DNA from: Vulcanimicrobiota bacterium
Lineage (GTDB): Bacteria; Vulcanimicrobiota; Vulcanimicrobiia; Vulcanimicrobiales; Vulcanimicrobiaceae
Reading direction: 5' to 3'
Assembly (NCBI GenBank): GCA_963795855.1
Contig: CAWCIZ010000001.1
Location: 160,001 to 224,000, forward strand
Length of the DNA: 64,000 nucleotides
In this document: piece after piece, positions 1-64,000 of the stretch
How the letters are laid out: each line of letters starts with the position of its first letter
How positions within the stretch are numbered: position 1 is the first letter of the stretch
Program-made: the position numbers and the translations under genes
The notes under the pieces: model-generated
Seen by the model: the letters and a program-made list of their open reading frames with translations, nothing else
Database searches by the model: none
What the model was told of the DNA's origin: nothing

Positions 1-270
1 CGGCCAAAGTCGGACCGAACGTCGTGCTGGGTCATGGATGCAAAATTGGTCCGCGTGCGCGCTTGACGGACTGCGTGTTATGGGACGCCGTAATCGTTGA
101 AGACGGCGCGACAATCGACGAATCGATCGTCGCGAGCGGTGCGCGCATCGGCGTCGCGTGCAGTCGTCAGCCGCGGAAGCGTCATCGGTCACGACGCGGT
201 CATCGAAGCAAACACTGTGCTGCCCGAAGGGGCTCGCGTCGGGCCTACGGCGCCTATCGCCGCGCGATAA
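1..270 (+). CDS. 3' end of NDP-sugar pyrophosphorylase (left-handed beta-helix tail), partial, 1 frameshift near 150
   Basis: Hexapeptide-like repeats KVGPNVVLGHGCKIGPRARLTDCVLWDAVIVEDGATIDESIVASGARIG, continuing in a shifted frame as VVSRGSVIGHDAVIEANTVLPEGARVG to TAA at 268-270. Resembles the C-terminus of 9436..10428. Confidence 0.7.
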
Positions 271-306
271 TAGTCAAGCGGGCGCAACCCTCGGTCGTTA
301 TGCAAG

Positions 307-333
307 GTTTATCCTTTAAGCCGCGACGGGTAT
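307..333 (+). promoter_or_regulatory. Putative SigB/SigF-type general stress promoter
   Basis: GTTT(307-310)-N17-GGGTAT(328-333) upstream of the GT4 gene, matching the GTTT-N15-17-GGGTAT consensus. Confidence 0.45.
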
Positions 334-452
334 AAAATGCTCGTCCGTTGCAGGGGGGTAGCCGCCAGCTTAGCCCGCTTGCTTGTGTAAAATTCTCTCC
401 CGGCTGGCGTTTGGAGATCTTGGTGACAGGCAGACCCTCAGACACGCTCGCC

Positions 453-1625
453 GTGGTCTCTGTTCCGCGCACGCTGTTTTTGGGTTCGTTCCCGCCGCGC
501 GAATGCGGAATTGCGACCTTTACGAAGGACGTGGTCGACTCGTTCGATCGCGCGTTTCATACCAGCAGCGAGATTATCGCGATCGACGAACCGGGCGGCG
601 AAGTACGCGCCTACGGCCCGGAAGTCGTCGCGCGCCTGAGGCAAAACGCGCGCGAGTCGTATGCAGACGTCGCGGCAATCCTCAACGCGCATCCCGCGAG
701 CGTGCTGAACATTCAGCACGAATACGGCTTGTTCGGTGGGGAGCGCGGCGAGTGGCTGATCGATTTGATGCGCGCGACCGAGAAGCCGGTCGTTCTGACG
801 CTGCATACCGTGCTGCCGGAACCCGACGAAGTGATGCTGCGCGTAACGCGCGATCTTTGCCGTTTCGCAAGCAGCGTCGTGGTTCTGTCTGAAACCGGTC
901 GCGATTTACTGAGCAACGTCTACCGCGTCGACACGACGCGCTTGCGCGTGATTCATCACGGCGTGCCGGATGTCGCGTTCCGCGAAACCGGGCCGTTCAA
1001 AGCCTCGTTCGGCATCGGCGAGCGCATGGTCATTTCCACGTTCGGCCTCATCAATCGCGGCAAAGGTTTGGAATTCGCGATCGACGCGATGCGCGACGTC
1101 GTGAAACGCCACCCCGAAGCGCTGTATCTCATTCTGGGCGAAACGCATCCGGTCGTGCGCCGGCAGGAAGGGGAGTCGTATCGCGAATCGCTGCAGCAGC
1201 TCGTGCGGCAGTATGGTCTGCAGCACAACGTGCAGTTGATCGACAAGTATCTGGATTTCGACGAACTGGTCAGTTACCTCGAAGCAACGGACATTTACCT
1301 CACCCCGTATTTGAACCCGACGCAAATCGTCAGCGGCACGCTCGCTTATGCGGTGGGCTGCGGCAAGGCGATTGTGTCGACGCCGTATCTGTACGCGCAG
1401 GAAGTGCTTGCGAATCATCGGGGCTTCTTGTGCAGCTTCCGCGACGCAAAATCGATCGCGCAGCTGGTGAGCGGCCTGCTCGACGATCCCGCGCTTCGCC
1501 GCGCCACCGAGCGCCGCGCGTACCGGTTCGGACGCCAGATGACATGGCCCCACGTGGCCGTTCAATACGGCAAACTGTTTGCGGAGCTGGCACCGCAAGA
1601 ATTGGAGCTGATCCATTCTGCCTGA
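453..1625 (+). CDS. Glycosyltransferase family 4
   Basis: GSFPPRECGIATFT N-terminus, NIQHEYGLFGG, TFGLINRGKGLE, IVSGTLAYAVGCGKAIVSTPY. Start placed at GTG 453; the ORF track extends to 348. Confidence 0.9.
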   Translation: MVSVPRTLFLGSFPPRECGIATFTKDVVDSFDRAFHTSSEIIAIDEPGGEVRAYGPEVVARLRQNARESYADVAAILNAHPASVLNIQHEYGLFGGERGEWLIDLMRATEKPVVLTLHTVLPEPDEVMLRVTRDLCRFASSVVVLSETGRDLLSNVYRVDTTRLRVIHHGVPDVAFRETGPFKASFGIGERMVISTFGLINRGKGLEFAIDAMRDVVKRHPEALYLILGETHPVVRRQEGESYRESLQQLVRQYGLQHNVQLIDKYLDFDELVSYLEATDIYLTPYLNPTQIVSGTLAYAVGCGKAIVSTPYLYAQEVLANHRGFLCSFRDAKSIAQLVSGLLDDPALRRATERRAYRFGRQMTWPHVAVQYGKLFAELAPQELELIHSA

Positions 1626-2665
1626 ACTCGATCACCTGATCGCACTCACCGACGACGTCGGTGTGATTCAGCACGCCGTCGAGGACGTGCCGAACCGCTC
1701 GACGGGCTATTGCACCGATGACGTGTCGCGCGCGTTCATGGTCGTGCTCGCAAAGCTCGACATCGATGCAAACGACGCGATGGCACAGCGCATGGCGGGC
1801 GTCTACCTCTCGTTCCTTCACGACGCGCAAATCGATGACGGCCGCTTCCATAACTTCATGAGTTACGAGCGCACATGGCTCGATGCGGTCGGTACGCACG
1901 ATTCGGTCGGGCGCGCACTGTGGTCGCTTGGTTACGGCATGCGTTACGCGCAGCGCGGCTCGTGGCGTCGCGTTGCGAAGAAACTTTTCGGCAAGGGCCT
2001 GCGCGCGATCGACTGGCTGCAATACCCGCGCGCGCAAGCGTATGCCGCAATCGGTCTGGCGCACGCGTGCGAAGCGACGATCGCCGACGGCGATATCGCG
2101 CAGTACCGCGCGCTATTGCGCGGCCTCGCAGATCAGCTGCAGCGAGCGCTATCGCGACGTGCGTTCCGCCGACTGGCAGTGGTTCGAGAACGTGATGACT
2201 TACGACAACGCGCGGTTATCCGAAGCCGTGCTGCGTGCCGGTTTGACGCTCGCTGACGACGAGCTGCTTGCCGTCGGCTTGCGCACGTTCGAATTCTATA
2301 AAAAGGTCACTCTCGAAGACGGCGTATTCGTCCCGATCGGCAACGATGGCTGGTATCACCGCGGCGGAAATCGCCCGCGCTATTGCCAGCAGCCGCTCGA
2401 GGCAGTCTCGCTGGTTGATGCCGCGCTCGTGGCACTAGATGCGACCGGCGATCCCGCATATCGCGCGACGGCTGAAATCGGGCTGGATTGGTATCACGGC
2501 CGCAATACGCGCGGCATCGTGATGGCGCGGAACGGCGGCTGCTTGGACGGGTTGAATGAAACCTCCGTAAACATGAACATGGGCGCCGAGTCGACGCTCG
2601 CGTATTTGGCGGCCGCATACGCGCTCGCGGCACGCCCTGCGAAAGCCCTTACGCTTGCGCGCTAG
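1612..2665 (+). CDS. GT4-associated alpha-helical (six-hairpin glycosidase-like) protein; frameshift near 2142; start uncertain
   Basis: LDHLIALTDDVGVIQHA, GYCTDDVSRA, GRFHNFMSYER; after the shift WQWFENVMTYDNARLSEA, PIGNDGW, QQPLEA, NMGAESTLAYL. This is the domain often fused behind this GT4 type. Confidence 0.75.
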
Positions 2666-2680
2666 CACGTAGGATTACGA

Positions 2681-2718
2681 CAAATATCGCCCTCTGCACG
2701 TCCAGGGGGCGATATTTG
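2681..2718. terminator. 16-bp stem hairpin, probable terminator
   Basis: CAAATATCGCCCTCTG (2681-2696), 6-nt loop, CAGGGGGCGATATTTG (2703-2718); one G-U pair; lies between the stop at 2665 and pcrA. Confidence 0.6.
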
Positions 2719-2741
2719 CTCTCATGGCGAAGTAACGCGGG

Positions 2742-4898
2742 ATGATCTTGGAGACCGAAACCCTTAACGACGTGCAAGCCGCCGCCGTTCGCCATGCGAA
2801 TGGACCCTGTCTGATTTTCGCAGGTGCGGGCAGCGGCAAGACGCGCGTGCTCACGCATCGCATCGCGTATTTGCTCGGCGAACTCGACGTTGCGCCCGAT
2901 CGTATCTTGGCCGTGACGTTCACGAACAAAGCCGCCGGCGAGATGAAATCGCGCCTGGAACGCATGGTGGGCGCGCAAGCGCGCGACCTGTGGGTCGGGA
3001 CGTTTCATTCGATGTGCGTCCGCATGCTGCGCCGCGACGGCGCGCGCGCAGGCATCTCCTCAAATTTCGCAATTATCGACGATACCGATCAGCGCAGCCT
3101 CGTCAAGGACATCATCGCGGATCTCGATTATGACGAGCGGCAGCTCACGCCCGGCGCATGCCTTGCGGAAATCAGCAAATCGAAGAACGCCCTGGTTTGG
3201 CCCGAGCAGTACCACGAGAAGAACACGTCCTTCCTCGGGGAGCGTTTCGGCAACGTTTACGCTGAGTACCAGCGCCGGCTCGCGGAGTCGAACAGTCTGG
3301 ACTTCGACGACCTGATCGTGCGCACGATCGACCTCTTCGAAAAAGACGAGGCGACGCGCACGAAGTGGCAGAAGAAATTCCAGTACATCCTGGTCGACGA
3401 ATATCAGGACGTCAACTTCGCGCAGTACCGGCTCATCGCACTGCTCGGCGAGAAGCACAAGAACGTCACGGTCGTCGGCGACGACGATCAGTCGATTTAC
3501 TCGTGGCGCGGCAGCGACTATCGCATGATCCTGCGCTTCGAGCAAGACTTCCGCGGCGCCAAAGTTTTCACGCTCGAAGAAAACTACCGTAGCACGCAAA
3601 CGATCCTGGACGCGGCGAATGCGCTCGTTTCCAACAACAAGCACCGCCAGGCGAAGAAACTCTTCACCAGCCGCGCGGAAGGCGAAAAAATCACGGCGTT
3701 CGGCGCGGATACCGAACGCTCCGAAGCGCGTTACGTGGTCGAGAAAGTCAAGGAACTCGTTCGTGAAGGCGCCGCTTACCGCGACTTCCTGGTGCTGTAC
3801 CGGACGAACGCGCAGTCGCGCGTGTTCGAGGAAGCGCTCATCGCCGAAGGCATTCCGTACCGCGTCGTCGGCGGCGTGGGCTTCTATGCGCGCACGGAAA
3901 TCAAAGACGTCATCGCCTACCTGCGTTACGTCGAAAATCCGTCGGACGCGCTGGCGTTCAAGCGCATCGTGAACGTTCCGCGACGCAGCATCGGTCAGCA
4001 GACGCTCGCGAGTCTCGTGACTGCCGCCAATCAGTCGCGCATGTCGGTCGGCGAAGCGATCTTCGACAAGGAACTGCTCAAGCGCGCGGTGCCGAAGAAA
4101 ACCAAAGAACTCGAACGGTTCGCGGAACTCATCGAGACCCTGCGCGCACGCGTCAAACAGTATTCCATAGCCGATCTGCTCATCGCCGTCATGGAAGAGT
4201 CCGGGTACGTGCGCGAGCTGCGCAACGAAGATACTGCCGATGCGCGCACGCGTCTGGAAAACCTTCAAGAACTCGTCGGCGTCGCGCGCGAATACCAGCA
4301 GAACGAACCGGAAGCGACACTCTCGTCGTTCCTCGCGAACATCGCGCTCATCAGCGATCTCGACGCGCTCGATCCGGAGTCGTCGTACGTCACGCTGATG
4401 ACGCTCCACGGCGCGAAGGGACTGGAGTTCTCGAACGTCTTTTTGACGGGTTTGGAAGAAGGCGTGTTTCCGCATTCGCGAGCGCTCGTCGACATGACGG
4501 AGCTCGAAGAAGAGCGCCGGCTCGCGTACGTCGGTGTGACGCGCGCGATGGACCGTCTCTACCTGTCCTATGCGGAGCGCCGCACGCTGTTCGGCAATAC
4601 GTTCGCGCATCCGAAATCGCGCTTCTTGGAAGAAATGCCCAACATCGAGATGCTCGGCGGCGTCGTACTTCCGCGTCCCGCCGGCGGGCGGTGGCGCGAA
4701 GTCTCGATCCACGAGACGGCAGGCGCCGGCATGTCGATGAACCTGAAGAAGGGCGACCGCGTGCGTCATCCCAAGTGGGGCGAGGGCACGATCGGTGACG
4801 TCGTCGGCGCGGGCGGAGACGGCTTGGTCACCATCGACTTCCCCAACGTCGGGCAGAAGATGGTCATGCTGAAATACGCCCCTCTAGAAAAAGTGTAG
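2742..4898 (+). CDS. pcrA: ATP-dependent DNA helicase PcrA/UvrD
   Basis: AGAGSGKTRVLTHR, TFTNKAA, VDEYQD, VGDDDQSIYSWRG, LEENYRST, TLHGAKGLEF, EEERRLAYVGVTRA, C-terminal Tudor-like GDRVRHPKWGEG. Confidence 0.95.
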   Translation: MILETETLNDVQAAAVRHANGPCLIFAGAGSGKTRVLTHRIAYLLGELDVAPDRILAVTFTNKAAGEMKSRLERMVGAQARDLWVGTFHSMCVRMLRRDGARAGISSNFAIIDDTDQRSLVKDIIADLDYDERQLTPGACLAEISKSKNALVWPEQYHEKNTSFLGERFGNVYAEYQRRLAESNSLDFDDLIVRTIDLFEKDEATRTKWQKKFQYILVDEYQDVNFAQYRLIALLGEKHKNVTVVGDDDQSIYSWRGSDYRMILRFEQDFRGAKVFTLEENYRSTQTILDAANALVSNNKHRQAKKLFTSRAEGEKITAFGADTERSEARYVVEKVKELVREGAAYRDFLVLYRTNAQSRVFEEALIAEGIPYRVVGGVGFYARTEIKDVIAYLRYVENPSDALAFKRIVNVPRRSIGQQTLASLVTAANQSRMSVGEAIFDKELLKRAVPKKTKELERFAELIETLRARVKQYSIADLLIAVMEESGYVRELRNEDTADARTRLENLQELVGVAREYQQNEPEATLSSFLANIALISDLDALDPESSYVTLMTLHGAKGLEFSNVFLTGLEEGVFPHSRALVDMTELEEERRLAYVGVTRAMDRLYLSYAERRTLFGNTFAHPKSRFLEEMPNIEMLGGVVLPRPAGGRWREVSIHETAGAGMSMNLKKGDRVRHPKWGEGTIGDVVGAGGDGLVTIDFPNVGQKMVMLKYAPLEKV

Positions 4899-4903
4899 AC
4901 TCC

Positions 4904-5623
4904 TTGAGAGTGGCCGTTTCCGGAGCGCTGGGACGCATGGGGCGGCTGGCGTGCGAAACGGTAAAATCCGCATCCGACCTTGCGTACGCCGGCGGCTTCG
5001 CGCGCACGCCCGTTCCCGAAGAACAGGTCGACGACGATCTCGGGCGCCTCATTGCAGAGCGCAAACCCGACGTCCTCGTCGACTTTACCGCGCGGCCGGG
5101 CACGCAAGAAGTCGCAAGAACCGCGCTCGAACACGGCGTCTACCCGGTCATCGGCTCGAGCGAATGGAACGCCGACGAACGCGAAAATCTGGCAGCGCTG
5201 TGCGACGCCGTTTCCATGGGCGGGCTGCTCGTACCGAACTTTGCAATCGGCGCCGTGCTGATGATGCGCTTCGCCGAGCAGGCGGCCCGCTATTTTCCGA
5301 CCATCGAAATCGTCGAACTGCATCGCGCCGAAAAACGCGACAAGCCGAGCGGTACCGCGGCGGCAACCGCCGCGCGCATCAAGGCGAACGGCGGGCCGGC
5401 CGACGTGCCGATTCACAGCGTTCGCCTGCACGGCCTGCTCGCGCATCAGGAAGTGCTCTGCGGCAGTGCCGGGGAGCTGCTCACCATTCGGCACGACTCA
5501 CTCTCGCGCGACTCGTTCGCAGCCGGTATACTGTTTGCAATTCGGCACGTTCGCGGGTTGAAGGGCTTACACGTGGGCTTAGATTCTATTTTGAGCGGCG
5601 GCAGTCAAGGAGAGCGGCCGTGA
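4904..5623 (+). CDS. dapB: 4-hydroxy-tetrahydrodipicolinate reductase
   Basis: GALGRMG, VDFT, PNFAIG, IEIVELHRAEKRDKPSGTA, HSVRL. Confidence 0.92.
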   Translation: MRVAVSGALGRMGRLACETVKSASDLAYAGGFARTPVPEEQVDDDLGRLIAERKPDVLVDFTARPGTQEVARTALEHGVYPVIGSSEWNADERENLAALCDAVSMGGLLVPNFAIGAVLMMRFAEQAARYFPTIEIVELHRAEKRDKPSGTAAATAARIKANGGPADVPIHSVRLHGLLAHQEVLCGSAGELLTIRHDSLSRDSFAAGILFAIRHVRGLKGLHVGLDSILSGGSQGERP

Positions 5624-6558
5624 AAGTCGCGGTGGTCGGCGCGACAGGCGTGGTCGGCGAAACGATTTTGCGCGTGCTCGAAGAGCGCCGCCTGGCGGTC
5701 GACGGGGTCGGACGTTTTGCATCGCGCACTCGCGGCGACGTGCGGGAAACGACCGCGGAAGCGCTGGTGCAATACGATGCCGTGTTTTTCGCGAGTTCCG
5801 AAGATGCGAGCGAGAAATACGCGCCGCCGCTGCTGCAGCGCGGCGCAGTCGTCATCGACAACAGCTCGACGTTCCGCATGCGCGACGACGTCCCGCTCAT
5901 CGTGCCGGAAGTCAACGCGCACGCGCTTCGTCCGGAGCATCGCCTGTTTCCGGTCGGTAATTGCACCGCGATTATCTTGTGCGTGGCTCTCGCGCCTATT
6001 CGCGATTGTGCAGGCCTCGCATCGGTTCACGTCGCGACGTATCAGGCGATCAGCGGTGCGGGCCGCGCAGCGCTCGAGGAATTCGATCGCGGTGAAGGCA
6101 GCGTCGTGCGCAACGTCGTTCCGCAGATCGGCGGTTTCGGCGAAGGCGGATACACCGGTGAGGAATTGAAGGTCGCCGCCGAAACGCGCAAGATTCTCGA
6201 ACTGCCGGATCTGCCCATTTTCGCGACGTCGGTGCGCGTCCCGGTGCGCACCGCGCATTCCGAAGCGGTCTTCTTTCACACCGCGCGCCGCACCGGCGTG
6301 ACGGAACTCGCCGCCGCGTTCGAACGCGCGCCCGGCATTGTGTTTCACGGCGATGGAATCGTGACGCCGCGCGACGTGGAAGGCACCGACGCCGTTCACG
6401 TTGCTCGGCTTCGCGCGTGCGAGGGCGATTCCGGTGCGGACGGCCGCTCGTTTCAGATGTGGATCGTCGGCGACCAGCTGCGCAAAGGCGCCGCGACGAA
6501 CGGCGTGCAGATTCTCGAACTGCTCCTCAGCCGCCGCGCAAAAGCGGAACAGCCGTGA
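5620..6558 (+). CDS. asd: Aspartate-semialdehyde dehydrogenase
   Basis: VAVVGATGVVG, VIDNSSTFRM, VPEVN, NCT, TYQAISGAG, VRVPVRTAHSE, DQLRKGAATN. GTG start overlaps the dapB stop. Confidence 0.92.
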   Translation: MKVAVVGATGVVGETILRVLEERRLAVDGVGRFASRTRGDVRETTAEALVQYDAVFFASSEDASEKYAPPLLQRGAVVIDNSSTFRMRDDVPLIVPEVNAHALRPEHRLFPVGNCTAIILCVALAPIRDCAGLASVHVATYQAISGAGRAALEEFDRGEGSVVRNVVPQIGGFGEGGYTGEELKVAAETRKILELPDLPIFATSVRVPVRTAHSEAVFFHTARRTGVTELAAAFERAPGIVFHGDGIVTPRDVEGTDAVHVARLRACEGDSGADGRSFQMWIVGDQLRKGAATNGVQILELLLSRRAKAEQP

Positions 6559-7786
6559 ATATCGTCGTCTTGAAATTCGGCGGAACGTCCCTTGCGACGG
6601 CGCGAGTTGCGAGAGATCGCCGTTCAGCGGCTGCGCGACGAACTCGAGCGCGGCTGCGCGCCTGTGGCCGTCGTTTCCGCGATAGGGCGGGCGCCCGAGC
6701 CATATGCGACGGATTCGTTTCTTTCGCTGGTCGGCGGCCGCGGCGCCACGCGCAACGCGGACGTGCTGCTCTCGTGCGCCGAGTTGATTTCCGCGGCGAT
6801 TTTTGCCGACACGCTCGAAGCGCAGGGCCTGCAGGCGTTTGCGCTGAGCGGCGCGCAAGCCGGCATCGTCACGACCGGAAAGCACGGCGACGCGAAGATC
6901 GTGCGCGTCGAAGCCGATCGCGTGCGCGAAATGTTGGAGTGCCGGCGCCATTCCGGTCGTCGCGGGCTTTCAAGGCGTAACGCAAGACGGCGAGGTGACG
7001 ACGCTCGGACGCGGCGGCAGCGACTTGACGGCGATCGCGCTCGGTCATGCACTCGGCGCCGTGCGAGTCGACATTTATACGGACGTAAGCGGCGCGATGA
7101 CGGGGGATCCTCGCCGCATCAGCGGAGCGCACACGATCGAACGCGCAAGTCTGGAAGAGATGACCGAACTCGCCGAGCACGGCGCGAAAGTCATGCACCA
7201 CAAGGCGGCGGACTTGGCTCAGCGCACCAATACGCCATACGCAATAAAGGGCCTCAGCACCGGACGCGGCACGCTGGTGGACGAAAACGTCGAACACGAG
7301 AAGCCCGTGACCGGCGTAACCACTTCGGGTCGCGTCACGTGGATTCGCGTGATTCGCGGGGATATCGAAGATCAGAAGCGTCGCATGGCGGTCGAACTCG
7401 AGATGTTTGGGCGCATCGCGGAAGCCGGTATCTCCATCGATCAGGTGACTATCAACCAAGCGGGTGTGATGTTCGTCGTAGAAGGAGACCGCGGCAGCGA
7501 GATACGCCAATTGCTCGGCGATCTCAATCTCGCGGTCCGCGTGCGCGAGGCCTGTTCGAAACTCTCCGTGGTCGGCGCCGCAATGCGCTACACGCCCGGC
7601 GTCATCACGGGTATCGTTCAGGCGCTTTCCGGCGCGAACGTCGAGATCATTCACTGCACGGACAGTAATATAACGGTTTCGATTCTCGTGCCGTCCGCCG
7701 ATGCGCACCGCGCCGAACAAGCCGTCCACGACAAGTTCCATCTGGAGGACGAAGCCGCGCTCAGCGGCCTGAAGGGAAGCGTTTGA
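6555..7786 (+). CDS. Aspartate kinase (DapG/LysC type); two frameshifts (~6600, ~6945)
   Basis: [50 protein letters not shown] and ACT domains, spread over three frames. Confidence 0.88.
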
Positions 7787-8677
7787 ATGAATCTCGGCAC
7801 GATCGTCACCGCCATGATTACGCCGTTCGACGACGGCGGCGAACTCGACGAACGTGAAGCAGCGCGGATCGCGTCATGGCTCGTCGATCGCGGCAACGAC
7901 GGATTGGTGGTCGCCGGTTCGACGGGCGAGGGCCAGACGCTGAACGCGCACGAGCGAGCGACGCTGATCTCCGCCGTTAAAGAGGCGGTCGGCGAGCGCG
8001 CCGCCGTGATTGCCAATGCCGGAACGAACGACACGCGCGGCTCGGTCGAAGCGGTGCGCGAAGCGGAACGCGCCGGAGCCGACGCTATTCTCGCCGTCGT
8101 GCCGTATTACAACAAGCCGACGCAGCGCGGCATGATCGCGCACTTTCGCGCCGTCGCGCAGACGACGCCGCTGCCGGTCGTCGTCTACAACATTCCCGGA
8201 CGCACCGGCGCGAACATGTTCCCGGAAACGCTGCTGGAAGCCGCGCGCGCCGAGAAGAACATCGCCGGCGTGAAAGAATCCAGCGGCGATTTACTGCAAA
8301 TCGGAACGATACTGGCGGACCGCGCACCGGAGTTTCGTGTGTTCAGCGGCGATGATCATTTGTTTTTGCCCTGTTTGGCAATGGGCGCCGACGGCGTCGT
8401 CGGCGTCGCCTCGCATCTATGTTCGCCGCAGTATCGCGCGATGTACGACGCGTTCGCGTCCGGAAAGGTGCGTGAAGCAGCGCGCCTTCATCGCTCGCTG
8501 CTGCCGCTGATTCGCGCACTGTTTGCAACGACGAACCCGATTCCGGTGAAATGGGCGATGCGCCGTCTGGGGTTCAAAACCGGCGAATGCCGTTTGCCGC
8601 TCGACTCGATGCCCCACGCGCTCGCGGAACAGTTGCTCTCACTGCTCGAGCCGTACCGGACGCTGGTGACTCCCTAA
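7787..8677 (+). CDS. dapA: 4-hydroxy-tetrahydrodipicolinate synthase
   Basis: TAMITPF, GSTGE, PYYNKP, YNIPGRT, GVKES, FSGDD, NPIPVK. Confidence 0.95.
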   Translation: MNLGTIVTAMITPFDDGGELDEREAARIASWLVDRGNDGLVVAGSTGEGQTLNAHERATLISAVKEAVGERAAVIANAGTNDTRGSVEAVREAERAGADAILAVVPYYNKPTQRGMIAHFRAVAQTTPLPVVVYNIPGRTGANMFPETLLEAARAEKNIAGVKESSGDLLQIGTILADRAPEFRVFSGDDHLFLPCLAMGADGVVGVASHLCSPQYRAMYDAFASGKVREAARLHRSLLPLIRALFATTNPIPVKWAMRRLGFKTGECRLPLDSMPHALAEQLLSLLEPYRTLVTP

Positions 8678-8679
8678 GC

Positions 8680-9432
8680 ATGCCCGCGCCCGTCACGATT
8701 CTCGGATGCCGGCTCGACCCCATGGATGCGGATGCTGCGACGGATGCAATTTTGCGTTTCGCTCGTGAAGGCGCCGCCGCGCAAATCGTGACGCTCGGTA
8801 CGGAGATGGTCGTACACGCGCAGCGCGACGAGCGCTATCGCGACGTCGTCAATCGCTGTGCGCTCTCGCTTTGCGATACTGTGGGACTGCTCGCCGTCGC
8901 GCGATCGCGCGGCGCGGATCTGCACGAGCGCGTTACCGGCGTCGAGTTGATCGAACACCTCTGCGCCCGCGCGGCAAGAGAAGGCGTAAACGTGTATCTT
9001 TTCGGCGGAGCGCCCGCCATCGCCGAACGGGCGGCGCAGGAACTTTCGCGGCGATATCCCGGCTTGCGCATAGCCGGAACGCGCAACGGTTACTTCAGCG
9101 AGGACGAATCAACGCATATCGCGCAAGAGATTCGGGAAAGCGGCGCTCAACTGCTGTTCGCCGGAATGGGATTTCCGAAGCAAGAGTTTTGGCTCGCCGA
9201 TCATTTGCGCGAAACCGGCTGTGGCGCCGGAATCGGAGTGGGCGGATCGTTCGACGTCATCAGCGGCAACGTCGAGCGCGCGCCGGAGCGCTGGCGAAAA
9301 CTCGGCCTCGAATGGCTTTATCGCCTGGTGAAAGAACCCCATCGCTGGCGCCGGCAGCTGGCATTGCCGCATTTCGTGCTGCTCGTCGCCGGTGAAAACG
9401 TTCGGTCGCGCTTCGCAAGGGGAAGAACCTAA
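8680..9432 (+). CDS. WecB/TagA/CpsF family glycosyltransferase
   Basis: ERVTGVEL, GYF, GMGFPKQE, GVGGSFD, ERAP, LGLEWLYRL. Confidence 0.9.
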   Translation: MPAPVTILGCRLDPMDADAATDAILRFAREGAAAQIVTLGTEMVVHAQRDERYRDVVNRCALSLCDTVGLLAVARSRGADLHERVTGVELIEHLCARAAREGVNVYLFGGAPAIAERAAQELSRRYPGLRIAGTRNGYFSEDESTHIAQEIRESGAQLLFAGMGFPKQEFWLADHLRETGCGAGIGVGGSFDVISGNVERAPERWRKLGLEWLYRLVKEPHRWRRQLALPHFVLLVAGENVRSRFARGRT

Positions 9433-9435
9433 CCG

Positions 9436-10428
9436 ATGAAAGCCATGATTCTCGCGGGCGGCTTGAGTACGCGCCTCTATCCGCTTACCAAACAGGTGCC
9501 CAAACCGCTGGTTCCCGTTGCCGGCGAACCAAACGCCGTGCACCTCATCCGGTACTTGAAATCGTACGGCATCGATGAGATCGCGATCAACGTTCACTAC
9601 CTTGCCGAAATGATCGCGGAAACGCTCGGCGACGGATCGGCGTTCGGCGTGCGTCTCGAATATCTGTACGAAAAAGTGCTTTTGGGCAGTGCCGGTGCGG
9701 TCGAACAGATGAAGTATTTTCTTTCTGATGCGCCGTTCGTCGTCGTGGGATGCGACGATTTGACGGATCTCCCGCTGGATCGGCTGCTGCAGTTTCACGC
9801 GCAGAAGAAAGCCATAGCAACGATCGGCCTTGTCGAGCGTGACGAGGTCGACCAGTACGGCGTCGTCGTGACCGATTCCGACGGCAAGATCACCGGCTTT
9901 CAAGAAAAACCGCCAAAAGGAACGGAAAAGAGCAAACTCGTCAACACCGGCATTTACGCGTTCACGCCGGATATCTTCGATCGCATTCCGCCGGGCGAGT
10001 TTTACGACTTCGGCAAAAACGTGTTTCCGTCGCTGCAGGAAGCGGCAGAGCCGTTCTACGGTTTCGACGCGCGCGGCGCGTATTGGTGCGACATCGGCAC
10101 GCCCGGCGAATACCGGCGCGCCACGAGCGACGTGCTGCGCGGCATCTTTCGCATCCCGGGTCATCCGCCCATTACGAACGACGTGTGGATCGGCCGCGAC
10201 GCGCGCGTTGCGCCCGATGCCGCCATTACCGGACCTTCCGTCATCGGAAACAACGTCGAGGTGCGCAGCGGCGCGCGAGTCGAACGGTCGATCGTTTGGC
10301 AAGGTTCCTCGATCGGTGAAGGAGCAACGCTTCGCGATGCAATCGTCGGTATGAATTACGAAGTGCAGCCGGGCGCGACGCTCGACGGGGCGATCGTCGC
10401 AAACGAACCCGACGCCGCTAACGTCTAG
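9436..10428 (+). CDS. NDP-sugar synthase (mannose-1-phosphate guanylyltransferase-like)
   Basis: KAMILAGGLSTRLYPLT..PKPLVPV, FQEKP, NTGIY, YWCDIGTP, beta-helix tail. Confidence 0.88.
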   Translation: MKAMILAGGLSTRLYPLTKQVPKPLVPVAGEPNAVHLIRYLKSYGIDEIAINVHYLAEMIAETLGDGSAFGVRLEYLYEKVLLGSAGAVEQMKYFLSDAPFVVVGCDDLTDLPLDRLLQFHAQKKAIATIGLVERDEVDQYGVVVTDSDGKITGFQEKPPKGTEKSKLVNTGIYAFTPDIFDRIPPGEFYDFGKNVFPSLQEAAEPFYGFDARGAYWCDIGTPGEYRRATSDVLRGIFRIPGHPPITNDVWIGRDARVAPDAAITGPSVIGNNVEVRSGARVERSIVWQGSSIGEGATLRDAIVGMNYEVQPGATLDGAIVANEPDAANV

Positions 10429-10463
10429 ACATAGCAGCATAGAAACCGCGCGTGCCGTCGTGA

Positions 10464-11060
10464 ATGACGGGCGTGACGCTGCAGAACGTGCTCGAGTTTC
10501 TGTTTCCGCCTCAATGCGGCGGGTGCGAAGCGCCCGGAAGGGGGATTTGCGCGCGTTGCTTGCCGCCCGACGCTGCTGCAACGGTTCGCTTGCCCACCCT
10601 CCGCGTTTTGAGCCTCGCACCATATGAAGGCAATCTGCGCCACGCCGTCCTTGCACTGAAAAACGGACGCCGCGACGTGGCTCGCGGATTTGCAACGCGC
10701 CTCTCCGAAATCGTCGAAGCGGGAAGTACGCTCGTACCGGTCCCGACCACGCCTGCGCGGCGCCGCGAACGCGGCTTCGACGGCTGCGAGCTGATCGCGC
10801 GAAGGGTCTGCGCGGAAAGCGGCGTCCGCGTCTGCGCGGGACTCGTGCAAATTGCAGGCGACCGGCAACGCGGCCGGAATCGCGAAGCGCGCCTTTCCGC
10901 GCGCGGACGTTTCGCGTGGCGAGGCGAGCCAATGCACGGCGTCGGGGCCGTTCTGCTGGATGACGTCGTGACGACCGGGGCGACGCTGGAGGATTGCGCG
11001 CACGTGCTCCGGTCGCACGGAGCGATCGTGGAAAGAGCGATTGTGATTGCGAGGGCGTAA
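10464..11060 (+). CDS. ComF family protein
   Basis: FPPQCGGC..ICARC zinc finger, VPVP, RRERGF, LLDDVVTTGATL PRTase motif. Confidence 0.88.
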   Translation: MTGVTLQNVLEFLFPPQCGGCEAPGRGICARCLPPDAAATVRLPTLRVLSLAPYEGNLRHAVLALKNGRRDVARGFATRLSEIVEAGSTLVPVPTTPARRRERGFDGCELIARRVCAESGVRVCAGLVQIAGDRQRGRNREARLSARGRFAWRGEPMHGVGAVLLDDVVTTGATLEDCAHVLRSHGAIVERAIVIARA

Positions 11061-11072
11061 TACGCCCTTTGA

Positions 11073-12164
11073 GTGGACGCACTAGACCGGCTTTTCTTGG
11101 AGCGCGCGAACGAACTCGCGCGCCGCGGCATCGGAAACACCTCTCCGAATCCTGCGGTGGGCGCCGTCGCGGTACGCGACGGTTCGATCGTAGGCGAGGG
11201 CTATCATCACCGCGCCGGCGAACCGCATGCGGAAGCGAACGCCCTGCGAGCCGCCGGAGAATCCTCGCGCGGCGCAACGCTGTACGTGTCATTAGAACCG
11301 TGCAATCACGCCGGCCGTACGCCGCCGTGCTCGCGCGCCGTCGTCGATGCGCACATCGCGCGTGTCGTGATCGGCGTCGCGGATCCGAATCCGCGAACTG
11401 CAGGCGGCGGCATCGCACATTTACGCGCGCACGGCATCGACGTCGAAATCGCGAACGACGCGGAATCGATCGCGATTGTCGAACCGTTTGCGCGCGCGAT
11501 TCGGGCGGATCGCCCATTCGTGACGCTGAAAATGGCGATGTCGCTCGACGGCTACGTCGCGTCGGGGCGAGGCGTGCAGCAGTGGCTGACCGGCCCGCAG
11601 GCGCGTGAATTCGTGCGCGAGCTTCGCATCGCGCATGACGCGGTTGCAGTGGGCGCCGGAACCGTGCGCGTGGACAACCCGCGCCTGACGGTCCGGCCCG
11701 AACATCACCGTCTTGTGCCGTACCGGCGTGTCGTCATGTGCGAAACGGATGCGGTCGAAAGCAAAAGCCTCGTCTTTTCGCCGCGTGAAGGTTACGCGCG
11801 CACCATCGTCGCGGCGCCGGCCGGCGCGCGCGAACGGTTTACGTCGCTCGAGCGTGTTGCCGACGTGCTCTACGTCGGGCCGGATGCTTCGCGCGACCTG
11901 GACGTCGCGCTGGCGCTGCGCGAATTGCGCGGCCTCGGCATCGCGTCACTTCTATGCGAGGGCGGCCCGACGCTTGCGGCGCGCCTGTTCGAAGCGGGAC
12001 TCGTCGATCGCTTTTACGGGCTGATTGCGCCGCGGTTCTTGCGTGCGCCCCAGGCCGTACCGGTGCTTGCGCGTGGCACACTGCCGCAGGTGCGGGGCCT
12101 TCGGTTCGACCGCGTCGAACGTGTGGGGCCGGATTTACTTATCGCAGGACTCGTGGATGTTTAG
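11073..12164 (+). CDS. ribD: Riboflavin biosynthesis deaminase/reductase
   Basis: TSPNPAVG, HAE, LEPCNHAGRTPPC, KMAMSLDG, GAGTVRVDNPRL, EGG. Confidence 0.95.
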   Translation: MDALDRLFLERANELARRGIGNTSPNPAVGAVAVRDGSIVGEGYHHRAGEPHAEANALRAAGESSRGATLYVSLEPCNHAGRTPPCSRAVVDAHIARVVIGVADPNPRTAGGGIAHLRAHGIDVEIANDAESIAIVEPFARAIRADRPFVTLKMAMSLDGYVASGRGVQQWLTGPQAREFVRELRIAHDAVAVGAGTVRVDNPRLTVRPEHHRLVPYRRVVMCETDAVESKSLVFSPREGYARTIVAAPAGARERFTSLERVADVLYVGPDASRDLDVALALRELRGLGIASLLCEGGPTLAARLFEAGLVDRFYGLIAPRFLRAPQAVPVLARGTLPQVRGLRFDRVERVGPDLLIAGLVDV

Positions 12165-12771
12165 CGGATTGATTTCATCGGGTGGCACCGTGCTGCAGGC
12201 GCAGCCGGAATCGGGCGGACTGCGGCTGCGCGTGCGCTGTGAGAACGCGTCCGACGAGGAAGTGGAAGCGAAGGACTCAATCGCAATCAATGGCGTCTGT
12301 CTGACCGCTACGCGCGTCGATCACAACGTCATCGACTTTGACGTGATTCCGGAGACGCTCGCGCGTTCGAATCTCGGGTCGCTGGCTGAAGGCGACGTCG
12401 TGAACGTCGAGTATTCGCTCCGCTTGGGCGATCGTATGGGCGGACATTTCGTCTACGGACACGTCGATGCGTCCGCGCAAGTCCTGGCGCGCGAACCCGA
12501 AGGCCAAGGCGAGCGCATGCGCATCGAACTTCCGGCGTCGCTGCAGCGGTACGTCTGTGAAAAGGCGTTCGTGAGCGTCGACGGCGTGAGCGTGACGGTC
12601 GCCGCGGTAGGCGAGGGATGGTTCGAACTCGGACTCATTCCCGAAACGCTGCGGCGCACCACGCTCGGACGCAGAAAACGCGGCGAACGCGTGAATCTCG
12701 AGATCGATCCGCTCGCGCGCTACGCGGCCGGCTACGCTTTGTCCGGCACTGCGGCCAATGGCGACGTTTAA
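12157..12771 (+). CDS. ribE: Riboflavin synthase (alpha subunit)
   Basis: MFSGLI, SIAINGVCLT, GGHFVYGHVD, IPETLRRTTL, VNLEID. Confidence 0.92.
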   Translation: MFSGLISSGGTVLQAQPESGGLRLRVRCENASDEEVEAKDSIAINGVCLTATRVDHNVIDFDVIPETLARSNLGSLAEGDVVNVEYSLRLGDRMGGHFVYGHVDASAQVLAREPEGQGERMRIELPASLQRYVCEKAFVSVDGVSVTVAAVGEGWFELGLIPETLRRTTLGRRKRGERVNLEIDPLARYAAGYALSGTAANGDV

Positions 12772-13213
12772 AGACGACAAGCCCGCAAGCGCTCGAACGT
12801 TCGAGGCGCGCGTCATGGTGCAATGGGCGGACGTCGACATCGCCGGCATCATGTATTTCGCGGCATACCAGCGCGCGGCGGAGCGCGCCGAAATGGAGTT
12901 TTTCTCGGAAATCGGTTTTCCGTACCAGACGGTCTTCCAAGAGCACGACATTTGGCTTCCGCGTGTGCACGTCGAAGCGGACTATCACAAACCGGCGCTC
13001 ATGGGCGACTGGCTCCGTTTGCGCACGCACATCACGCACGTCGGCGCGTCGTCCGTCAAATGGGAGACGGTCGTGTTCAACGAGCGCACCAGCGAGGCCG
13101 GTGCGGTCATGCGGCTCACCGTCGCCTGCATGGATCGCCGAACGCTCAAGAGCCGGCCGCTTCCAGCCGCGATTCGTGCCGCGCTCGTCGCGTGCTTGGG
13201 AGATCCGCAGTGA
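12758..13213 (+). CDS. Acyl-CoA thioesterase (4HBT/YbgC hotdog fold)
   Basis: VQWADVDIAGIMYFAAY, PRVHVEADYHKP. Confidence 0.85.
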   Translation: MATFKDDKPASARTFEARVMVQWADVDIAGIMYFAAYQRAAERAEMEFFSEIGFPYQTVFQEHDIWLPRVHVEADYHKPALMGDWLRLRTHITHVGASSVKWETVVFNERTSEAGAVMRLTVACMDRRTLKSRPLPAAIRAALVACLGDPQ

Positions 13214-14253
13214 TCGTTCAGCGCACGACGATGCGGTCGGCAATTCTCGTCGAGCCGAAAAAGATCGAATTGCGCGGCGTAGCGATGCCGCAGCCGGCGC
13301 GCGGCGCAGTGGTGGTTCGCGTCCGCGCCGCACTCACGGATGGAACCGATCTCAAAGCGTATCGACGCGGACATCCGCAAATGCCCATGCCCACGCCGTT
13401 CGGGCACGAATTTTCCGGTGATGTCACTGCAGTCGGCGAAGGTGTGACGAAGTTTTCGCCCGGCGATGCGATCATGAGCGTTCACTCGGCGCCGTGCACG
13501 GTGTGCTATTGGTGCGAGCGCGGTGAAGAAGAGCTCTGCGAGTCGGTGATGGCCACGAAAATCTTGGGCGCGTACGCGGAATACATCGAGATTCCCGGAC
13601 ACATCGTCGAACGGAACTGCTACCGCAAACCGCCGGACCTCTCGTACGCCTGCGCCGCCTTTCTGGAACCGGTTTCATGCGTCGTGCATTCGCTCGATTT
13701 TCTTGCCGCCGCGAAGCGCTCCACGGTCGCCGTCATCGGGGACGGCGGGTTCGGCTTGCTGCATGCGGCGCTGCTCGCGCAGGGCGGTATGCGCGCAATT
13801 CTCGTGGGGCGCCATCAGGAGCGGATGCGCATCGGACGCGCTTTCGGCGTTCGGGAAACCATCGACGCGCGCAGCGAAGACGTCGCCCAACGCGTGCGTG
13901 AACTTACCGAAGGCCGCGGCGCGGATGCGCTCGTCGAGTGTACCGGCAAAGAAGAAATCTGGGAGGCAGCGCCGATGATGGTGCGGCGCGGCGGCACGGT
14001 TTCATTCTTCGGCGGCTTACCGTCGAGTGCGCGCGTGTCGTTCTTGGCGGGACGTCTCCATTACGATGAAGTGCGGCTCGTCAGCCCGTTTCATTTCACG
14101 CCGCGCGCGGTGAAGCGCGCATACGATCTGCTCGCGTCGCGCGAGCTGGATCCGGCGCCGCTGATCAGCGGCAGCGTGTCGTTAGAGAGCATCGGCGAGG
14201 TTTTCGCGCGCCTGGACGCGGGGGAAGGCATAAAATTCGCGATTCAGCCGTGA
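13210..14253 (+). CDS. Zinc-dependent medium-chain dehydrogenase
   Basis: GHEFSG, CxxCxxCx7C (PCTVCYWCERGEEELC), GDGGFG. The first catalytic-Zn Cys position reads D (TDGTD). Confidence 0.85.
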   Translation: MIVQRTTMRSAILVEPKKIELRGVAMPQPARGAVVVRVRAALTDGTDLKAYRRGHPQMPMPTPFGHEFSGDVTAVGEGVTKFSPGDAIMSVHSAPCTVCYWCERGEEELCESVMATKILGAYAEYIEIPGHIVERNCYRKPPDLSYACAAFLEPVSCVVHSLDFLAAAKRSTVAVIGDGGFGLLHAALLAQGGMRAILVGRHQERMRIGRAFGVRETIDARSEDVAQRVRELTEGRGADALVECTGKEEIWEAAPMMVRRGGTVSFFGGLPSSARVSFLAGRLHYDEVRLVSPFHFTPRAVKRAYDLLASRELDPAPLISGSVSLESIGEVFARLDAGEGIKFAIQP

Positions 14254-15257
14254 ACTCGAAGATGCGTGCCGCCGTTCTCTACGACGTCGACGATATTCGC
14301 ATCGAACAACGGGACGTTCCGCAGATCGGTGCCGGAGAATTGCTCGTGCAAACGCGCGCGAGCGGCATCTGCACCGGAGACGTGATGGGGTGGTACGTGC
14401 GGCGCAAGGCGCCGCTCGTGCTCGGACACGAACCCGCGGGCGTCGTCGCTGCAGTCGGCGAAGGCGTGCGAGGCTTTGCGCCGGGCGACCGCGTCTTCGT
14501 TCACCACCATGCGCCCTGTTTTGAGTGCGCCGCATGCGAGCGCGGCGATTACGTGCAATGCGCTACGTGGCGCCGAACGGCGATTCATCCCGGCGGCCTG
14601 GCCGAGTTCTTTCGCGTGCCGCGCGAGAACGTGCGCGATACGCTGCAGCTTCCGCAGAACGTGTCGTTCGTCGATGCGTCACTCGTCGAGCCGCTGGCAT
14701 GCGTCGTGAAATCGATAAAGCGCAGCGGGCTGCGCAGCGGCGAAACGATCTACGTCATCGGCCTGGGCGTCATGGGTCTCATGCACGCGCTTCTCGGGCA
14801 AGCACGCGGTGCGAATGTTGTCGGATCTGATTTTCTGGAGGAGCGCCGCGAGCATGCCGCCGCACTCGGCGTCCGCGCACTTCATCCGCGCGAGGGCTTT
14901 TCGGGTGCAAACGTGGTGATTTGCGGTCCCGGTTCGCCGGAAGCGCTGCGCGATGCGTTCGCCGCGGTCGCAGCCGGCGGAACGGTCGTCATGTTCACGC
15001 CGCTCGAACCGGGTGTGCCGTTCACCTTCGACGCGAATGACTTGTATTTTCGCGACGTAACGCTCGTGGCGAGTTATTCGTGCGGCCCGCGCGATACGCG
15101 CGAGGCGCTCGACTTCATCGCGCGCGGCGTCGTTACCGCGGAGCGGCTGGGCGCGACGCTCTTCCCGCTGGAAGAAGCGGCCGCCGCGTATGACGCGCTC
15201 CGCGGTTCGCGAATTCTCAAACCGATTGTGACGTTCGAACCGTCGCTGTTTCCCTAA
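14250..15257 (+). CDS. Zinc-dependent alcohol dehydrogenase
   Basis: GICTGD, GHEPAG, PCFECAACERGDYVQC, GLGVMG. Confidence 0.88.
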   Translation: MNSKMRAAVLYDVDDIRIEQRDVPQIGAGELLVQTRASGICTGDVMGWYVRRKAPLVLGHEPAGVVAAVGEGVRGFAPGDRVFVHHHAPCFECAACERGDYVQCATWRRTAIHPGGLAEFFRVPRENVRDTLQLPQNVSFVDASLVEPLACVVKSIKRSGLRSGETIYVIGLGVMGLMHALLGQARGANVVGSDFLEERREHAAALGVRALHPREGFSGANVVICGPGSPEALRDAFAAVAAGGTVVMFTPLEPGVPFTFDANDLYFRDVTLVASYSCGPRDTREALDFIARGVVTAERLGATLFPLEEAAAAYDALRGSRILKPIVTFEPSLFP

Positions 15258-15898
15258 ACGGTGGGATAGCCCGGGCCGCCCGAAACGCGGTTCAGCGTTG
15301 CTTCCGATCCAATGGTTCCCGTCGTTGTCGTCTGCGTTTCGCCGCCGCGCCACGCTGCGCGCGCTTCGGCCTGCGATTGCTGAGCAACGGAGAGATCCAC
15401 CGGCATACCGATGTCGTTCAAATCCTGTACGACAACCGACGGAAGCAGGTCGCCGATTTCAACGATCGCCTGCGTGTAGTCTTCCAGATGACGGCGTGCG
15501 AGCGACGCGACGTCGGTGCTGCCGAACGCGTTGGCCGTCGTCAGCAGCATCGTGTAGCCCGCGGTACACAGCGCCAAAGCCGTGTACGAGTCGCGCAAGC
15601 CTTTCGCGACTTTCGTTTTTCGCATCTTGTCGATCGCGCTCGCCACCCACCCTTCGACGTTGGTGAACGCCGACTTCACCGGATGCGCCGGATGTCCGCC
15701 CAGCGAATCGAGCGCAGCGCGCAGCGTCTGTATGTGACTCTGCGAGAGCGACGAGATGCGCTGAGCGACTGCCGCGGCTTGCGGCATGTTGCGGAAATCG
15801 TCGTCGTTGCTTTGTGTCGTGAACGGTACGTTGACATGCTCTTCGAGGGCAAGCATGTCGCTTACGTACGTCGCTAAACTATGTTGTACGTCTGCCAT
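15254..15898 (-). CDS. Ferritin-like (DUF892/YciF-like) stress protein
   Basis: YVSDMLALEEH...H...LRDSYTAL...GYTMLLTTA four-helix pattern; ATG at 15898. Confidence 0.6.
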   Translation of the reverse strand: MADVQHSLATYVSDMLALEEHVNVPFTTQSNDDDFRNMPQAAAVAQRISSLSQSHIQTLRAALDSLGGHPAHPVKSAFTNVEGWVASAIDKMRKTKVAKGLRDSYTALALCTAGYTMLLTTANAFGSTDVASLARRHLEDYTQAIVEIGDLLPSVVVQDLNDIGMPVDLSVAQQSQAEARAAWRGGETQTTTTGTIGSEATLNRVSGGPGYPTV

Positions 15899-16329
15899 GA
15901 TGGAGGCGGTGTACCCCTCGTTCCGCGTGTTCAAGTGCGGGGCGCTCCCTCGTGTGCTGCACGGCCCGGAGGCACAGGCGCTCCGTGCCATACGTCGGTC
16001 ACCGCATGAGGTGGTACTGAACCTATGGAGGTAGCATGACCCTCCTCATCATTGGTCCGGTGCTGTACTTCGGAGGAAGGTGGCTTGTTGAAATACCCGA
16101 TCCCTATGCCCCATCTGTGCCGAACTTGTGCGAGCAAATTATGGGATGATGGGTGCCCCCATTGCGCAGGCCGATAGGCCATTCCTCAGGGAGCAACCCG
16201 CGGCTTTGCCTACAACGCGCGAATGCGAGCGCTCTTTTTGCAATTTGAAGCCCGTTGGCGTTACCAACAAAAGCCCTAAGATCATTGAGATTCCCGTTTC
16301 TTTAGTTTGCTGCTCAACCAAGTTGGTTT

Positions 16330-17397
16330 TCAGTGCCGATTGTAACGCGCCTGATCGACGACTTCCTCAATTGCGGAGATAACGGCTGTCGGATGATCTA
16401 GCAAAATTGCGTGATGCGAGGCGGCAACAACAAAGTGAGCACCGACGGACGAGAGTCGTGCCAAGTGGTCTTCAGCCTTATCCTTCGCAAGCCACTCCGC
16501 TCGTTGCGCCGCCACGGATATTGGCCCCGGCGAGTAGTCGATGTCTCCCTCCTCCGAATCGGTGAGTACGATGAGAGGAAGCTTCCCGTAGGGGCGTGCC
16601 GCGCCGCGCACTTCGGAATGGCTCTTGTCTTCCGACTTCAGTTCGAGCATTTCGTCTTTCCAAAACGAAGGTTGGGCCAAGTGCTTTGCGCGCACTTCTG
16701 CAATCGCGCATTCCCTATCGGAGGGGTTTGGACACCCTTTTACGTGTAGATACGCGGCTGCGCCAGGAAAGAACGCACATGTTCCGCGTCCCACATTCTT
16801 TGCGCAATCAGCGAACTGGCCGTACCACTCTTGTTCTTGGTTGTCGTACCACGCAAGCGGCTTGTGCATAGCGGACGTGACGATCTTCGCGTAGTCGGTT
16901 AACGTAGCGAACTCGGTGTCCGGGTCAACCTCTACGAGACCGACAACCTCGCCCGGATAGGTGTACTGAAAGAGACGCGTGTACGGGCCCCCGCTCGACC
17001 ACCCGACGAGCACGTAGGGCGCGGTGATTCCCGCTTTCTGCAGAAGTGCGTGCAAATCGCTGACGATCGCGGCCGCATCCCGCGCATCATTTGCCGGATC
17101 GCTGAAACCTAAACCGGCTCTATCGTATGAGCAGACTCTCGTGTTTTGTGAAACGGCGGGTTGCACCAATCGCCACGCTGTCGAATCAGCCAGGAGCCCC
17201 GCCTCAAGAATCACCGTCGGTGAACCTTTACCAGTGCAAACGACGTTTAGCCGTCGTCCGCCGATATCAACAAGGTGAGCAGGATGCACGTACAAACTGA
17301 CATCATACGGTTGCGGTTTGATAGGCTTCGCCGCAACTTGTGTAAGAATCATCGTGCCAATAAGGGCAGCACGAAATAAGCATGTAAATGCTTTCAC
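16330..17397 (-). CDS. Secreted alpha/beta hydrolase
   Basis: Signal peptide, VDIGGRRL, PTVILEAG, RVCSYDRAGLGFSD, nucleophile elbow GWSSGG, C-terminal His (SHHAI). Confidence 0.85.
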   Translation of the reverse strand: MKAFTCLFRAALIGTMILTQVAAKPIKPQPYDVSLYVHPAHLVDIGGRRLNVVCTGKGSPTVILEAGLLADSTAWRLVQPAVSQNTRVCSYDRAGLGFSDPANDARDAAAIVSDLHALLQKAGITAPYVLVGWSSGGPYTRLFQYTYPGEVVGLVEVDPDTEFATLTDYAKIVTSAMHKPLAWYDNQEQEWYGQFADCAKNVGRGTCAFFPGAAAYLHVKGCPNPSDRECAIAEVRAKHLAQPSFWKDEMLELKSEDKSHSEVRGAARPYGKLPLIVLTDSEEGDIDYSPGPISVAAQRAEWLAKDKAEDHLARLSSVGAHFVVAASHHAILLDHPTAVISAIEEVVDQARYNRH

Positions 17398-17423
17398 GAA
17401 TTTCCTTCCTGGGTTAAACCCAG

Positions 17424-17984
17424 TTAGTTTACGCTATTTAACGTGCGCCTGATGGATTGGTACAGACCGGCGCCAAGGCACATTGCGGGAATAGCTCCGA
17501 AAAGACCAATCCAAGCTACAAGCGGCGCTTGAGATCCTGGGTGCCCTGCGAGCGCTGGAAGGATGAAGCACAAGACGAGAAATAGTGACGCGAAAAATGC
17601 AACCCGCAGGCCATCGGTCCCCACGAGTCGCCCAAGGACCGCACCGAAAAGCGCTGCATTGACGTAGTCCATCGAAATTGTTACCGCAAGTGGCAGAAAG
17701 CTCTCTGCAATGAATACATGCACGAGGAGCATCGCAGCAAGCACGGCGAGCGTGATGAGGGCGATCCTGACCTGTCCGAGTGCGGATGTATGTGATCGAG
17801 AATACGAGAGCAGCGAGGGTATTGAAAGCAGTGCCTGCGACCAATACCAGCGCGTTGCGTCCTTCGCCCCGCGTGAATGAAGAATGCGCAGATATTCCTC
17901 CTGCAAATCGCCAGCAACGATCTCATAATCTCCTGAAGGGGCAGCTGCGGCGACGAGCGCTTGAGCGAGGGCAGGCGGCCTCAC
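17424..17984 (-). CDS. Membrane protein of the PadR-associated type
   Basis: PP..A..L...GDLQEEY...RWYWSQ N-terminus followed by about four hydrophobic segments; overlaps the PadR stop. Confidence 0.65.
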   Translation of the reverse strand: MRPPALAQALVAAAAPSGDYEIVAGDLQEEYLRILHSRGAKDATRWYWSQALLSIPSLLSYSRSHTSALGQVRIALITLAVLAAMLLVHVFIAESFLPLAVTISMDYVNAALFGAVLGRLVGTDGLRVAFFASLFLVLCFILPALAGHPGSQAPLVAWIGLFGAIPAMCLGAGLYQSIRRTLNSVN

Positions 17985-18313
17985 GCGATCACGTTCCGTA
18001 GTGATACGCCTGCGTGAAGTCGTTCGAGGGTCTTTTGCGCGTTCTTGAGTGCCGCAACGCCATCTGCCTCAACTTTGAAATGCCGTTTTGCCTTGCCGCC
18101 GCGCTCGGCGGTCGGTTCGCCGGTCCACGACGACACGAGTCCTTTTCGTTCGAGACGGTCCAGGGTCGCGTGGACGGTACCAATTGCGGGAGAGCGACCT
18201 GTTACGCGCTCGATTTCAGCGCGAATCATTGCCCCGTACGCGCCCTCGCCGAGACGGAGGATTGTGAGCAGGACAATATGCTCGAACTCCCCGAGGTACT
18301 CGCCTTTCGCCAT
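17981..18313 (-). CDS. PadR family transcriptional regulator
   Basis: LGEFEHIVLL, AYG..I, GTVHATLDRLERKGLV, PTAERGGKAKR. Confidence 0.9.
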   Translation of the reverse strand: MAKGEYLGEFEHIVLLTILRLGEGAYGAMIRAEIERVTGRSPAIGTVHATLDRLERKGLVSSWTGEPTAERGGKAKRHFKVEADGVAALKNAQKTLERLHAGVSLRNVIA

Positions 18314-18322
18314 AATTTCGAC

Positions 18323-18351
18323 ATAATAGACAATATGGCGTCCATTGTCAA
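18323..18351 (-). promoter_or_regulatory. Sigma70 promoter of padR with an embedded inverted repeat
   Basis: Minus strand TTGACA-N17-TATTAT, 9 nt before the ATG; GACAAT(18329-34)-N9-ATTGTC(18344-49) overlaps it. Confidence 0.75.
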
Positions 18352-18558
18352 TGCGCGCCCGATCCCCACGCTTCTCGGTCGACCCAATGTCAACCAACGA
18401 GGCGGGACGACGGGCGAGTTTACGAGGAAATTCGCAAATTCATGCGGGCCTGCAGAAAGTTTGATTCGCGTTGGCGTCCCGGGCGCACGACGGTTCTGCC
18501 CCAAAAAGTGGTCCTTATGCCTTCTTAGGCGACCCCGCAGCCCCAGCCCGCTTGGCGG

Positions 18559-18588
18559 CTTGACAACTGTCAAGTCCGGCGATACGGT
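18559..18588 (+). promoter_or_regulatory. Sigma70 promoter of HTH-ribBA with a palindromic operator over the -35 box
   Basis: TTGACA(18560-65)-N17-TACGGT(18583-88)-6 nt-GTG(18595); CTTGACA-AC-TGTCAAG at 18559-18574. Confidence 0.75.
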
Positions 18589-18594
18589 CGGTCT

Positions 18595-20013
18595 GTGAGT
18601 GTATTCGCCGACGAATTGAATGCCGCGATGGACGCCGCGGGGCTGAACGCCACCGAGCTCGCCCAGCGCTGCGGCCTGACCGAATCTGCCATCTCGTACC
18701 TGCGGTCCGGGCAACGGGAGCCCTCGTATCGCTCGCTGCAGCGGCTGACTCAGGTGCTGCCCGATCTGACCGGCACCCTGGAAAACGCATCGCCCTTCGA
18801 TTCCATCGAAGAGGCCGTCAAAGACGTTCGGGCCGGCAAGATGGTCATCGTGCTCGACGACGAGGATCGCGAAAACGAAGGCGATCTCGTGATGGCGGCG
18901 CAGATGGTCACGCCCGAAGCGATCAACTTCATGCGCAAGTACGCGGGCGGTCTTATCTGCGTGCCGATGATCGGCAAACGCCTGGACGAACTGCACCTGC
19001 CGCAAATGGTCTCCGAAAACAGCGCGGTGCATGAAACCGCCTTCACCGTTTCCGTTGAAGCGCGCGGTCGAACCACGACGGGCATTTCCGCGCACGATCG
19101 CGCGGCCACGATTCAAGCGCTGCTCGAACCGGCGACGAGGCCGTCCGATCTGCTGCGCCCGGGACACACGTTTCCGCTTCGCGCGCGCGACGGCGGCGTG
19201 CTCGTGCGTGCCGGTCAAACCGAAGCGTCCGTCGATCTCGCTCGACTCGCGGGTCTGTATCCCGCCGGCGTCATTTGCGAAATCATGGCCGAAGACGGAA
19301 CGATGGAGCGGCTCGATGGTTTGATCGAATTCGCGAAGCGCCACTCGTTGAAACTCATCACCGTGAAAGATCTCATCGCCTACCGGTGGCGCATGGAGAA
19401 ACTGCTGCATCGCATCGCCGAATTCAAACTCCCGACCGAAGTGGGAACGTGGACCGGCTATGCCTTTGAAAACACGATCGACGGCAACACGCACGTTGCG
19501 ATGGTTATGGGTGAAATCGGCGACGGCCGCGACTTGCTGGTGCGCGTACACTCGGAATGTTTGACCGGCGATGCCCTGCACTCGCTGCGTTGCGACTGCG
19601 CGGCGCAACGCGACGGCGCAATGCACATCATCGCAAAAGAAGGGCGCGGCATCTTTCTGTATTTACGGCAGGAAGGCCGCGGAATCGGCCTGGCCAACAA
19701 GCTTCGCGCCTACCAACTCCAAGACAACGGTGCGGACACGGTCGAAGCGAACATCGCGCTCGGCCTGCCCGTCGACAAACGCGACTACGGAATCGGCTCG
19801 CAGATTTTGGCCGATCTCGGCGTGAAAGAGATGCGTGTCATCACGAACAACCCGCGCAAAATTTTCGGTTTGGAAGGCTACGGCATCAAGATCGTCGGCC
19901 GCGTGCCGCTGCACACGGAACCTACGCAGTACAACAAGCGATATATCGCGACCAAACGCAGCAAACTCGGACACATGTTCGGCGAAACGCTGCCGCACGG
20001 CGGCCACGCATGA
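18595..20013 (+). CDS. ribBA: XRE-family HTH fused to bifunctional DHBP synthase / GTP cyclohydrolase II
   Basis: Residues ~4-55 form an HTH (GLNATELAQRCGLTESAISYLRSGQREPSYRSLQRL); then DDEDRENEGDL, TTTGISAHDR, RPGHTFPL, RVHSECLTGD..SLRCDC, YLRQEGRGIGL, TNNPRK. Confidence 0.93.
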   Translation: MSVFADELNAAMDAAGLNATELAQRCGLTESAISYLRSGQREPSYRSLQRLTQVLPDLTGTLENASPFDSIEEAVKDVRAGKMVIVLDDEDRENEGDLVMAAQMVTPEAINFMRKYAGGLICVPMIGKRLDELHLPQMVSENSAVHETAFTVSVEARGRTTTGISAHDRAATIQALLEPATRPSDLLRPGHTFPLRARDGGVLVRAGQTEASVDLARLAGLYPAGVICEIMAEDGTMERLDGLIEFAKRHSLKLITVKDLIAYRWRMEKLLHRIAEFKLPTEVGTWTGYAFENTIDGNTHVAMVMGEIGDGRDLLVRVHSECLTGDALHSLRCDCAAQRDGAMHIIAKEGRGIFLYLRQEGRGIGLANKLRAYQLQDNGADTVEANIALGLPVDKRDYGIGSQILADLGVKEMRVITNNPRKIFGLEGYGIKIVGRVPLHTEPTQYNKRYIATKRSKLGHMFGETLPHGGHA

Positions 20014-20555
20014 AAACCGCAAAAGACACCGCGCCCAAACCCGATTGCTCGGGAAAACGCTTCACGATTATCGCCGCGCGTTTCTACGAAGATCTCGCAG
20101 GCTGGCTTGAAGACGGCGCGCGCCGCGCGCTTCACGATTGCGGCGTCAAAGACGAACACATCTCGGTATATCACGTGCCGGGCTGCTTTGAATTGCCGCT
20201 CGCGGCCAAGCGGCTCATCGCGGCAGACGAACGGCTCGATGCCATTGTCGCGCTAGGTGCCGTGGTGCGCGGCGAAACGCCGCATTTTGACTACGTCGCG
20301 GGCGAATGCGCGCGGGGCTTGATGACGGTCCAGCTCGCCACCGGCGTCCCCATCGGGTTCGGCGTGCTCACGACCGAGAATCTCCAGCAGGCGCGTGATC
20401 GTGCGAACCCTGAAAAAGGTGACAAGGGTTATGATGCCGCGATCGCGGCGGCATCGTTGCTGCACATTCCCGAGGAAACGGGAAAAGAGGTCGTCGGTTT
20501 TCGGGCAGGCCGCAACGCCCTTCAACCAAGCGAGGAATCCTTGCGACACAAGTAG
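20010..20555 (+). CDS. ribH: 6,7-dimethyl-8-ribityllumazine synthase
   Basis: ARFY, VPGCFELP, LGAVVRGETPHFDYVA, PIGFGVLT. Confidence 0.93.
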   Translation: MKTAKDTAPKPDCSGKRFTIIAARFYEDLAGWLEDGARRALHDCGVKDEHISVYHVPGCFELPLAAKRLIAADERLDAIVALGAVVRGETPHFDYVAGECARGLMTVQLATGVPIGFGVLTTENLQQARDRANPEKGDKGYDAAIAAASLLHIPEETGKEVVGFRAGRNALQPSEESLRHK

Positions 20556-20592
20556 CATAAATTGGCTCGCTACTTTTGTGGAGGCTCGACCC

Positions 20593-20889
20593 TTGGAAGA
20601 CAAGAGCATTACCTGTAAAGAATGCGGGCAACCGTTTATTTTTACGGTCCGCGACCAGCAATTCTATGCCGAAAAAGGCTTTCAAAACGAGCCGCAACGG
20701 TGCCGGGACTGTCGTCAGGCTCGCAAAGGCCAGGGGGGCGGTTCGTCTTCGGGCAGCTCAGCGCGGCCGAGTTACGAAGCCGTGTGCGCCGAATGCGGAA
20801 CGTCGACGACGGTGCCGTTCCGGCCGCGCGGTGATCGGCCGGTTTACTGCCGGGCTTGCTTTGCCGCGCATCAGCCCGCGGCGGTGTAG
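20593..20889 (+). CDS. Zinc-ribbon protein with CxxC-x17-CxxC domain
   Basis: DKSITCKECGQPFIFTVRDQQFYAEKGFQNEPQRCRDCR and CAECG..VPFRPRGDRPVYCRACF; GGAGG RBS before TTG 20593. Confidence 0.88.
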   Translation: MEDKSITCKECGQPFIFTVRDQQFYAEKGFQNEPQRCRDCRQARKGQGGGSSSGSSARPSYEAVCAECGTSTTVPFRPRGDRPVYCRACFAAHQPAAV

Positions 20890-20917
20890 CCTCCACTCCG
20901 TTCTTTCAGCACAAAGC

Positions 20918-20948
20918 AAAGCCGCGCGAATGGTTCGCGCGGCTTTTT
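20918..20948 (+). terminator. Rho-independent terminator
   Basis: AAAGCCGCGCGAA-TGG-TTCGCGCGGCTTT with the T-run continuing. Confidence 0.85.
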
Positions 20949-20976
20949 GTATGGGCGCGTTGAACAGTGCGTGCCG

Positions 20977-21990
20977 ATGACCGAACCACTTGAAGCCGTG
21001 CGTTGGGCCGGCGACGCGGTCGAGTACGTCGATCAGCGCTTGCTGCCGCACGAGATACGCATCTGCCGCGCATGCACGGTCGACCAACTCGAAGAAGCGA
21101 TTCGGAGCCTCGCGGTGCGCGGCGCGCCCTGCATCGGCGTGTTCGGCGCCTACGGCGTCGCGCTGCTGCGCGATCACATCGGCGACGACGAGGAGTTTGC
21201 AAAGGCGGCGAATCGCATCCGTAACGCTCGCCCGACTGCAGTGAATCTCATGTGGGCCGTGGATCGCGTCACCAATGCAAGCGACATGCTCGCTGAAGCG
21301 CACGCGATCCATGCGGAGCAGCGCAGCATGGACGAGCGAATCGCGCAAGCGGGGGCGCAGCTCGTTCCGCGCGACGCGACCATTCTCACGCATTGCAACA
21401 CCGGCCCCATTGCGACCGCCGGCGGCGGTACGGCGCTGGGCGTCATTCTCGCGGCGCACCGTGCCGGGAAACGTCCGCACGTCTTCGTCGACGAGACGCG
21501 CCCGCTGCTTCAAGGCGCCCGGTTGACCTACTACGAATTGCAGCGCGCCGGCGTGGATGCCACGCTGCTGGTCGACGCCGCGGCGGCGATCGCAATGCAG
21601 CGTAAATCCATCGATCTCGTCATCGTCGGCGCCGATCGCATCGCGCGCAACGGCGATACGGCGAACAAGATAGGCACGTACGGTCTTGCGATAACGGCGG
21701 CGCACCATCGCATTCCGCTGTACGTAGCGGCACCGCGCTCGACGTTCGATTTCTCACTCGACGACGGTGCCGGAATTCCAATCGAAGAGCGCCCGGCAAG
21801 CGAGGTCGTATCCTTCGGCGGCACGCGCGTCGCCCAGGAAGACGCGCACGCGTATAATCCTGCGTTCGACGTGACGCCCGGGCATTTGATCGCAGCGTTC
21901 GTCACCGAATACGGCGTGCTTCGGCCGCCGTACGCCGACGCCATCGGCGATCTGGAAATGCGTCCCAATTTGAGTGCCGTAGGCGCGTGA
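20977..21990 (+). CDS. mtnA: S-methyl-5-thioribose-1-phosphate isomerase
   Basis: DQRLLP, VRGAPCIG, ARPTAVNL, LTHCNTG, DETRPLLQGARLT, VGADRI..NGDTANKIGTY, NPAFDVTP. Confidence 0.93.
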   Translation: MTEPLEAVRWAGDAVEYVDQRLLPHEIRICRACTVDQLEEAIRSLAVRGAPCIGVFGAYGVALLRDHIGDDEEFAKAANRIRNARPTAVNLMWAVDRVTNASDMLAEAHAIHAEQRSMDERIAQAGAQLVPRDATILTHCNTGPIATAGGGTALGVILAAHRAGKRPHVFVDETRPLLQGARLTYYELQRAGVDATLLVDAAAAIAMQRKSIDLVIVGADRIARNGDTANKIGTYGLAITAAHHRIPLYVAAPRSTFDFSLDDGAGIPIEERPASEVVSFGGTRVAQEDAHAYNPAFDVTPGHLIAAFVTEYGVLRPPYADAIGDLEMRPNLSAVGA

Positions 21991-22961
21991 AGTTTTACGA
22001 CTTCCTCGACAAGCAGCCGTCGATCGGAAAACTGGTTATTATCGAGGGGACGGAACGGGTGCTCGCCGATCGCGCGCTCGAAGCCGTCATCGATCGCGTC
22101 CTTCCGCCCGATATGCGCGACATGAATCTCGAGCGATTCGCCGCATCGCAGCTGGACGGCATGGGGCGCGTTCGGGAAGCGGTGCAGGCGATGCCGTTTC
22201 TGGCGAGCTCGCGTGTGGTGGCGATCGCCGATGCGCAGACCATGAAAGCGGCCATGCGGCGCGAGTTGTGGGACGTCGCGGAAAGCGTGCCCGAAGGTAA
22301 CACGCTGGTCATCTCCGATTTACTCTCGCCTCGATCCCAGCGTCCGCAACCGTTCGGGACAATGGCGGGACGAAGCGCCTTGCGCATCGACACGACGGCC
22401 AACGAGGACCTCCGCGCGCGCTTCATTCAGGAAACGCTCGAGCAGCTGGGTGCGAGTGCCGACGCGCGAGTCGTGGATACGCTTGCGCGCAGCGAAGCCG
22501 ACCTTGCGTCGGTGCGCAACGATCTCCAGAAACTCGCGATTGCCGGCAAGAAAATCACCTACAAAGACCTTGAAAGCGAAAGTTTGAGCGTTGAGGATCC
22601 CAAGGCGTACCAATATGCCGCAGCTCTGGTCGAAGGGCGCGTGGACGACGCGCTCGGAATAGCGCGCGAACTATTTTCCAGCGACCGGAACGCGGCCGTT
22701 CCGCTGATCTACGCGCTCGCAACGGAATGCCAGATGCTTTGGGAACTGGCGCGTGAAGGCGGCCGGATTCCGGCGCGCGTGCGCTGGCGCGAGCGCGCGC
22801 TTCGCCCGGTTGCGGCACGAGTCGGTGAATCGCGCGCGCGGCGAGCCTACGAACGCGCGGTCGCCGCGTTCGATTCCATCGTTACCGGAAAGATCGACGA
22901 CCCGGAATTGGCCGTCGACTTGCTGACTGCCGAAGTGTCCGCCGTCACTGCCCGCCGCTGA
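21987..22961 (+). CDS. holA: DNA polymerase III delta subunit
   Basis: IIEGTE, DMNLERF, AMPFLASSRVV, LASVRNDLQKL; length fits HolA. Confidence 0.75.
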   Translation: MKFYDFLDKQPSIGKLVIIEGTERVLADRALEAVIDRVLPPDMRDMNLERFAASQLDGMGRVREAVQAMPFLASSRVVAIADAQTMKAAMRRELWDVAESVPEGNTLVISDLLSPRSQRPQPFGTMAGRSALRIDTTANEDLRARFIQETLEQLGASADARVVDTLARSEADLASVRNDLQKLAIAGKKITYKDLESESLSVEDPKAYQYAAALVEGRVDDALGIARELFSSDRNAAVPLIYALATECQMLWELAREGGRIPARVRWRERALRPVAARVGESRARRAYERAVAAFDSIVTGKIDDPELAVDLLTAEVSAVTARR

Positions 22962-24780
22962 AACTCGCCGCAAGCCGGTGCACGGAGCGATCGATACGCT
23001 CCAGGTGCATGATCGCGGTGCTGTCGCTCTTGCCTTCCGGCTGCTCGAACGGCACGACATCCGCGCTGCCGTCGTTCAAGCGTTCGAGTGCGATGCGAAT
23101 TTGCGCTTGTACGTGGCGTTCCATCGCTCGAATCGAATCGGCGGAACAGTCGGCAGGCGCTTCATACGCCAGACTCGCCAGACCGCGCAGCGAGTACGCG
23201 CACGCGGCGAGCATCAGCATGCGCGAGCGCAGCAGTTCATCGGGCCGCATGCGCAAAGTGTAAATGAGGGGAAGCAACTGTGCGCGTACGCTTTGAAACG
23301 CTTCGTCGTACAAACGCGCTGCCTGGAGCGGGTCCGCATTCAGATCGCCTGACAATCGCAAGGTGGCTGCTTCGATTGCTTTGCTCAGGCGGTTCAATGC
23401 CTCCGCGATCACGCTTTTCACCACTCGTTCGGTGTGAATCGGCAACACCAGCGTCGCAGCAATGCCGCCGCACGCGGCGCCGATCGCCGTCTCTATCAGT
23501 CGCAGCAACAGCAGCTGATCCGTAAAGTAGCCGAGTAAGACGTAAAGCAGCGAAAGCACGGCAGTGATGCCGAACGTCATGAGCGCGTACGAAAGCCGCA
23601 AACCGTACACCGCCACGAACAGAAAGAGAAAGAGTAGAATCATCGCCGCAGGTTGGCTCGATCGCACGAACTGCGCGGCGATGACGCCCGCGGCGACGCC
23701 GAGCGCGGTTCCCGCTACGCGCGACCAGGCTTTGCGCATCGTGTCACCCGCGGACGTCGTTCCGCTGAACACGACGAACGCCGTCAGCACGGCCCAGTAC
23801 CAGCGCTGCGTGGACAAGAACTCGCCCGCAATCATGGATGCGATTGCCGCCAGCGCCAATTGAATGCCTTGACGCGTCGTCGGGTCGAGTCTGCCCATTT
23901 CGATCTGCGTTCCGACTTTGAAGACGCCGCGCGGCGTCCAATCCGTCGGTGCGGAGGAGGGCGCGGAAACGCGCAGCGCGGGAATATCGACGCGCGACGT
24001 TGGGCTACGCAGTGCGCGTTCCGCAATATCTTCCGTCGCCAATTCTGCGTCCAATACTGCTGCCCGTAGTTCCGGCTCGTCGATATCGCGCAGCACGTCG
24101 TCGAGCGAGATCGCCGTTTCGTTCAGCCGGAACAGGTGGTGATTCAACCGGCGGCGCAGCCGGCGCGTCCACTCTCCTTGGGCTGCGGCTTGCGCGATCG
24201 TTTCGGCAATGAGCCGTTGACGCGCGCGAAACGCCGCCGTGCCGTTGTAAAATGCGTGCTCCGGCCGATCCGGAAAGACGTAGAAGCGCAGCAGGTACGT
24301 GCAGATGGTCGTTACGGCAAGCGCGAAAAGCAGCCACGGCAATTGCGCGAACGTTGCGCGCAGAAATAACGCGAAAAAGAACGAGAGCACGGCGACCATT
24401 CCGATCGCGAAGCCGCGCGGCCCGTAGCGGCGGACGTACACCGAGCAGAAGAGTGTTATCGCGAAAATCGCATCTGAGAGGATGTGATGCGGCGCGGTGA
24501 ACGTACCGAGCGTCAACATGGCTGCGGCGGGCAGCCACAACAACGCCGTCGTGATGCGCTGATCGCGCGGCGACGGGTCGTTGACGGAAATAGCCCACGT
24601 CATTCCGAGAGCCGCGCCTAAGAGCGGCACGGTAAGCGGCAAATGCTGCCAGCGAGCCACGGCGAGCAGCACTGCGAGTGCCAACCCGACTGCGCCCGTT
24701 GCGCGCATCGCCATGAAGAGACGCGTTAAGCCCGGGTCGGCCGCGACCAGGCGGTCCCGGAACGTGCCGGACAACTGCAT
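22945..24780 (-). CDS. FUSC family membrane protein
   Basis: AADPGLTRL N-terminus, RWYWAVLTAFVVF, RVAGTALGV, RLIETAIG; multiple TM segments. Confidence 0.85.
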   Translation of the reverse strand: MQLSGTFRDRLVAADPGLTRLFMAMRATGAVGLALAVLLAVARWQHLPLTVPLLGAALGMTWAISVNDPSPRDQRITTALLWLPAAAMLTLGTFTAPHHILSDAIFAITLFCSVYVRRYGPRGFAIGMVAVLSFFFALFLRATFAQLPWLLFALAVTTICTYLLRFYVFPDRPEHAFYNGTAAFRARQRLIAETIAQAAAQGEWTRRLRRRLNHHLFRLNETAISLDDVLRDIDEPELRAAVLDAELATEDIAERALRSPTSRVDIPALRVSAPSSAPTDWTPRGVFKVGTQIEMGRLDPTTRQGIQLALAAIASMIAGEFLSTQRWYWAVLTAFVVFSGTTSAGDTMRKAWSRVAGTALGVAAGVIAAQFVRSSQPAAMILLFLFLFVAVYGLRLSYALMTFGITAVLSLLYVLLGYFTDQLLLLRLIETAIGAACGGIAATLVLPIHTERVVKSVIAEALNRLSKAIEAATLRLSGDLNADPLQAARLYDEAFQSVRAQLLPLIYTLRMRPDELLRSRMLMLAACAYSLRGLASLAYEAPADCSADSIRAMERHVQAQIRIALERLNDGSADVVPFEQPEGKSDSTAIMHLERIDRSVHRLAASFSGGQ

Positions 24781-24871
24781 CGGGCCTTCTCATACCCGCC
24801 CTCGCTTGGGGCCCCATCAGACAAAAGCCGACGAGGGTGCCCGATACTGAACGCGAAAGGCCAGCTACCCC

Positions 24872-26299
24872 ATGAGTTACAGCACTTACGCCTCTCCGTT
24901 TTCGTGGAGATACGGCCGCGCTGAACTACGCTCGCTCTTTTCGGAAGAGCGGCGCCGCAAACTCTGGCGCCAAGTGTGGGTCGCGCTTGCGGAAGCGCAG
25001 TCGCAGCGAGGCCTCGTCTCATCCGCGGAACTCGACGATATTCGCGCGCACGCCGATTGCGTCGACATCGATGCCGCGCTCGAAATCGAACGAGAGATTC
25101 ATCACGATCTCATGGCTGAAATTCGAGTGTTCGCATCGCAGGCTAAAGTCGGCGGCGGAAAATTGCACCTCGGCTCGACCTCCATGGACGTCGAGGACAC
25201 CGTCGAAACGTATCGGCTGCGGCTCGCTCTCTCGCTTATCGGATCGGCCATCGGCGACGTCTTACGCGCGCTCGCGGAAAAAATTCGCGAGTACGCGGAG
25301 CTCGTCTGTATGGCGTTCACGCATTTACAGCCCGCCGAACCGACCACGCTCGGGTATCGCTTCGCGGTGTACGCGCAAGATCTGTTGATCGACGAAAGCA
25401 ACCTTCGCTTCGTGTTCGCGAATCTCACGGCAAAGGGATTGCGCGGCGCCGTCGGCACCTCCGCATCGTACGAGCAGTTGCTCAGCGGCGGCGGCGCTTC
25501 GGTGGAAATGGAATCGGCGGTGCTCGAGCGTTTCGGGTTGGAAGCGCGCGAAATCAGCACGCAAACCTACCCGCGCAAACTCGATTATCTGCTGCTTTCC
25601 GCGCTCGCCGGCGTCGGCGCTTCGCTCTCGAAATTTGCCGCGGATATTCGCATCTTGAGTTCGCCCGAGTTCGGCGAAGTGTTCGAGCCGTTCGGGAAAT
25701 CGCAAGTGGGAAGTTCCGCGATGCCGTTCAAACGCAATCCGATCTTGTGCGAGCGCATCAATTCGCTCGCGCGCTTGCTGCCTTCGTTTGCGGACGTCGC
25801 ATGGCAGAACGCGGCAACGAATTATCTGGAGCGCACGCTCGACGACAGCGCCAATCGCCGAACCATTCTGCCCGAAGCGCTGCTCTGCGTCGATGAAATC
25901 GTGCAACTGGCCCAGCGCATCGTCACGGGCCTTCGCGTCGACGCGCACCGGATTGCCGAGAACCTGCGTACGTACGGACCATTTGCGGGGACGGAATCGG
26001 TACTGATGGAAGCGGTGCGAGCCGGCGGCGACCGGCAAGAGCTGCATGAAGTGCTGCGCTCGGCAGCGATGCAGTCGTGGAATGCAATCGCGCAAGGGCA
26101 AGCGAATCCGCTCGGGCATCTGCTTACGGAAGAACAGGAACTCACCAGCCGCGTCGACCCGGCCGAAATTCGCCGCATGCTCGATCCCGGAAAACACATC
26201 GGGACCGCAGCCGAGCGCGCACGCCTACTCGCGGATCGAATCGACGCGCTCGAGCCGTTCCCGCAGCAAAAACACATTTCGAGCGACGGAAAGAGCTGA
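24872..26299 (+). CDS. purB: Adenylosuccinate lyase
   Basis: HDLMA, HLGSTSMD, FTHLQPAEPTTLG, GSSAMPFKRNP signature, LERTLDDSA. Confidence 0.93.
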   Translation: MSYSTYASPFSWRYGRAELRSLFSEERRRKLWRQVWVALAEAQSQRGLVSSAELDDIRAHADCVDIDAALEIEREIHHDLMAEIRVFASQAKVGGGKLHLGSTSMDVEDTVETYRLRLALSLIGSAIGDVLRALAEKIREYAELVCMAFTHLQPAEPTTLGYRFAVYAQDLLIDESNLRFVFANLTAKGLRGAVGTSASYEQLLSGGGASVEMESAVLERFGLEAREISTQTYPRKLDYLLLSALAGVGASLSKFAADIRILSSPEFGEVFEPFGKSQVGSSAMPFKRNPILCERINSLARLLPSFADVAWQNAATNYLERTLDDSANRRTILPEALLCVDEIVQLAQRIVTGLRVDAHRIAENLRTYGPFAGTESVLMEAVRAGGDRQELHEVLRSAAMQSWNAIAQGQANPLGHLLTEEQELTSRVDPAEIRRMLDPGKHIGTAAERARLLADRIDALEPFPQQKHISSDGKS

Positions 26300-26301
26300 C
26301 C

Positions 26302-27501
26302 GTGCTAAAAGGCATAGAAATTGCGCGCGGCAAGACCAAAGTGCTGTATGAAGCGGCGGGGCAGCCGGACATGCTCGTCGTGCAGCAGACGGACTCCATC
26401 TCTGCCGGCGACGGTGCGCGGCGCAATGAGATTGGCGGCAAAGGTCGTTTAGCGGCGCAGACGACGGCGCGCGTCTTTCGGCTGCTCAACTTGTGCGGTC
26501 TTCCGACGCATTATCTGAACGGCGGCGAGGACGACGACGACAACGAGATGCTCGTGCGCCGCTGCAACATGATTCCGCTCGAAGTGGTCGTGCGCGGCGT
26601 CGCGGCGGGATCGCTCGTGCGACGCAACCCCGGATTGCAGCGCGGGTCGCTGCTGGTGCCGCGCATGGTCGAGTTCTTCCAGAAGGACGACGCCCGCCAC
26701 GATCCGCTGATCGCGCCGGACGCAATCGCGAGCGAGAACATTGCGAACCCCGCCGAAATCTCCGCGATGACGGAAATCGCGCGCCTGACGTTCGAAATCC
26801 TCGCGCATGCGTGGCGCAAACGCGACGTGCTGCTCGTGGACCTCAAGATCGAGTTCGGGCGCCTCGCGGGCGGTGAAAACAAAGGCCAACTCGTCATCGC
26901 GGACGTCGTAGACAACGATTCCTGGCGCATTTGGCCGCAAGGGCGCGAAGATCGCATGCTCGACAAGCAGATCTACCGGAATCTGGACACCGTCGACGAC
27001 GCAGCCCTCGCGCGCGTAAAAAGCGCTTATGAAGAAGTCGCTGACCTCGCCGGGTCGTTTCCGGTGATGCGTCCGGGCATGATCGGACTGTTCGCGGAGT
27101 CCAACGATTTCGTTCCGCAGCTCAACGGCGTCGCTCAAGCGCTGGGCCAACTCGGGCTGCCGGTGGTGCGCCACGTTGCGAGTGCGTCGAAAACGCCGGG
27201 ATTCGTTCTGCAATTGCTGCAGCAGCACGATGCCACATTCGCGCGTCTGATGTACGTCACGTTTTCCGGCCTCGACGGCGCCCTGTACGCCCTCATCGAC
27301 AACGCAACCAGCAATCCCGTCGTCGACGGCGGCGGAGATCCGAGCGCGGTCGCTTTGCACTGCGCGAAAGTGCTTGCGCTCGAAGACACCGTGCTGTTCG
27401 GACGCACGCTGCTCGTGCAGACCAATGCGCGCTCGGCGGTTTTGCAAGCGGATGCGCAGGTGAACGCGCAGCAGATTCCCGCACCCGGCAGCCTTGGATA
27501 G
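26302..27501 (+). CDS. purC: SAICAR synthetase fused to a degenerate PurE-like domain (PAICS-like architecture)
   Basis: GKTK, ISAGDG, MIPLEVVVR..AAGS, EFFQKDD, LVDLKIEFG, ADVVDNDSWRIW, DKQIYR; the C-terminal ~140 aa has a PurE-like pattern (VASASKTP, NATSNPVV). Confidence 0.88.
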   Translation: MLKGIEIARGKTKVLYEAAGQPDMLVVQQTDSISAGDGARRNEIGGKGRLAAQTTARVFRLLNLCGLPTHYLNGGEDDDDNEMLVRRCNMIPLEVVVRGVAAGSLVRRNPGLQRGSLLVPRMVEFFQKDDARHDPLIAPDAIASENIANPAEISAMTEIARLTFEILAHAWRKRDVLLVDLKIEFGRLAGGENKGQLVIADVVDNDSWRIWPQGREDRMLDKQIYRNLDTVDDAALARVKSAYEEVADLAGSFPVMRPGMIGLFAESNDFVPQLNGVAQALGQLGLPVVRHVASASKTPGFVLQLLQQHDATFARLMYVTFSGLDGALYALIDNATSNPVVDGGGDPSAVALHCAKVLALEDTVLFGRTLLVQTNARSAVLQADAQVNAQQIPAPGSLG

Positions 27502-29812
27502 TTTTCACGTCAACGGACGAAGCGACGACGACCTGCGCGCGCAAGCCGCGAAAACCGGCCTGGCGCTGCGGGTTGACGAACTGCGGCGGATCGCCCACGA
27601 GTTAGGGCGCGACCCGAGCATCGTCGAGGTGCATGCGTTCGACGCGCAATGGAGCGAGCATTGCTCGTATAAAAGCAGCCGCCATTTGCTGCGCAAGCTT
27701 CCTACCGAAGGCCCGACGGTGATGCAAGGTCCCGCGGAAGACGCGGGCATTTTGCACTTGGGCGAAGCGCACGGCTCGCGCTGGGGCGTCGTCATCGCGC
27801 ACGAGTCACACAATCACCCTTCGCAAGTCGTGCCGTTCGAAGGTGCCGCGACGGGCGTCGGCGGCATCGTGCGCGACGTCCTGTGCATGGGCGCGGAAGT
27901 CATCGCGGTCGCGGATCCCCTGCGTTTCGGCCGCGTTGAAAATGCGGAGTCGCATCAGCGATACGTCGCGCAGGGCGTCGTTGATGGAATCGCCGCGTAC
28001 GGCAACGCCATCGGCATCCCGAACATCGCGGGCGATGCCTATTTCGACGAGCGTTTCGACGACAATTGTTTGGTCAACGTCGTCGCACTCGGCCTAATCA
28101 AGGAAGAAGACGTCATTCACTCCGCCGCTCCGGCCGGTTCGGAAGGCTGGGATATCGTGCTGGTCGGAAAGGCCACGGACACGAGCGGTTTCGGCGGCGC
28201 CGCATTCTCGTCGGTCACGCTCGACGAAGCGGACGAAGATGCAAACAAGGGCGCGGTTCAAGTTCCCGATCCGTTTTTGAAGAACGTGATCATGCGCGCG
28301 ACGTACCGCGTGTTCGAACATTTACGCGAGCGCAAGATTACGGCCGGCTTTAAAGATTTGGGCGCGGGCGGCATCATGGGCTGCAGCGCGGAACTGTGCA
28401 GCAGCGGCGGGTTCGGCGCGATCGTCGATCTCGACGACGTCAACACCGCGGTGAAGAACATGCCGCCGGAAGTCATTGCCGTCGGCGAAACGCAGGAGCG
28501 GTTGTGCTGGGTGCTGCCCGGCGACGTCACGCCTGACGTGCTGCGGATCTACAACGAAGAGTTTTCGCTGCCGCAGATCGCGCGCGGCGCCTGCGCGAGC
28601 GTCATCGGCGTCGTGCAAGGAGAGAAGCGCTACGTGCTGCGGTACGGCGGCGACATCGTGATGGACGTACCGATCGACTTCTTGACCGGATCGATACGCG
28701 ACGAATTGCCGGCCCGTCCGATGAGCGAGCGAAAAGTGTCCGTTCCCTCGCATCGCTACATCGCCGGCGAACACGACGCGGCCGGCCTGCTGCCGCGCGT
28801 GCTCGCGCACCGGGACGTCTGCTCGCGCGAACCGCTCTACGTGCGCTACGACGGCGTGGTTCGCGGCACGACCGTCATTCCGCGCGGATTCGCAAGCGCC
28901 GGCGTCATCGCGCCCGTCCCGGGTTCGCCTCTCGGCGTTGCGCTCGCGGTCGCAGGCAACCCCCGCATGAGCAAAGTCGATCCGTATTTAGCGGCGCAGT
29001 ACGCGGTGTTGGAAGCGGTGCGCAAAGTGGTGTCGGTCGGCGCGCGTCCGCTCGGCCTGACCGATTGTTTGAACTTCGGCAATCCGCAAAACATCGAGCA
29101 TTACTCGGAGTTGGTGCATTGCATCGACGGGCTTGAAGCTGCGGCAAGGCGTTTGGGAACGCCGTACGTCTCGGGCAACGTCAGTTTGTATAACGAGTCA
29201 AGGACCGGAAACGCGATTCCCGCCTCGCCGATCGTCGCCTGCGTCGGTGCGCTCGACGACGTCTCGAACGTGATCACCGCTCCGTTCAAGCGTTCCGGGT
29301 CCAAAGTGTTTCTCTTGGGACGTCCGCAAAATGCCGTCGGCGGCGCCGCGTTTGCCGAATTGCTCGAACAGATCGGCGGCCCGGCTCCTCCTATCGATTA
29401 CGAGCGCGCAATTGCGGAGATCGCGTTCTTTCGCGCGGCCGCGGACGCCGGCTTCATTCTTTCCGCGAGCAGCATCGGAAACGGAGGCGTTCTCGCGACG
29501 ATCGCTCGCATGGCTTTCCCCTCGCTGAGACGCGGCCGAACGCCGATCGGCGTAAATATCGCGCCGGCCCGCACGTGGACGAACGGCGTCACCGGTTCGT
29601 TGGAATCGTATTTCGGCGAGTGCGGCGGATTCGTGCTCGAAGCCGCGATCGACGAAGCCGAAGCACTGACGTCGATTGCGTCCGAGCACGTGCAGCTCAT
29701 TCCGATCGGAGAAACGATCCATGAAGCGGTGCTGCGCGTGGAGCGGCGTTCGCTCGATTTGCGCCGCTTGTTCGACTGCTGGCATCGGCCGCTGGCCGAG
29801 GTCTATCCATGA
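27494..29812 (+). CDS. purL: FGAM synthase, small-type PurL subunit
   Basis: WSEHCSYKSS, ESHNHPS..PFEGAATGVGGIVRD, DLGAGG, ETQER, DCLNFGNP, SGNVSLYN. Confidence 0.95.
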   Translation: MDSFHVNGRSDDDLRAQAAKTGLALRVDELRRIAHELGRDPSIVEVHAFDAQWSEHCSYKSSRHLLRKLPTEGPTVMQGPAEDAGILHLGEAHGSRWGVVIAHESHNHPSQVVPFEGAATGVGGIVRDVLCMGAEVIAVADPLRFGRVENAESHQRYVAQGVVDGIAAYGNAIGIPNIAGDAYFDERFDDNCLVNVVALGLIKEEDVIHSAAPAGSEGWDIVLVGKATDTSGFGGAAFSSVTLDEADEDANKGAVQVPDPFLKNVIMRATYRVFEHLRERKITAGFKDLGAGGIMGCSAELCSSGGFGAIVDLDDVNTAVKNMPPEVIAVGETQERLCWVLPGDVTPDVLRIYNEEFSLPQIARGACASVIGVVQGEKRYVLRYGGDIVMDVPIDFLTGSIRDELPARPMSERKVSVPSHRYIAGEHDAAGLLPRVLAHRDVCSREPLYVRYDGVVRGTTVIPRGFASAGVIAPVPGSPLGVALAVAGNPRMSKVDPYLAAQYAVLEAVRKVVSVGARPLGLTDCLNFGNPQNIEHYSELVHCIDGLEAAARRLGTPYVSGNVSLYNESRTGNAIPASPIVACVGALDDVSNVITAPFKRSGSKVFLLGRPQNAVGGAAFAELLEQIGGPAPPIDYERAIAEIAFFRAAADAGFILSASSIGNGGVLATIARMAFPSLRRGRTPIGVNIAPARTWTNGVTGSLESYFGECGGFVLEAAIDEAEALTSIASEHVQLIPIGETIHEAVLRVERRSLDLRRLFDCWHRPLAEVYP

Positions 29813-30579
29813 GTGCGAAAACAGCCGTGCTCGTTTTTCCCGGCACGAACAGCGAAATCGAAACGTGGCGCATTTGCAGGGACGTCGGCCTGGATGCGGA
29901 CGTGATTCACTGGAGCCGCGCCGAGCGATTGACGAACTACGATGCGTACGTGCTGCCGGGCGGCTTCGCTTACGAGGATCGCGTCCGTGCGGGGGCGATT
30001 CCGGCACACGATCCAATGATGGATTACGTCATCGACGGCGCTCAGCGCGGCAAACTCGTGCTCGGCGTATGCAACGGCGCGCAAATTCTTTTGGAAGCAG
30101 GCCTCGTGCCGGGCACCGGCGCTGTTCGCAAACCGACGGCGGCGTTCACGCGAAACGGGCCCGTGCCGCACTTCGTCTGCAAACACGTGCACATCAAACT
30201 CGCGGTTTCGCCGAAACGCTGCGCGATCACCGCCGCACTCTCGCCGGACGCGCTCATTCCGGCGTGGGCGGCTCACGGTGAGGGGCGCTTAGCGGCAACG
30301 CCGGAACACTTGCGCGAAATCGTCGACGGCGGCCATATGGCGTTCGTGTACGCGCATGCGGACGGATCGGTAGACGCCGGCGCAGTGCCGAACGATTCCG
30401 CGCTCGGCTGCGCGGGGCTTACGAACCGCGAAGGCAACGTGCTCGCCATCATGCCGCATCCCGAGCGCGACGCATGGAATTACAATCATCCGGACGACGT
30501 GCGGAAGGGCGACGTTCTCTCACCCTCCGGCGGAGCGGTGCTCTTTCAAGCGCTTGCGGACGCAGTCAGACGCGCATGA
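29809..30579 (+). CDS. purQ: FGAM synthase glutaminase subunit
   Basis: VFPGTN, LPGGFAYED..RAG, GVCNGAQIL, AHGEG, MPHPER. Confidence 0.95.
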   Translation: MSAKTAVLVFPGTNSEIETWRICRDVGLDADVIHWSRAERLTNYDAYVLPGGFAYEDRVRAGAIPAHDPMMDYVIDGAQRGKLVLGVCNGAQILLEAGLVPGTGAVRKPTAAFTRNGPVPHFVCKHVHIKLAVSPKRCAITAALSPDALIPAWAAHGEGRLAATPEHLREIVDGGHMAFVYAHADGSVDAGAVPNDSALGCAGLTNREGNVLAIMPHPERDAWNYNHPDDVRKGDVLSPSGGAVLFQALADAVRRA

Positions 30580-31004
30580 CGCTTCGCACGATCGCGATCA
30601 AGCTCAAAATTCCCGACAACGAGGCCTATACGGCGCTGACGGCTTTGCGGCGTCTGGGCGTCGATGCCGCGCGGCTCGAGCGGGCGGAGATCTGGCAACT
30701 CGAAGACGGCGGCAGCCCCGGGGATTTCCCCGAACGCGTCGAGCGCAACGAAACGTTGTTCAATCAAAACAAACACGAACTCGAACTGTTGGAGAACCAA
30801 ACGCCTCGCCCCGGTGAGGTGTGGGTCGAGCAGCTCGACGCGAAAGACGTTCAGCCGCGCATCGCCGGGGTGACGCGGGCTCGGCGCTACGTCGGGTGGA
30901 GGTTATTCGCGCAAAGTCACACGCCGGCAGACAAAGAGACCGTGCTCGCTGCGGTAGACCTTTTATTGTGTAATCCCGCGATCGAGAAAGCAATCACCGC
31001 ATGA
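30576..31004 (+). CDS. purS: PurS-like protein, double length (142 aa)
   Basis: Follows purLQ; ends LLCNPAIE like the PurS motif LLANPVIE; internal LFNQNKH is a possible first repeat. Confidence 0.6.
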   Translation: MTLRTIAIKLKIPDNEAYTALTALRRLGVDAARLERAEIWQLEDGGSPGDFPERVERNETLFNQNKHELELLENQTPRPGEVWVEQLDAKDVQPRIAGVTRARRYVGWRLFAQSHTPADKETVLAAVDLLLCNPAIEKAITA

Positions 31005-32023
31005 ACCGACCCTACACCATCGCGACGCTCGGATCGCACTCCGCGCTGCAGATCCTCAAGGGCGCGCACGATGAGGGTTTCCGAACCCTTGCCATCGCCA
31101 ATCGCGACACGGAGCGCTTGTACCGGTCGTTCAAGTTCGTCGATGAAGTCATCGGCATCGAACGCTATCAGGATTTCTGGCAACTCGTTCCCGAACTCGA
31201 AAAGCGCAAACTCATCGTGGTACCGCACGGATCGTTCGTCGCGTACCTATCGCTCGACGAGCACAAGCGCATGACGGTCCCGTATTTTGGGAACAAAGCG
31301 GTGCTCGACTGGGAGGCGAGCCGCGAAATGCAGCGGGAGTGGCTTTCTCGTGCGAATCTCAAACTGCCGCGCCAGTTCAGGAACCCCAGCGAAATCGACC
31401 GCCCGGTCATCGTGAAACTCTACGGCGCCGCCGGCGGCAAAGGGTACATGTTCATCCAAGACGCTGCGGATTTCGAGCACCGCGCCGCTCACTTGAAAGA
31501 AGCGCACATCATTCAGGAATATATCGTCGGCGTGCCGCTGTACATTCATTACTTCTATTCGCCGCTGGAAGACAAACTCGAAATCATGAGCATGGACCGG
31601 CGCTACGAAACGAACGTCGACTCGCTCGGACGCATACCGGCCGCCGCGCAGGAAGGCATGGACGTCAGCCCATCCTATGTGGTGGTCGGGAATTCGCCCG
31701 TTTCGCTGCGCGAGTCGATGCTCGCCGAGGCGTACCGCATGGGCGAGGACGTCGTGCGGGTGAGCAAGGAGATCTGCGGACCGAAGGGCCTCTTCGGCGC
31801 GTTCTGCATCGAAACGATCATCACGCCGGATATGCAGTTCTACATCATGGAGATCTCCGCCCGGATCGTCGCGGGCACCAATCTGTTCATCGACGGATCC
31901 GCATATTCGTACCTGAATTACTCCGAGCCGATGTCGACCGGCAGGCGGATCGCGCGGGAAATCAAAAACGCACTTTTGACCAACAATCTGCGTTTCGTAT
32001 TAGATGACACGAGCGTTCTGTAA
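31001..32023 (+). CDS. purP: Formate-dependent FAICAR synthetase (archaeal-type PurP)
   Basis: IATLGSHSALQI..GA.DEGF, VPHGSFVAY, FGN, GGKGY, HYFYSP, DRRYE, LRESML, EISARIVAGTN. Confidence 0.88.
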   Translation: MNRPYTIATLGSHSALQILKGAHDEGFRTLAIANRDTERLYRSFKFVDEVIGIERYQDFWQLVPELEKRKLIVVPHGSFVAYLSLDEHKRMTVPYFGNKAVLDWEASREMQREWLSRANLKLPRQFRNPSEIDRPVIVKLYGAAGGKGYMFIQDAADFEHRAAHLKEAHIIQEYIVGVPLYIHYFYSPLEDKLEIMSMDRRYETNVDSLGRIPAAAQEGMDVSPSYVVVGNSPVSLRESMLAEAYRMGEDVVRVSKEICGPKGLFGAFCIETIITPDMQFYIMEISARIVAGTNLFIDGSAYSYLNYSEPMSTGRRIAREIKNALLTNNLRFVLDDTSVL

Positions 32024-33119
32024 ACTCGCGGCCGTGCTGCTGGGCGCGGCGATCTCTCTAGCGCCGCTCGCTTCGCGTGCGGCCTTCATGGCCGATCCGG
32101 TAAAGCTCTACAATGAGATGATGGCGGCCTACACTCGGGGCAACCAGCAAGGCTGGACGTTTTACAACCAAGAATACTACCTCTCGACGATCTTCAATGC
32201 GGGCCGCGCCTATTCACTGCAGCGCTCCTCGGACCCGCAATACGCGAAAATCGAGCAGATGACCGTCGACATCGCATCCTCGCTTCATTACGATCCGCTG
32301 ATCAATCACGAGGCGGTTCCGTGGTACGTGCGGGAAGCGGCGGTGTACGTGCAGCGCAACAATCCGGATCCGGCGGAAGTCGACAAAGCGAAAGCCCTTC
32401 TGGCGCGCGTCGATGCGCTCGAGGATCCCGCCGCCATGGCGGAATTCGCGGACTCCGATGCAGCAGCTGTTTTGGAGCAGTACCCGCACGACACGAACGC
32501 GCAGCTCCTGCGCGTGGAGGCGAATTGGCGCGGCTGGGTGCTCACGCAGGATCCGTCGTGGCGAAGTCTCGCGCTCGCCCGCGCGAACGATAAGGATTTT
32601 CCGCTCGCAGATCTGCCCGCGACATGGGGCCCGGAATTCCTGAACGCCATCCACAATGCGGCCGCGGGCGCGGAGGGGTACACGGAAGGCGATCAGACGA
32701 ATGCGAAGGCGCTGGAAGCGCGCATCGCACAACTGCCGCAGTTGAAGACGATCGCGAGCATCAACGCGGAAACGCACGCTCGAATCATGTCGACGCTGGC
32801 GCCCGCGGACGAGTATTTCGGTCCGATGGGGATGTCGATTCTGGGCATACGGAACGAACTGAACCGCGTGAATTATCTCATCGGCTACGGCTACGCCCGC
32901 CAGGAGAGCCCGATGGCCGTTCAGGTCGCCGTCGCGATCGACGACCTGCACAAAGTATATCCGCGCGATCGCGATTTGCCGCAGTTGCTGTTCGACGTCT
33001 ATTCGACCTTGCAGAAGATCGATACGGCCGATGCAAAGGCCGCAAGGCAGCATATCCGCGGCATTCTGACCGTTGAGTATCAGGATACCAAGCAGGCGCA
33101 CGACGTTTTAACGGGGTAG
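32004..33119 (+). CDS. Secreted hypothetical protein
   Basis: Signal peptide ending ASRA; helical composition; host-like codon usage. Confidence 0.75.
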   Translation: MTRAFCKLAAVLLGAAISLAPLASRAAFMADPVKLYNEMMAAYTRGNQQGWTFYNQEYYLSTIFNAGRAYSLQRSSDPQYAKIEQMTVDIASSLHYDPLINHEAVPWYVREAAVYVQRNNPDPAEVDKAKALLARVDALEDPAAMAEFADSDAAAVLEQYPHDTNAQLLRVEANWRGWVLTQDPSWRSLALARANDKDFPLADLPATWGPEFLNAIHNAAAGAEGYTEGDQTNAKALEARIAQLPQLKTIASINAETHARIMSTLAPADEYFGPMGMSILGIRNELNRVNYLIGYGYARQESPMAVQVAVAIDDLHKVYPRDRDLPQLLFDVYSTLQKIDTADAKAARQHIRGILTVEYQDTKQAHDVLTG

Positions 33120-33192
33120 CGCCTGCTAGAAACAAATCGCTGTCCCACTGGTAGAGACTCCTAAGCCGCTTAGCAGCCGACTTGGGGGTAGT

Positions 33193-33387
33193 ATGATGCA
33201 GCAATTCGTTCTCTGCCGCAATATCGTCGACGACGCCGAATGCAGCGTGGTCGTCGGCGCCGACACGTTGGAAGAACTCGTAGAGGCCGCTATCGAGCAT
33301 GCGCATGCGACCCATGCGGAAGAAGACACCCCGGCTTTGCGCGAGCGAGTGAAGCACAGTATCAAGTTATCCGGCGCGGGCGTATAA
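33193..33387 (+). CDS. Small DUF1059-like putative metal-binding protein
   Basis: C..C-x6-ADTLEELVEAAIEHAHATH pattern. Confidence 0.6.
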   Translation: MMQQFVLCRNIVDDAECSVVVGADTLEELVEAAIEHAHATHAEEDTPALRERVKHSIKLSGAGV

Positions 33388-33422
33388 TGAGCTGCCACTT
33401 GGTGGCGAAACGGATGGTTGAC

Positions 33423-33620
33423 ATGACCCGTAAGTTCATTGACTGTCGCGCGTATCCGAGCGATAGCCACTGCAGCGTTGAAATATCGGCAGACCGCGAA
33501 GACGAACTCATCGAAGCCGCGACGGTACACGCGGTTCAGGCGCACAAGCACGCCGATTCACCGGAACTGCGTCGCTGGCTTCAGGACGCCGTTCAATCTC
33601 GGGAAGAAGCGCTGACGTAG
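33423..33620 (+). CDS. DUF1059 family small protein
   Basis: MTRKFIDCRAYPSDSHCSVEISADREDELIEAATVHAVQAHKH. Confidence 0.8.
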   Translation: MTRKFIDCRAYPSDSHCSVEISADREDELIEAATVHAVQAHKHADSPELRRWLQDAVQSREEALT

Positions 33621-33659
33621 CGCGCTACCGCAGCCCTAACCAAAGCCTTTAAAGGCGGC

Positions 33660-33795
33660 ACGCACCCACACCGGCACGCCTCTCCACTTTCACTCTTCAA
33701 CCACGTTGGGGCCGGCCTGTTTGATGGCGCCCGAATTGCGCGAGCTACTCGCCGGGCCAATCGTCGATCTCGTTGATGCGCTCGTCGATCACCAT
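33660..33795 (-). pseudogene. Decayed DUF1801-family fragment
   Basis: Minus strand reads MVIDERINEIDDWPGE*LAQ / AIKQAGPNVVEE*KWRGVPVW, with two in-frame stops, a frameshift and truncation. Confidence 0.6.
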
Positions 33796-33796
33796 C

Positions 33797-35090
33797 TCAC
33801 AGTGCCGCTAGCGACCCTTCCAGCGCGCGCAAGAACTCCGTGCAGTCATCCGCGGTGAAGATCAGCGGCGGCTGGATGCGAAGGACGTTTCCGAAGCGGC
33901 CGCCCTTGCCGACCAGTACGCCGCGTTTGCGCATCTCGTCCACGACGCGCGTCGTTTCTGCGGTTGCGTACGCTTTCGTTTCGCGGTCCTTCACGAGTTC
34001 GACGCCGATCATCAGACCGCGTCCGCGCACGTCGCCGATTAACGGATAGCGTTTTTGCAGGTCGCGCAGGCCGGCCAGAAGCGTTTCACCTTGGCGCTTC
34101 GCGTTGCCGATCAGATCGCGCTTTTCGATGACGTCGATCGTAACGCTTGCCGCGCGGCTGGCGAGCGGATTTCCGCCGAACGTGTTGATGTGCGGGCCTT
34201 TGAATACGTCCGCAAGTTCCGGGCGCGTGATCGTTATGCCGATCGGCACGCCGCTTCCCAAGCCTTTCGCGGATGTGATGATGTCCGGAATTACGCCGTA
34301 ACTGGACACCATGCCGAACATGCCGTCTCCGAGGCGTCCCCACCCCGCTTGCACTTCGTCCGCGATCAGCAGGGTGCCGAACGGTTCGAGCGTCTCTTTG
34401 AGAACCTTGAAATACTCGTCGGGCGGCGTGATGATTCCGCCGACGCCGGCAACCGTTTCCGCAATCATTGCGGCGGGCGCGCCGCTGGTCTGCGTTTCGA
34501 TGACGCGCTTTGCTGCGCGCGCGCACGCAAGTTCGCATGACGGAGACTTCGAGGCCGAGCGGGCAGCGATAGCAGTACGGACTCGGAACGAACGCGACGT
34601 GCGGATATTCTGCGGCGAAATTGCGCCAGTTGCTCTGGCCCGCGAGCGCGACGGTGTAGACGGTGCGTCCGTGGTAGGCCTGTTCCAGCGCCAGAAAATC
34701 GAGCGACTTGCGCGCCGTGCGCGCTACCAGCGTCGCCATTTCGTTCGCTTCCGAACCGGAGTTGCTGAAGAAACTCTTCGTCATGCCTTCAGGCGCGACG
34801 CGCGCGACCGTTTCCGCTAAGTCCAGCATTTCGTCCGTGAGATAGAGCGTGGAGACGTGAACGAGCTTCTTCGCTTGATCCGCCACGGCTTGCGCGACTT
34901 CGGTGTCGCCGTAACCGACGGTGTTCGTGGCGATGCCCGCGAACGCGTCCAAGTACTCGTTGCCCGCGTCGTCTTTGACGTGCGTGCCTTCACCGCCGAT
35001 GAGCGTGATCGGCTCGTCGTAATACGTTTGCTGCGCGGCGAAGAGATGTTTGCGCGCGCGTTCCGCGTTGGTGGTCTTGAGGGTCTGCAT
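33797..35090 (-). CDS. Class III aminotransferase (probable beta-alanine aminotransferase); frameshift near 34545
   Basis: YLDAFAG, NSGSEANE, AYHG, CYRCP; then LIADEVQAGWGR, SAKGLGSG, NTFGGNP, DVRGRGLM. Confidence 0.85.
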
Positions 35091-35094
35091 GCGT

Positions 35095-36564
35095 TCACGC
35101 CTCCGTCGGCAGCAGCGTTGTGGTTTCGGTTTCGGTTTCGCCGGCCGTCGAACGTTCTCCGCGCATGAGTATCCAATACGCCGCTAGTCCGCCGACCAGG
35201 CTGAATATCCAGCCGCCGCTCCACAAGAAATGGACGGCGGGAACGAAGAATCCGACTAGGGTCAAAATCCATCCGGCAAGCAGCGCGCCGATCGCGCGCA
35301 CGTTCACGCCCTTGGCGTACGAATAGATTCCGCCGGGCGTGTAGAGTTGGGCCAAGTCGATGCGCCGCTTTCGCACGAGCCAGTAGTCGGCGATTGCAAT
35401 GCCGTCGAACGCGCCGAGCATTGCGCCGTACGTGCCCAGCCACGTGAAGATGTACGCGCCGTACGTCTCGAGCATGCGCCACGGCTCCATCGCCAGACTC
35501 AGCAGCCCGGTAAGCACGGCACCGATCGCAAACGTAATGTACCGGGGCCAGAGATTTTCGAAAGCGCGCGCGGGCGCCATAACGTTGGCTCCGACGTTGA
35601 TCGTTACCGAGGAAAGGATGACGATGATGCCTGCGATGATGACGACCGGCGTCGGGAACTTCGTGATGAGTTGAACCGGATTCCACAGCGCCGTTCCGAA
35701 GAGCAGAACGGTTGCCGACGTGACGGCGATGCCGACGAAGGAGAAGAGCGCCATCGTGAGCGGCATGGATACGGTCTGTCCGATCATTTGGCCGCGCTGC
35801 GAACGTGCGTACCGCGTGTAATCGGGAATGTTCAACGCCATCGTCGCCCAAAACGCTATGACGCCGACGACGGACGGATAAAACGCATTCCAGAACGCCG
35901 GGCCGTGAATCTTCGCCGGCGTCGCCAGCATCGGTCCGAATCCGCCCGCGCTCGTGGCCGCCCATACCAGCAGCGCGACCGCACCGGCGCCGACGGTCGG
36001 CGCAGCGATCTGCGCGAGCCTGCCGATTGCTTGCGGCCCGCGCATTGCAATCGCGACGTTGATCACCCAGAAGATCAGAAACGCGAATCCGAGGTGGAAT
36101 GACCAGCCGTGCCATGCCGGCGCGGTGCGCAAAAGTATCGCGTCGAGTGCTTGTCCGCCGAACCACGAATTTATTCCGAACCATCCTGCAGCGATGACCG
36201 CGCGGGCCAGCGCCGGAATGTGCGCGCCGCGCGTTCCGAACCAAAGCCGGGCGAAAACCGGGTACGGAATGCCGTACTTCGTGCCGGCGTGTGAGACGAG
36301 CAAAATCGCTCCGAGGACGATGCAGCTCCCGGTAAAGACGGTGAGCACCGATTCCCACCAGTTCATGCCGAGCGCGATCATGCCGCTTGCGAGCGAATAC
36401 GTGGGCAGGCACAAGCACATGCCGACCCAGAGTGCGGCGAATTTCGAGCCCGGCCAGGAATGTTCCGCGAGCGTACACGGACGCAGGTCTTCGTTCCACA
36501 TCGACGCGTTCTGCGCAAGCTTGGCTTGCGCTTGCGGACTTAGAACGACGATATCGCCGGCCAT
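35095..36564 (-). CDS. NCS1 nucleobase:cation symporter
   Basis: NEDLRP, GTKYGIPYPV, GWFGINSW, WATMALNIPDYTRYA, IADYW. Confidence 0.92.
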   Translation of the reverse strand: MAGDIVVLSPQAQAKLAQNASMWNEDLRPCTLAEHSWPGSKFAALWVGMCLCLPTYSLASGMIALGMNWWESVLTVFTGSCIVLGAILLVSHAGTKYGIPYPVFARLWFGTRGAHIPALARAVIAAGWFGINSWFGGQALDAILLRTAPAWHGWSFHLGFAFLIFWVINVAIAMRGPQAIGRLAQIAAPTVGAGAVALLVWAATSAGGFGPMLATPAKIHGPAFWNAFYPSVVGVIAFWATMALNIPDYTRYARSQRGQMIGQTVSMPLTMALFSFVGIAVTSATVLLFGTALWNPVQLITKFPTPVVIIAGIIVILSSVTINVGANVMAPARAFENLWPRYITFAIGAVLTGLLSLAMEPWRMLETYGAYIFTWLGTYGAMLGAFDGIAIADYWLVRKRRIDLAQLYTPGGIYSYAKGVNVRAIGALLAGWILTLVGFFVPAVHFLWSGGWIFSLVGGLAAYWILMRGERSTAGETETETTTLLPTEA

Positions 36565-37449
36565 TACACTTCCACGAGGTCGTCGTACGTTTCGGGGCGC
36601 CGGTCGCGGTAGAATTGCCACGTGTTGCGGACTTGCGTGATCGTCTCGCGATCCATCACGCCGATGACCACCTCGTCCCGATCTCGGCTCGCCGTTGCAA
36701 CGAACTGGCCGCGCGGATCCACGAGATACGATTGCCCGTAGAATTCGCCCATGTCCCATGGCTTTTCGTAGCCGACGCGATTGATCGCGCCGACGTAGTA
36801 GCCGTTCGCCACCGCGTGCGCGGGCTGTTCGAGCTTCCAAAGATATTCGGAAAGGCCCGCGACGGTCGCGGACGGATTGAACACGATCTCCGCGCCGTGC
36901 AATCCCAGCATTCGCGCGCCCTCGGGGAAGTGCCGGTCGTAACAAATGTACACGCCGACTTTCGCAAATGCCGTTTCGAAAACGGGATAGCCGAGGTTCC
37001 CCGGCCGGAAATAATACTTCTCCCAGAAGCCGCATCCGGCCGGCCCGGCCTGCACCTGCGGAAGATGATGTTTGCGATACTTGCCAAGATACGTGCCGTC
37101 CGCGTCGATGACCGCCGCGGTGTTGTAATACACGCCGGAAAATTCTTCTTCGTACATCGGCGCGACGATCGCGATCCCGAGTTCCTTGGCCAGGTCCTGC
37201 ATCAAGCGCGTCGTCGGGCCGTCCGGGATCTGCTCGACGGCCCCATACCATTTCGTCGTCTGCTCCGTGCAGAAATACGGGCCATAGAATAATTCTTGCA
37301 GGCAGACGATCTGCGCGCCGCGCTGCTTTGGCCTCGCGAATCAGGCGAACGTGCTTTTCGATCGCGTTTTTCTTGTGCGTCTCGACCGGCTCGCCGCCGT
37401 CCGTGTCGTGATGCGCTTGAACCAGGCCGATGCTGACTTTGCCGTCCAC
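36564..37449 (-). CDS. Beta-ureidopropionase (nitrilase family); frameshift near 37325
   Basis: CLQELFYGPYFC, YYNTAAVID, GKYRKHHLP, FWEKYYF, ICYDRHFPEG, giving the E-K-C triad. Confidence 0.88.
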
Positions 37450-37459
37450 GTACTGCTCC

Positions 37460-38851
37460 TTAGAGTGAGACTGGGAAAAAACGATCGCTTTTGACGTGCT
37501 TGCCGGCGCCCTTCGCGCCGAGGAACTTATCCGATTCGACGACCTTACGGCCGCGTGAGAAGACGTAGCGGGGACGCCCTTCGATCGTCATGCCGTCGAA
37601 GACGTTGTTGTCCACGTTCATGTGATGGGTCTTCGCAGAGATCGTGCGTTTTTCGCGCGGATCCCAGACGACGATGTCCGCATCGCTCCCGGCCGCAATC
37701 GTGCCCTTTCGCGGAAACAAACCGAAAAGTTTCGCCGCATTCGTGCTGCCGAGCGCAACGAAATTGTTCAGGCCGAGCACCTTGCGGTTTACGCCGACCT
37801 CGTAGAGAATCGAGAGGCGGTCTTCGATCGTCGGCGCGCCGTTCGGGATCTTCGAGAAGTCGTTCTTGCCGAGATCTTTCTGCCCGCACAAGTTGAACGA
37901 GCAATGATCGGAGCCGAACGCGTGCAGTTCCAGATTCTTCAGTTTGCGCAGCAGCACGGCCTGGTTCCACTTGTCTCGGATGGGCGGAGATAGCACGTAC
38001 TTCGCGCCTTCGAAATCCGGCCGCTCGTAATCCGAAAAATCGCAGACCAGATATTGCGGGCACGTTTCGCCGTAGATGTTCAGGCCGCGTTTACGCCCGT
38101 CTGAAATGGCGTCGGCGGCCATCGCGCTGGAAACGTGCACGACGTAGAGCGGTGCGCCGGCAATCTCGGCCAATCGGATGGCGCGGTGCGTCGCCTCGCC
38201 CTCGCACTCCACGGGGCGCGTGAGCGCATGCCATTTCGGCTCCGTCTTTCCCGACGCGAGAGCCTGCTTGGTGATGACTTCGATCACATCGCCGTTTTCC
38301 GCGTGCACTTGCACGAGGCCGCCGTGCGCCGCGCAGGTCTGCAGCGTCTTGAAGATCGTCTCGTCGTCCACTTGCAGGACGTGCTTGTACGCCATGAAGA
38401 CTTTGAAGGAGTTCACGCCGTGCTCGCCGATCATGCGCGGAATCTCCGCCATCGTCTCTTCGCGCCCGTCTGCGATGGTCAGATGGAACGCGTAGTCCAC
38501 GCACGCTTTGCCGGAAGCCTTTTCGTGCCACGTGTCGAGCGCGCTTTTGAGCGAGTTGCCGCGCGTATGCAGTGCGAAATCCACGATGGTCGTCGTCCCG
38601 CCCATTGCCGCAGCGCGCGTGCCGCTTTCGAAATCGTCGGCGGTAATGGTTCCGCCGAAGGGCATGTCCAAGTGCGTATGCGGATCGATGCCGCCCGGGA
38701 AGAGATAAGCGTCCGACGCATCCACCACTTCGTGCTTCGAACCATCCAGGTTCAGCCCGATCGTAGAGATCGTTTCGCCCTCGACGAGGACGTCGCCGCG
38801 ATAGGTGTCCGTCGCGGTGACGATCGTTCCGCCGCGTATGAGTGTGCCCAA
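37460..38851 (-). CDS. hydA: Dihydropyrimidinase
   Basis: PGGIDPHTH, GGTTTIVDF, SFKVFMAY, VHAENG, GETCPQY, SDHC, IPNG. Confidence 0.93.
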   Translation of the reverse strand: MGTLIRGGTIVTATDTYRGDVLVEGETISTIGLNLDGSKHEVVDASDAYLFPGGIDPHTHLDMPFGGTITADDFESGTRAAAMGGTTTIVDFALHTRGNSLKSALDTWHEKASGKACVDYAFHLTIADGREETMAEIPRMIGEHGVNSFKVFMAYKHVLQVDDETIFKTLQTCAAHGGLVQVHAENGDVIEVITKQALASGKTEPKWHALTRPVECEGEATHRAIRLAEIAGAPLYVVHVSSAMAADAISDGRKRGLNIYGETCPQYLVCDFSDYERPDFEGAKYVLSPPIRDKWNQAVLLRKLKNLELHAFGSDHCSFNLCGQKDLGKNDFSKIPNGAPTIEDRLSILYEVGVNRKVLGLNNFVALGSTNAAKLFGLFPRKGTIAAGSDADIVVWDPREKRTISAKTHHMNVDNNVFDGMTIEGRPRYVFSRGRKVVESDKFLGAKGAGKHVKSDRFFPVSL

Positions 38852-38861
38852 CCTTCGTACC

Positions 38862-40118
38862 TCAGGATGACAGCGTGTGGTGTTGACGTTCCTTCCAGGA
38901 CTCCGGTGCCAAGCCGGTATCGATTTCGACCATTTCGATGCAGTTCTCGACGGGGCACACCATTTGGCACAAGTTGCAGCCGACGCAGTGCTCTTCGTCG
39001 ACTACTACCATCGCCGAGCCGTTCTGCGTAATGCGATCGATGCACTGATGCGCGGCGTCTTCGCACGCGATATAGCACTTGTTGCAGCGGATGCACTTGT
39101 CCTGATCGATGCGCGCGACGATCTTGTAGTTGAGATTCAGGTTTTCCCACGTCGTGATGCGATCTTTAGCGGCGCCCACCAGGTCGTTCACGCTGCCGGC
39201 GCCGCGCGTGTCGAGGTAATTCGACAAGCCCTCGATCAGGTCGCCGACGATGCGAAAACCGTGATGCATCACCGCAGTGCAGACCTGAACGTTCGTCGCG
39301 CCCAGCGCGAGAAACTCGACCGCGTCCGTCCACGTTTCGACGCCGCCGATTCCGGAGATCGGCAAACGAACCTGTGGATCGCGCGCGCACTCGTTCACCA
39401 TGTTGAGCGCGATCGGCTTGACGGCGGGGCCGCAGTAGCCTCCATGGCTGCTCTTTCCGTCCACGTGCGGAATCGGATTGAGCGTCTCGAGATCGACGCC
39501 GATGATGCTGTTGATCGTGTTGATGAGGCTGATGGCGTCGGCGCCGCCTTGCGCCGCGCCGCGCGCAGCCCAGCGAATGTCCGTGATATTCGGCGTGAGT
39601 TTCACGATGACGGGCACCCGCGCGACCTCTTTGACCCATTCCGCCACTTGCGCGATGAGGTCGGCGTGCTGGCCGACCGCGGAACCCATTCCGCGCTCGC
39701 TCATGCCGTGCGGACAGCCGAAATTCAATTCGAATCCGTCGATGTCCACTTCTTGCACGCGTTTGACCAGGTCGTGCCACGCATCGCGCTCGCACGTTTC
39801 CATCAGCGATGCGATCACCGCGCGATCGGGAAAAGCGCGCTTGCACTCGGCGATTTCTTTGAGATTCTCTTCGAGCGGACGATCCGTGATCAGCTCGATG
39901 TTGTTCATCGCCAGCATCTGGTTCTGCTTGTAATTCAGCGCGGCGAAGCGCGAGGTGACGTTGACGATCGGCGTCCCGAGCGTTTTCCAAACCGCGCCGC
40001 CCCAGCCGGCCTCGAAGGCGCGCATGACTTGGTAGCCGCTGTTGGTCGGCGGCGCGGACGCAAGCCAAAACGGATTCGGGCTTTTGATTCCCGCAAGATT
40101 GGACGAGAGATCAGCCAT
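38862..40118 (-). CDS. preA: Dihydropyrimidine dehydrogenase subunit PreA
   Basis: PNPFWLASAPPT, NNIELI, ELNFGCPHGMSERGMG, KLTPN, two C-terminal 4Fe-4S motifs. Confidence 0.93.
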   Translation of the reverse strand: MADLSSNLAGIKSPNPFWLASAPPTNSGYQVMRAFEAGWGGAVWKTLGTPIVNVTSRFAALNYKQNQMLAMNNIELITDRPLEENLKEIAECKRAFPDRAVIASLMETCERDAWHDLVKRVQEVDIDGFELNFGCPHGMSERGMGSAVGQHADLIAQVAEWVKEVARVPVIVKLTPNITDIRWAARGAAQGGADAISLINTINSIIGVDLETLNPIPHVDGKSSHGGYCGPAVKPIALNMVNECARDPQVRLPISGIGGVETWTDAVEFLALGATNVQVCTAVMHHGFRIVGDLIEGLSNYLDTRGAGSVNDLVGAAKDRITTWENLNLNYKIVARIDQDKCIRCNKCYIACEDAAHQCIDRITQNGSAMVVVDEEHCVGCNLCQMVCPVENCIEMVEIDTGLAPESWKERQHHTLSS

Positions 40119-41421
40119 TGTCGCCCCGTTCGGAAAGGTAGCCGTCAACGCTGCGCGCCGCGATTTTGCCTTGCTCCGCAGCCTCGACCACCATCGCTTC
40201 GCGCGAGCCTTTCGCGAAAATGCAATCGCCGGCGGCGAAGATTCCCGGCCGCGTCGTTTGGAGATTCGCATCGACGCGCAGCACGCCGCCGTCGTGCGCG
40301 ACGCCCAGATGCTCCAGCGTCTCGAGCAGCCGGCTTTGCCCGATCGCCCGAATCACCGTATCCGCGGCTTCGGTGAATTCCGTGCCCGGAATCGGCCGCG
40401 CGTCGGCGGTCGTTCGCACGAATTCGACCGCCGTTACACGGCCCGCTTCGCCGACGATGCGCACCGGCGCGCAGAAGAAGCGGAACTCGATGCCTTCGTG
40501 TTTTGCGAATTCGTATTCGAACTCGTACGCGGTCATTTGCGCTTCGCCGCGCCGGTAGTAACACGTGACGCGAGCGTCTTCGCGTCCACTTTGCCGCAGA
40601 AGGCGTTTGCTGCAGGTGAGCGCGTCGATGGCGGTGTTGCCCGCGCCGACGACGGCAACGCGCGAACCGAGATGGCCGGTGTCTTGGCCGAGTTTGGCGC
40701 GTTCGATGAACTCGAGCGCATCCCACACGCCGGGCAAATCTTCGCCCGGAATGCCGAGCTTGGGGACGGCGCCCATTCCGCACGCGACGACGAGCGCGTC
40801 GTACCGCGCGATGAGGTCTTCAGCCCTGACGTCCACGCCGACGCGCGTGCACGTGCGAACGTCGACGCCCATGCGTACGACTTGCTGCGCCTCCCAAAGC
40901 GCCGTGTCGATGTCCAGGCGGAACGGCACGATTCCGTAGGTGTTCAGGCCGCCCAACTCGTCTTTGGCGTCGAAAATCGTCACCGCATGTCCCAGACGGC
41001 GCAAATCCCGTGCTGCGGAAAGGCCGGCCGGTCCACCGCCGATGACGCCGACGTGCTTGCCGGTCGGCGGTCCCGGTTCGAACAGCGTGAGATCGTTGTG
41101 CATCGCGAAGTCCACCGCGTAGCGCTGCAGATCTCCGATGCGAATCGGGGAATCGCCCGCGGCGTGGTAGACGCACGCGCCCTCGCACAGCTGTTCGGTG
41201 GGGCAGACGCGCGCGCAGCTCGCACCCATCGGGTTTGCGTCCATGATCGTGCGGGCGCTGCCTTTTACGTTGCCGCTCGTAATTTTGCCGATGAACCCCG
41301 GCACGTCGATATGCGTCGGACACGCGTGCATGCACGGCGCGTCGTAACAGTTTAGGCACCGGTTCGCTTCCAGTTTGACTTCGACGCCGGAGAGCGGCCG
41401 GTGTATCGATTCGCCGAGCAT
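40111..41421 (-). CDS. preT: Dihydropyrimidine dehydrogenase subunit PreT
   Basis: RCLNCYDAPCMHACP, CARVCP...CEGAC, GGGPAG, GAGNTAID, AGDC. Confidence 0.9.
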   Translation of the reverse strand: MLGESIHRPLSGVEVKLEANRCLNCYDAPCMHACPTHIDVPGFIGKITSGNVKGSARTIMDANPMGASCARVCPTEQLCEGACVYHAAGDSPIRIGDLQRYAVDFAMHNDLTLFEPGPPTGKHVGVIGGGPAGLSAARDLRRLGHAVTIFDAKDELGGLNTYGIVPFRLDIDTALWEAQQVVRMGVDVRTCTRVGVDVRAEDLIARYDALVVACGMGAVPKLGIPGEDLPGVWDALEFIERAKLGQDTGHLGSRVAVVGAGNTAIDALTCSKRLLRQSGREDARVTCYYRRGEAQMTAYEFEYEFAKHEGIEFRFFCAPVRIVGEAGRVTAVEFVRTTADARPIPGTEFTEAADTVIRAIGQSRLLETLEHLGVAHDGGVLRVDANLQTTRPGIFAAGDCIFAKGSREAMVVEAAEQGKIAARSVDGYLSERGDNG

Positions 41422-41431
41422 TCGTACCTCT

Positions 41432-42940
41432 TTATTTATGCGTTGGAAAACCGAGATTCATGCCGGCGTTGTTCTCGGTCCACCGGCTGGTCACGACTTT
41501 GCCGCGCGTGTAGAAGCGGAAGCCGTCTTCGCCGTACACGTGCAAATCGCCGAAAAGCGACGCCTTCCAGCCGCCGAAGCTGTAATAGCCGACGGGCACG
41601 GGGATCGGCACGTTGATTCCGACCATGCCGACGTCGACTTCGTTTTGAAATTTGCGGGCCGCTGCGCCGCTGCGCGTGAAGATCGCCGTTCCGTTTCCGT
41701 ACGGATTGTTGCGCAGAATCGCAAGCGCTTCATCGAGCGAATTCGCGCGCAGATTCACCAGGACGGGACCGAATATTTCTTCGCGATAGATCGACATCGA
41801 AGGCTGTACGCGGTCGAACAGCGTCGGCCCGATGAAGAAACCGCGCTCGTGGCCCGCCACTTGCAGATCGCGTCCGTCGGCCAGCAGTTGCGCACCCGCC
41901 TCCTCGCCCTCTGCGATTGCATTCGAAATTCGATCGCGCGCCGCGCCGGTCACGACCGGACCCATGTCGTTGTTGCGATCGTGACCCGGACCGATTTTCA
42001 GTTTTGCGATCCGCGCGAGCACACGTTCCATCAGCGCATCGCCGGCCTCGCCGACGGATACGCTGGCGGAAATCGCCATGCAGCGCTGGCCTGCCGAACC
42101 GTATGCAGCCGACACGAGCGCATCCGCGGCGGCGTCCAAATCCGCGTCCGGCATCACGACCATGTGGTTTTTCGCTCCGCCGAGCGCCTGAACGCGTTTG
42201 CCGTTGGCGGCTGCGGTTTCATAGATGTAACGCGCGATCGGCGTGGAGCCGACGAAACTGATCGCGGCCACGCCGGGATGCGCGAGCAGCGCGTCCACCG
42301 CCGCTTTGTCGCCGTGCACGACGTTGAAAATTCCCGCCGGCAAGCCGGCGCGTTGCAGCAGATCGGCCACGAGCAGCGAGGCCGACGGATCGCGTTCGGA
42401 CGGTTTGAGCACGAACGCATTTCCGCATGCGATCGCGATCGCGAACATCCACGCCGGGACCATCATCGGAAAGTTGAACGGCGTGATGCCGGCGCAAACG
42501 CCGAGCGGCTGACGCAGCGAATACGTGTCGACAGACGTTGAAACGTTCTCGCTCAGTTCGCCTTTGAGTTGGTGCGCGAGCGAACACGCGAAGTCGACGA
42601 CCTCGAGCGCCCGCGCTACTTCGCCTTCCGCGTCGCTGACGATCTTGCCGTGTTCGCGCGAAACGATCTCGGCAAAATCCGTGGCGTGCTCTTTGAGCAG
42701 CGCGCGAAAGCCGAACAGCACTTCCGCGCGTCTGCCGAGGGGAGTCGTGCTCCACGCGGGAAAAGCCGCGGCCGCTGCCCCGACGGCACGGTCCACCGTT
42801 GCCGCATCGGCAAACGCTACGCGCGCCTGCACCTCGCCGAGGGCAGGATTGTAGACCTCGCCGAAGCGCGCGGAGTCTTCTCCGTCGGGTTTGCCGGCGA
42901 TGTTGTGGAGTATCGTGCCGATTTTTGCGGGGGCTTGCAT
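41432..42940 (-). CDS. mmsA: CoA-acylating (methyl)malonate-semialdehyde dehydrogenase
   Basis: ITPFNFP, KPSERDP, FVGSTP, GGAKNH, GSAGQRCMA, EEIFGP. Confidence 0.92.
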   Translation of the reverse strand: MQAPAKIGTILHNIAGKPDGEDSARFGEVYNPALGEVQARVAFADAATVDRAVGAAAAAFPAWSTTPLGRRAEVLFGFRALLKEHATDFAEIVSREHGKIVSDAEGEVARALEVVDFACSLAHQLKGELSENVSTSVDTYSLRQPLGVCAGITPFNFPMMVPAWMFAIAIACGNAFVLKPSERDPSASLLVADLLQRAGLPAGIFNVVHGDKAAVDALLAHPGVAAISFVGSTPIARYIYETAAANGKRVQALGGAKNHMVVMPDADLDAAADALVSAAYGSAGQRCMAISASVSVGEAGDALMERVLARIAKLKIGPGHDRNNDMGPVVTGAARDRISNAIAEGEEAGAQLLADGRDLQVAGHERGFFIGPTLFDRVQPSMSIYREEIFGPVLVNLRANSLDEALAILRNNPYGNGTAIFTRSGAAARKFQNEVDVGMVGINVPIPVPVGYYSFGGWKASLFGDLHVYGEDGFRFYTRGKVVTSRWTENNAGMNLGFPTHK

Positions 42941-42946
42941 ACGAGG

Positions 42947-43498
42947 CTATTCGTGCACGCGCAGCAGCGCTCCCGGATCGTCCACGTCGAAATACGCGCC
43001 TTCCTCGGCAACCTCGACCGCCACCCGGGAAAGGCGCGGATCGTCGCGCAGGGCCTGCAGCGAGTCGCCCCGGCACTCAGGTATGCCGCTTCGCGCTCGC
43101 GCCGAAAAGTACACCGGATGCCCACCGACGCCGTCTCGCACGGGAAAGCAAACGTCTGCGCCGCTTCGCAGCGCCGTGTCGATTATCGTCTGCGCCAGGG
43201 ATGCGGTCACCAGCGGTTTGTCTCCCAAAAAGACCAAGATCGCGCGATCGGCCGAAATTTCGGCATGCGCCAATACCAACGAGTATGCCATGCCCAGTTC
43301 CGGACGAGAGTTTACGACGACGTGGGCTGCGTTGCCGCCCAACTCCTTTGCAAGATCCGGCGACGCCACGACCACCGTCGGCAGATTCGCGCACGCGTCG
43401 AGCACGCAATCGATCATCCGGCGGCCGCGTACCGGAAGCAGCAGTTTTTGCACGCCCATTCGCGACGCGATGCCGGCAGCCAAAACGACGGCGGTCAC
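42947..43498 (-). CDS. Molybdenum cofactor cytidylyltransferase (MocA-like)
   Basis: VVLAAGIASRMGVQKLLLP, GMAYSL, LGDKP, GHPVYF, DVDDP; GTG overlaps the xdhC stop. Confidence 0.85.
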   Translation of the reverse strand: MTAVVLAAGIASRMGVQKLLLPVRGRRMIDCVLDACANLPTVVVASPDLAKELGGNAAHVVVNSRPELGMAYSLVLAHAEISADRAILVFLGDKPLVTASLAQTIIDTALRSGADVCFPVRDGVGGHPVYFSARARSGIPECRGDSLQALRDDPRLSRVAVEVAEEGAYFDVDDPGALLRVHE

Positions 43499-44586
43499 GG
43501 ACTGCGCCCGCGCAGCGGACCGCTGCCGTGTTTCAGCAATCCGCCCGAGCGTCCGTTGCGCAGCGCGAGAAGCTCGGAGGCAATGGAAACGGCGATTTCT
43601 TCGGGCGTGCGCGCGCCGACGTCGAGCCCGGCCGGTGCGCTCAGCCGCTGCAGCTGATCCTCGGCGACGCCAAGTTCGCGCAGCTGCGTCATGCGCCGTT
43701 CGTTGGTGCGGCGGCTGCCCATCACGCCGATATAGCACGCAGGCGTGGCGAGCGCGGCGCGAATCAGCGGCAGGTCGAATTTTTCGTCGTGCGTCATCGC
43801 GATTACGGCGCTGTGCTCGTCGATCGCTTCGCGCGCGAGCAACTCGTCCGGCCACGAAACCTCGATGCGATCCGCGTCCGGAAAGCGTGCGCGCGTCGCG
43901 AACGCGGCACGCGCGTCGCAAAGGATCGTTTCGTAGCCCAAGAGCTTCGCGACGCGCAACATCGGCGCGGCAAAGTCGACAGCACCGAACACGTACATCC
44001 GGGGCGGCGACACGAGCCGCTGCATGAAGATGCGAATGTCGCCGTGCGGCTCGCCTTCCTCACCAAACGAGCGGAGCACCGCAGACCGGCCTGCTCCGAC
44101 CATTCGCAGTTCGACCGCCACGGCTTCGTCGAGATCCGCGTTCCCGAGCGTCCCAATCGCGCCGTTTTCGAACGCGGCAAGCCTCGCACCGAGCCCCGCC
44201 TTATCCAAGCGGACCGCTACGCCTCCGGCGCGAGCGTCGAGCGTTTCTGCCAGTCGCCGCACGAGTTCGGGCTCGGGCTCGTCCAGAAGTATCTCGAGCG
44301 TGCCGCCGCAACTCAAACCGACCGACTGCGCCTGGCTATCGCTGATGCCGTAGGTCACGGCACGCGCCCGTCCTTGCGCGAGCGCTTGCGCTGCCTGCGT
44401 GACGAGCGCCGCTTCGATGCAGCCGCCGGTGAGGGCGCCGCAGAGTTCGCCGTCCTGCGCGATTAACATCGCGGACCCGGGGTCGCGCGGCGCCGAGCCT
44501 TCCACCGAAATGATGGTAGCGACGCATACTCGCCGGCCGCGGCTTTGCCAGGCCTCCAGCGTGCGCAGATGTTCGAACACGCGCAT
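43495..44586 (-). CDS. xdhC: XdhC/CoxI family Moco-insertion chaperone
   Basis: GSAPRDPG, GGCIE, GLSCGG, VFGAVDF, MTHDEKFD, YIGVMGS, GLDVGARTPEEIA. Confidence 0.92.
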   Translation of the reverse strand: MRVFEHLRTLEAWQSRGRRVCVATIISVEGSAPRDPGSAMLIAQDGELCGALTGGCIEAALVTQAAQALAQGRARAVTYGISDSQAQSVGLSCGGTLEILLDEPEPELVRRLAETLDARAGGVAVRLDKAGLGARLAAFENGAIGTLGNADLDEAVAVELRMVGAGRSAVLRSFGEEGEPHGDIRIFMQRLVSPPRMYVFGAVDFAAPMLRVAKLLGYETILCDARAAFATRARFPDADRIEVSWPDELLAREAIDEHSAVIAMTHDEKFDLPLIRAALATPACYIGVMGSRRTNERRMTQLRELGVAEDQLQRLSAPAGLDVGARTPEEIAVSIASELLALRNGRSGGLLKHGSGPLRGRSP

Positions 44587-44618
44587 GGCTTCAACGGCGC
44601 AGCGGGGAAATCCATGGT

Positions 44619-46016
44619 ATGTGGGAGCGCCTGTACCAGCCGCGCTCGGTCGCGGCCGCAGTCGAGCTGCTGGCGCGTTTCGGCGCGCAGGCGCGGATCG
44701 TCGCGGGCGGCACCGACGTCCTGGTCGAATTGCAGCGCGGCGTCAAACCGGCGGCGACGTTGATCGACGTCAGCGCCCTGGCCGAGCTGCGTTACGTCCG
44801 CGGCGATGACGGCTTCATCGCAATAGGCGGGCTTGCCACCCACAACGACGTGTTGGCTTCCGGCCTCTGCCGCGGGCGGGCGTTGCCGCTCGTTCAGGCT
44901 TGTATGGAAGTGGGCGCTCCGCAAATTCGGACGCGCGCGACGGTTGCGGGCAACCTCATCACCGCTTCGCCTGCGAACGATACGATCGTGGCGCTCGTGG
45001 CGATGGGCGCGGAACTCGTGCTCGCGAGCGCGCGCGGTGAGCGGCGCATTGCGATCGAAGATTTTTTTACCGGCTTCCGCGCCACGGCGATGCGGCCCGA
45101 CGAGTTGCTGCGCGAGATCCGCGTACGTCCGCTCGGCGCATCGCAACGCGGCGTTTTCCTCAAACTCGGACTGCGCCGCGCGCAGGCCATTTCGGTCATC
45201 AGTCTCGCGGCAATCGCCGACGTCCACGCCGAACGCGCCGAAGCCGTTCGCATTGCGCTCGGATGTCTCGCTCCCACCGTCGTGCGCGCGACGAATACGG
45301 AGGCGCTGCTGAACGGCGCGCAGCTCGACGAAGCAACGATAGCGCAGGCATGCCGCCGCATCGCGGATGACGTTTCGCCGATCGACGACGTGCGAGGTTC
45401 GGCCGCGTACCGGCACGTTGCGCTTTCCGCGCTGCTGGAACGCGCGCTGCAGCGGATTGCGGCGGATCGATGCGCGGACGGTATACCGGAAAGTCACGTG
45501 CTTCTCGACACGGGCGATGAAGAGCCGCTCGACGTGTCCGAGTTCGACGGCACGGTCGTCGCGCGCATCAACGGCAGCCGCACCGAATTGCGCGACGTGC
45601 AAACCGAGACGCTGCTGAACGCGCTTCGCGACGGCGCGGGCTTGACCGGCGCGAAAGAGGGTTGCGCGGAAGGCGAATGCGGAGCGTGTACGGTTTGGCT
45701 CGACGGCAAGGCGGTCATGTCGTGTCTGGTTCCCGCGGCGCAGGCGCACGGCCGAAACGTCGTGACGATCGAAGGCCTCGCCGATAGCGAAGAACTGCAT
45801 CCCCTGCAGCAAGCGTTCGTGGACTGCGGCGCAGTGCAATGCGGCTTTTGCATTCCCGGCATGCTGATGGCCGGCGCAAAAGTGCTCGACGAACGTCCGA
45901 ACGCGCAACTGGATCAAATACAGAGCGCGATCAGCGGAAATCTGTGCCGCTGCACGGGCTATCGCAAAATTCTGGACGCGATGCAATCCTGCACGCGCGC
46001 GGAGGTTTCGGCGTGA
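44619..46016 (+). CDS. Xanthine dehydrogenase-family FAD-binding + [2Fe-2S] fused subunit
   Basis: AGGTD, QIRTRATVAGN, DDVRGSAAYR; then KEGCAEGECGACTV, QCGFCIPG, NLCRCTGY. Confidence 0.9.
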   Translation: MWERLYQPRSVAAAVELLARFGAQARIVAGGTDVLVELQRGVKPAATLIDVSALAELRYVRGDDGFIAIGGLATHNDVLASGLCRGRALPLVQACMEVGAPQIRTRATVAGNLITASPANDTIVALVAMGAELVLASARGERRIAIEDFFTGFRATAMRPDELLREIRVRPLGASQRGVFLKLGLRRAQAISVISLAAIADVHAERAEAVRIALGCLAPTVVRATNTEALLNGAQLDEATIAQACRRIADDVSPIDDVRGSAAYRHVALSALLERALQRIAADRCADGIPESHVLLDTGDEEPLDVSEFDGTVVARINGSRTELRDVQTETLLNALRDGAGLTGAKEGCAEGECGACTVWLDGKAVMSCLVPAAQAHGRNVVTIEGLADSEELHPLQQAFVDCGAVQCGFCIPGMLMAGAKVLDERPNAQLDQIQSAISGNLCRCTGYRKILDAMQSCTRAEVSA

Positions 46017-48188
46017 CGCTCATCGGCAAAGCGGTCCCGCGTCCCGACGCGCTCGAGAAAGTAACGGGCGCGGCGCGCTATCCCGCCGATCTCGTTCGGC
46101 CCGAGATGCTGCAACTCAAGGCGGTGTTCGCGAACCGGCCCAGCGCGCGCATCGTTTCAATCGACGTCAGCGCGGCGCTTGCGCATCCGGGCGTCGTTGC
46201 CGTTTTTACCGCCGCGGACGTTCCGTACAACCGCTACGGTCTGATTGAAGAAGATCAGCCGCTGCTGTGCGAGGACGTGGTTCGTCACAGCGGCGATCGC
46301 GTCGCGCTAGTCGCAGCGCAGACGCGAGCCGCAGCCGAACGTGCGGCCGAACTCGTCAAAGTGACGTACGAAGATTTGCCGGCGGTCTGCGACGCGCGCG
46401 CGGCGATGGCGGCCGATGCGCCTCTCGTTCACGCCGATCGCGGAAGCAACGTGCTCGAGCACGTTCGCATTCGCAAGGGCGACGTGCAGGCCGGCTTTGC
46501 CGCAGCGGACGTGGTGCTCGAAGAAACGTTCGAAACGTCGTGGCAGGAGCACGCGTACTTGCAGCCGGACGCCGGCGTCGCTTACTACGAAGACGGAAAG
46601 CTCGTCGTCGAGACCGCAGGTCAGTGGCTGCACGAAGATCGCCGGCAAATCGCAAAAATGCTGCAGCTCTCCGAGGACGACGTCGTCGTGCGTTACGCCA
46701 ACATCGGCGGGGCGTTCGGCGGCCGTGAGGATTTGAACGTCCAGCCGCTGCTCGCGCTCGCGACGTGGAAGTTGCAGCGGCCGGCGGCAATCGTCTGGAG
46801 CCGCGAAGAATCGATCGTCGGCCATCACAAACGCCATCCGTACTTCATCCGCTCGAAGTGGGGCGCGCGCAAGGACGGCCGAATCGTCGCAATAGAAACG
46901 GAACTGCTCGCCGACGGCGGCGCGTACGCCTCGACCAGCGCGGAAGTACTCAAAGGTTCGACGCTTTTCGCGAGCGGTTGTTACGACGTCGAAAACATCG
47001 CCACCGACGGATACGTCGTCTACACGAACAACGTGCCCTCCGGCGCGTTTCGCGGGTTCGGTTCGCCGCAAGCGCAATTCGCCGCGGAGTCGATGGTCAC
47101 GCGCCTCGCGCACGCGCTCGACGTCGATCCGGTCGAGCTGCGGCTGCGAAACGTCTATCACGAGGGCAGCCTCGAACCGACGCAGCATCCGTTGCCGCCC
47201 GGCGTGAGTGCGACGGCGGTGCTGCAGCGCTGCGAACGCGAAGCGCGCACGCGTCTGGGATACGGCATGCCGAATCTGCGCGAGAGCGATCCGCACCTGA
47301 AACGCGGAGTCGGCATAGCATCCGGCATCAAGAACGTCGGCTACTCCTTCGGTTTTCCCGAACAAGCGACCGCGACCGTCGAACTATACGGCAGAAGTTC
47401 GATAGAACGCGTCGTGCTGCGCGTCGGCGCGGCGGAATGCGGTCAAGGCGCGCACGTGGTGCTGCGGCAGATTTGCGCGCAAACGCTGGGCGTGGCCATG
47501 GAGTGCATCGAACTAATCGCCGCGGACAGCGCGCAATCTCCGAACGCCGGGAGCGCGTCCGCATCTCGTATGACGCTGATGGGCGGCCGCGCAGTGAAGG
47601 ACGCGGCGGAGGCCGCGCTTCGCAAGTTTCCCGGACCCGCGCGCGCACGCGACGGTGCAGTATCGTCCGCCGCGCACCACTCCGCTCGAACCGCAAACGG
47701 GGCGCGGCGTTCCGAATTATTGCTACGGCTACGTCTCTCAGGGCGTCGAGGTGGAAGTCGATATCGCCACGGGTCTGGTACGCGTGCTGACGATCGTGAG
47801 CGTGCACGACGTTGGACGCGCGATCAACGTTCAGCAGGTCGAAGCGCAAATCGAGGGATGCTTGGCGCAGGCCGTCGGGTACACGCTGACCGAGAATCTC
47901 CAAGTGCGCGGCGGAAAAATTCTCACGCCGTATTTGAGCACGTATCTGCTCCCGACGACGCTGGACATGCCGGTGAACGTGATCCCCGTCATCTTGGAAT
48001 CGGCCGATCCGAACGGTCCGTTCGGCGCGCGGGGCATGGCGGAAATGCCGCTGGTGCCGTTCGCGGCCGCGGTTGCAAGCGCCGTTCATGCGGCGACGGG
48101 CGCATGGGTCACGCAGCTGCCGATGACGCCCGAACGCGTCCTGCGCGCGATCGATCAGGCGAACAAACCGCGCGAAATCTCGTTGTGA
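46013..48188 (+). CDS. Xanthine dehydrogenase-family molybdopterin-binding subunit; frameshift near 47645
   Basis: KVTGAARY, GGAFGGRE, GAFRGFGSPQ, GQG, SASRMT, HDVGRAIN..QIEG, GARGMAE. Confidence 0.9.
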
Positions 48189-49507
48189 CGGCGCACGTGC
48201 GCCGCCCGATCGAAATCGACGATTTCGCCCCGGCGCACGCGAATGCGGCCGTTGACCAGAACCAAATCCGCGTTGCCCGGCCTGCAAAACACGAGCGCTG
48301 CAAGTGCGTCGTGCACCGCGCCGCCCGCGAATTCAAGCGCGTCGGCGCGCCAAGCGGCGATGTCCGCGGCCATGCCGGGGGCTATCGCGCCCACGTCGTC
48401 GCGTCCTAAAGCGGAAGCACCGCCGCGAGTCGCGGCATGCAGCACGTCGCGCGCCGATACCGCGCCGGCGCCTGAAACGACGCGCTGAAGCAGCAGCGCA
48501 TGTCTTGCTTCGTCCAGCATATGCGATCCGTCGTTCGAAGCCGATCCGTCCACGCCGAGGCCGACGCGCATGCCGGATGCGATCTGGCGGCGCAGCGGCG
48601 CGATTCCGGAACCGAGCCGCATGTTCGACGTCGCGCAATGCGCGGCGCCGGTTCCCGACGCGCCCAGACGCTCGCACTCTGCTGCCGTAACGTGCACCAC
48701 GTGCGCGTGCCACACGTTCGGACCAATCCATTCCAACCGCTCCGCCAACTCGATCGGGCGGCAGCCGAAGTGCTGCAGGCAATACCGCTCTTCATCGGCG
48801 GTTTCCGCCAGATGCGTATGCGCGTGAATGCCGCGCCGGCGCGCGAACGCAATGCTTTCGCGCATCAGATCCGCGCTGACCGAAAACGGCGAACACGGCG
48901 CGACGACGACGCGCGTCATCGCGTAGCGCGATGCATCGTGATATGCATCCACGACGCGCTCGCAATCCGCGAGAATCGCCTCTTCGTCTTCGACGAGATC
49001 GTCGGGCGGCAGACCGCCGCGCGATACGCCCAGCGACATCGAACCGCGCGCGGCGTGGAAACGTATTCCCATGTCGCGCGCGACCTCGATTTGATCGTCC
49101 AGGCGGCAGCCGTTCGGCCACAGATACATGTGATCGGACGTCGTGGTGCATCCCGATAGCAGCAACTCGGCAATCGCGGTTGCGCTCGCCACTCGCAGCG
49201 CCTCCGGCGTGATGCGCGCCCAAACCGGATAGAGCCGCCGCAGCCAATCGAAAAGTTCCGCGTCTTGCGCGCCCGGGACGGCGCGGGTGAGCGTTTGATA
49301 AAAATGATGGTGCGTGTTGACCAGGCCCGGAACGAGCACCAAATTCGCGCAGTCGATTTCCTCATCGGCGCGCGGCACGGCCGTTCCATTTTCGACGACG
49401 TCCGCGATGACGTTGTCGCGAACGAAAACCGACGCACCGGAAAGCTCGCGGTTCTTTTCATCGAACGTCGCCACGAGCGCGGCATTGCGAAGCAGTATCG
49501 TGCCCAT
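48155..49507 (-). CDS. 8-oxoguanine deaminase-like amidohydrolase
   Basis: PGLVNTHHHFYQTLTRA, SDHMY, PCSPFSVS, HTHLAET, SNMRLGSG, GVDGSASND. Confidence 0.85.
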   Translation of the reverse strand: MGTILLRNAALVATFDEKNRELSGASVFVRDNVIADVVENGTAVPRADEEIDCANLVLVPGLVNTHHHFYQTLTRAVPGAQDAELFDWLRRLYPVWARITPEALRVASATAIAELLLSGCTTTSDHMYLWPNGCRLDDQIEVARDMGIRFHAARGSMSLGVSRGGLPPDDLVEDEEAILADCERVVDAYHDASRYAMTRVVVAPCSPFSVSADLMRESIAFARRRGIHAHTHLAETADEERYCLQHFGCRPIELAERLEWIGPNVWHAHVVHVTAAECERLGASGTGAAHCATSNMRLGSGIAPLRRQIASGMRVGLGVDGSASNDGSHMLDEARHALLLQRVVSGAGAVSARDVLHAATRGGASALGRDDVGAIAPGMAADIAAWRADALEFAGGAVHDALAALVFCRPGNADLVLVNGRIRVRRGEIVDFDRAAHVRRHNEISRGLFA

Positions 49508-49532
49508 TCGTGAGCGGGTACGAGCCGGAACG

Positions 49533-49547
49533 GCGTCTAACCTCGCG
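49533..49547 (+). promoter_or_regulatory. 15-bp motif containing a TAACCT -10-like box, copy 1
   Basis: GCGTCTAACCTCGCG; identical copy at 54123-54137; GTG start 6 nt after TAACCT. Confidence 0.5.
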
Positions 49548-49549
49548 GC

Positions 49550-50469
49550 GTGAGCGTGTACGAGCATCCGCGCGATTTCGTCGGCTACGGTGCGGCCCCG
49601 CCGAACCCGCGCTGGCCGGGCGGCGCGCGGCTCGCGCTGCAGATCGTGATGAATTACGAGGAAGGCTCGGAGTATTCGATCCCGGACGGCGACGGCGTTT
49701 CCGAAACGTATCTCACGGAGGTTCCCGGCGCGGGCCTCGGGCCGGGCAAACGCGATCTGATCGTCGAGTCGATCTACGAATATGGAAGCCGCGCCGGATT
49801 TTGGCGGCTCATGCGGTTATTCGCCGAGCGCGAGATGCGCGTCACCGTTTTCGCCGCGGCGCTCGCACTCGAGCGCAATCCCGCCGCGGCTGCGGCCATT
49901 CGCGACGCCGGACATGAGGTTTGTTCGCACGGCTGGCGTTGGGTCGGCTTTCAGGACATGAGCGAAGAGCGGGAGCGCGACGAGATGCGGCGCGCGATTG
50001 CGTCGATCGCAAGTACGATCGGCGAACGCCCCTACGGATGGTATTGCCGCTACGCGCCCAGCGTTCGAACGCGGCGGCTCGTCGTCGAAGAGGGCGGCTT
50101 CTTATACGATTCCGATGCTTACAACGACGACTTGCCGTACTGGGTCGACGTCGGCGGCAAACGGCACCTGGTTATTCCGTACACGCTCGACGTCAACGAC
50201 ATGAAGTTTTCGGTCGCCCCCGGATTCTCGGCTCCGTCCGGTTTTTACGAATATCTGCGCGACGCGTTCGACGTGCTGTATCGCGAAGGAAAAACGCATC
50301 CGAAGATGCTCTCCGTCGGGCTGCACGCGCGTCTGGCCGGAAGACCGGGACGCGCGGGCGCGCTCGAGCGTTTTCTCGACTACGTCAGGCAGTTCGACGA
50401 CGTTTGGATCTGCCGCCGCATCGACATCGCGCAAGCCACTGGATCGCCACGCATCCCGCCGATGTTTAG
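49550..50469 (+). CDS. puuE: Allantoinase PuuE (polysaccharide deacetylase fold); frameshift near 50433
   Basis: PRDFVGYG, NYEEG, ESIYEYGSRAG, HGWRW, DDLPYW, PYTLDVND; true end is RRIDIA-HWIATHPADV* in the shifted frame. Confidence 0.9.
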
Positions 50470-51682
50470 CAACGTCGCCGCGCGGCTGGCGCAGCTCGCC
50501 GAGATCGGCAAACACGCCGGCGGCATCGATCGTGCTCCGGCGACACCCGCGGAACGCCGCGCGCGCGAGCTCTTCGTGCAGTGGGCGCGCGAGGGCCGGC
50601 GCGAAGTGCGGCAAGATCGCGTCGGCAACGTGTTCGCTAAACGGGGCGGCACGCGCGACGGTGCAGCGCCGATCCTCACCGGTTCGCACTTGGATACCGT
50701 GCCTACCGGCGGTGCGTACGACGGCGCGTATGGCGTGGCCGGCGCGCTCGGCGCGCTGCAATTGCTCGACGAACGCCGCATCGAGACGGCGCATCCGGTG
50801 GAAGCCGTTGCATGGACGGGAGAAGAGGGCAGCCGTTTTCCGCTCGGGTGTTTGGGAAGTTCCGCGTTTTGCGGCGTGCGATCGATCGATGACGTGCTCT
50901 CGTTGCGCGACGAGCAAGGCATTTCGCTGCGCGACGCGCTCGCTGACGACGCGCATGGATTGCTTCCGCGCGTGCCGATGCGCGAAGCGGACGGCATCGC
51001 GGCGTATTTGGAATTGCACGTCGAGCAAGGCCCCGTGCTCGAACGCGAAGGCGTCCCGCTCGGCGTCGTCACGGCAATCGCCGGTCAGCGCCGGTACCGC
51101 ATCACCGTCGACGGCGGGAGCGGACACGCCGGTACCGTGCCGATGGATTTGCGCGCAGATGCGCTTTGCGCCGCTGCGGAATTGATTCTGCAGGCCGAAT
51201 CGTCGGCGCGCAGCACAAAGGCGTTCGCGACCGTCGGCCGTTTGAGCGTCGAGCCGGGCGGAACGAACGTCATTCCGGCGCGAGCGCGGTTTTCTCTCGA
51301 CGTGCGCGGCACGTCGGACGAAACGATCGACGCGATCGAGACCGCGGTGCGCGAGAAGGCCCGTGCAGTGGAACGGGCGCGCGCGGTTCACGTGACCATC
51401 GAGCGCCTCGAAGCACGCGCGCCCGCACTGATGGACGAACGCGTGCGCGCAGCGGTTCATCGAGGCATCGCTTCGCTGGGCGAACGCGCCGTCGACATTC
51501 CGAGCGGTGCCGGTCACGACGCGATGTGTCTGGCGCAGATTGCGCCGGCCGCGATGATTTTCGTGCCGAGCGCGGGCGGCCGCAGTCACGTGCGCCAGGA
51601 GTACACTGCCGACGCCGATCTCAATCGCGGCGTCGAAGCGCTGGCCGCCGCCATCGTCGAGGTCGACGCGGCGATCGCCTAG
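50462..51682 (+). CDS. Allantoate amidohydrolase / N-carbamoylase (M20 family)
   Basis: GSHLDTVP.GG.YDG.YGV, EEGSRF, ELHVEQGP, HAGTVPM, NVIP, SGAGHDA, SH. Confidence 0.88.
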   Translation: MFSNVAARLAQLAEIGKHAGGIDRAPATPAERRARELFVQWAREGRREVRQDRVGNVFAKRGGTRDGAAPILTGSHLDTVPTGGAYDGAYGVAGALGALQLLDERRIETAHPVEAVAWTGEEGSRFPLGCLGSSAFCGVRSIDDVLSLRDEQGISLRDALADDAHGLLPRVPMREADGIAAYLELHVEQGPVLEREGVPLGVVTAIAGQRRYRITVDGGSGHAGTVPMDLRADALCAAAELILQAESSARSTKAFATVGRLSVEPGGTNVIPARARFSLDVRGTSDETIDAIETAVREKARAVERARAVHVTIERLEARAPALMDERVRAAVHRGIASLGERAVDIPSGAGHDAMCLAQIAPAAMIFVPSAGGRSHVRQEYTADADLNRGVEALAAAIVEVDAAIA

Positions 51683-51695
51683 AATGCACGCGCCG

Positions 51696-52073
51696 ATGCG
51701 ATTTTTCATCTGCGGTTCGGCATTGCGCGGACAGCCCGACCACAAAAATCTTGGTGACGCGACGTTCTTGGGCGAGGCTCGCACGGCGCCGCGATATCGG
51801 CTGCATTCGGTTCGCGACGAACATCCGGGAATCTATGAAGTGGATGATGGCGGAATTTCCATTGCCGGCGAACTGTACGAATTCACCGAAGAGCAGCACG
51901 GCCATCTGCTCGAGACCGAACCGCCGGACTTGTACGAAGCGCCGATCCTGCTCGACGACGGCTCCAGCGTCAACGCCATGGTGTATCCGCGCGAACTAAT
52001 CGAAGAGCGCGGCTATCGCGATATTTCGCAATTCGGCGGCTGGGCTGCGTTCAAACGTCAGCTTCCGCGATAG
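51696..52073 (+). CDS. Stand-alone allophanate-hydrolase C-terminal / GGCT-like domain protein
   Basis: ICGSALRG, TAPRYRL, PG, IAGELY, LDDG, DISQFGGWAAF. Confidence 0.7.
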   Translation: MRFFICGSALRGQPDHKNLGDATFLGEARTAPRYRLHSVRDEHPGIYEVDDGGISIAGELYEFTEEQHGHLLETEPPDLYEAPILLDDGSSVNAMVYPRELIEERGYRDISQFGGWAAFKRQLPR

Positions 52074-52387
52074 GTCGAGTATCCCCACGGCGAGAGCAGC
52101 AGCGGCACGTGATGGTGCCGCTCCTCCGCGACGCGAAACCTGATCGGAATCCGGTCGTAAAACGTTTGCGTTCCCGCGGCTTCGAAATACGCGCCCGCGT
52201 TGAACTCCAGTTCGTATTCTCCGGCGGGTAAATCACCGCCGAACGGCGCGGGGATGCGGCCGTCGCCATCGGTGGTACTGCGCGCCAATTCATCGCGTCC
52301 TCGCTCCGTAAACTTGTACAGCGCGACCTCGAGATTCGCGGCCGGGACGCCGCGCGAGAGATCCAGCACGTGGGTCGACACCGTCAT
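52058..52387 (-). CDS. uraH: 5-hydroxyisourate hydrolase
   Basis: STHVLD..G.PA, TDGDGR, HVPLLLSPWGYSTYRGS. Confidence 0.95.
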   Translation of the reverse strand: MTVSTHVLDLSRGVPAANLEVALYKFTERGRDELARSTTDGDGRIPAPFGGDLPAGEYELEFNAGAYFEAAGTQTFYDRIPIRFRVAEERHHHVPLLLSPWGYSTYRGS

Positions 52388-53571
52388 GGTTTGGCTCCTT
52401 GCGAAATCCAAGCGCCGACGAGCGATCGTTCTTCCGGCGTCATGTGCGTCGCGTTTCCGAGCGGCATCGCGTGCGATGCGACGGCCTGCGCGTAAACGCG
52501 CTGCGCGTTCAGTGCGATGTCGTGCGCGTCATCGAGCAGTACGCCTGCAGGCGGCGCGCTAAACCCGGGCTGCGCCGGATGGGGTGAATGGCACACCGCG
52601 CAGCGCTGCTGAAAGATCGGAGCGACGCGCGCGAACGAAACGTTTCCGGCCGGCGCGCTCGGCGTCTGCGGCAGCGCGACGATCGCAGCGGCGGCAACGA
52701 TTAATGCGGCGCCCGCGGGCAATGCGACGACGAGCCGGTGTTTGTGCGAGAGAATGAAAAAGTACCGCACGGCGACGCCGGCGCAGCCGAGCAGCACGAG
52801 CACCAGCCAGCCGTAGCCGTTCGCGTACGTCATCGGATAATGGTTGCTGATCATCGTGAAGAGCACGGGAAGCGTGAGATACGTGTTGTGGACCGAACGG
52901 ATCTTGCCCAAGCGTCCCGGACGGGGATCGGGGCTGCGCCCATCCCGAATTTGCGCGAGCATCTTTCGCTGTCCCGGAATGATGACGAAAAATACGTTCG
53001 CGACCATGATGGTTCCGATAATCGCACCGACGTGAATGTACGCAGCGCGGCCGCTGAAGACGTGCTGCAACCCGAACGCCGATGCGGCAAGCAGGACGAA
53101 AATCAGGATGCTGAGTAGCCGCGGACGCGATTCCAAAACGCGGCAGAGCACGTCGTAAACGACCCAGCCTGCGACGAGCGTTCCGAGACTGATCAGAATT
53201 GCTTGCGCGGGCGTGAGGCGCAGCACCGCCGGGTCGATGAGAAACGTGCTCGCGTTCGCATAATACACCAGTGCGAGCATGGCGAGCCCCGAAAGCCACG
53301 TGCTGTACGCTTCCCATTTGAACCAGTGCAGGTTTTCCGGCAGCGGCCGGTCGGTGGGGCCGGTTGGATATTTCTGGTTGTGATAAAATCCGCCGCCGTG
53401 CACCGCCCACAATTCGCCGAGGATGCCGCGTGAGCGTTCGGCGTCACGCGGCGGGTCGAGGCTGTCGTCCAACCAGATGAAATAAAATGACGCGCCGATC
53501 CACGATATTCCGGCGACGAAGTGAAACCAGCGCGCGAGCAAACTGAGCCACTCGAGCACGTACGCGCTCAT
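52384..53571 (-). CDS. puuD: Membrane urate hydroxylase PuuD with c-type heme
   Basis: RWFHFVAGISWIGASFYF, WAVHGGGFY, HWFKWEAY, RSVHNTYLTLPV, MISNHYP, CAVCH, MPLGN. Confidence 0.9.
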   Translation of the reverse strand: MSAYVLEWLSLLARWFHFVAGISWIGASFYFIWLDDSLDPPRDAERSRGILGELWAVHGGGFYHNQKYPTGPTDRPLPENLHWFKWEAYSTWLSGLAMLALVYYANASTFLIDPAVLRLTPAQAILISLGTLVAGWVVYDVLCRVLESRPRLLSILIFVLLAASAFGLQHVFSGRAAYIHVGAIIGTIMVANVFFVIIPGQRKMLAQIRDGRSPDPRPGRLGKIRSVHNTYLTLPVLFTMISNHYPMTYANGYGWLVLVLLGCAGVAVRYFFILSHKHRLVVALPAGAALIVAAAAIVALPQTPSAPAGNVSFARVAPIFQQRCAVCHSPHPAQPGFSAPPAGVLLDDAHDIALNAQRVYAQAVASHAMPLGNATHMTPEERSLVGAWISQGAKP

Positions 53572-54078
53572 CGGTCGGTCACCGTATCCTGCAAACGCAG
53601 CCGCGCGATCTTCGCGATCTCCTGCAACGCTTCGCGCATTTCGCCGTGCCGGTCGTGGGCCAAACGCGCGTCCAAAGCTTCGAGAATCGTCTCTTTGCTG
53701 TGCTCCCGCACGCAGATGACGAACGGGAATCCGAAATGCGCGCGATACGCGTCGTTCGCCTTCTCGAAGCGGGCGATCTCCGCCGGCGAGAGCCGCTCCA
53801 AACCGGCGGAGCGCTGTTCGTTCGCCGACGCCGGCGTCAAGCGCCCTTCGCGAGCGACTCGCCCTGCGAGATCCGGGATGCGCCGCAATGAGCGCCGTCT
53901 GCCGCTCTTCCGTTGCGCGTTCGACGACCGCAGCGAGCGCGGAGTGAAGCTCGGCGACGGTGCGAAAAGGTCGCCGGTTCGCGGCTTCCCGCGCGATCCA
54001 AGGCGAGCCTTCGAACGCGAATCCGACGGCGTCGACAAACGCGTCCGTGTCCATGGCGTTCAACTGCTCGATCGTCAC
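53568..54078 (-). CDS. uraD: OHCU decarboxylase; frameshift near 53875
   Basis: FEGSPW, AHP/DLAG, EQ.SAGL, Y..HFGFPFVICV, IAKIARLRL. Confidence 0.88.
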
Positions 54079-54122
54079 GGCTCGTACTTCAGGCGCGGCG
54101 CGGCGGGTGCCTTTCGCGATGC

Positions 54123-54137
54123 GCGTCTAACCTCGCG
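54123..54137 (+). promoter_or_regulatory. 15-bp motif containing a TAACCT -10-like box, copy 2
   Basis: GCGTCTAACCTCGCG; GTG start 8 nt after TAACCT. Confidence 0.5.
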
Positions 54138-54141
54138 CCCC

Positions 54142-55327
54142 GTGAATACCGGCGATTTGCTCGCGGGATACGACCGTTCCGCGCTCACCCTGTGCTCCAT
54201 CGGCAGCCACTCCGCACTCGAAGTGGCGTACGGCGCTCGCGCGCAAGGGCTGCGCAATTTGGTCGTGACGGCGAAGGGCCGCGAAAAGACGTACACGCAG
54301 TACTACGCGCGCCGGCCGGATCCGCCTCGCGGATGCGTGGATGAAACGCTCGAACTCGGCGCATTTACCGAGTTGCTTCGCGACGACGTCCAGCAGCAGC
54401 TGCGCGAGCGCAACGTCGATTTTTCTCGCGAACCGCTCCTTCGAGGTCTATCTGCATCAGCAGTTCTGCTACGACGAGATCGAGCGCGGCATGAAGGTGC
54501 CGATGTTCGGCAACCGGCGCTTGCTGCGCGCCGAGGAGCGCGACGAAGAGCACAATCAGTACGCGCTGATGCAGCGAGCGGGGATCCGCCACCCGCTGCA
54601 GTTCGCTTCGCCGGACGAAATCGATCGCCTGGTGATGGTGAAAGCGCCGCACGCGAAGGTGAGTTTCGAACGCGCGTTTTTTCTTTGCTCCTCGCCGCAA
54701 GAATACCGCGATGTTTCGCAGCGGTTGATACGCGACGGCATGCTGACGCAAGCGGGCCTGCAGAACGCCGTCATCGAGGAATACGCGCTCGGCCCATCCG
54801 TGAATCTGAATTTTTTCTATTCGCCGATTTTTGGCGAGTTGGAATTGAGCGGAACCGACACGCGGCGCCAAACGAATCTCGAGGGTTTTCGCAACGTGCC
54901 GCCCGCTGCGTTCGAGGCGCTGCGCAACGTACCGATGCGGTTGGAAGAAGCGGGCCACATCGCGGCGACGCTGACGGAATCGACGCTGGAAAAGGCGTTC
55001 GAGATGGGCGAGCGATTCATGAGGGCCGCGCGCGAAGCGAATCCGCCGGGCGTCATCGGCCCGTTTGCGCTGCAATGCATCATCGTTGCCGGGCCGCCGA
55101 AAGAGTTCGTCTGCTACGACGTTTCATTGCGCATCCCGGGATCGCCGGGAACGCGTTTCACGCCGTACTCGGCTTACCGCTGGGGACGCGACGTTTCCGT
55201 GGGCGAGCGCATTGCGATGGAAGTCGTTTTGCGCGCGACGCGCCGGTTCGAGAATTCTCACGTAAAACGTCGGAGGAACGATATGACGTCACATCAAGGG
55301 AACCGTCACCCTGAAGGCCCGAGCTGA
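54142..55327 (+). CDS. Second PurP-like ATP-grasp protein (DUF1246/DUF1297); frameshift near 54418, 3' end uncertain
   Basis: SIGSHSALEV..GA, NRSFEVY, FGNR.LL..EER, NFFYSP, DTRRQTN, PPGVIGPFALQ, DVSLRIPG. Confidence 0.82.
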
Positions 55328-55762
55328 AGGGCGACCGGCGCCCGATTCACGTTGTCACGGACTTGCAACCGTTACGCTGGACGCGTAACGCAGAACGGAC
55401 GCGCAACGCACTGCTGATCGTCGTGCCGTCGCTCGACACCGGCGTGTGTTCGATGGAATCGCAAATTCAACGCGCGCATCGGCGAATTGCCGGCCGACTT
55501 GCGCTTATGTCGTAAGCCGCGATCTGCCGTTTGCGCAGGCGCGCTGGGCGAAGAGCAGGGCGACGTGAACTCGCTCTCTCCGATACCGATCCAGATTTCG
55601 GCCGGGTCGGCGTACTGATAGGACTGGATTGCTGGCGCGCTCGTCTTCATCATCGGAAAGACAAGACGATCCTTACAAGCAAATCGTCCCGAGGTCGCAG
55701 GAGCCGGACTACGAGACGTCATCGCGGCCGCGCCCGCACGTCGTCGGCGGTAAACGCATACG

Positions 55763-57314
55763 ATGACGCCTGCGACCGCAACCGTCTTCATTCTCGACTT
55801 CGGCGCTCAGTACAGCCAACTGATCGCGCGGCGCATGCGCGAGGCAACGTGTACTGCGAATCGTTCCGTACGACACGCCGTGGAGCGACTTCGCGCGCAG
55901 CCGCGGCATAATCTTGAGCGGCGGCCCGGAAAGCACGCTCGTGCCCGATGCGCCGCAGATGGATCCGGCGATCATTCGCAGCGGCGTGCCGATTCTCGGG
56001 CATCTGTTACGGCATGCAACTCGTCGCGCGCGAATGCGGCGGCGGAACTGGTCAAACTCGATCATGCGGAGTACGGACCCGCGACGCTGCTGGCCGTTCG
56101 ATCCCGAGACGCCGCTGTTCGAAGGCGTTCCGACGCGAATCGCGCGTGTGGATGTCGCACGGCGACTCGGTTGTGCGCATGCCGGAAGGTTTCGACAAGC
56201 CGGCTCGACGGCCCGCTGCAACGTTGCGGCCATGGCGAACGACGAGCGCAAAATGTACGGCGTGCAGTTTCATCCCGAAGTCGTGCACACCGAATACGGC
56301 AAGCAAGTCATCAACAATTTTCTGCACCGCGATTGCCGGCATCGCCTCCGACTGGCAGATGGAATCGTTCGTCGATCGCGCCGATCGCGCGAGATTCGCG
56401 AAAAGGCCGGCGGAGCGACAAAGTGATCTGCGCGCTTTCGGGCGGCGTCGACTCGGCGGTCGCGGCGACGCTCGTCTCGCGCGCGATCGGCGAGCAACTC
56501 ACGTGCATCTTCGTCGATCACGGCTTGCTGCGCAAGAACGAAGCGGAGCGCGTCGATCGAAGCGTTTCGCGACGTCATGCATCTGAACGTCGTTGCAGTC
56601 GACGCGCGCGAACGCTTTCTGGACAAACTCGCGCGGCGTCGAGGACCCGGAACAGAAGCGCATCATCATCGGGCACGAGTTCATTCGCGTGTTCGAAGAA
56701 GAAGCGGCGAAGATTCCGGGCGTCAAGTACTTCGTGCAAGGCACGCTGTATCCGGACGTCATCGAATCGAAAACGCCGGAAAGCAAAGCCGGCCACAAAA
56801 TCAAGTCGCACCACAACGTCGGCGGCCTTCCGGAACAGATGAGCTTCGCGCTGATCGAGCCGCTGCGCGCGCTCTTCAAAGACGAAGTGCGCGCGGTCGG
56901 GCGCGTGCTGGGATTGCCCGAGCACATCGTGCAGCGTCAGCCGTTCCCGGGTCCCGGTTTGGCCGTGCGCATCATCGATGCGATTACCGAAGAACGCTTG
57001 CACTGGTGCGCGAAGCGGACGCGATCGTCTGCGAAGAGATCGACAGCGCCGTGCTCGATCCCAAGCCGTGGCAGTATTTCGCCGTGCTCACGCCGGTGAA
57101 GAGCGTCGGCGTGATGGGCGACGGCCGCACGTATTCGAATCTCGTTGCAGTGCGCGCGATTACGAGCGAAGACGGCATGACGGCGGACTGGGCGCGCCTG
57201 CCGTACGAATTGCTCGAACGCATCAGCACGCGCATCGTGAACGAAGTCCCGGGCGTGAACCGCGTCGCGTACGACATCACCTCGAAGCCGCCGTCGACGG
57301 TCGAATGGGAATAG
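55763..57314 (+). CDS. guaA: GMP synthase (glutamine-hydrolysing); multiple frameshifts
   Basis: [75 protein letters not shown], across all three frames. Confidence 0.92.
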
Positions 57315-57318
57315 CGCC

Positions 57319-58586
57319 GTGAGAATTCTCGTCGTCGGCGCGGGCGCACGGGAAGATGCGCTGTCGTGGCGTTTGCGCAGTCGCCGTCGTGCGAAGCGAT
57401 CTTTGCCGCGCCGGGAAACGCCGGCACCGCGTCGCGCGGCGAAAATTGGAACGTGCCGCCGACCGACGGCAAAGCGATTGCCGCGCGTTGCGTGAAGAGA
57501 GCATCGATCTCGTCGGTGCTCGGACCCGAAGTCGCGATCGCCGCGGGCGTCGGCGATCGGTTGCGCGAGGCCGGCATAGCCGTGTTCGGCCCAAACCGCT
57601 CGGGCGGACGCCTGGAGTCCAGCAAGATCTTTGCCAAGCGCTTCATGGAACGGCACGGCGTCCCGACGGCGCGCGCCGTCGTCGTCCATTCGCTCGAGGG
57701 CGCGGTGAAAGCGCTCGAAGAGTGGAGCGGCGCCGTCGTCGTCAAAGCCGACGGTTTGGCGGCGGGCAAGGGTGTAGTGGTCGCCGACGATGCGCAAGCG
57801 CGCGCGTGACGTGCTGCAGGATTGGTACGGCGGAAATCGCGTTCCCGGCGGCGGCAACGACGTGCTGCTCGAAGAAAAACTCGAAGGGCGCGAAGTCAGC
57901 GTTTTCGCGCTTTGCGACGGACGCGCGATGTTTCCGATCGCATCGGCATGCGATTACAAACGCGCCGGCGACGGCGACACCGGTCCGAACACCGGCGGCA
58001 TGGGCGCATATTCGCCGCCGAAAGGGTTTCCGGCGGATCTCGAAGATCGAGTGCGCGAGCGCATTCTCGCGCCGGTATTGCGCGGATTGCTCGCGGAAGG
58101 CGAGCAGTACATCGGCGTTCTGTATTGCGGTTTGATGTGGACCGAAGACGGACCGTCGGTGATCGAGTTCAACGTGCGCTTCGGCGATCCCGAAACGCAA
58201 GTGCTGATGCCGCGCGTGACCGGCGACTTTGCCGCATTGTTGAAATCCGCCGCCGACGGCGCGCTCGATCTGAGCGCGGCATCATTTGCGGCGCGCGCGT
58301 GCGTCGGCGTCGTAGTCGCGACGGCGGATTATCCACGCAGCAGCACGCCGCTGAGTGGGCTGCCGCGCGACGTCGACCTCGGGCTGGACGCTCAAGTGTT
58401 TTGGGGCGGTTCGAGTGTGGACGGCGGCACGATCGTCATCCGGCGGCGGCCGCGTGCTTACGGTCACGGGCCTGGGCAACGATCTGGATTCGGCGCGCTT
58501 GCGGGCATACGACGCCGTGCAAGATCTTGCATCGCGCATTCGGCGCGCGCGGCTTGACCTATCGCACCGACATCGCGAAGGTGTAG
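57319..58586 (+). CDS. purD: Phosphoribosylamine-glycine ligase; multiple frameshifts
   Basis: ILVVGAGARE, APGNAG, GPE, LESSKIFAK, KADGLAAGKGV, GPNTGGMG, EFNVRFGDPETQ, GGRVL, YRTDI. Confidence 0.92.
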
Positions 58587-58588
58587 AT

Positions 58589-59182
58589 TCAGCCGCTGCG
58601 CTCTGCGCGCTCGTCATGGTCGCAAACGCAGCCCGAGCGGTCGCCGCGCCGGCGCGATTGCAGCGAGTTCTTGAGCAGGCCGAGCAGCACGTCGCTTCGC
58701 GTGCTGGGCGGTGCCTGCGCGAGAATCGGAAAACGATCTCCGAGGAGCATCCGTAAACCGCTGCGCGCGAGGTCGGTAACAGCGCTGGATTGATCGATCG
58801 GCGTTCCCTTGCGGATCGGCCGGAGTTCGGCATCGATGAGATTTCGCTCGAGCAATTGTATCAGCGTCGTTTCGCACGCGGGTCTCGCGTACGCGTTCTG
58901 ACCGGCGGCGCCGGCCTTGCGCAGGCGTCGAATGAGGCACAAGTCCTCGAGCGCGCGCAACGAATCGAAGACGACGGAATCGCTGAGCAACCCCATATCT
59001 TCTTGAATCTGACGCACCGTCGGCTGGCTCATGCCCGTTCCCACGCCGAGCATCGCGACGTACGTGTACACCGCGAGTTGGCGCGTGGAAACCAAATGAA
59101 ACAAGAAGCTCGACCACCACGCAGGCATGTACACAAAGGGCTCGCAGTCGCAGAGATCCTGCGCCGCGTCGATCAATTCCAT
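58589..59182 (-). CDS. Hypothetical protein with a probable winged HTH
   Basis: LAVYTY...PTVRQIQEDMGLLSDSVVFDSLRALEDLCLIRR. Confidence 0.55.
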   Translation of the reverse strand: MELIDAAQDLCDCEPFVYMPAWWSSFLFHLVSTRQLAVYTYVAMLGVGTGMSQPTVRQIQEDMGLLSDSVVFDSLRALEDLCLIRRLRKAGAAGQNAYARPACETTLIQLLERNLIDAELRPIRKGTPIDQSSAVTDLARSGLRMLLGDRFPILAQAPPSTRSDVLLGLLKNSLQSRRRGDRSGCVCDHDERAERSG

Positions 59183-59291
59183 GGCGTAGCGATTTGCTTA
59201 AACCGAGCAGGCTCCCGCAACGTGGATAAAACTGCTTGGTCCGAAAAAGTGGACGGAGGACGCTAGCCTGGCGGGCAACAACGAAAATGCT

Positions 59292-59625
59292 ATGCTAGAC
59301 GAGCACATCAGCGGCCGTCAGGATGGCGGCCCCGCGGTGCTTCGGCTAGCGGGGGAATTCGACGTCTTCCGCATTGCCGAGCTGGACAGCACGCTCCAGA
59401 CTGCCTATACGGCGCATACCGCCGTTATCGACCTCCGCGACGTCACGTATATGGACTCCAGCGCTCTTGGCTGCTTGGTTCGGCTGAAGAAACGCATGGC
59501 CGAACATGGTGAAGCCCACGTGTACTTGATCAATCCGCATCCGAACGTTCGCCGCGTGCTCGAACTCGACGCGATTGGACGAATTCTTTTTGTTGCGAGA
59601 CTCCTGGGACGACGATGTAGTGTAA
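59292..59625 (+). CDS. STAS-domain anti-sigma factor antagonist; frameshift near 59567
   Basis: LAGEFD, IDLRDVTYMDSSALGCL, VRRVLE; the shifted frame gives TRLDEFFLLRDSWDDDVV* (TAA 59623-25). Confidence 0.85.
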
Positions 59626-59633
59626 CGCCGCCG

Positions 59634-59840
59634 TTACGCATCGTCGCACTCGCGCGCGACCATCTCGCGGTATTCCTGGGCGTAGAACCGCAGCGCGGGC
59701 GCCGGAAGTTCGAGCGCTCCCTCTCTTTTCGCAATCGCTTTCACGCGCCTGATCGCTTCCGCTTCGGAAATCACCGCCGTCTCGCGCTGCGCGAGCTGTT
59801 TGAGGGCGTTCCAGAGGCGTTCGGAGGGATCTCGGGTCAT
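59634..59840 (-). CDS. Small hypothetical protein (68 aa)
   Basis: MTRDPSERLWNALKQLA...; preceded by TATGGT 6 nt before the ATG. Confidence 0.55.
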   Translation of the reverse strand: MTRDPSERLWNALKQLAQRETAVISEAEAIRRVKAIAKREGALELPAPALRFYAQEYREMVARECDDA

Positions 59841-59974
59841 GCCGTCACCATACCGAATGCGCAGGGGCGGCCGACATACTCGAAACTCGGTAGCGGAAGC
59901 AGGGACCCCAGCGCTGCCGGTAGCGCGCGTTCGGCACGAGATACAGCATCGAGCGCGAGTAGTCGAAATGCTGC

Positions 59975-60860
59975 TTACAGTAAAGACAGACTGGCGCAGC
60001 CCCGCCGGTTGGATGGCGGGCGTAGCGACTTTCGGGAAGCGGCGCATCGCTTGGGAGACGCGTGTTTCAATCGCGTCGTGCAGTTCGCGCGGCGCGTACT
60101 TTCCTCGGTAGTACGAGGCATAGCGCGCGAGCAGATCCGGGCGGTTCTCGCGCAGGTAATTAAAAAACGCTTCGCGCGTGACGTCGTGCAGATAGAGCGT
60201 GTTGTGCCAGATGGCATGCGCACCGGCTTCGCGAGCCGATTGCACGACCGCCGCGATGCTTTCGTCCGAATCCGTGATGTGCGGCAGTATCGGCGCGAGC
60301 GCGACGTTTACATGGATGCCCGCCGCCGCCAATTTCGCCGCTGCCTGCATGCGTTTCTTTGGAGGCGCCACCGTCGGTTCGATCTCCCGCGAGACGGCTT
60401 CGTCCATCGTAGCGACGCTGATCGAAACGCTTGCGCCCGAAGTTTGCGCGAGCTGCTGGAGCACGTCGATGTCGCGAACGACGAGCGGCGATCGCGTAAT
60501 CAAACGCGCCGGCGTGTCGTAATCGCGCAATGCTTCCAAGACGCCGCGCGTGATGCGATACCGCCCTTCCAACGGCTGGTACGGATCGGTGACCGTTCCA
60601 ATCGCAACGCTCTCGTGCTTCCAAGATCGCTTCGCGAGTTCGGTGCGAAGCACCGCGGGAGCGTTCACTTTCACGTAAATCCGGCTGCCCCACCGTCCGA
60701 CGCCGTCTTCCTCGAGATACGCGTGGGACCGGCGCGCGTAACAAAACACGCATTGGTGGTAGCAGCCGCGATACGGATTGATGGACCACGGGAAGGGCAT
60801 GCCCGTGACCCGGTTCAACACCGATTTGGCCGGCGCTTCGATGACCTCGACCCCGCGCAT
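59975..60860 (-). CDS. SPL-like (Rv2578c-type) radical SAM protein; frameshift near 59990
   Basis: WSINPYRGCYHQCVFCYAR, TDPYQPLE, IEP; corrected C-terminus RQLSLL*. Confidence 0.88.
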
Positions 60861-60866
60861 ACCCCG

Positions 60867-60896
60867 AGCATACATCGAACGTATGTTCGAGCGCAA
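60867..60896 (-). promoter_or_regulatory. Promoter containing a LexA (SOS) box
   Basis: TCGAAC-GTAT-GTTCGA at 60875-60890 lies within minus-strand TTGCGC-N18-TATGCT; ATG 6 nt downstream. Confidence 0.8.
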
Positions 60897-60936
60897 GGCT
60901 GAAACTTCGCGCCCGGCCGCCGGTTATAGAGTGCGA

Positions 60937-61602
60937 ATGGCTATGCGTTTTCAGACTCCGCCGCGGCCGTACGGTTATGCCCCGGCGATTCCCGTACAGT
61001 CGCTGCTCGGGCAGGTGCTCGGCATCACCGCGGTAGGCTTGCTCGTAACGGCGGGATCCGCGTATCTCTTCCAAGGCGTGAGCTATGGCGCGGGCTTGCT
61101 CGCAATGATCGTGGGCTTTTTGCTGCTGATCGGGATCAACGTCGCGCGGAATAATCCGGCGCTCTCGCTCGGGATGTTTTACGCCTTCGCGCTGCTCGAA
61201 GGGATCGGCATTGCGCCGACGATTCACTATTACGTCGCCACGATCGGCTCGGGCATCATCGTTGAAGCTGCCTCTACCACGGGCCTTGGAATGCTTGCGC
61301 TCGGATGTATCGTTTACGCGACCGGCATTGACTTTCGGCGGTTCCAAGGCTATTTGTTCGTTGCGCTGATCGGCCTCGTGATTGCCGGCATCGTCTCGGC
61401 TTTTACGCACTGGATTCACCCCAGCACGTACTCATGGCTGGTCTTGCTGATCTTTACCGGTTTGGTGCTGGTCGATTTTGCGCGAATTCGAGCGGGCGGC
61501 GACGGCCTCTCGCCCGTTCAGCTTGCCGTCCAAATCTATTTGGATGCGATCAACATCTTTTTGGCCGTCCTGCAACTGCTCGGCCGGCGCAGCCGCGATT
61601 AA
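60937..61602 (+). CDS. Bax inhibitor-1/YccA family membrane protein
   Basis: About seven TM segments, LVDFARI, AVQIYLDAINIFL..LQL. Confidence 0.9.
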   Translation: MAMRFQTPPRPYGYAPAIPVQSLLGQVLGITAVGLLVTAGSAYLFQGVSYGAGLLAMIVGFLLLIGINVARNNPALSLGMFYAFALLEGIGIAPTIHYYVATIGSGIIVEAASTTGLGMLALGCIVYATGIDFRRFQGYLFVALIGLVIAGIVSAFTHWIHPSTYSWLVLLIFTGLVLVDFARIRAGGDGLSPVQLAVQIYLDAINIFLAVLQLLGRRSRD

Positions 61603-61646
61603 AAGCGGGTGCCGGAACGCTCCGGCCGCTGTAGAATAGACATCTC

Positions 61647-63008
61647 ATGTGCGGCATAACCGGTGTTTACGCACCCGGGCATGACGCGGCGCGCCTAGCG
61701 TACTTCGCGCTGTACGCGCTGCAGCACCGCGGTCAGGAATCAGCGGGAATCGCCGCAGGCGACGGAGGCACGATCCGCTCTCACAAAGAGATGGGCCTCA
61801 TCGGCGCAATTTTCGACGAAGAGATCCTCGGGCAACTCGGCGGTCACATTGCGGTCGGGCACACACGCTACTCGACGACCGGTTCCTCGATCGTGGTCAA
61901 CGCGCAGCCGCTGCTGGAACGCACGGACGTCGGCGATTTCGCGTTCGCGCACAACGGCAATCTGACCAACACCGACGAGTTGCGGGAAACGCTCTCGCCC
62001 GGCACCACGCTGCAGGCTTCAACAGACTCCGAAGTAATGGCGAAGGTCCTCGTCGAGGCGAGCGGCTCGATGCTCGACCGTATCAAAAGCGTGCTTCGCC
62101 GCGCGCGCGGCGCGTACTCGATCGTGCTTTGCACCGCCGACGAACTGTACGCGTTCCGCGATCCGTGGGGCGTGCGCCCGCTGTGCTTAGGGCGCTACAA
62201 CGAAGGCTGGATGGTCGCGTCCGAATCCTGCGCGCTTGCAACGATTGGGGCAACGTACGTGCGCGAACTCGAGCCGGGCGAAGTGCTGCGAATCGACCGC
62301 AACGGCATCGAGTCCACGCGCGTGGACGTGGGCGAGCCGCCGGCGCTGTGCATGTTCGAGTACATTTATTTCGCGCGCCCCGATTCCCGGTTGAACGGCG
62401 AATCGATTTACATGGCGCGCTACCGCATGGGCCGCCGCCTCGCCAAAGAATATCCCGTCGAAGCCGACGTCGTGATGGCGATTCCCGATTCCGCGGTTCC
62501 CGGCGGCATCGGATATGCCGACGAAGCGGAACTGCCGTACATCGAAGGGCTGATCAAAAACCGCTATATCGGGCGCACGTTCATCAGTCCCGATCAGCGA
62601 ATGCGCAGCCGCGGCGTGCAACTCAAGTTCAATCCGCTCGTGGAGAATTTGTCCGGCCGCCGCGTCGTGGTCGTCGACGACTCGATCGTGCGCGGTACCA
62701 CGACGCCCCGCATCGTTCAATTGCTGCGAGACGCCGGCGCCGAAGAAGTGCACGTGCGTGTAACGTCTCCGCCCATCAAGCATCCGTGTTATCTAGGCGT
62801 CGATCTCGCGACCTACGACGAACTGATCGCGGCCAACTTCACCGTCGAGGAAATTCGTCAGAAGATCGGCGCTGATTCACTGGGCTACTTGAGTTTGGAA
62901 GGTCTCGTTGAAGCGACGGGCCGCGACGGCAACGAAATGTGTCTGGGCTGCCTCACCGGCGTCTATCCGAACGTTCCCGCGGCGCACGAACCACGCGTTT
63001 TGGCGTAA
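61647..63008 (+). CDS. purF: Amidophosphoribosyltransferase
   Basis: MCGITG, LQHRGQESAG, GHTRYST, HNGNL, CMFEYIYFARPDS, VVDDSIVRGTT. Confidence 0.96.
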   Translation: MCGITGVYAPGHDAARLAYFALYALQHRGQESAGIAAGDGGTIRSHKEMGLIGAIFDEEILGQLGGHIAVGHTRYSTTGSSIVVNAQPLLERTDVGDFAFAHNGNLTNTDELRETLSPGTTLQASTDSEVMAKVLVEASGSMLDRIKSVLRRARGAYSIVLCTADELYAFRDPWGVRPLCLGRYNEGWMVASESCALATIGATYVRELEPGEVLRIDRNGIESTRVDVGEPPALCMFEYIYFARPDSRLNGESIYMARYRMGRRLAKEYPVEADVVMAIPDSAVPGGIGYADEAELPYIEGLIKNRYIGRTFISPDQRMRSRGVQLKFNPLVENLSGRRVVVVDDSIVRGTTTPRIVQLLRDAGAEEVHVRVTSPPIKHPCYLGVDLATYDELIAANFTVEEIRQKIGADSLGYLSLEGLVEATGRDGNEMCLGCLTGVYPNVPAAHEPRVLA

Positions 63009-63012
63009 CGCG

Positions 63013-64000
63013 TTGAACGCAGGCAACAAGCGCTGGTGGACGCTCGCGAACGCGGGCATCTCGGTGCTGATGGCGCTGCTCGACGTGACGATCGTCAACG
63101 TGGCGCTGCCGACCCTTCAGCGCGATCTGAACGCGCGTTTCGACCAGCTCCAATGGGTCGTAAATGCTTACGCGCTTTCGCTCGCCGTCGTGCTCGTTAC
63201 GGGCGGCCGCCTCGGCGACATGTTCGGCCGGCGGCGGCTTTTTACGATCGGCGTGATAATTTTCGTTGCCGGCTCGGCGCTGGCGGGCCTCTCCGGGGTG
63301 TTTCGCATCTCCGGCTTTCCGCAAATAGATGCGCTGCTCGGCGCGCGCGCGATTCAAGGCGTCGGCGCTGCGATCATGATGCCGGTTTCGCTCGCGATCG
63401 TCTCGGCGGCTTTCGAAGGAAAAGAACGCGGCGTCGCAATCGGAACGTGGGGCGCGCTCGCGGGTCTGGGCCTGGCTGCCGGACCGATCATCGGCGGGTT
63501 GCTGATCGTCACCATCGGCTGGCCGTCGATTTTCTTTTTGAACGTTCCCATTGGGATCGTCTCGATAGTTGCGAGTGACGCGACCATCGACGAGTCGCGC
63601 GACGAGAACGCCTCGGGCCGCATCGACTGGTACGGCATCGTCACGCTCTCCCTTTTCGCGTTCTCGCTCGTGTGGGGATTGATCCGGCTCGACGGACTGC
63701 ACGGCGCGGCGCTGCTTCAGATTCTGTGGCCGTTTTTGGTTGCACTCGCGGCACTGGCTGCATTCATCGCCGGAGAGCTGCGCATCGAACATCCCATGGT
63801 CGATTTAGCGCTGTTCCGCAACCGCAGTTTTGCCGGCAACGCCGTCGCGGTGTTCGCGCTCTCGGCCGCACTGGTCGCATTCATCTTTTTTCTGACGCTC
63901 TACTTGCAGAACGCGTTGGGATTCGACGCGCTGCAAACCGGAATCCATCTGCTGCCGATGACGATCCTCGTCGGCATCTGCGCGCCGATTGCCGGGCGCT
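63013..64000 (+). CDS. DHA2 (EmrB/QacA) MFS transporter, partial
   Basis: Frame from TTG 63013: LDVTIVNVALP, WVVNAY, GGRLGDMFGRRR, RAIQG, GPIIGG, WPSIFFLNVPIG; runs off the window end. Confidence 0.9.
   Translation, partial: MNAGNKRWWTLANAGISVLMALLDVTIVNVALPTLQRDLNARFDQLQWVVNAYALSLAVVLVTGGRLGDMFGRRRLFTIGVIIFVAGSALAGLSGVFRISGFPQIDALLGARAIQGVGAAIMMPVSLAIVSAAFEGKERGVAIGTWGALAGLGLAAGPIIGGLLIVTIGWPSIFFLNVPIGIVSIVASDATIDESRDENASGRIDWYGIVTLSLFAFSLVWGLIRLDGLHGAALLQILWPFLVALAALAAFIAGELRIEHPMVDLALFRNRSFAGNAVAVFALSAALVAFIFFLTLYLQNALGFDALQTGIHLLPMTILVGICAPIAGR

Follow-up and report, generated by a model that had tools for sequence, protein, structure and literature searches.

A helix-turn-helix–RibBA fusion in one order of the Vulcanimicrobiota, very likely an autorepressing enzyme of riboflavin synthesis

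RibBA, the enzyme with which riboflavin (vitamin B2) synthesis begins, is encoded in this stretch of DNA from soil-dwelling Vulcanimicrobiota and carries an XRE-type helix-turn-helix (HTH) head in frame with both of its catalytic domains, and this HTH-RibBA is a real and conserved protein that is very likely an autorepressing enzyme. As judged from sequence, it probably represses its own ribBA-ribH operon, a reading to which we give a probability of roughly 0.85, since a candidate operator immediately upstream of the gene contains the predicted -35 hexamer and the blocking of sigma-70 would be the simplest consequence of its occupation. Coordinates given below refer to the window, by which we mean the whole 64-kb stretch of DNA that was analysed, and are collected in Table 1.

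Profile searches place the Pfam domains HTH_3 at residues 10-55 (E 5e-7, above the cut-off), HTH_31 at residues 4-55, DHBP_synthase at residues 72-263 (E 5e-88) and GTP_cyclohydro2 at residues 273-438 (E 2e-69), and the NCBIfam model for RibBA, PRK09311, is matched at 617 bits (cut-off 569). AlphaFold2 models the head with a pLDDT of 74-94 over residues 1-60 and with helices at residues 3-15, 19-26, 30-38 and 45-54, and the fold bears a weak likeness to the 434 repressor; the XRE/HTH_3 head that an earlier note had recognised from the sequence is thus borne out by both the profile match and the modelled helices. The full-length model is poor over RibB (mean pLDDT 65), and the fold search performed with it returned, among the matches listed, RibB and RibA structures only. 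Motifs such as DRENEGD, RxHSEC, CDC and QEGRG are catalytic and zinc motifs of these enzymes. In the fused protein DRENEGD, PGH, ICE, RVHSEC, RCDC, RQEGRG, DKRDY and TNNP are all present and are near-invariant across 121 aligned proteins, which upholds the claim, also made in that note, that both catalytic sets are intact. The fused gene furnishes the sole PF00926 and the sole PF00925 match in the source genome (86% complete), and the intact motifs together with the single copy suggest that the protein still produces both committed riboflavin precursors.

Nine positions of the HTH are invariant in all 121 aligned proteins, and mean column identity amounts to 0.84 over HTH residues 17-47 as compared with 0.49 over residues 58-67, where the head is joined to the enzyme. 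Over 30 loci the uncorrected pN/pS ratio comes to 0.30 in the HTH, compared with 0.15 at the start of RibB. A two-copy model of residues 1-270 yields a RibB dimer score of 0.83 versus 0.00 for the best control, with runs that share at least 98% of contacts and a pLDDT of 92; in calibration, 20 of 30 solved pairs and 1 of 23 single chains attained the mark used for this score. Because RibB dimers have already been solved, the model shows likeness only. The modelled interface takes in the conserved motif residues E93, E95, H191 and E229, whereas HTH residues are not named in it and it gives no verdict on HTH contacts. Dimerisation would be supplied by the RibB domain.

A frameshift artefact as the source of the fusion is ruled out by fused homologues and by the open frames of relatives. 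The names of the homologues, and the Atlas cluster to which a close one belongs, indicate Vulcanimicrobiota/Eremiobacterota. The HTH Pfam label is found on 118 of the 120 best homologues, and in the phylum sample the fused N-terminus runs on without a stop in 68 of 71 genomes of the same family, and the one sampled genome of a sister family is likewise matched over the full N-terminus, so that an indel-made fusion is indeed as improbable as had been supposed. One detail of that earlier argument requires amendment: it had held that neither an in-frame start codon (ATG, GTG or TTG) nor a ribosome-binding site lies between the HTH and FDSIEEA, and codon 54 (18754-18756), within the last HTH helix, is a GTG in frame, though it is not preceded by an obvious ribosome-binding site. 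A domain-architecture search across related genomes, proposed at the same time as a check, found the fusion widely among relatives: 226 of 238 genomes of the order match, 218 of these at E<1e-30, and the 218 were taken as full-length fused proteins, with the E-value standing in for the alignment where the latter was unlisted. The eight weaker matches comprise four that are cut by contig ends, one that is frameshifted and three that are truly unfused (G077, G145 and G171). Nine genomes from another family of the same class match at RibB only, with absence of the HTH confirmed in six of the nine loci; the fusion is therefore a mark of one order and not of the whole phylum. In the tree the unfused RibBA of G145 nests inside fused lineages (support 100/97), which makes it a secondary loss, while the placement of G077 is weak. 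These genomes are related, so counts across them are not independent, and the tallies include unpublished genomes (G128, G160, G162, G165, G212 and others), none of which is the sole basis of any claim.

Upstream of the gene lies a predicted promoter whose layout suggests a leaderless transcript. It was missed by a consensus scanner, its -10 box matching the consensus at three of six positions, and among relatives the distance from TTGAC to the start codon is 34-38 nt. The candidate operator that overlaps this promoter recurs in every one of the 41 fused promoters that were inspected, and across relatives takes the form CTTGACA-N2-TGT(C/T/A)AAG. As its left half is at the same time the -35 box, the right arm alone constitutes independent evidence; in the 41 promoters the right arm, TGT.AAG, holds 1.3-2.0 bits per conserved position, compared with at most 0.62 for the rest of the spacer. 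A position weight matrix (PWM) trained on 37 other loci, with the source locus excluded, scores the site at 28.2 and the next-best site in the source genome at 14.2. That genome has 72 promoter-like sites of the form TTGAC-N17-19-TAnnnT, and the full right arm is found only at that of ribBA. Of 111 family genomes, 79 contain the strict operator pattern, with few exceptions at a single locus only, and a reversed control pattern gave two matches in all.

The presence of the site follows that of the HTH. In all three unfused family genomes (G077, G145 and G171) the RibBA locus is without a site, the best PWM score being at most 0.3. This joint absence rests on three genomes, of which two, G145 and G171, no longer have any of the original promoter region, through loss or replacement, while G077, the cleanest control, keeps a TTGACA-17-TAGCCT-6-ATG promoter without the right arm; five genomes were left out of the count, four because of contig ends (G018, G227, G160 and G279) and one because of two frameshifts (G347). 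The earlier reading of the protein as a DNA-binding self-repressor is thereby strengthened, in that a predicted operator lies within the very stretch that had been put forward for gel-shift assays and tracks the presence and absence of the HTH. In some genera (loci L044, L047, L048, L063 and L065) the main site is preceded on its upstream side, at a distance of about 28-29 bp, by a second and weaker operator-like copy, which possibly allows cooperative binding. A few single genomes have strong operator-like sites that do not adjoin rib genes (L078 at 4277 in G249, L062 at 2774 in G045 and L071 at 2695 in G144), and these may be due to chance or may be extra targets.

Table 1. Features of the HTH-ribBA locus (window coordinates) and of IS1595-clade elements in relatives (coordinates of each locus)
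Feature	Position	Strand	Basis
ribD-ribE, separate unit 6-7 kb upstream of ribBA	11073..12771	+	Pfam
Candidate operator, perfect 16-bp palindrome CTTGACA-AC-TGTCAAG	18559..18574	.	PWM, relatives' promoters
Predicted -35 box TTGACA, left half of candidate operator	18560..18565	+	Sequence; near-invariant in relatives
Predicted weak -10 box TACGGT, 17 nt past -35 and 6 nt before GTG	18583..18588	+	Sequence
HTH-RibBA frame, 472 aa, GTG start	18595-20013	+	Single open frame
DNA-binding head of XRE/HTH_3 type with four predicted helices, aa 1-58	18595..18768	+	Pfam, AlphaFold2
Linker, variable, aa 59-67	18769..18795	+	Column identity in alignment
RibB (DHBP synthase) domain with intact motifs, probably the part that dimerises	18796..19383	+	Profiles, alignment, dimer model
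RibA (GTP cyclohydrolase II) domain, zinc cysteines intact	19411..20013	+	Profiles, alignment
ribH, lumazine synthase, overlaps ribBA stop (ATGA); presumed co-transcribed target	20010..20555	+	Profiles
IS1595-clade element inside operator	L055 3394-5553		
IS1595-clade element inside operator	L054 4628-11240		
IS1595-clade element inside operator	L074 3058-4995		
IS1595-clade element inside operator	L075 175-2435		
IS1595-clade element inside operator	L207 855-4058		
IS1595-clade element inside operator	L209 1036-3051		
IS1595-clade element inside operator	L210 5097-7219		
IS1595-clade element inside operator	L208 4203-6024		

The regulon appears to consist of ribBA-ribH only, without ribD-ribE. 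The gene ribH follows the fusion in relatives too, whereas no PWM site scoring above 11 is found at ribD-ribE in the source genome, and no operator precedes ribD or ribE in those relatives' loci that include these genes. A wider regulon was considered and rejected on this basis, and on the basis that the next three PWM matches in the genome, scoring 12-14, are not close to any rib gene and were put down to chance.

Divergent from ribBA are a PadR gene and its small membrane-protein partner (17424-18351, minus strand); the PadR gene has a strong sigma-70 promoter (11 of 12 positions) with its -35 box within a short palindrome, ATTGTCAAT, and the 13 nt from its -10 box to the start region suggest a short or absent leader. 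After ribD-ribE come, as in many relatives, a thioesterase gene and two genes for zinc-dependent dehydrogenases (12758-15257). The interval from these dehydrogenase genes to HTH-ribBA (15254-18400) varies among relatives from about 0.1 to more than 7 kb and is an insertion hotspot, with a cargo that includes, in one relative or another, a hydrolase, an aldo-keto reductase or transposases. At 15254-15895 on the minus strand it encodes a protein of 213 aa without a Pfam match, look-alikes of which adjoin the second dehydrogenase in loci L055, L057 and L059. Downstream of ribH is a gene for a double treble-clef zinc finger (zf_Tbcl; 20578-20946), followed by a 13-pair hairpin, and the order ribH, zf_Tbcl and an mtnA-like gene is recurrent in relatives.

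In several relatives the palindrome recurs as strong extra copies 2-7 kb upstream, and these, once candidates for regulon membership, were identified instead as the ends of IS1595-family elements. An IS1595 transposase match was found in 27 of 151 family genomes. One clade of these transposases (support 100/98; 10 of 30 rows in the tree) comes from eight genomes, and in all eight it sits at the ribBA promoter; one further copy of the clade lies at a contig end and adjoins a tandem junction. The other IS1595 transposase loci show no such site within the flanks examined, and the source genome yielded no IS1595 transposase match at E 1e-40. The elements inside the operator carry passenger genes, and some are present in tandem. 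The clade duplicates the central 8 bp of the palindrome (ACA-NN-TGT), the duplication being identical in six of the seven genomes in which both ends are visible, and the termini of its elements open with CAAG or a sequence close to it, so that the -35 box and the operator are largely rebuilt on both sides of the insertion. An IS1595 element that targets an operator was not found in the literature, and the clade offers, apart from the matter of the enzyme, an example of an element with a fixed and self-repairing target.

The joining of an HTH to RibB is not confined to the Vulcanimicrobiota, as a protein search over 1.84 billion representatives uncovered unrelated HTHs fused to RibB in other phyla. 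A large family in the Hyphomicrobiales combines HTH_3 with DHBP synthase in 120 of the 120 matches listed, and RxHSEC, RCDC or QEGRG is kept in none of these 120. The catalytic motifs of RibA have thus been lost in the alphaproteobacterial fusions, which are therefore referred to as HTH-RibBX, and their loci (L119-L198) include those of Aestuariivirga, Bosea, Xanthobacter autotrophicus, Methylobacterium platani, Microvirga, Ancylobacter, Roseibium and Pseudovibrio. Upstream of HTH-RibBX a palindrome of the form T[TCG]AG-N5-CT[ACG]A, a pattern chosen from the same data on which it was scored, is present in 59 of 78 loci (those parsed from a total of 80). Among control windows 8 of 3900 contained it, and shuffling gave a mean of 0.7. 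In the loci it clusters 21-24, 39-42 and 63-69 nt before the start codon, often as two copies, and the Vulcanimicrobiota PWM scores at most 2.6 in the same regions. The fusion is not universal in its order, as ribB of Sinorhizobium meliloti is annotated in one record as 366 aa, which leaves no room for an HTH. A third and small group of HTH-RibBA proteins, with RibA motifs intact, belongs to the Chloroflexota/Dehalococcoidia (P0179, P0397 and P0398). The RibB domains of the three fusion groups fall on separate branches of the tree, for which one long-branch warning was raised, and the two main HTHs, those of the Vulcanimicrobiota and the Hyphomicrobiales, share only 14 of 38 aligned residues. 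Separate origins of the three fusions are likely on these sequence comparisons.

In the proposed mechanism, RibBA would dimerise through RibB and so bring two XRE heads together; the paired heads would bind CTTGACA-N2-TGT(C/T/A)AAG at the protein's own leaderless promoter; and the bound protein would cover the -35 hexamer, block sigma-70 and repress ribBA-ribH. A ligand held by the RibB domain, with FMN as the most plausible candidate, may then adjust the binding and take the place of an FMN riboswitch, although this last step is a guess that could fall either way; the earlier note had suggested GTP, ribulose-5-P or flavin as what the protein may sense. The variable linker speaks against tight allosteric coupling, and against autorepression itself one has to count that the HTH is less constrained than RibB, that the -10 box is weak and that the regulon is minimal. 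A variant of autorepression that differs in its signal only would have the protein respond to its own concentration, blind to any ligand, with RibB serving merely to dimerise it. The same variable linker, and the limitation of the site to the protein's own operon, would suit such dosage control, which deserves some weight but is on the doubtful side: three separate fusions place the HTH directly before RibB, where a co-transcribed stand-alone repressor would have served equally well, and conserved motif residues lie in the modelled dimer interface, so that ligands could alter the geometry of the dimer. Wang et al. reportedly found in 2019 that FMN regulates RibB and RibBX in Acinetobacter, and this too would favour a ligand.

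More distant from autorepression is the view that the palindrome is a site of recombination or insertion, either dif-like or an IS target, and that the HTH has another job or none. IS1595-family elements do lie inside it in eight relatives, and its right arm resembles a XerD arm, but use as a target gives no reason for a site to be conserved, and the clade in question occurs in only 8 of 151 family genomes. Moreover, the right arm is host DNA outside the bases derived from the element, the site is absent where the HTH is absent, and a different palindrome accompanies the alphaproteobacterial HTH, all of which makes this view very improbable. A dif site for XerCD was rejected in particular, as GC skew is positive along the whole contig and shows no switch there, and as the strict pattern, which a dif site would show whatever gene lies beside it, has no matches in the three unfused genomes. 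It is also unlikely, if a shade less so, that another transcription factor binds the site or that the fused protein activates. A weak -10 box could require an activator, and binding of the archaeal regulator RbkR is proposed, in the part of the source available (PMC5397151), to activate, with FMN causing release; yet a half-site that coincides with a -35 hexamer at a normal 17-bp spacing favours occlusion, and that each genome has about one such site, present or absent along with the HTH, speaks against some other factor. Autorepression by HTH-RibBA accommodates these observations best.

A regulator of the HTH-RibBA or HTH-RibBX kind was not found in the literature, in agreement with the earlier note, which knew of no described HTH-RibBA regulator, although databases of the RegPrecise type or supplements may mention one. 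According to the available part of a 2004 comparative study (PMC545781), no control of riboflavin synthesis other than the RFN element (FMN riboswitch) was known, and the rib clusters of some bacteria were without it; the corresponding part of the 2017 paper on RbkR (PMC5397151) still ascribes bacterial control to riboswitches. Neither the seen portion of PMC545781 nor that of a preprint on RibBX of R. palustris describes an HTH-RibBA or HTH-RibBX regulator, and the main text of the latter (bioRxiv 10.1101/2025.05.05.652280), as far as it was available, does not contain the terms 'helix-turn-helix' or 'DNA-binding'. It is tempting, if at somewhat short of even odds, to view HTH-RibB(A/X) as an undescribed class of flavin-sensing repressors that would read flavin through the RibB dimer, shut their own leaderless promoters and replace the FMN riboswitch. 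Such a class would have arisen at least three times (Vulcanimicrobiota, Hyphomicrobiales and Chloroflexota), each time with its own HTH and, where this was checked, its own operator, and the Vulcanimicrobiota operator would serve as a safe harbour for an IS1595 clade whose ends restore both the operator and its -35 box upon insertion. HTH-RibBA would then represent a protein-based answer to the control of rib genes that have no riboswitch, with a precise 16-bp candidate site. The parallel family occurs in cultured organisms (Xanthobacter autotrophicus, Bosea, Methylobacterium and Ancylobacter) and is open to ordinary genetics without a Vulcanimicrobiota culture; if ligand-gated, these proteins would provide a switch that responds to flavin, and with it a means of influencing flavin overproduction.

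Among known systems, the FMN riboswitch is the usual control of bacterial rib genes and has the same presumed purpose as HTH-RibBA. A leaderless transcript leaves no room for one, and the FMN riboswitch RF00050 was found in none of 151 genomes of the phylum, unfused ones included (7 of 14 in the control), and nowhere in the window. With regard to kind, the nearest comparison is with enzymes that double as regulators: NadR has an XRE-type head, and both NadR and BirA respond to an end product. Together with PutA these are listed as 'trigger enzymes' in the available part of PMC5397151, and they belong to different pathways; HTH-RibBA has what marks such proteins, namely a DNA-binding domain in frame with an intact enzyme. 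The closest known system, by the same partial source (Rodionova et al. 2017, PMC5397151), is archaeal RbkR, a CTP-dependent riboflavin kinase that stands at the end of the pathway and is a proposed activator of a wider regulon with transporters. Here, by comparison, an XRE/HTH_3 head is attached to the first enzyme of the pathway, in a bacterium, with a site over the -35 box, and no kinase family appears among the Pfam or NCBIfam matches; HTH-RibBA is thus not RbkR, having another head and another enzyme, and the sign of control is probably the opposite. RibA2 of M. tuberculosis (PDB 4I14) matches HTH-RibBA at E 8e-137 over residues 68-461, and what sets the fused protein apart from plain RibBA is the additional N-terminal HTH, which is covered by none of 21 PDB matches. 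Finally, RibBX of Proteobacteria (PDB 6MNZ) has a dead GTP cyclohydrolase II, a feature shared by the alphaproteobacterial HTH fusions only, whereas the HTH-RibBA of the source genome keeps RVHSEC, RCDC and RQEGRG.
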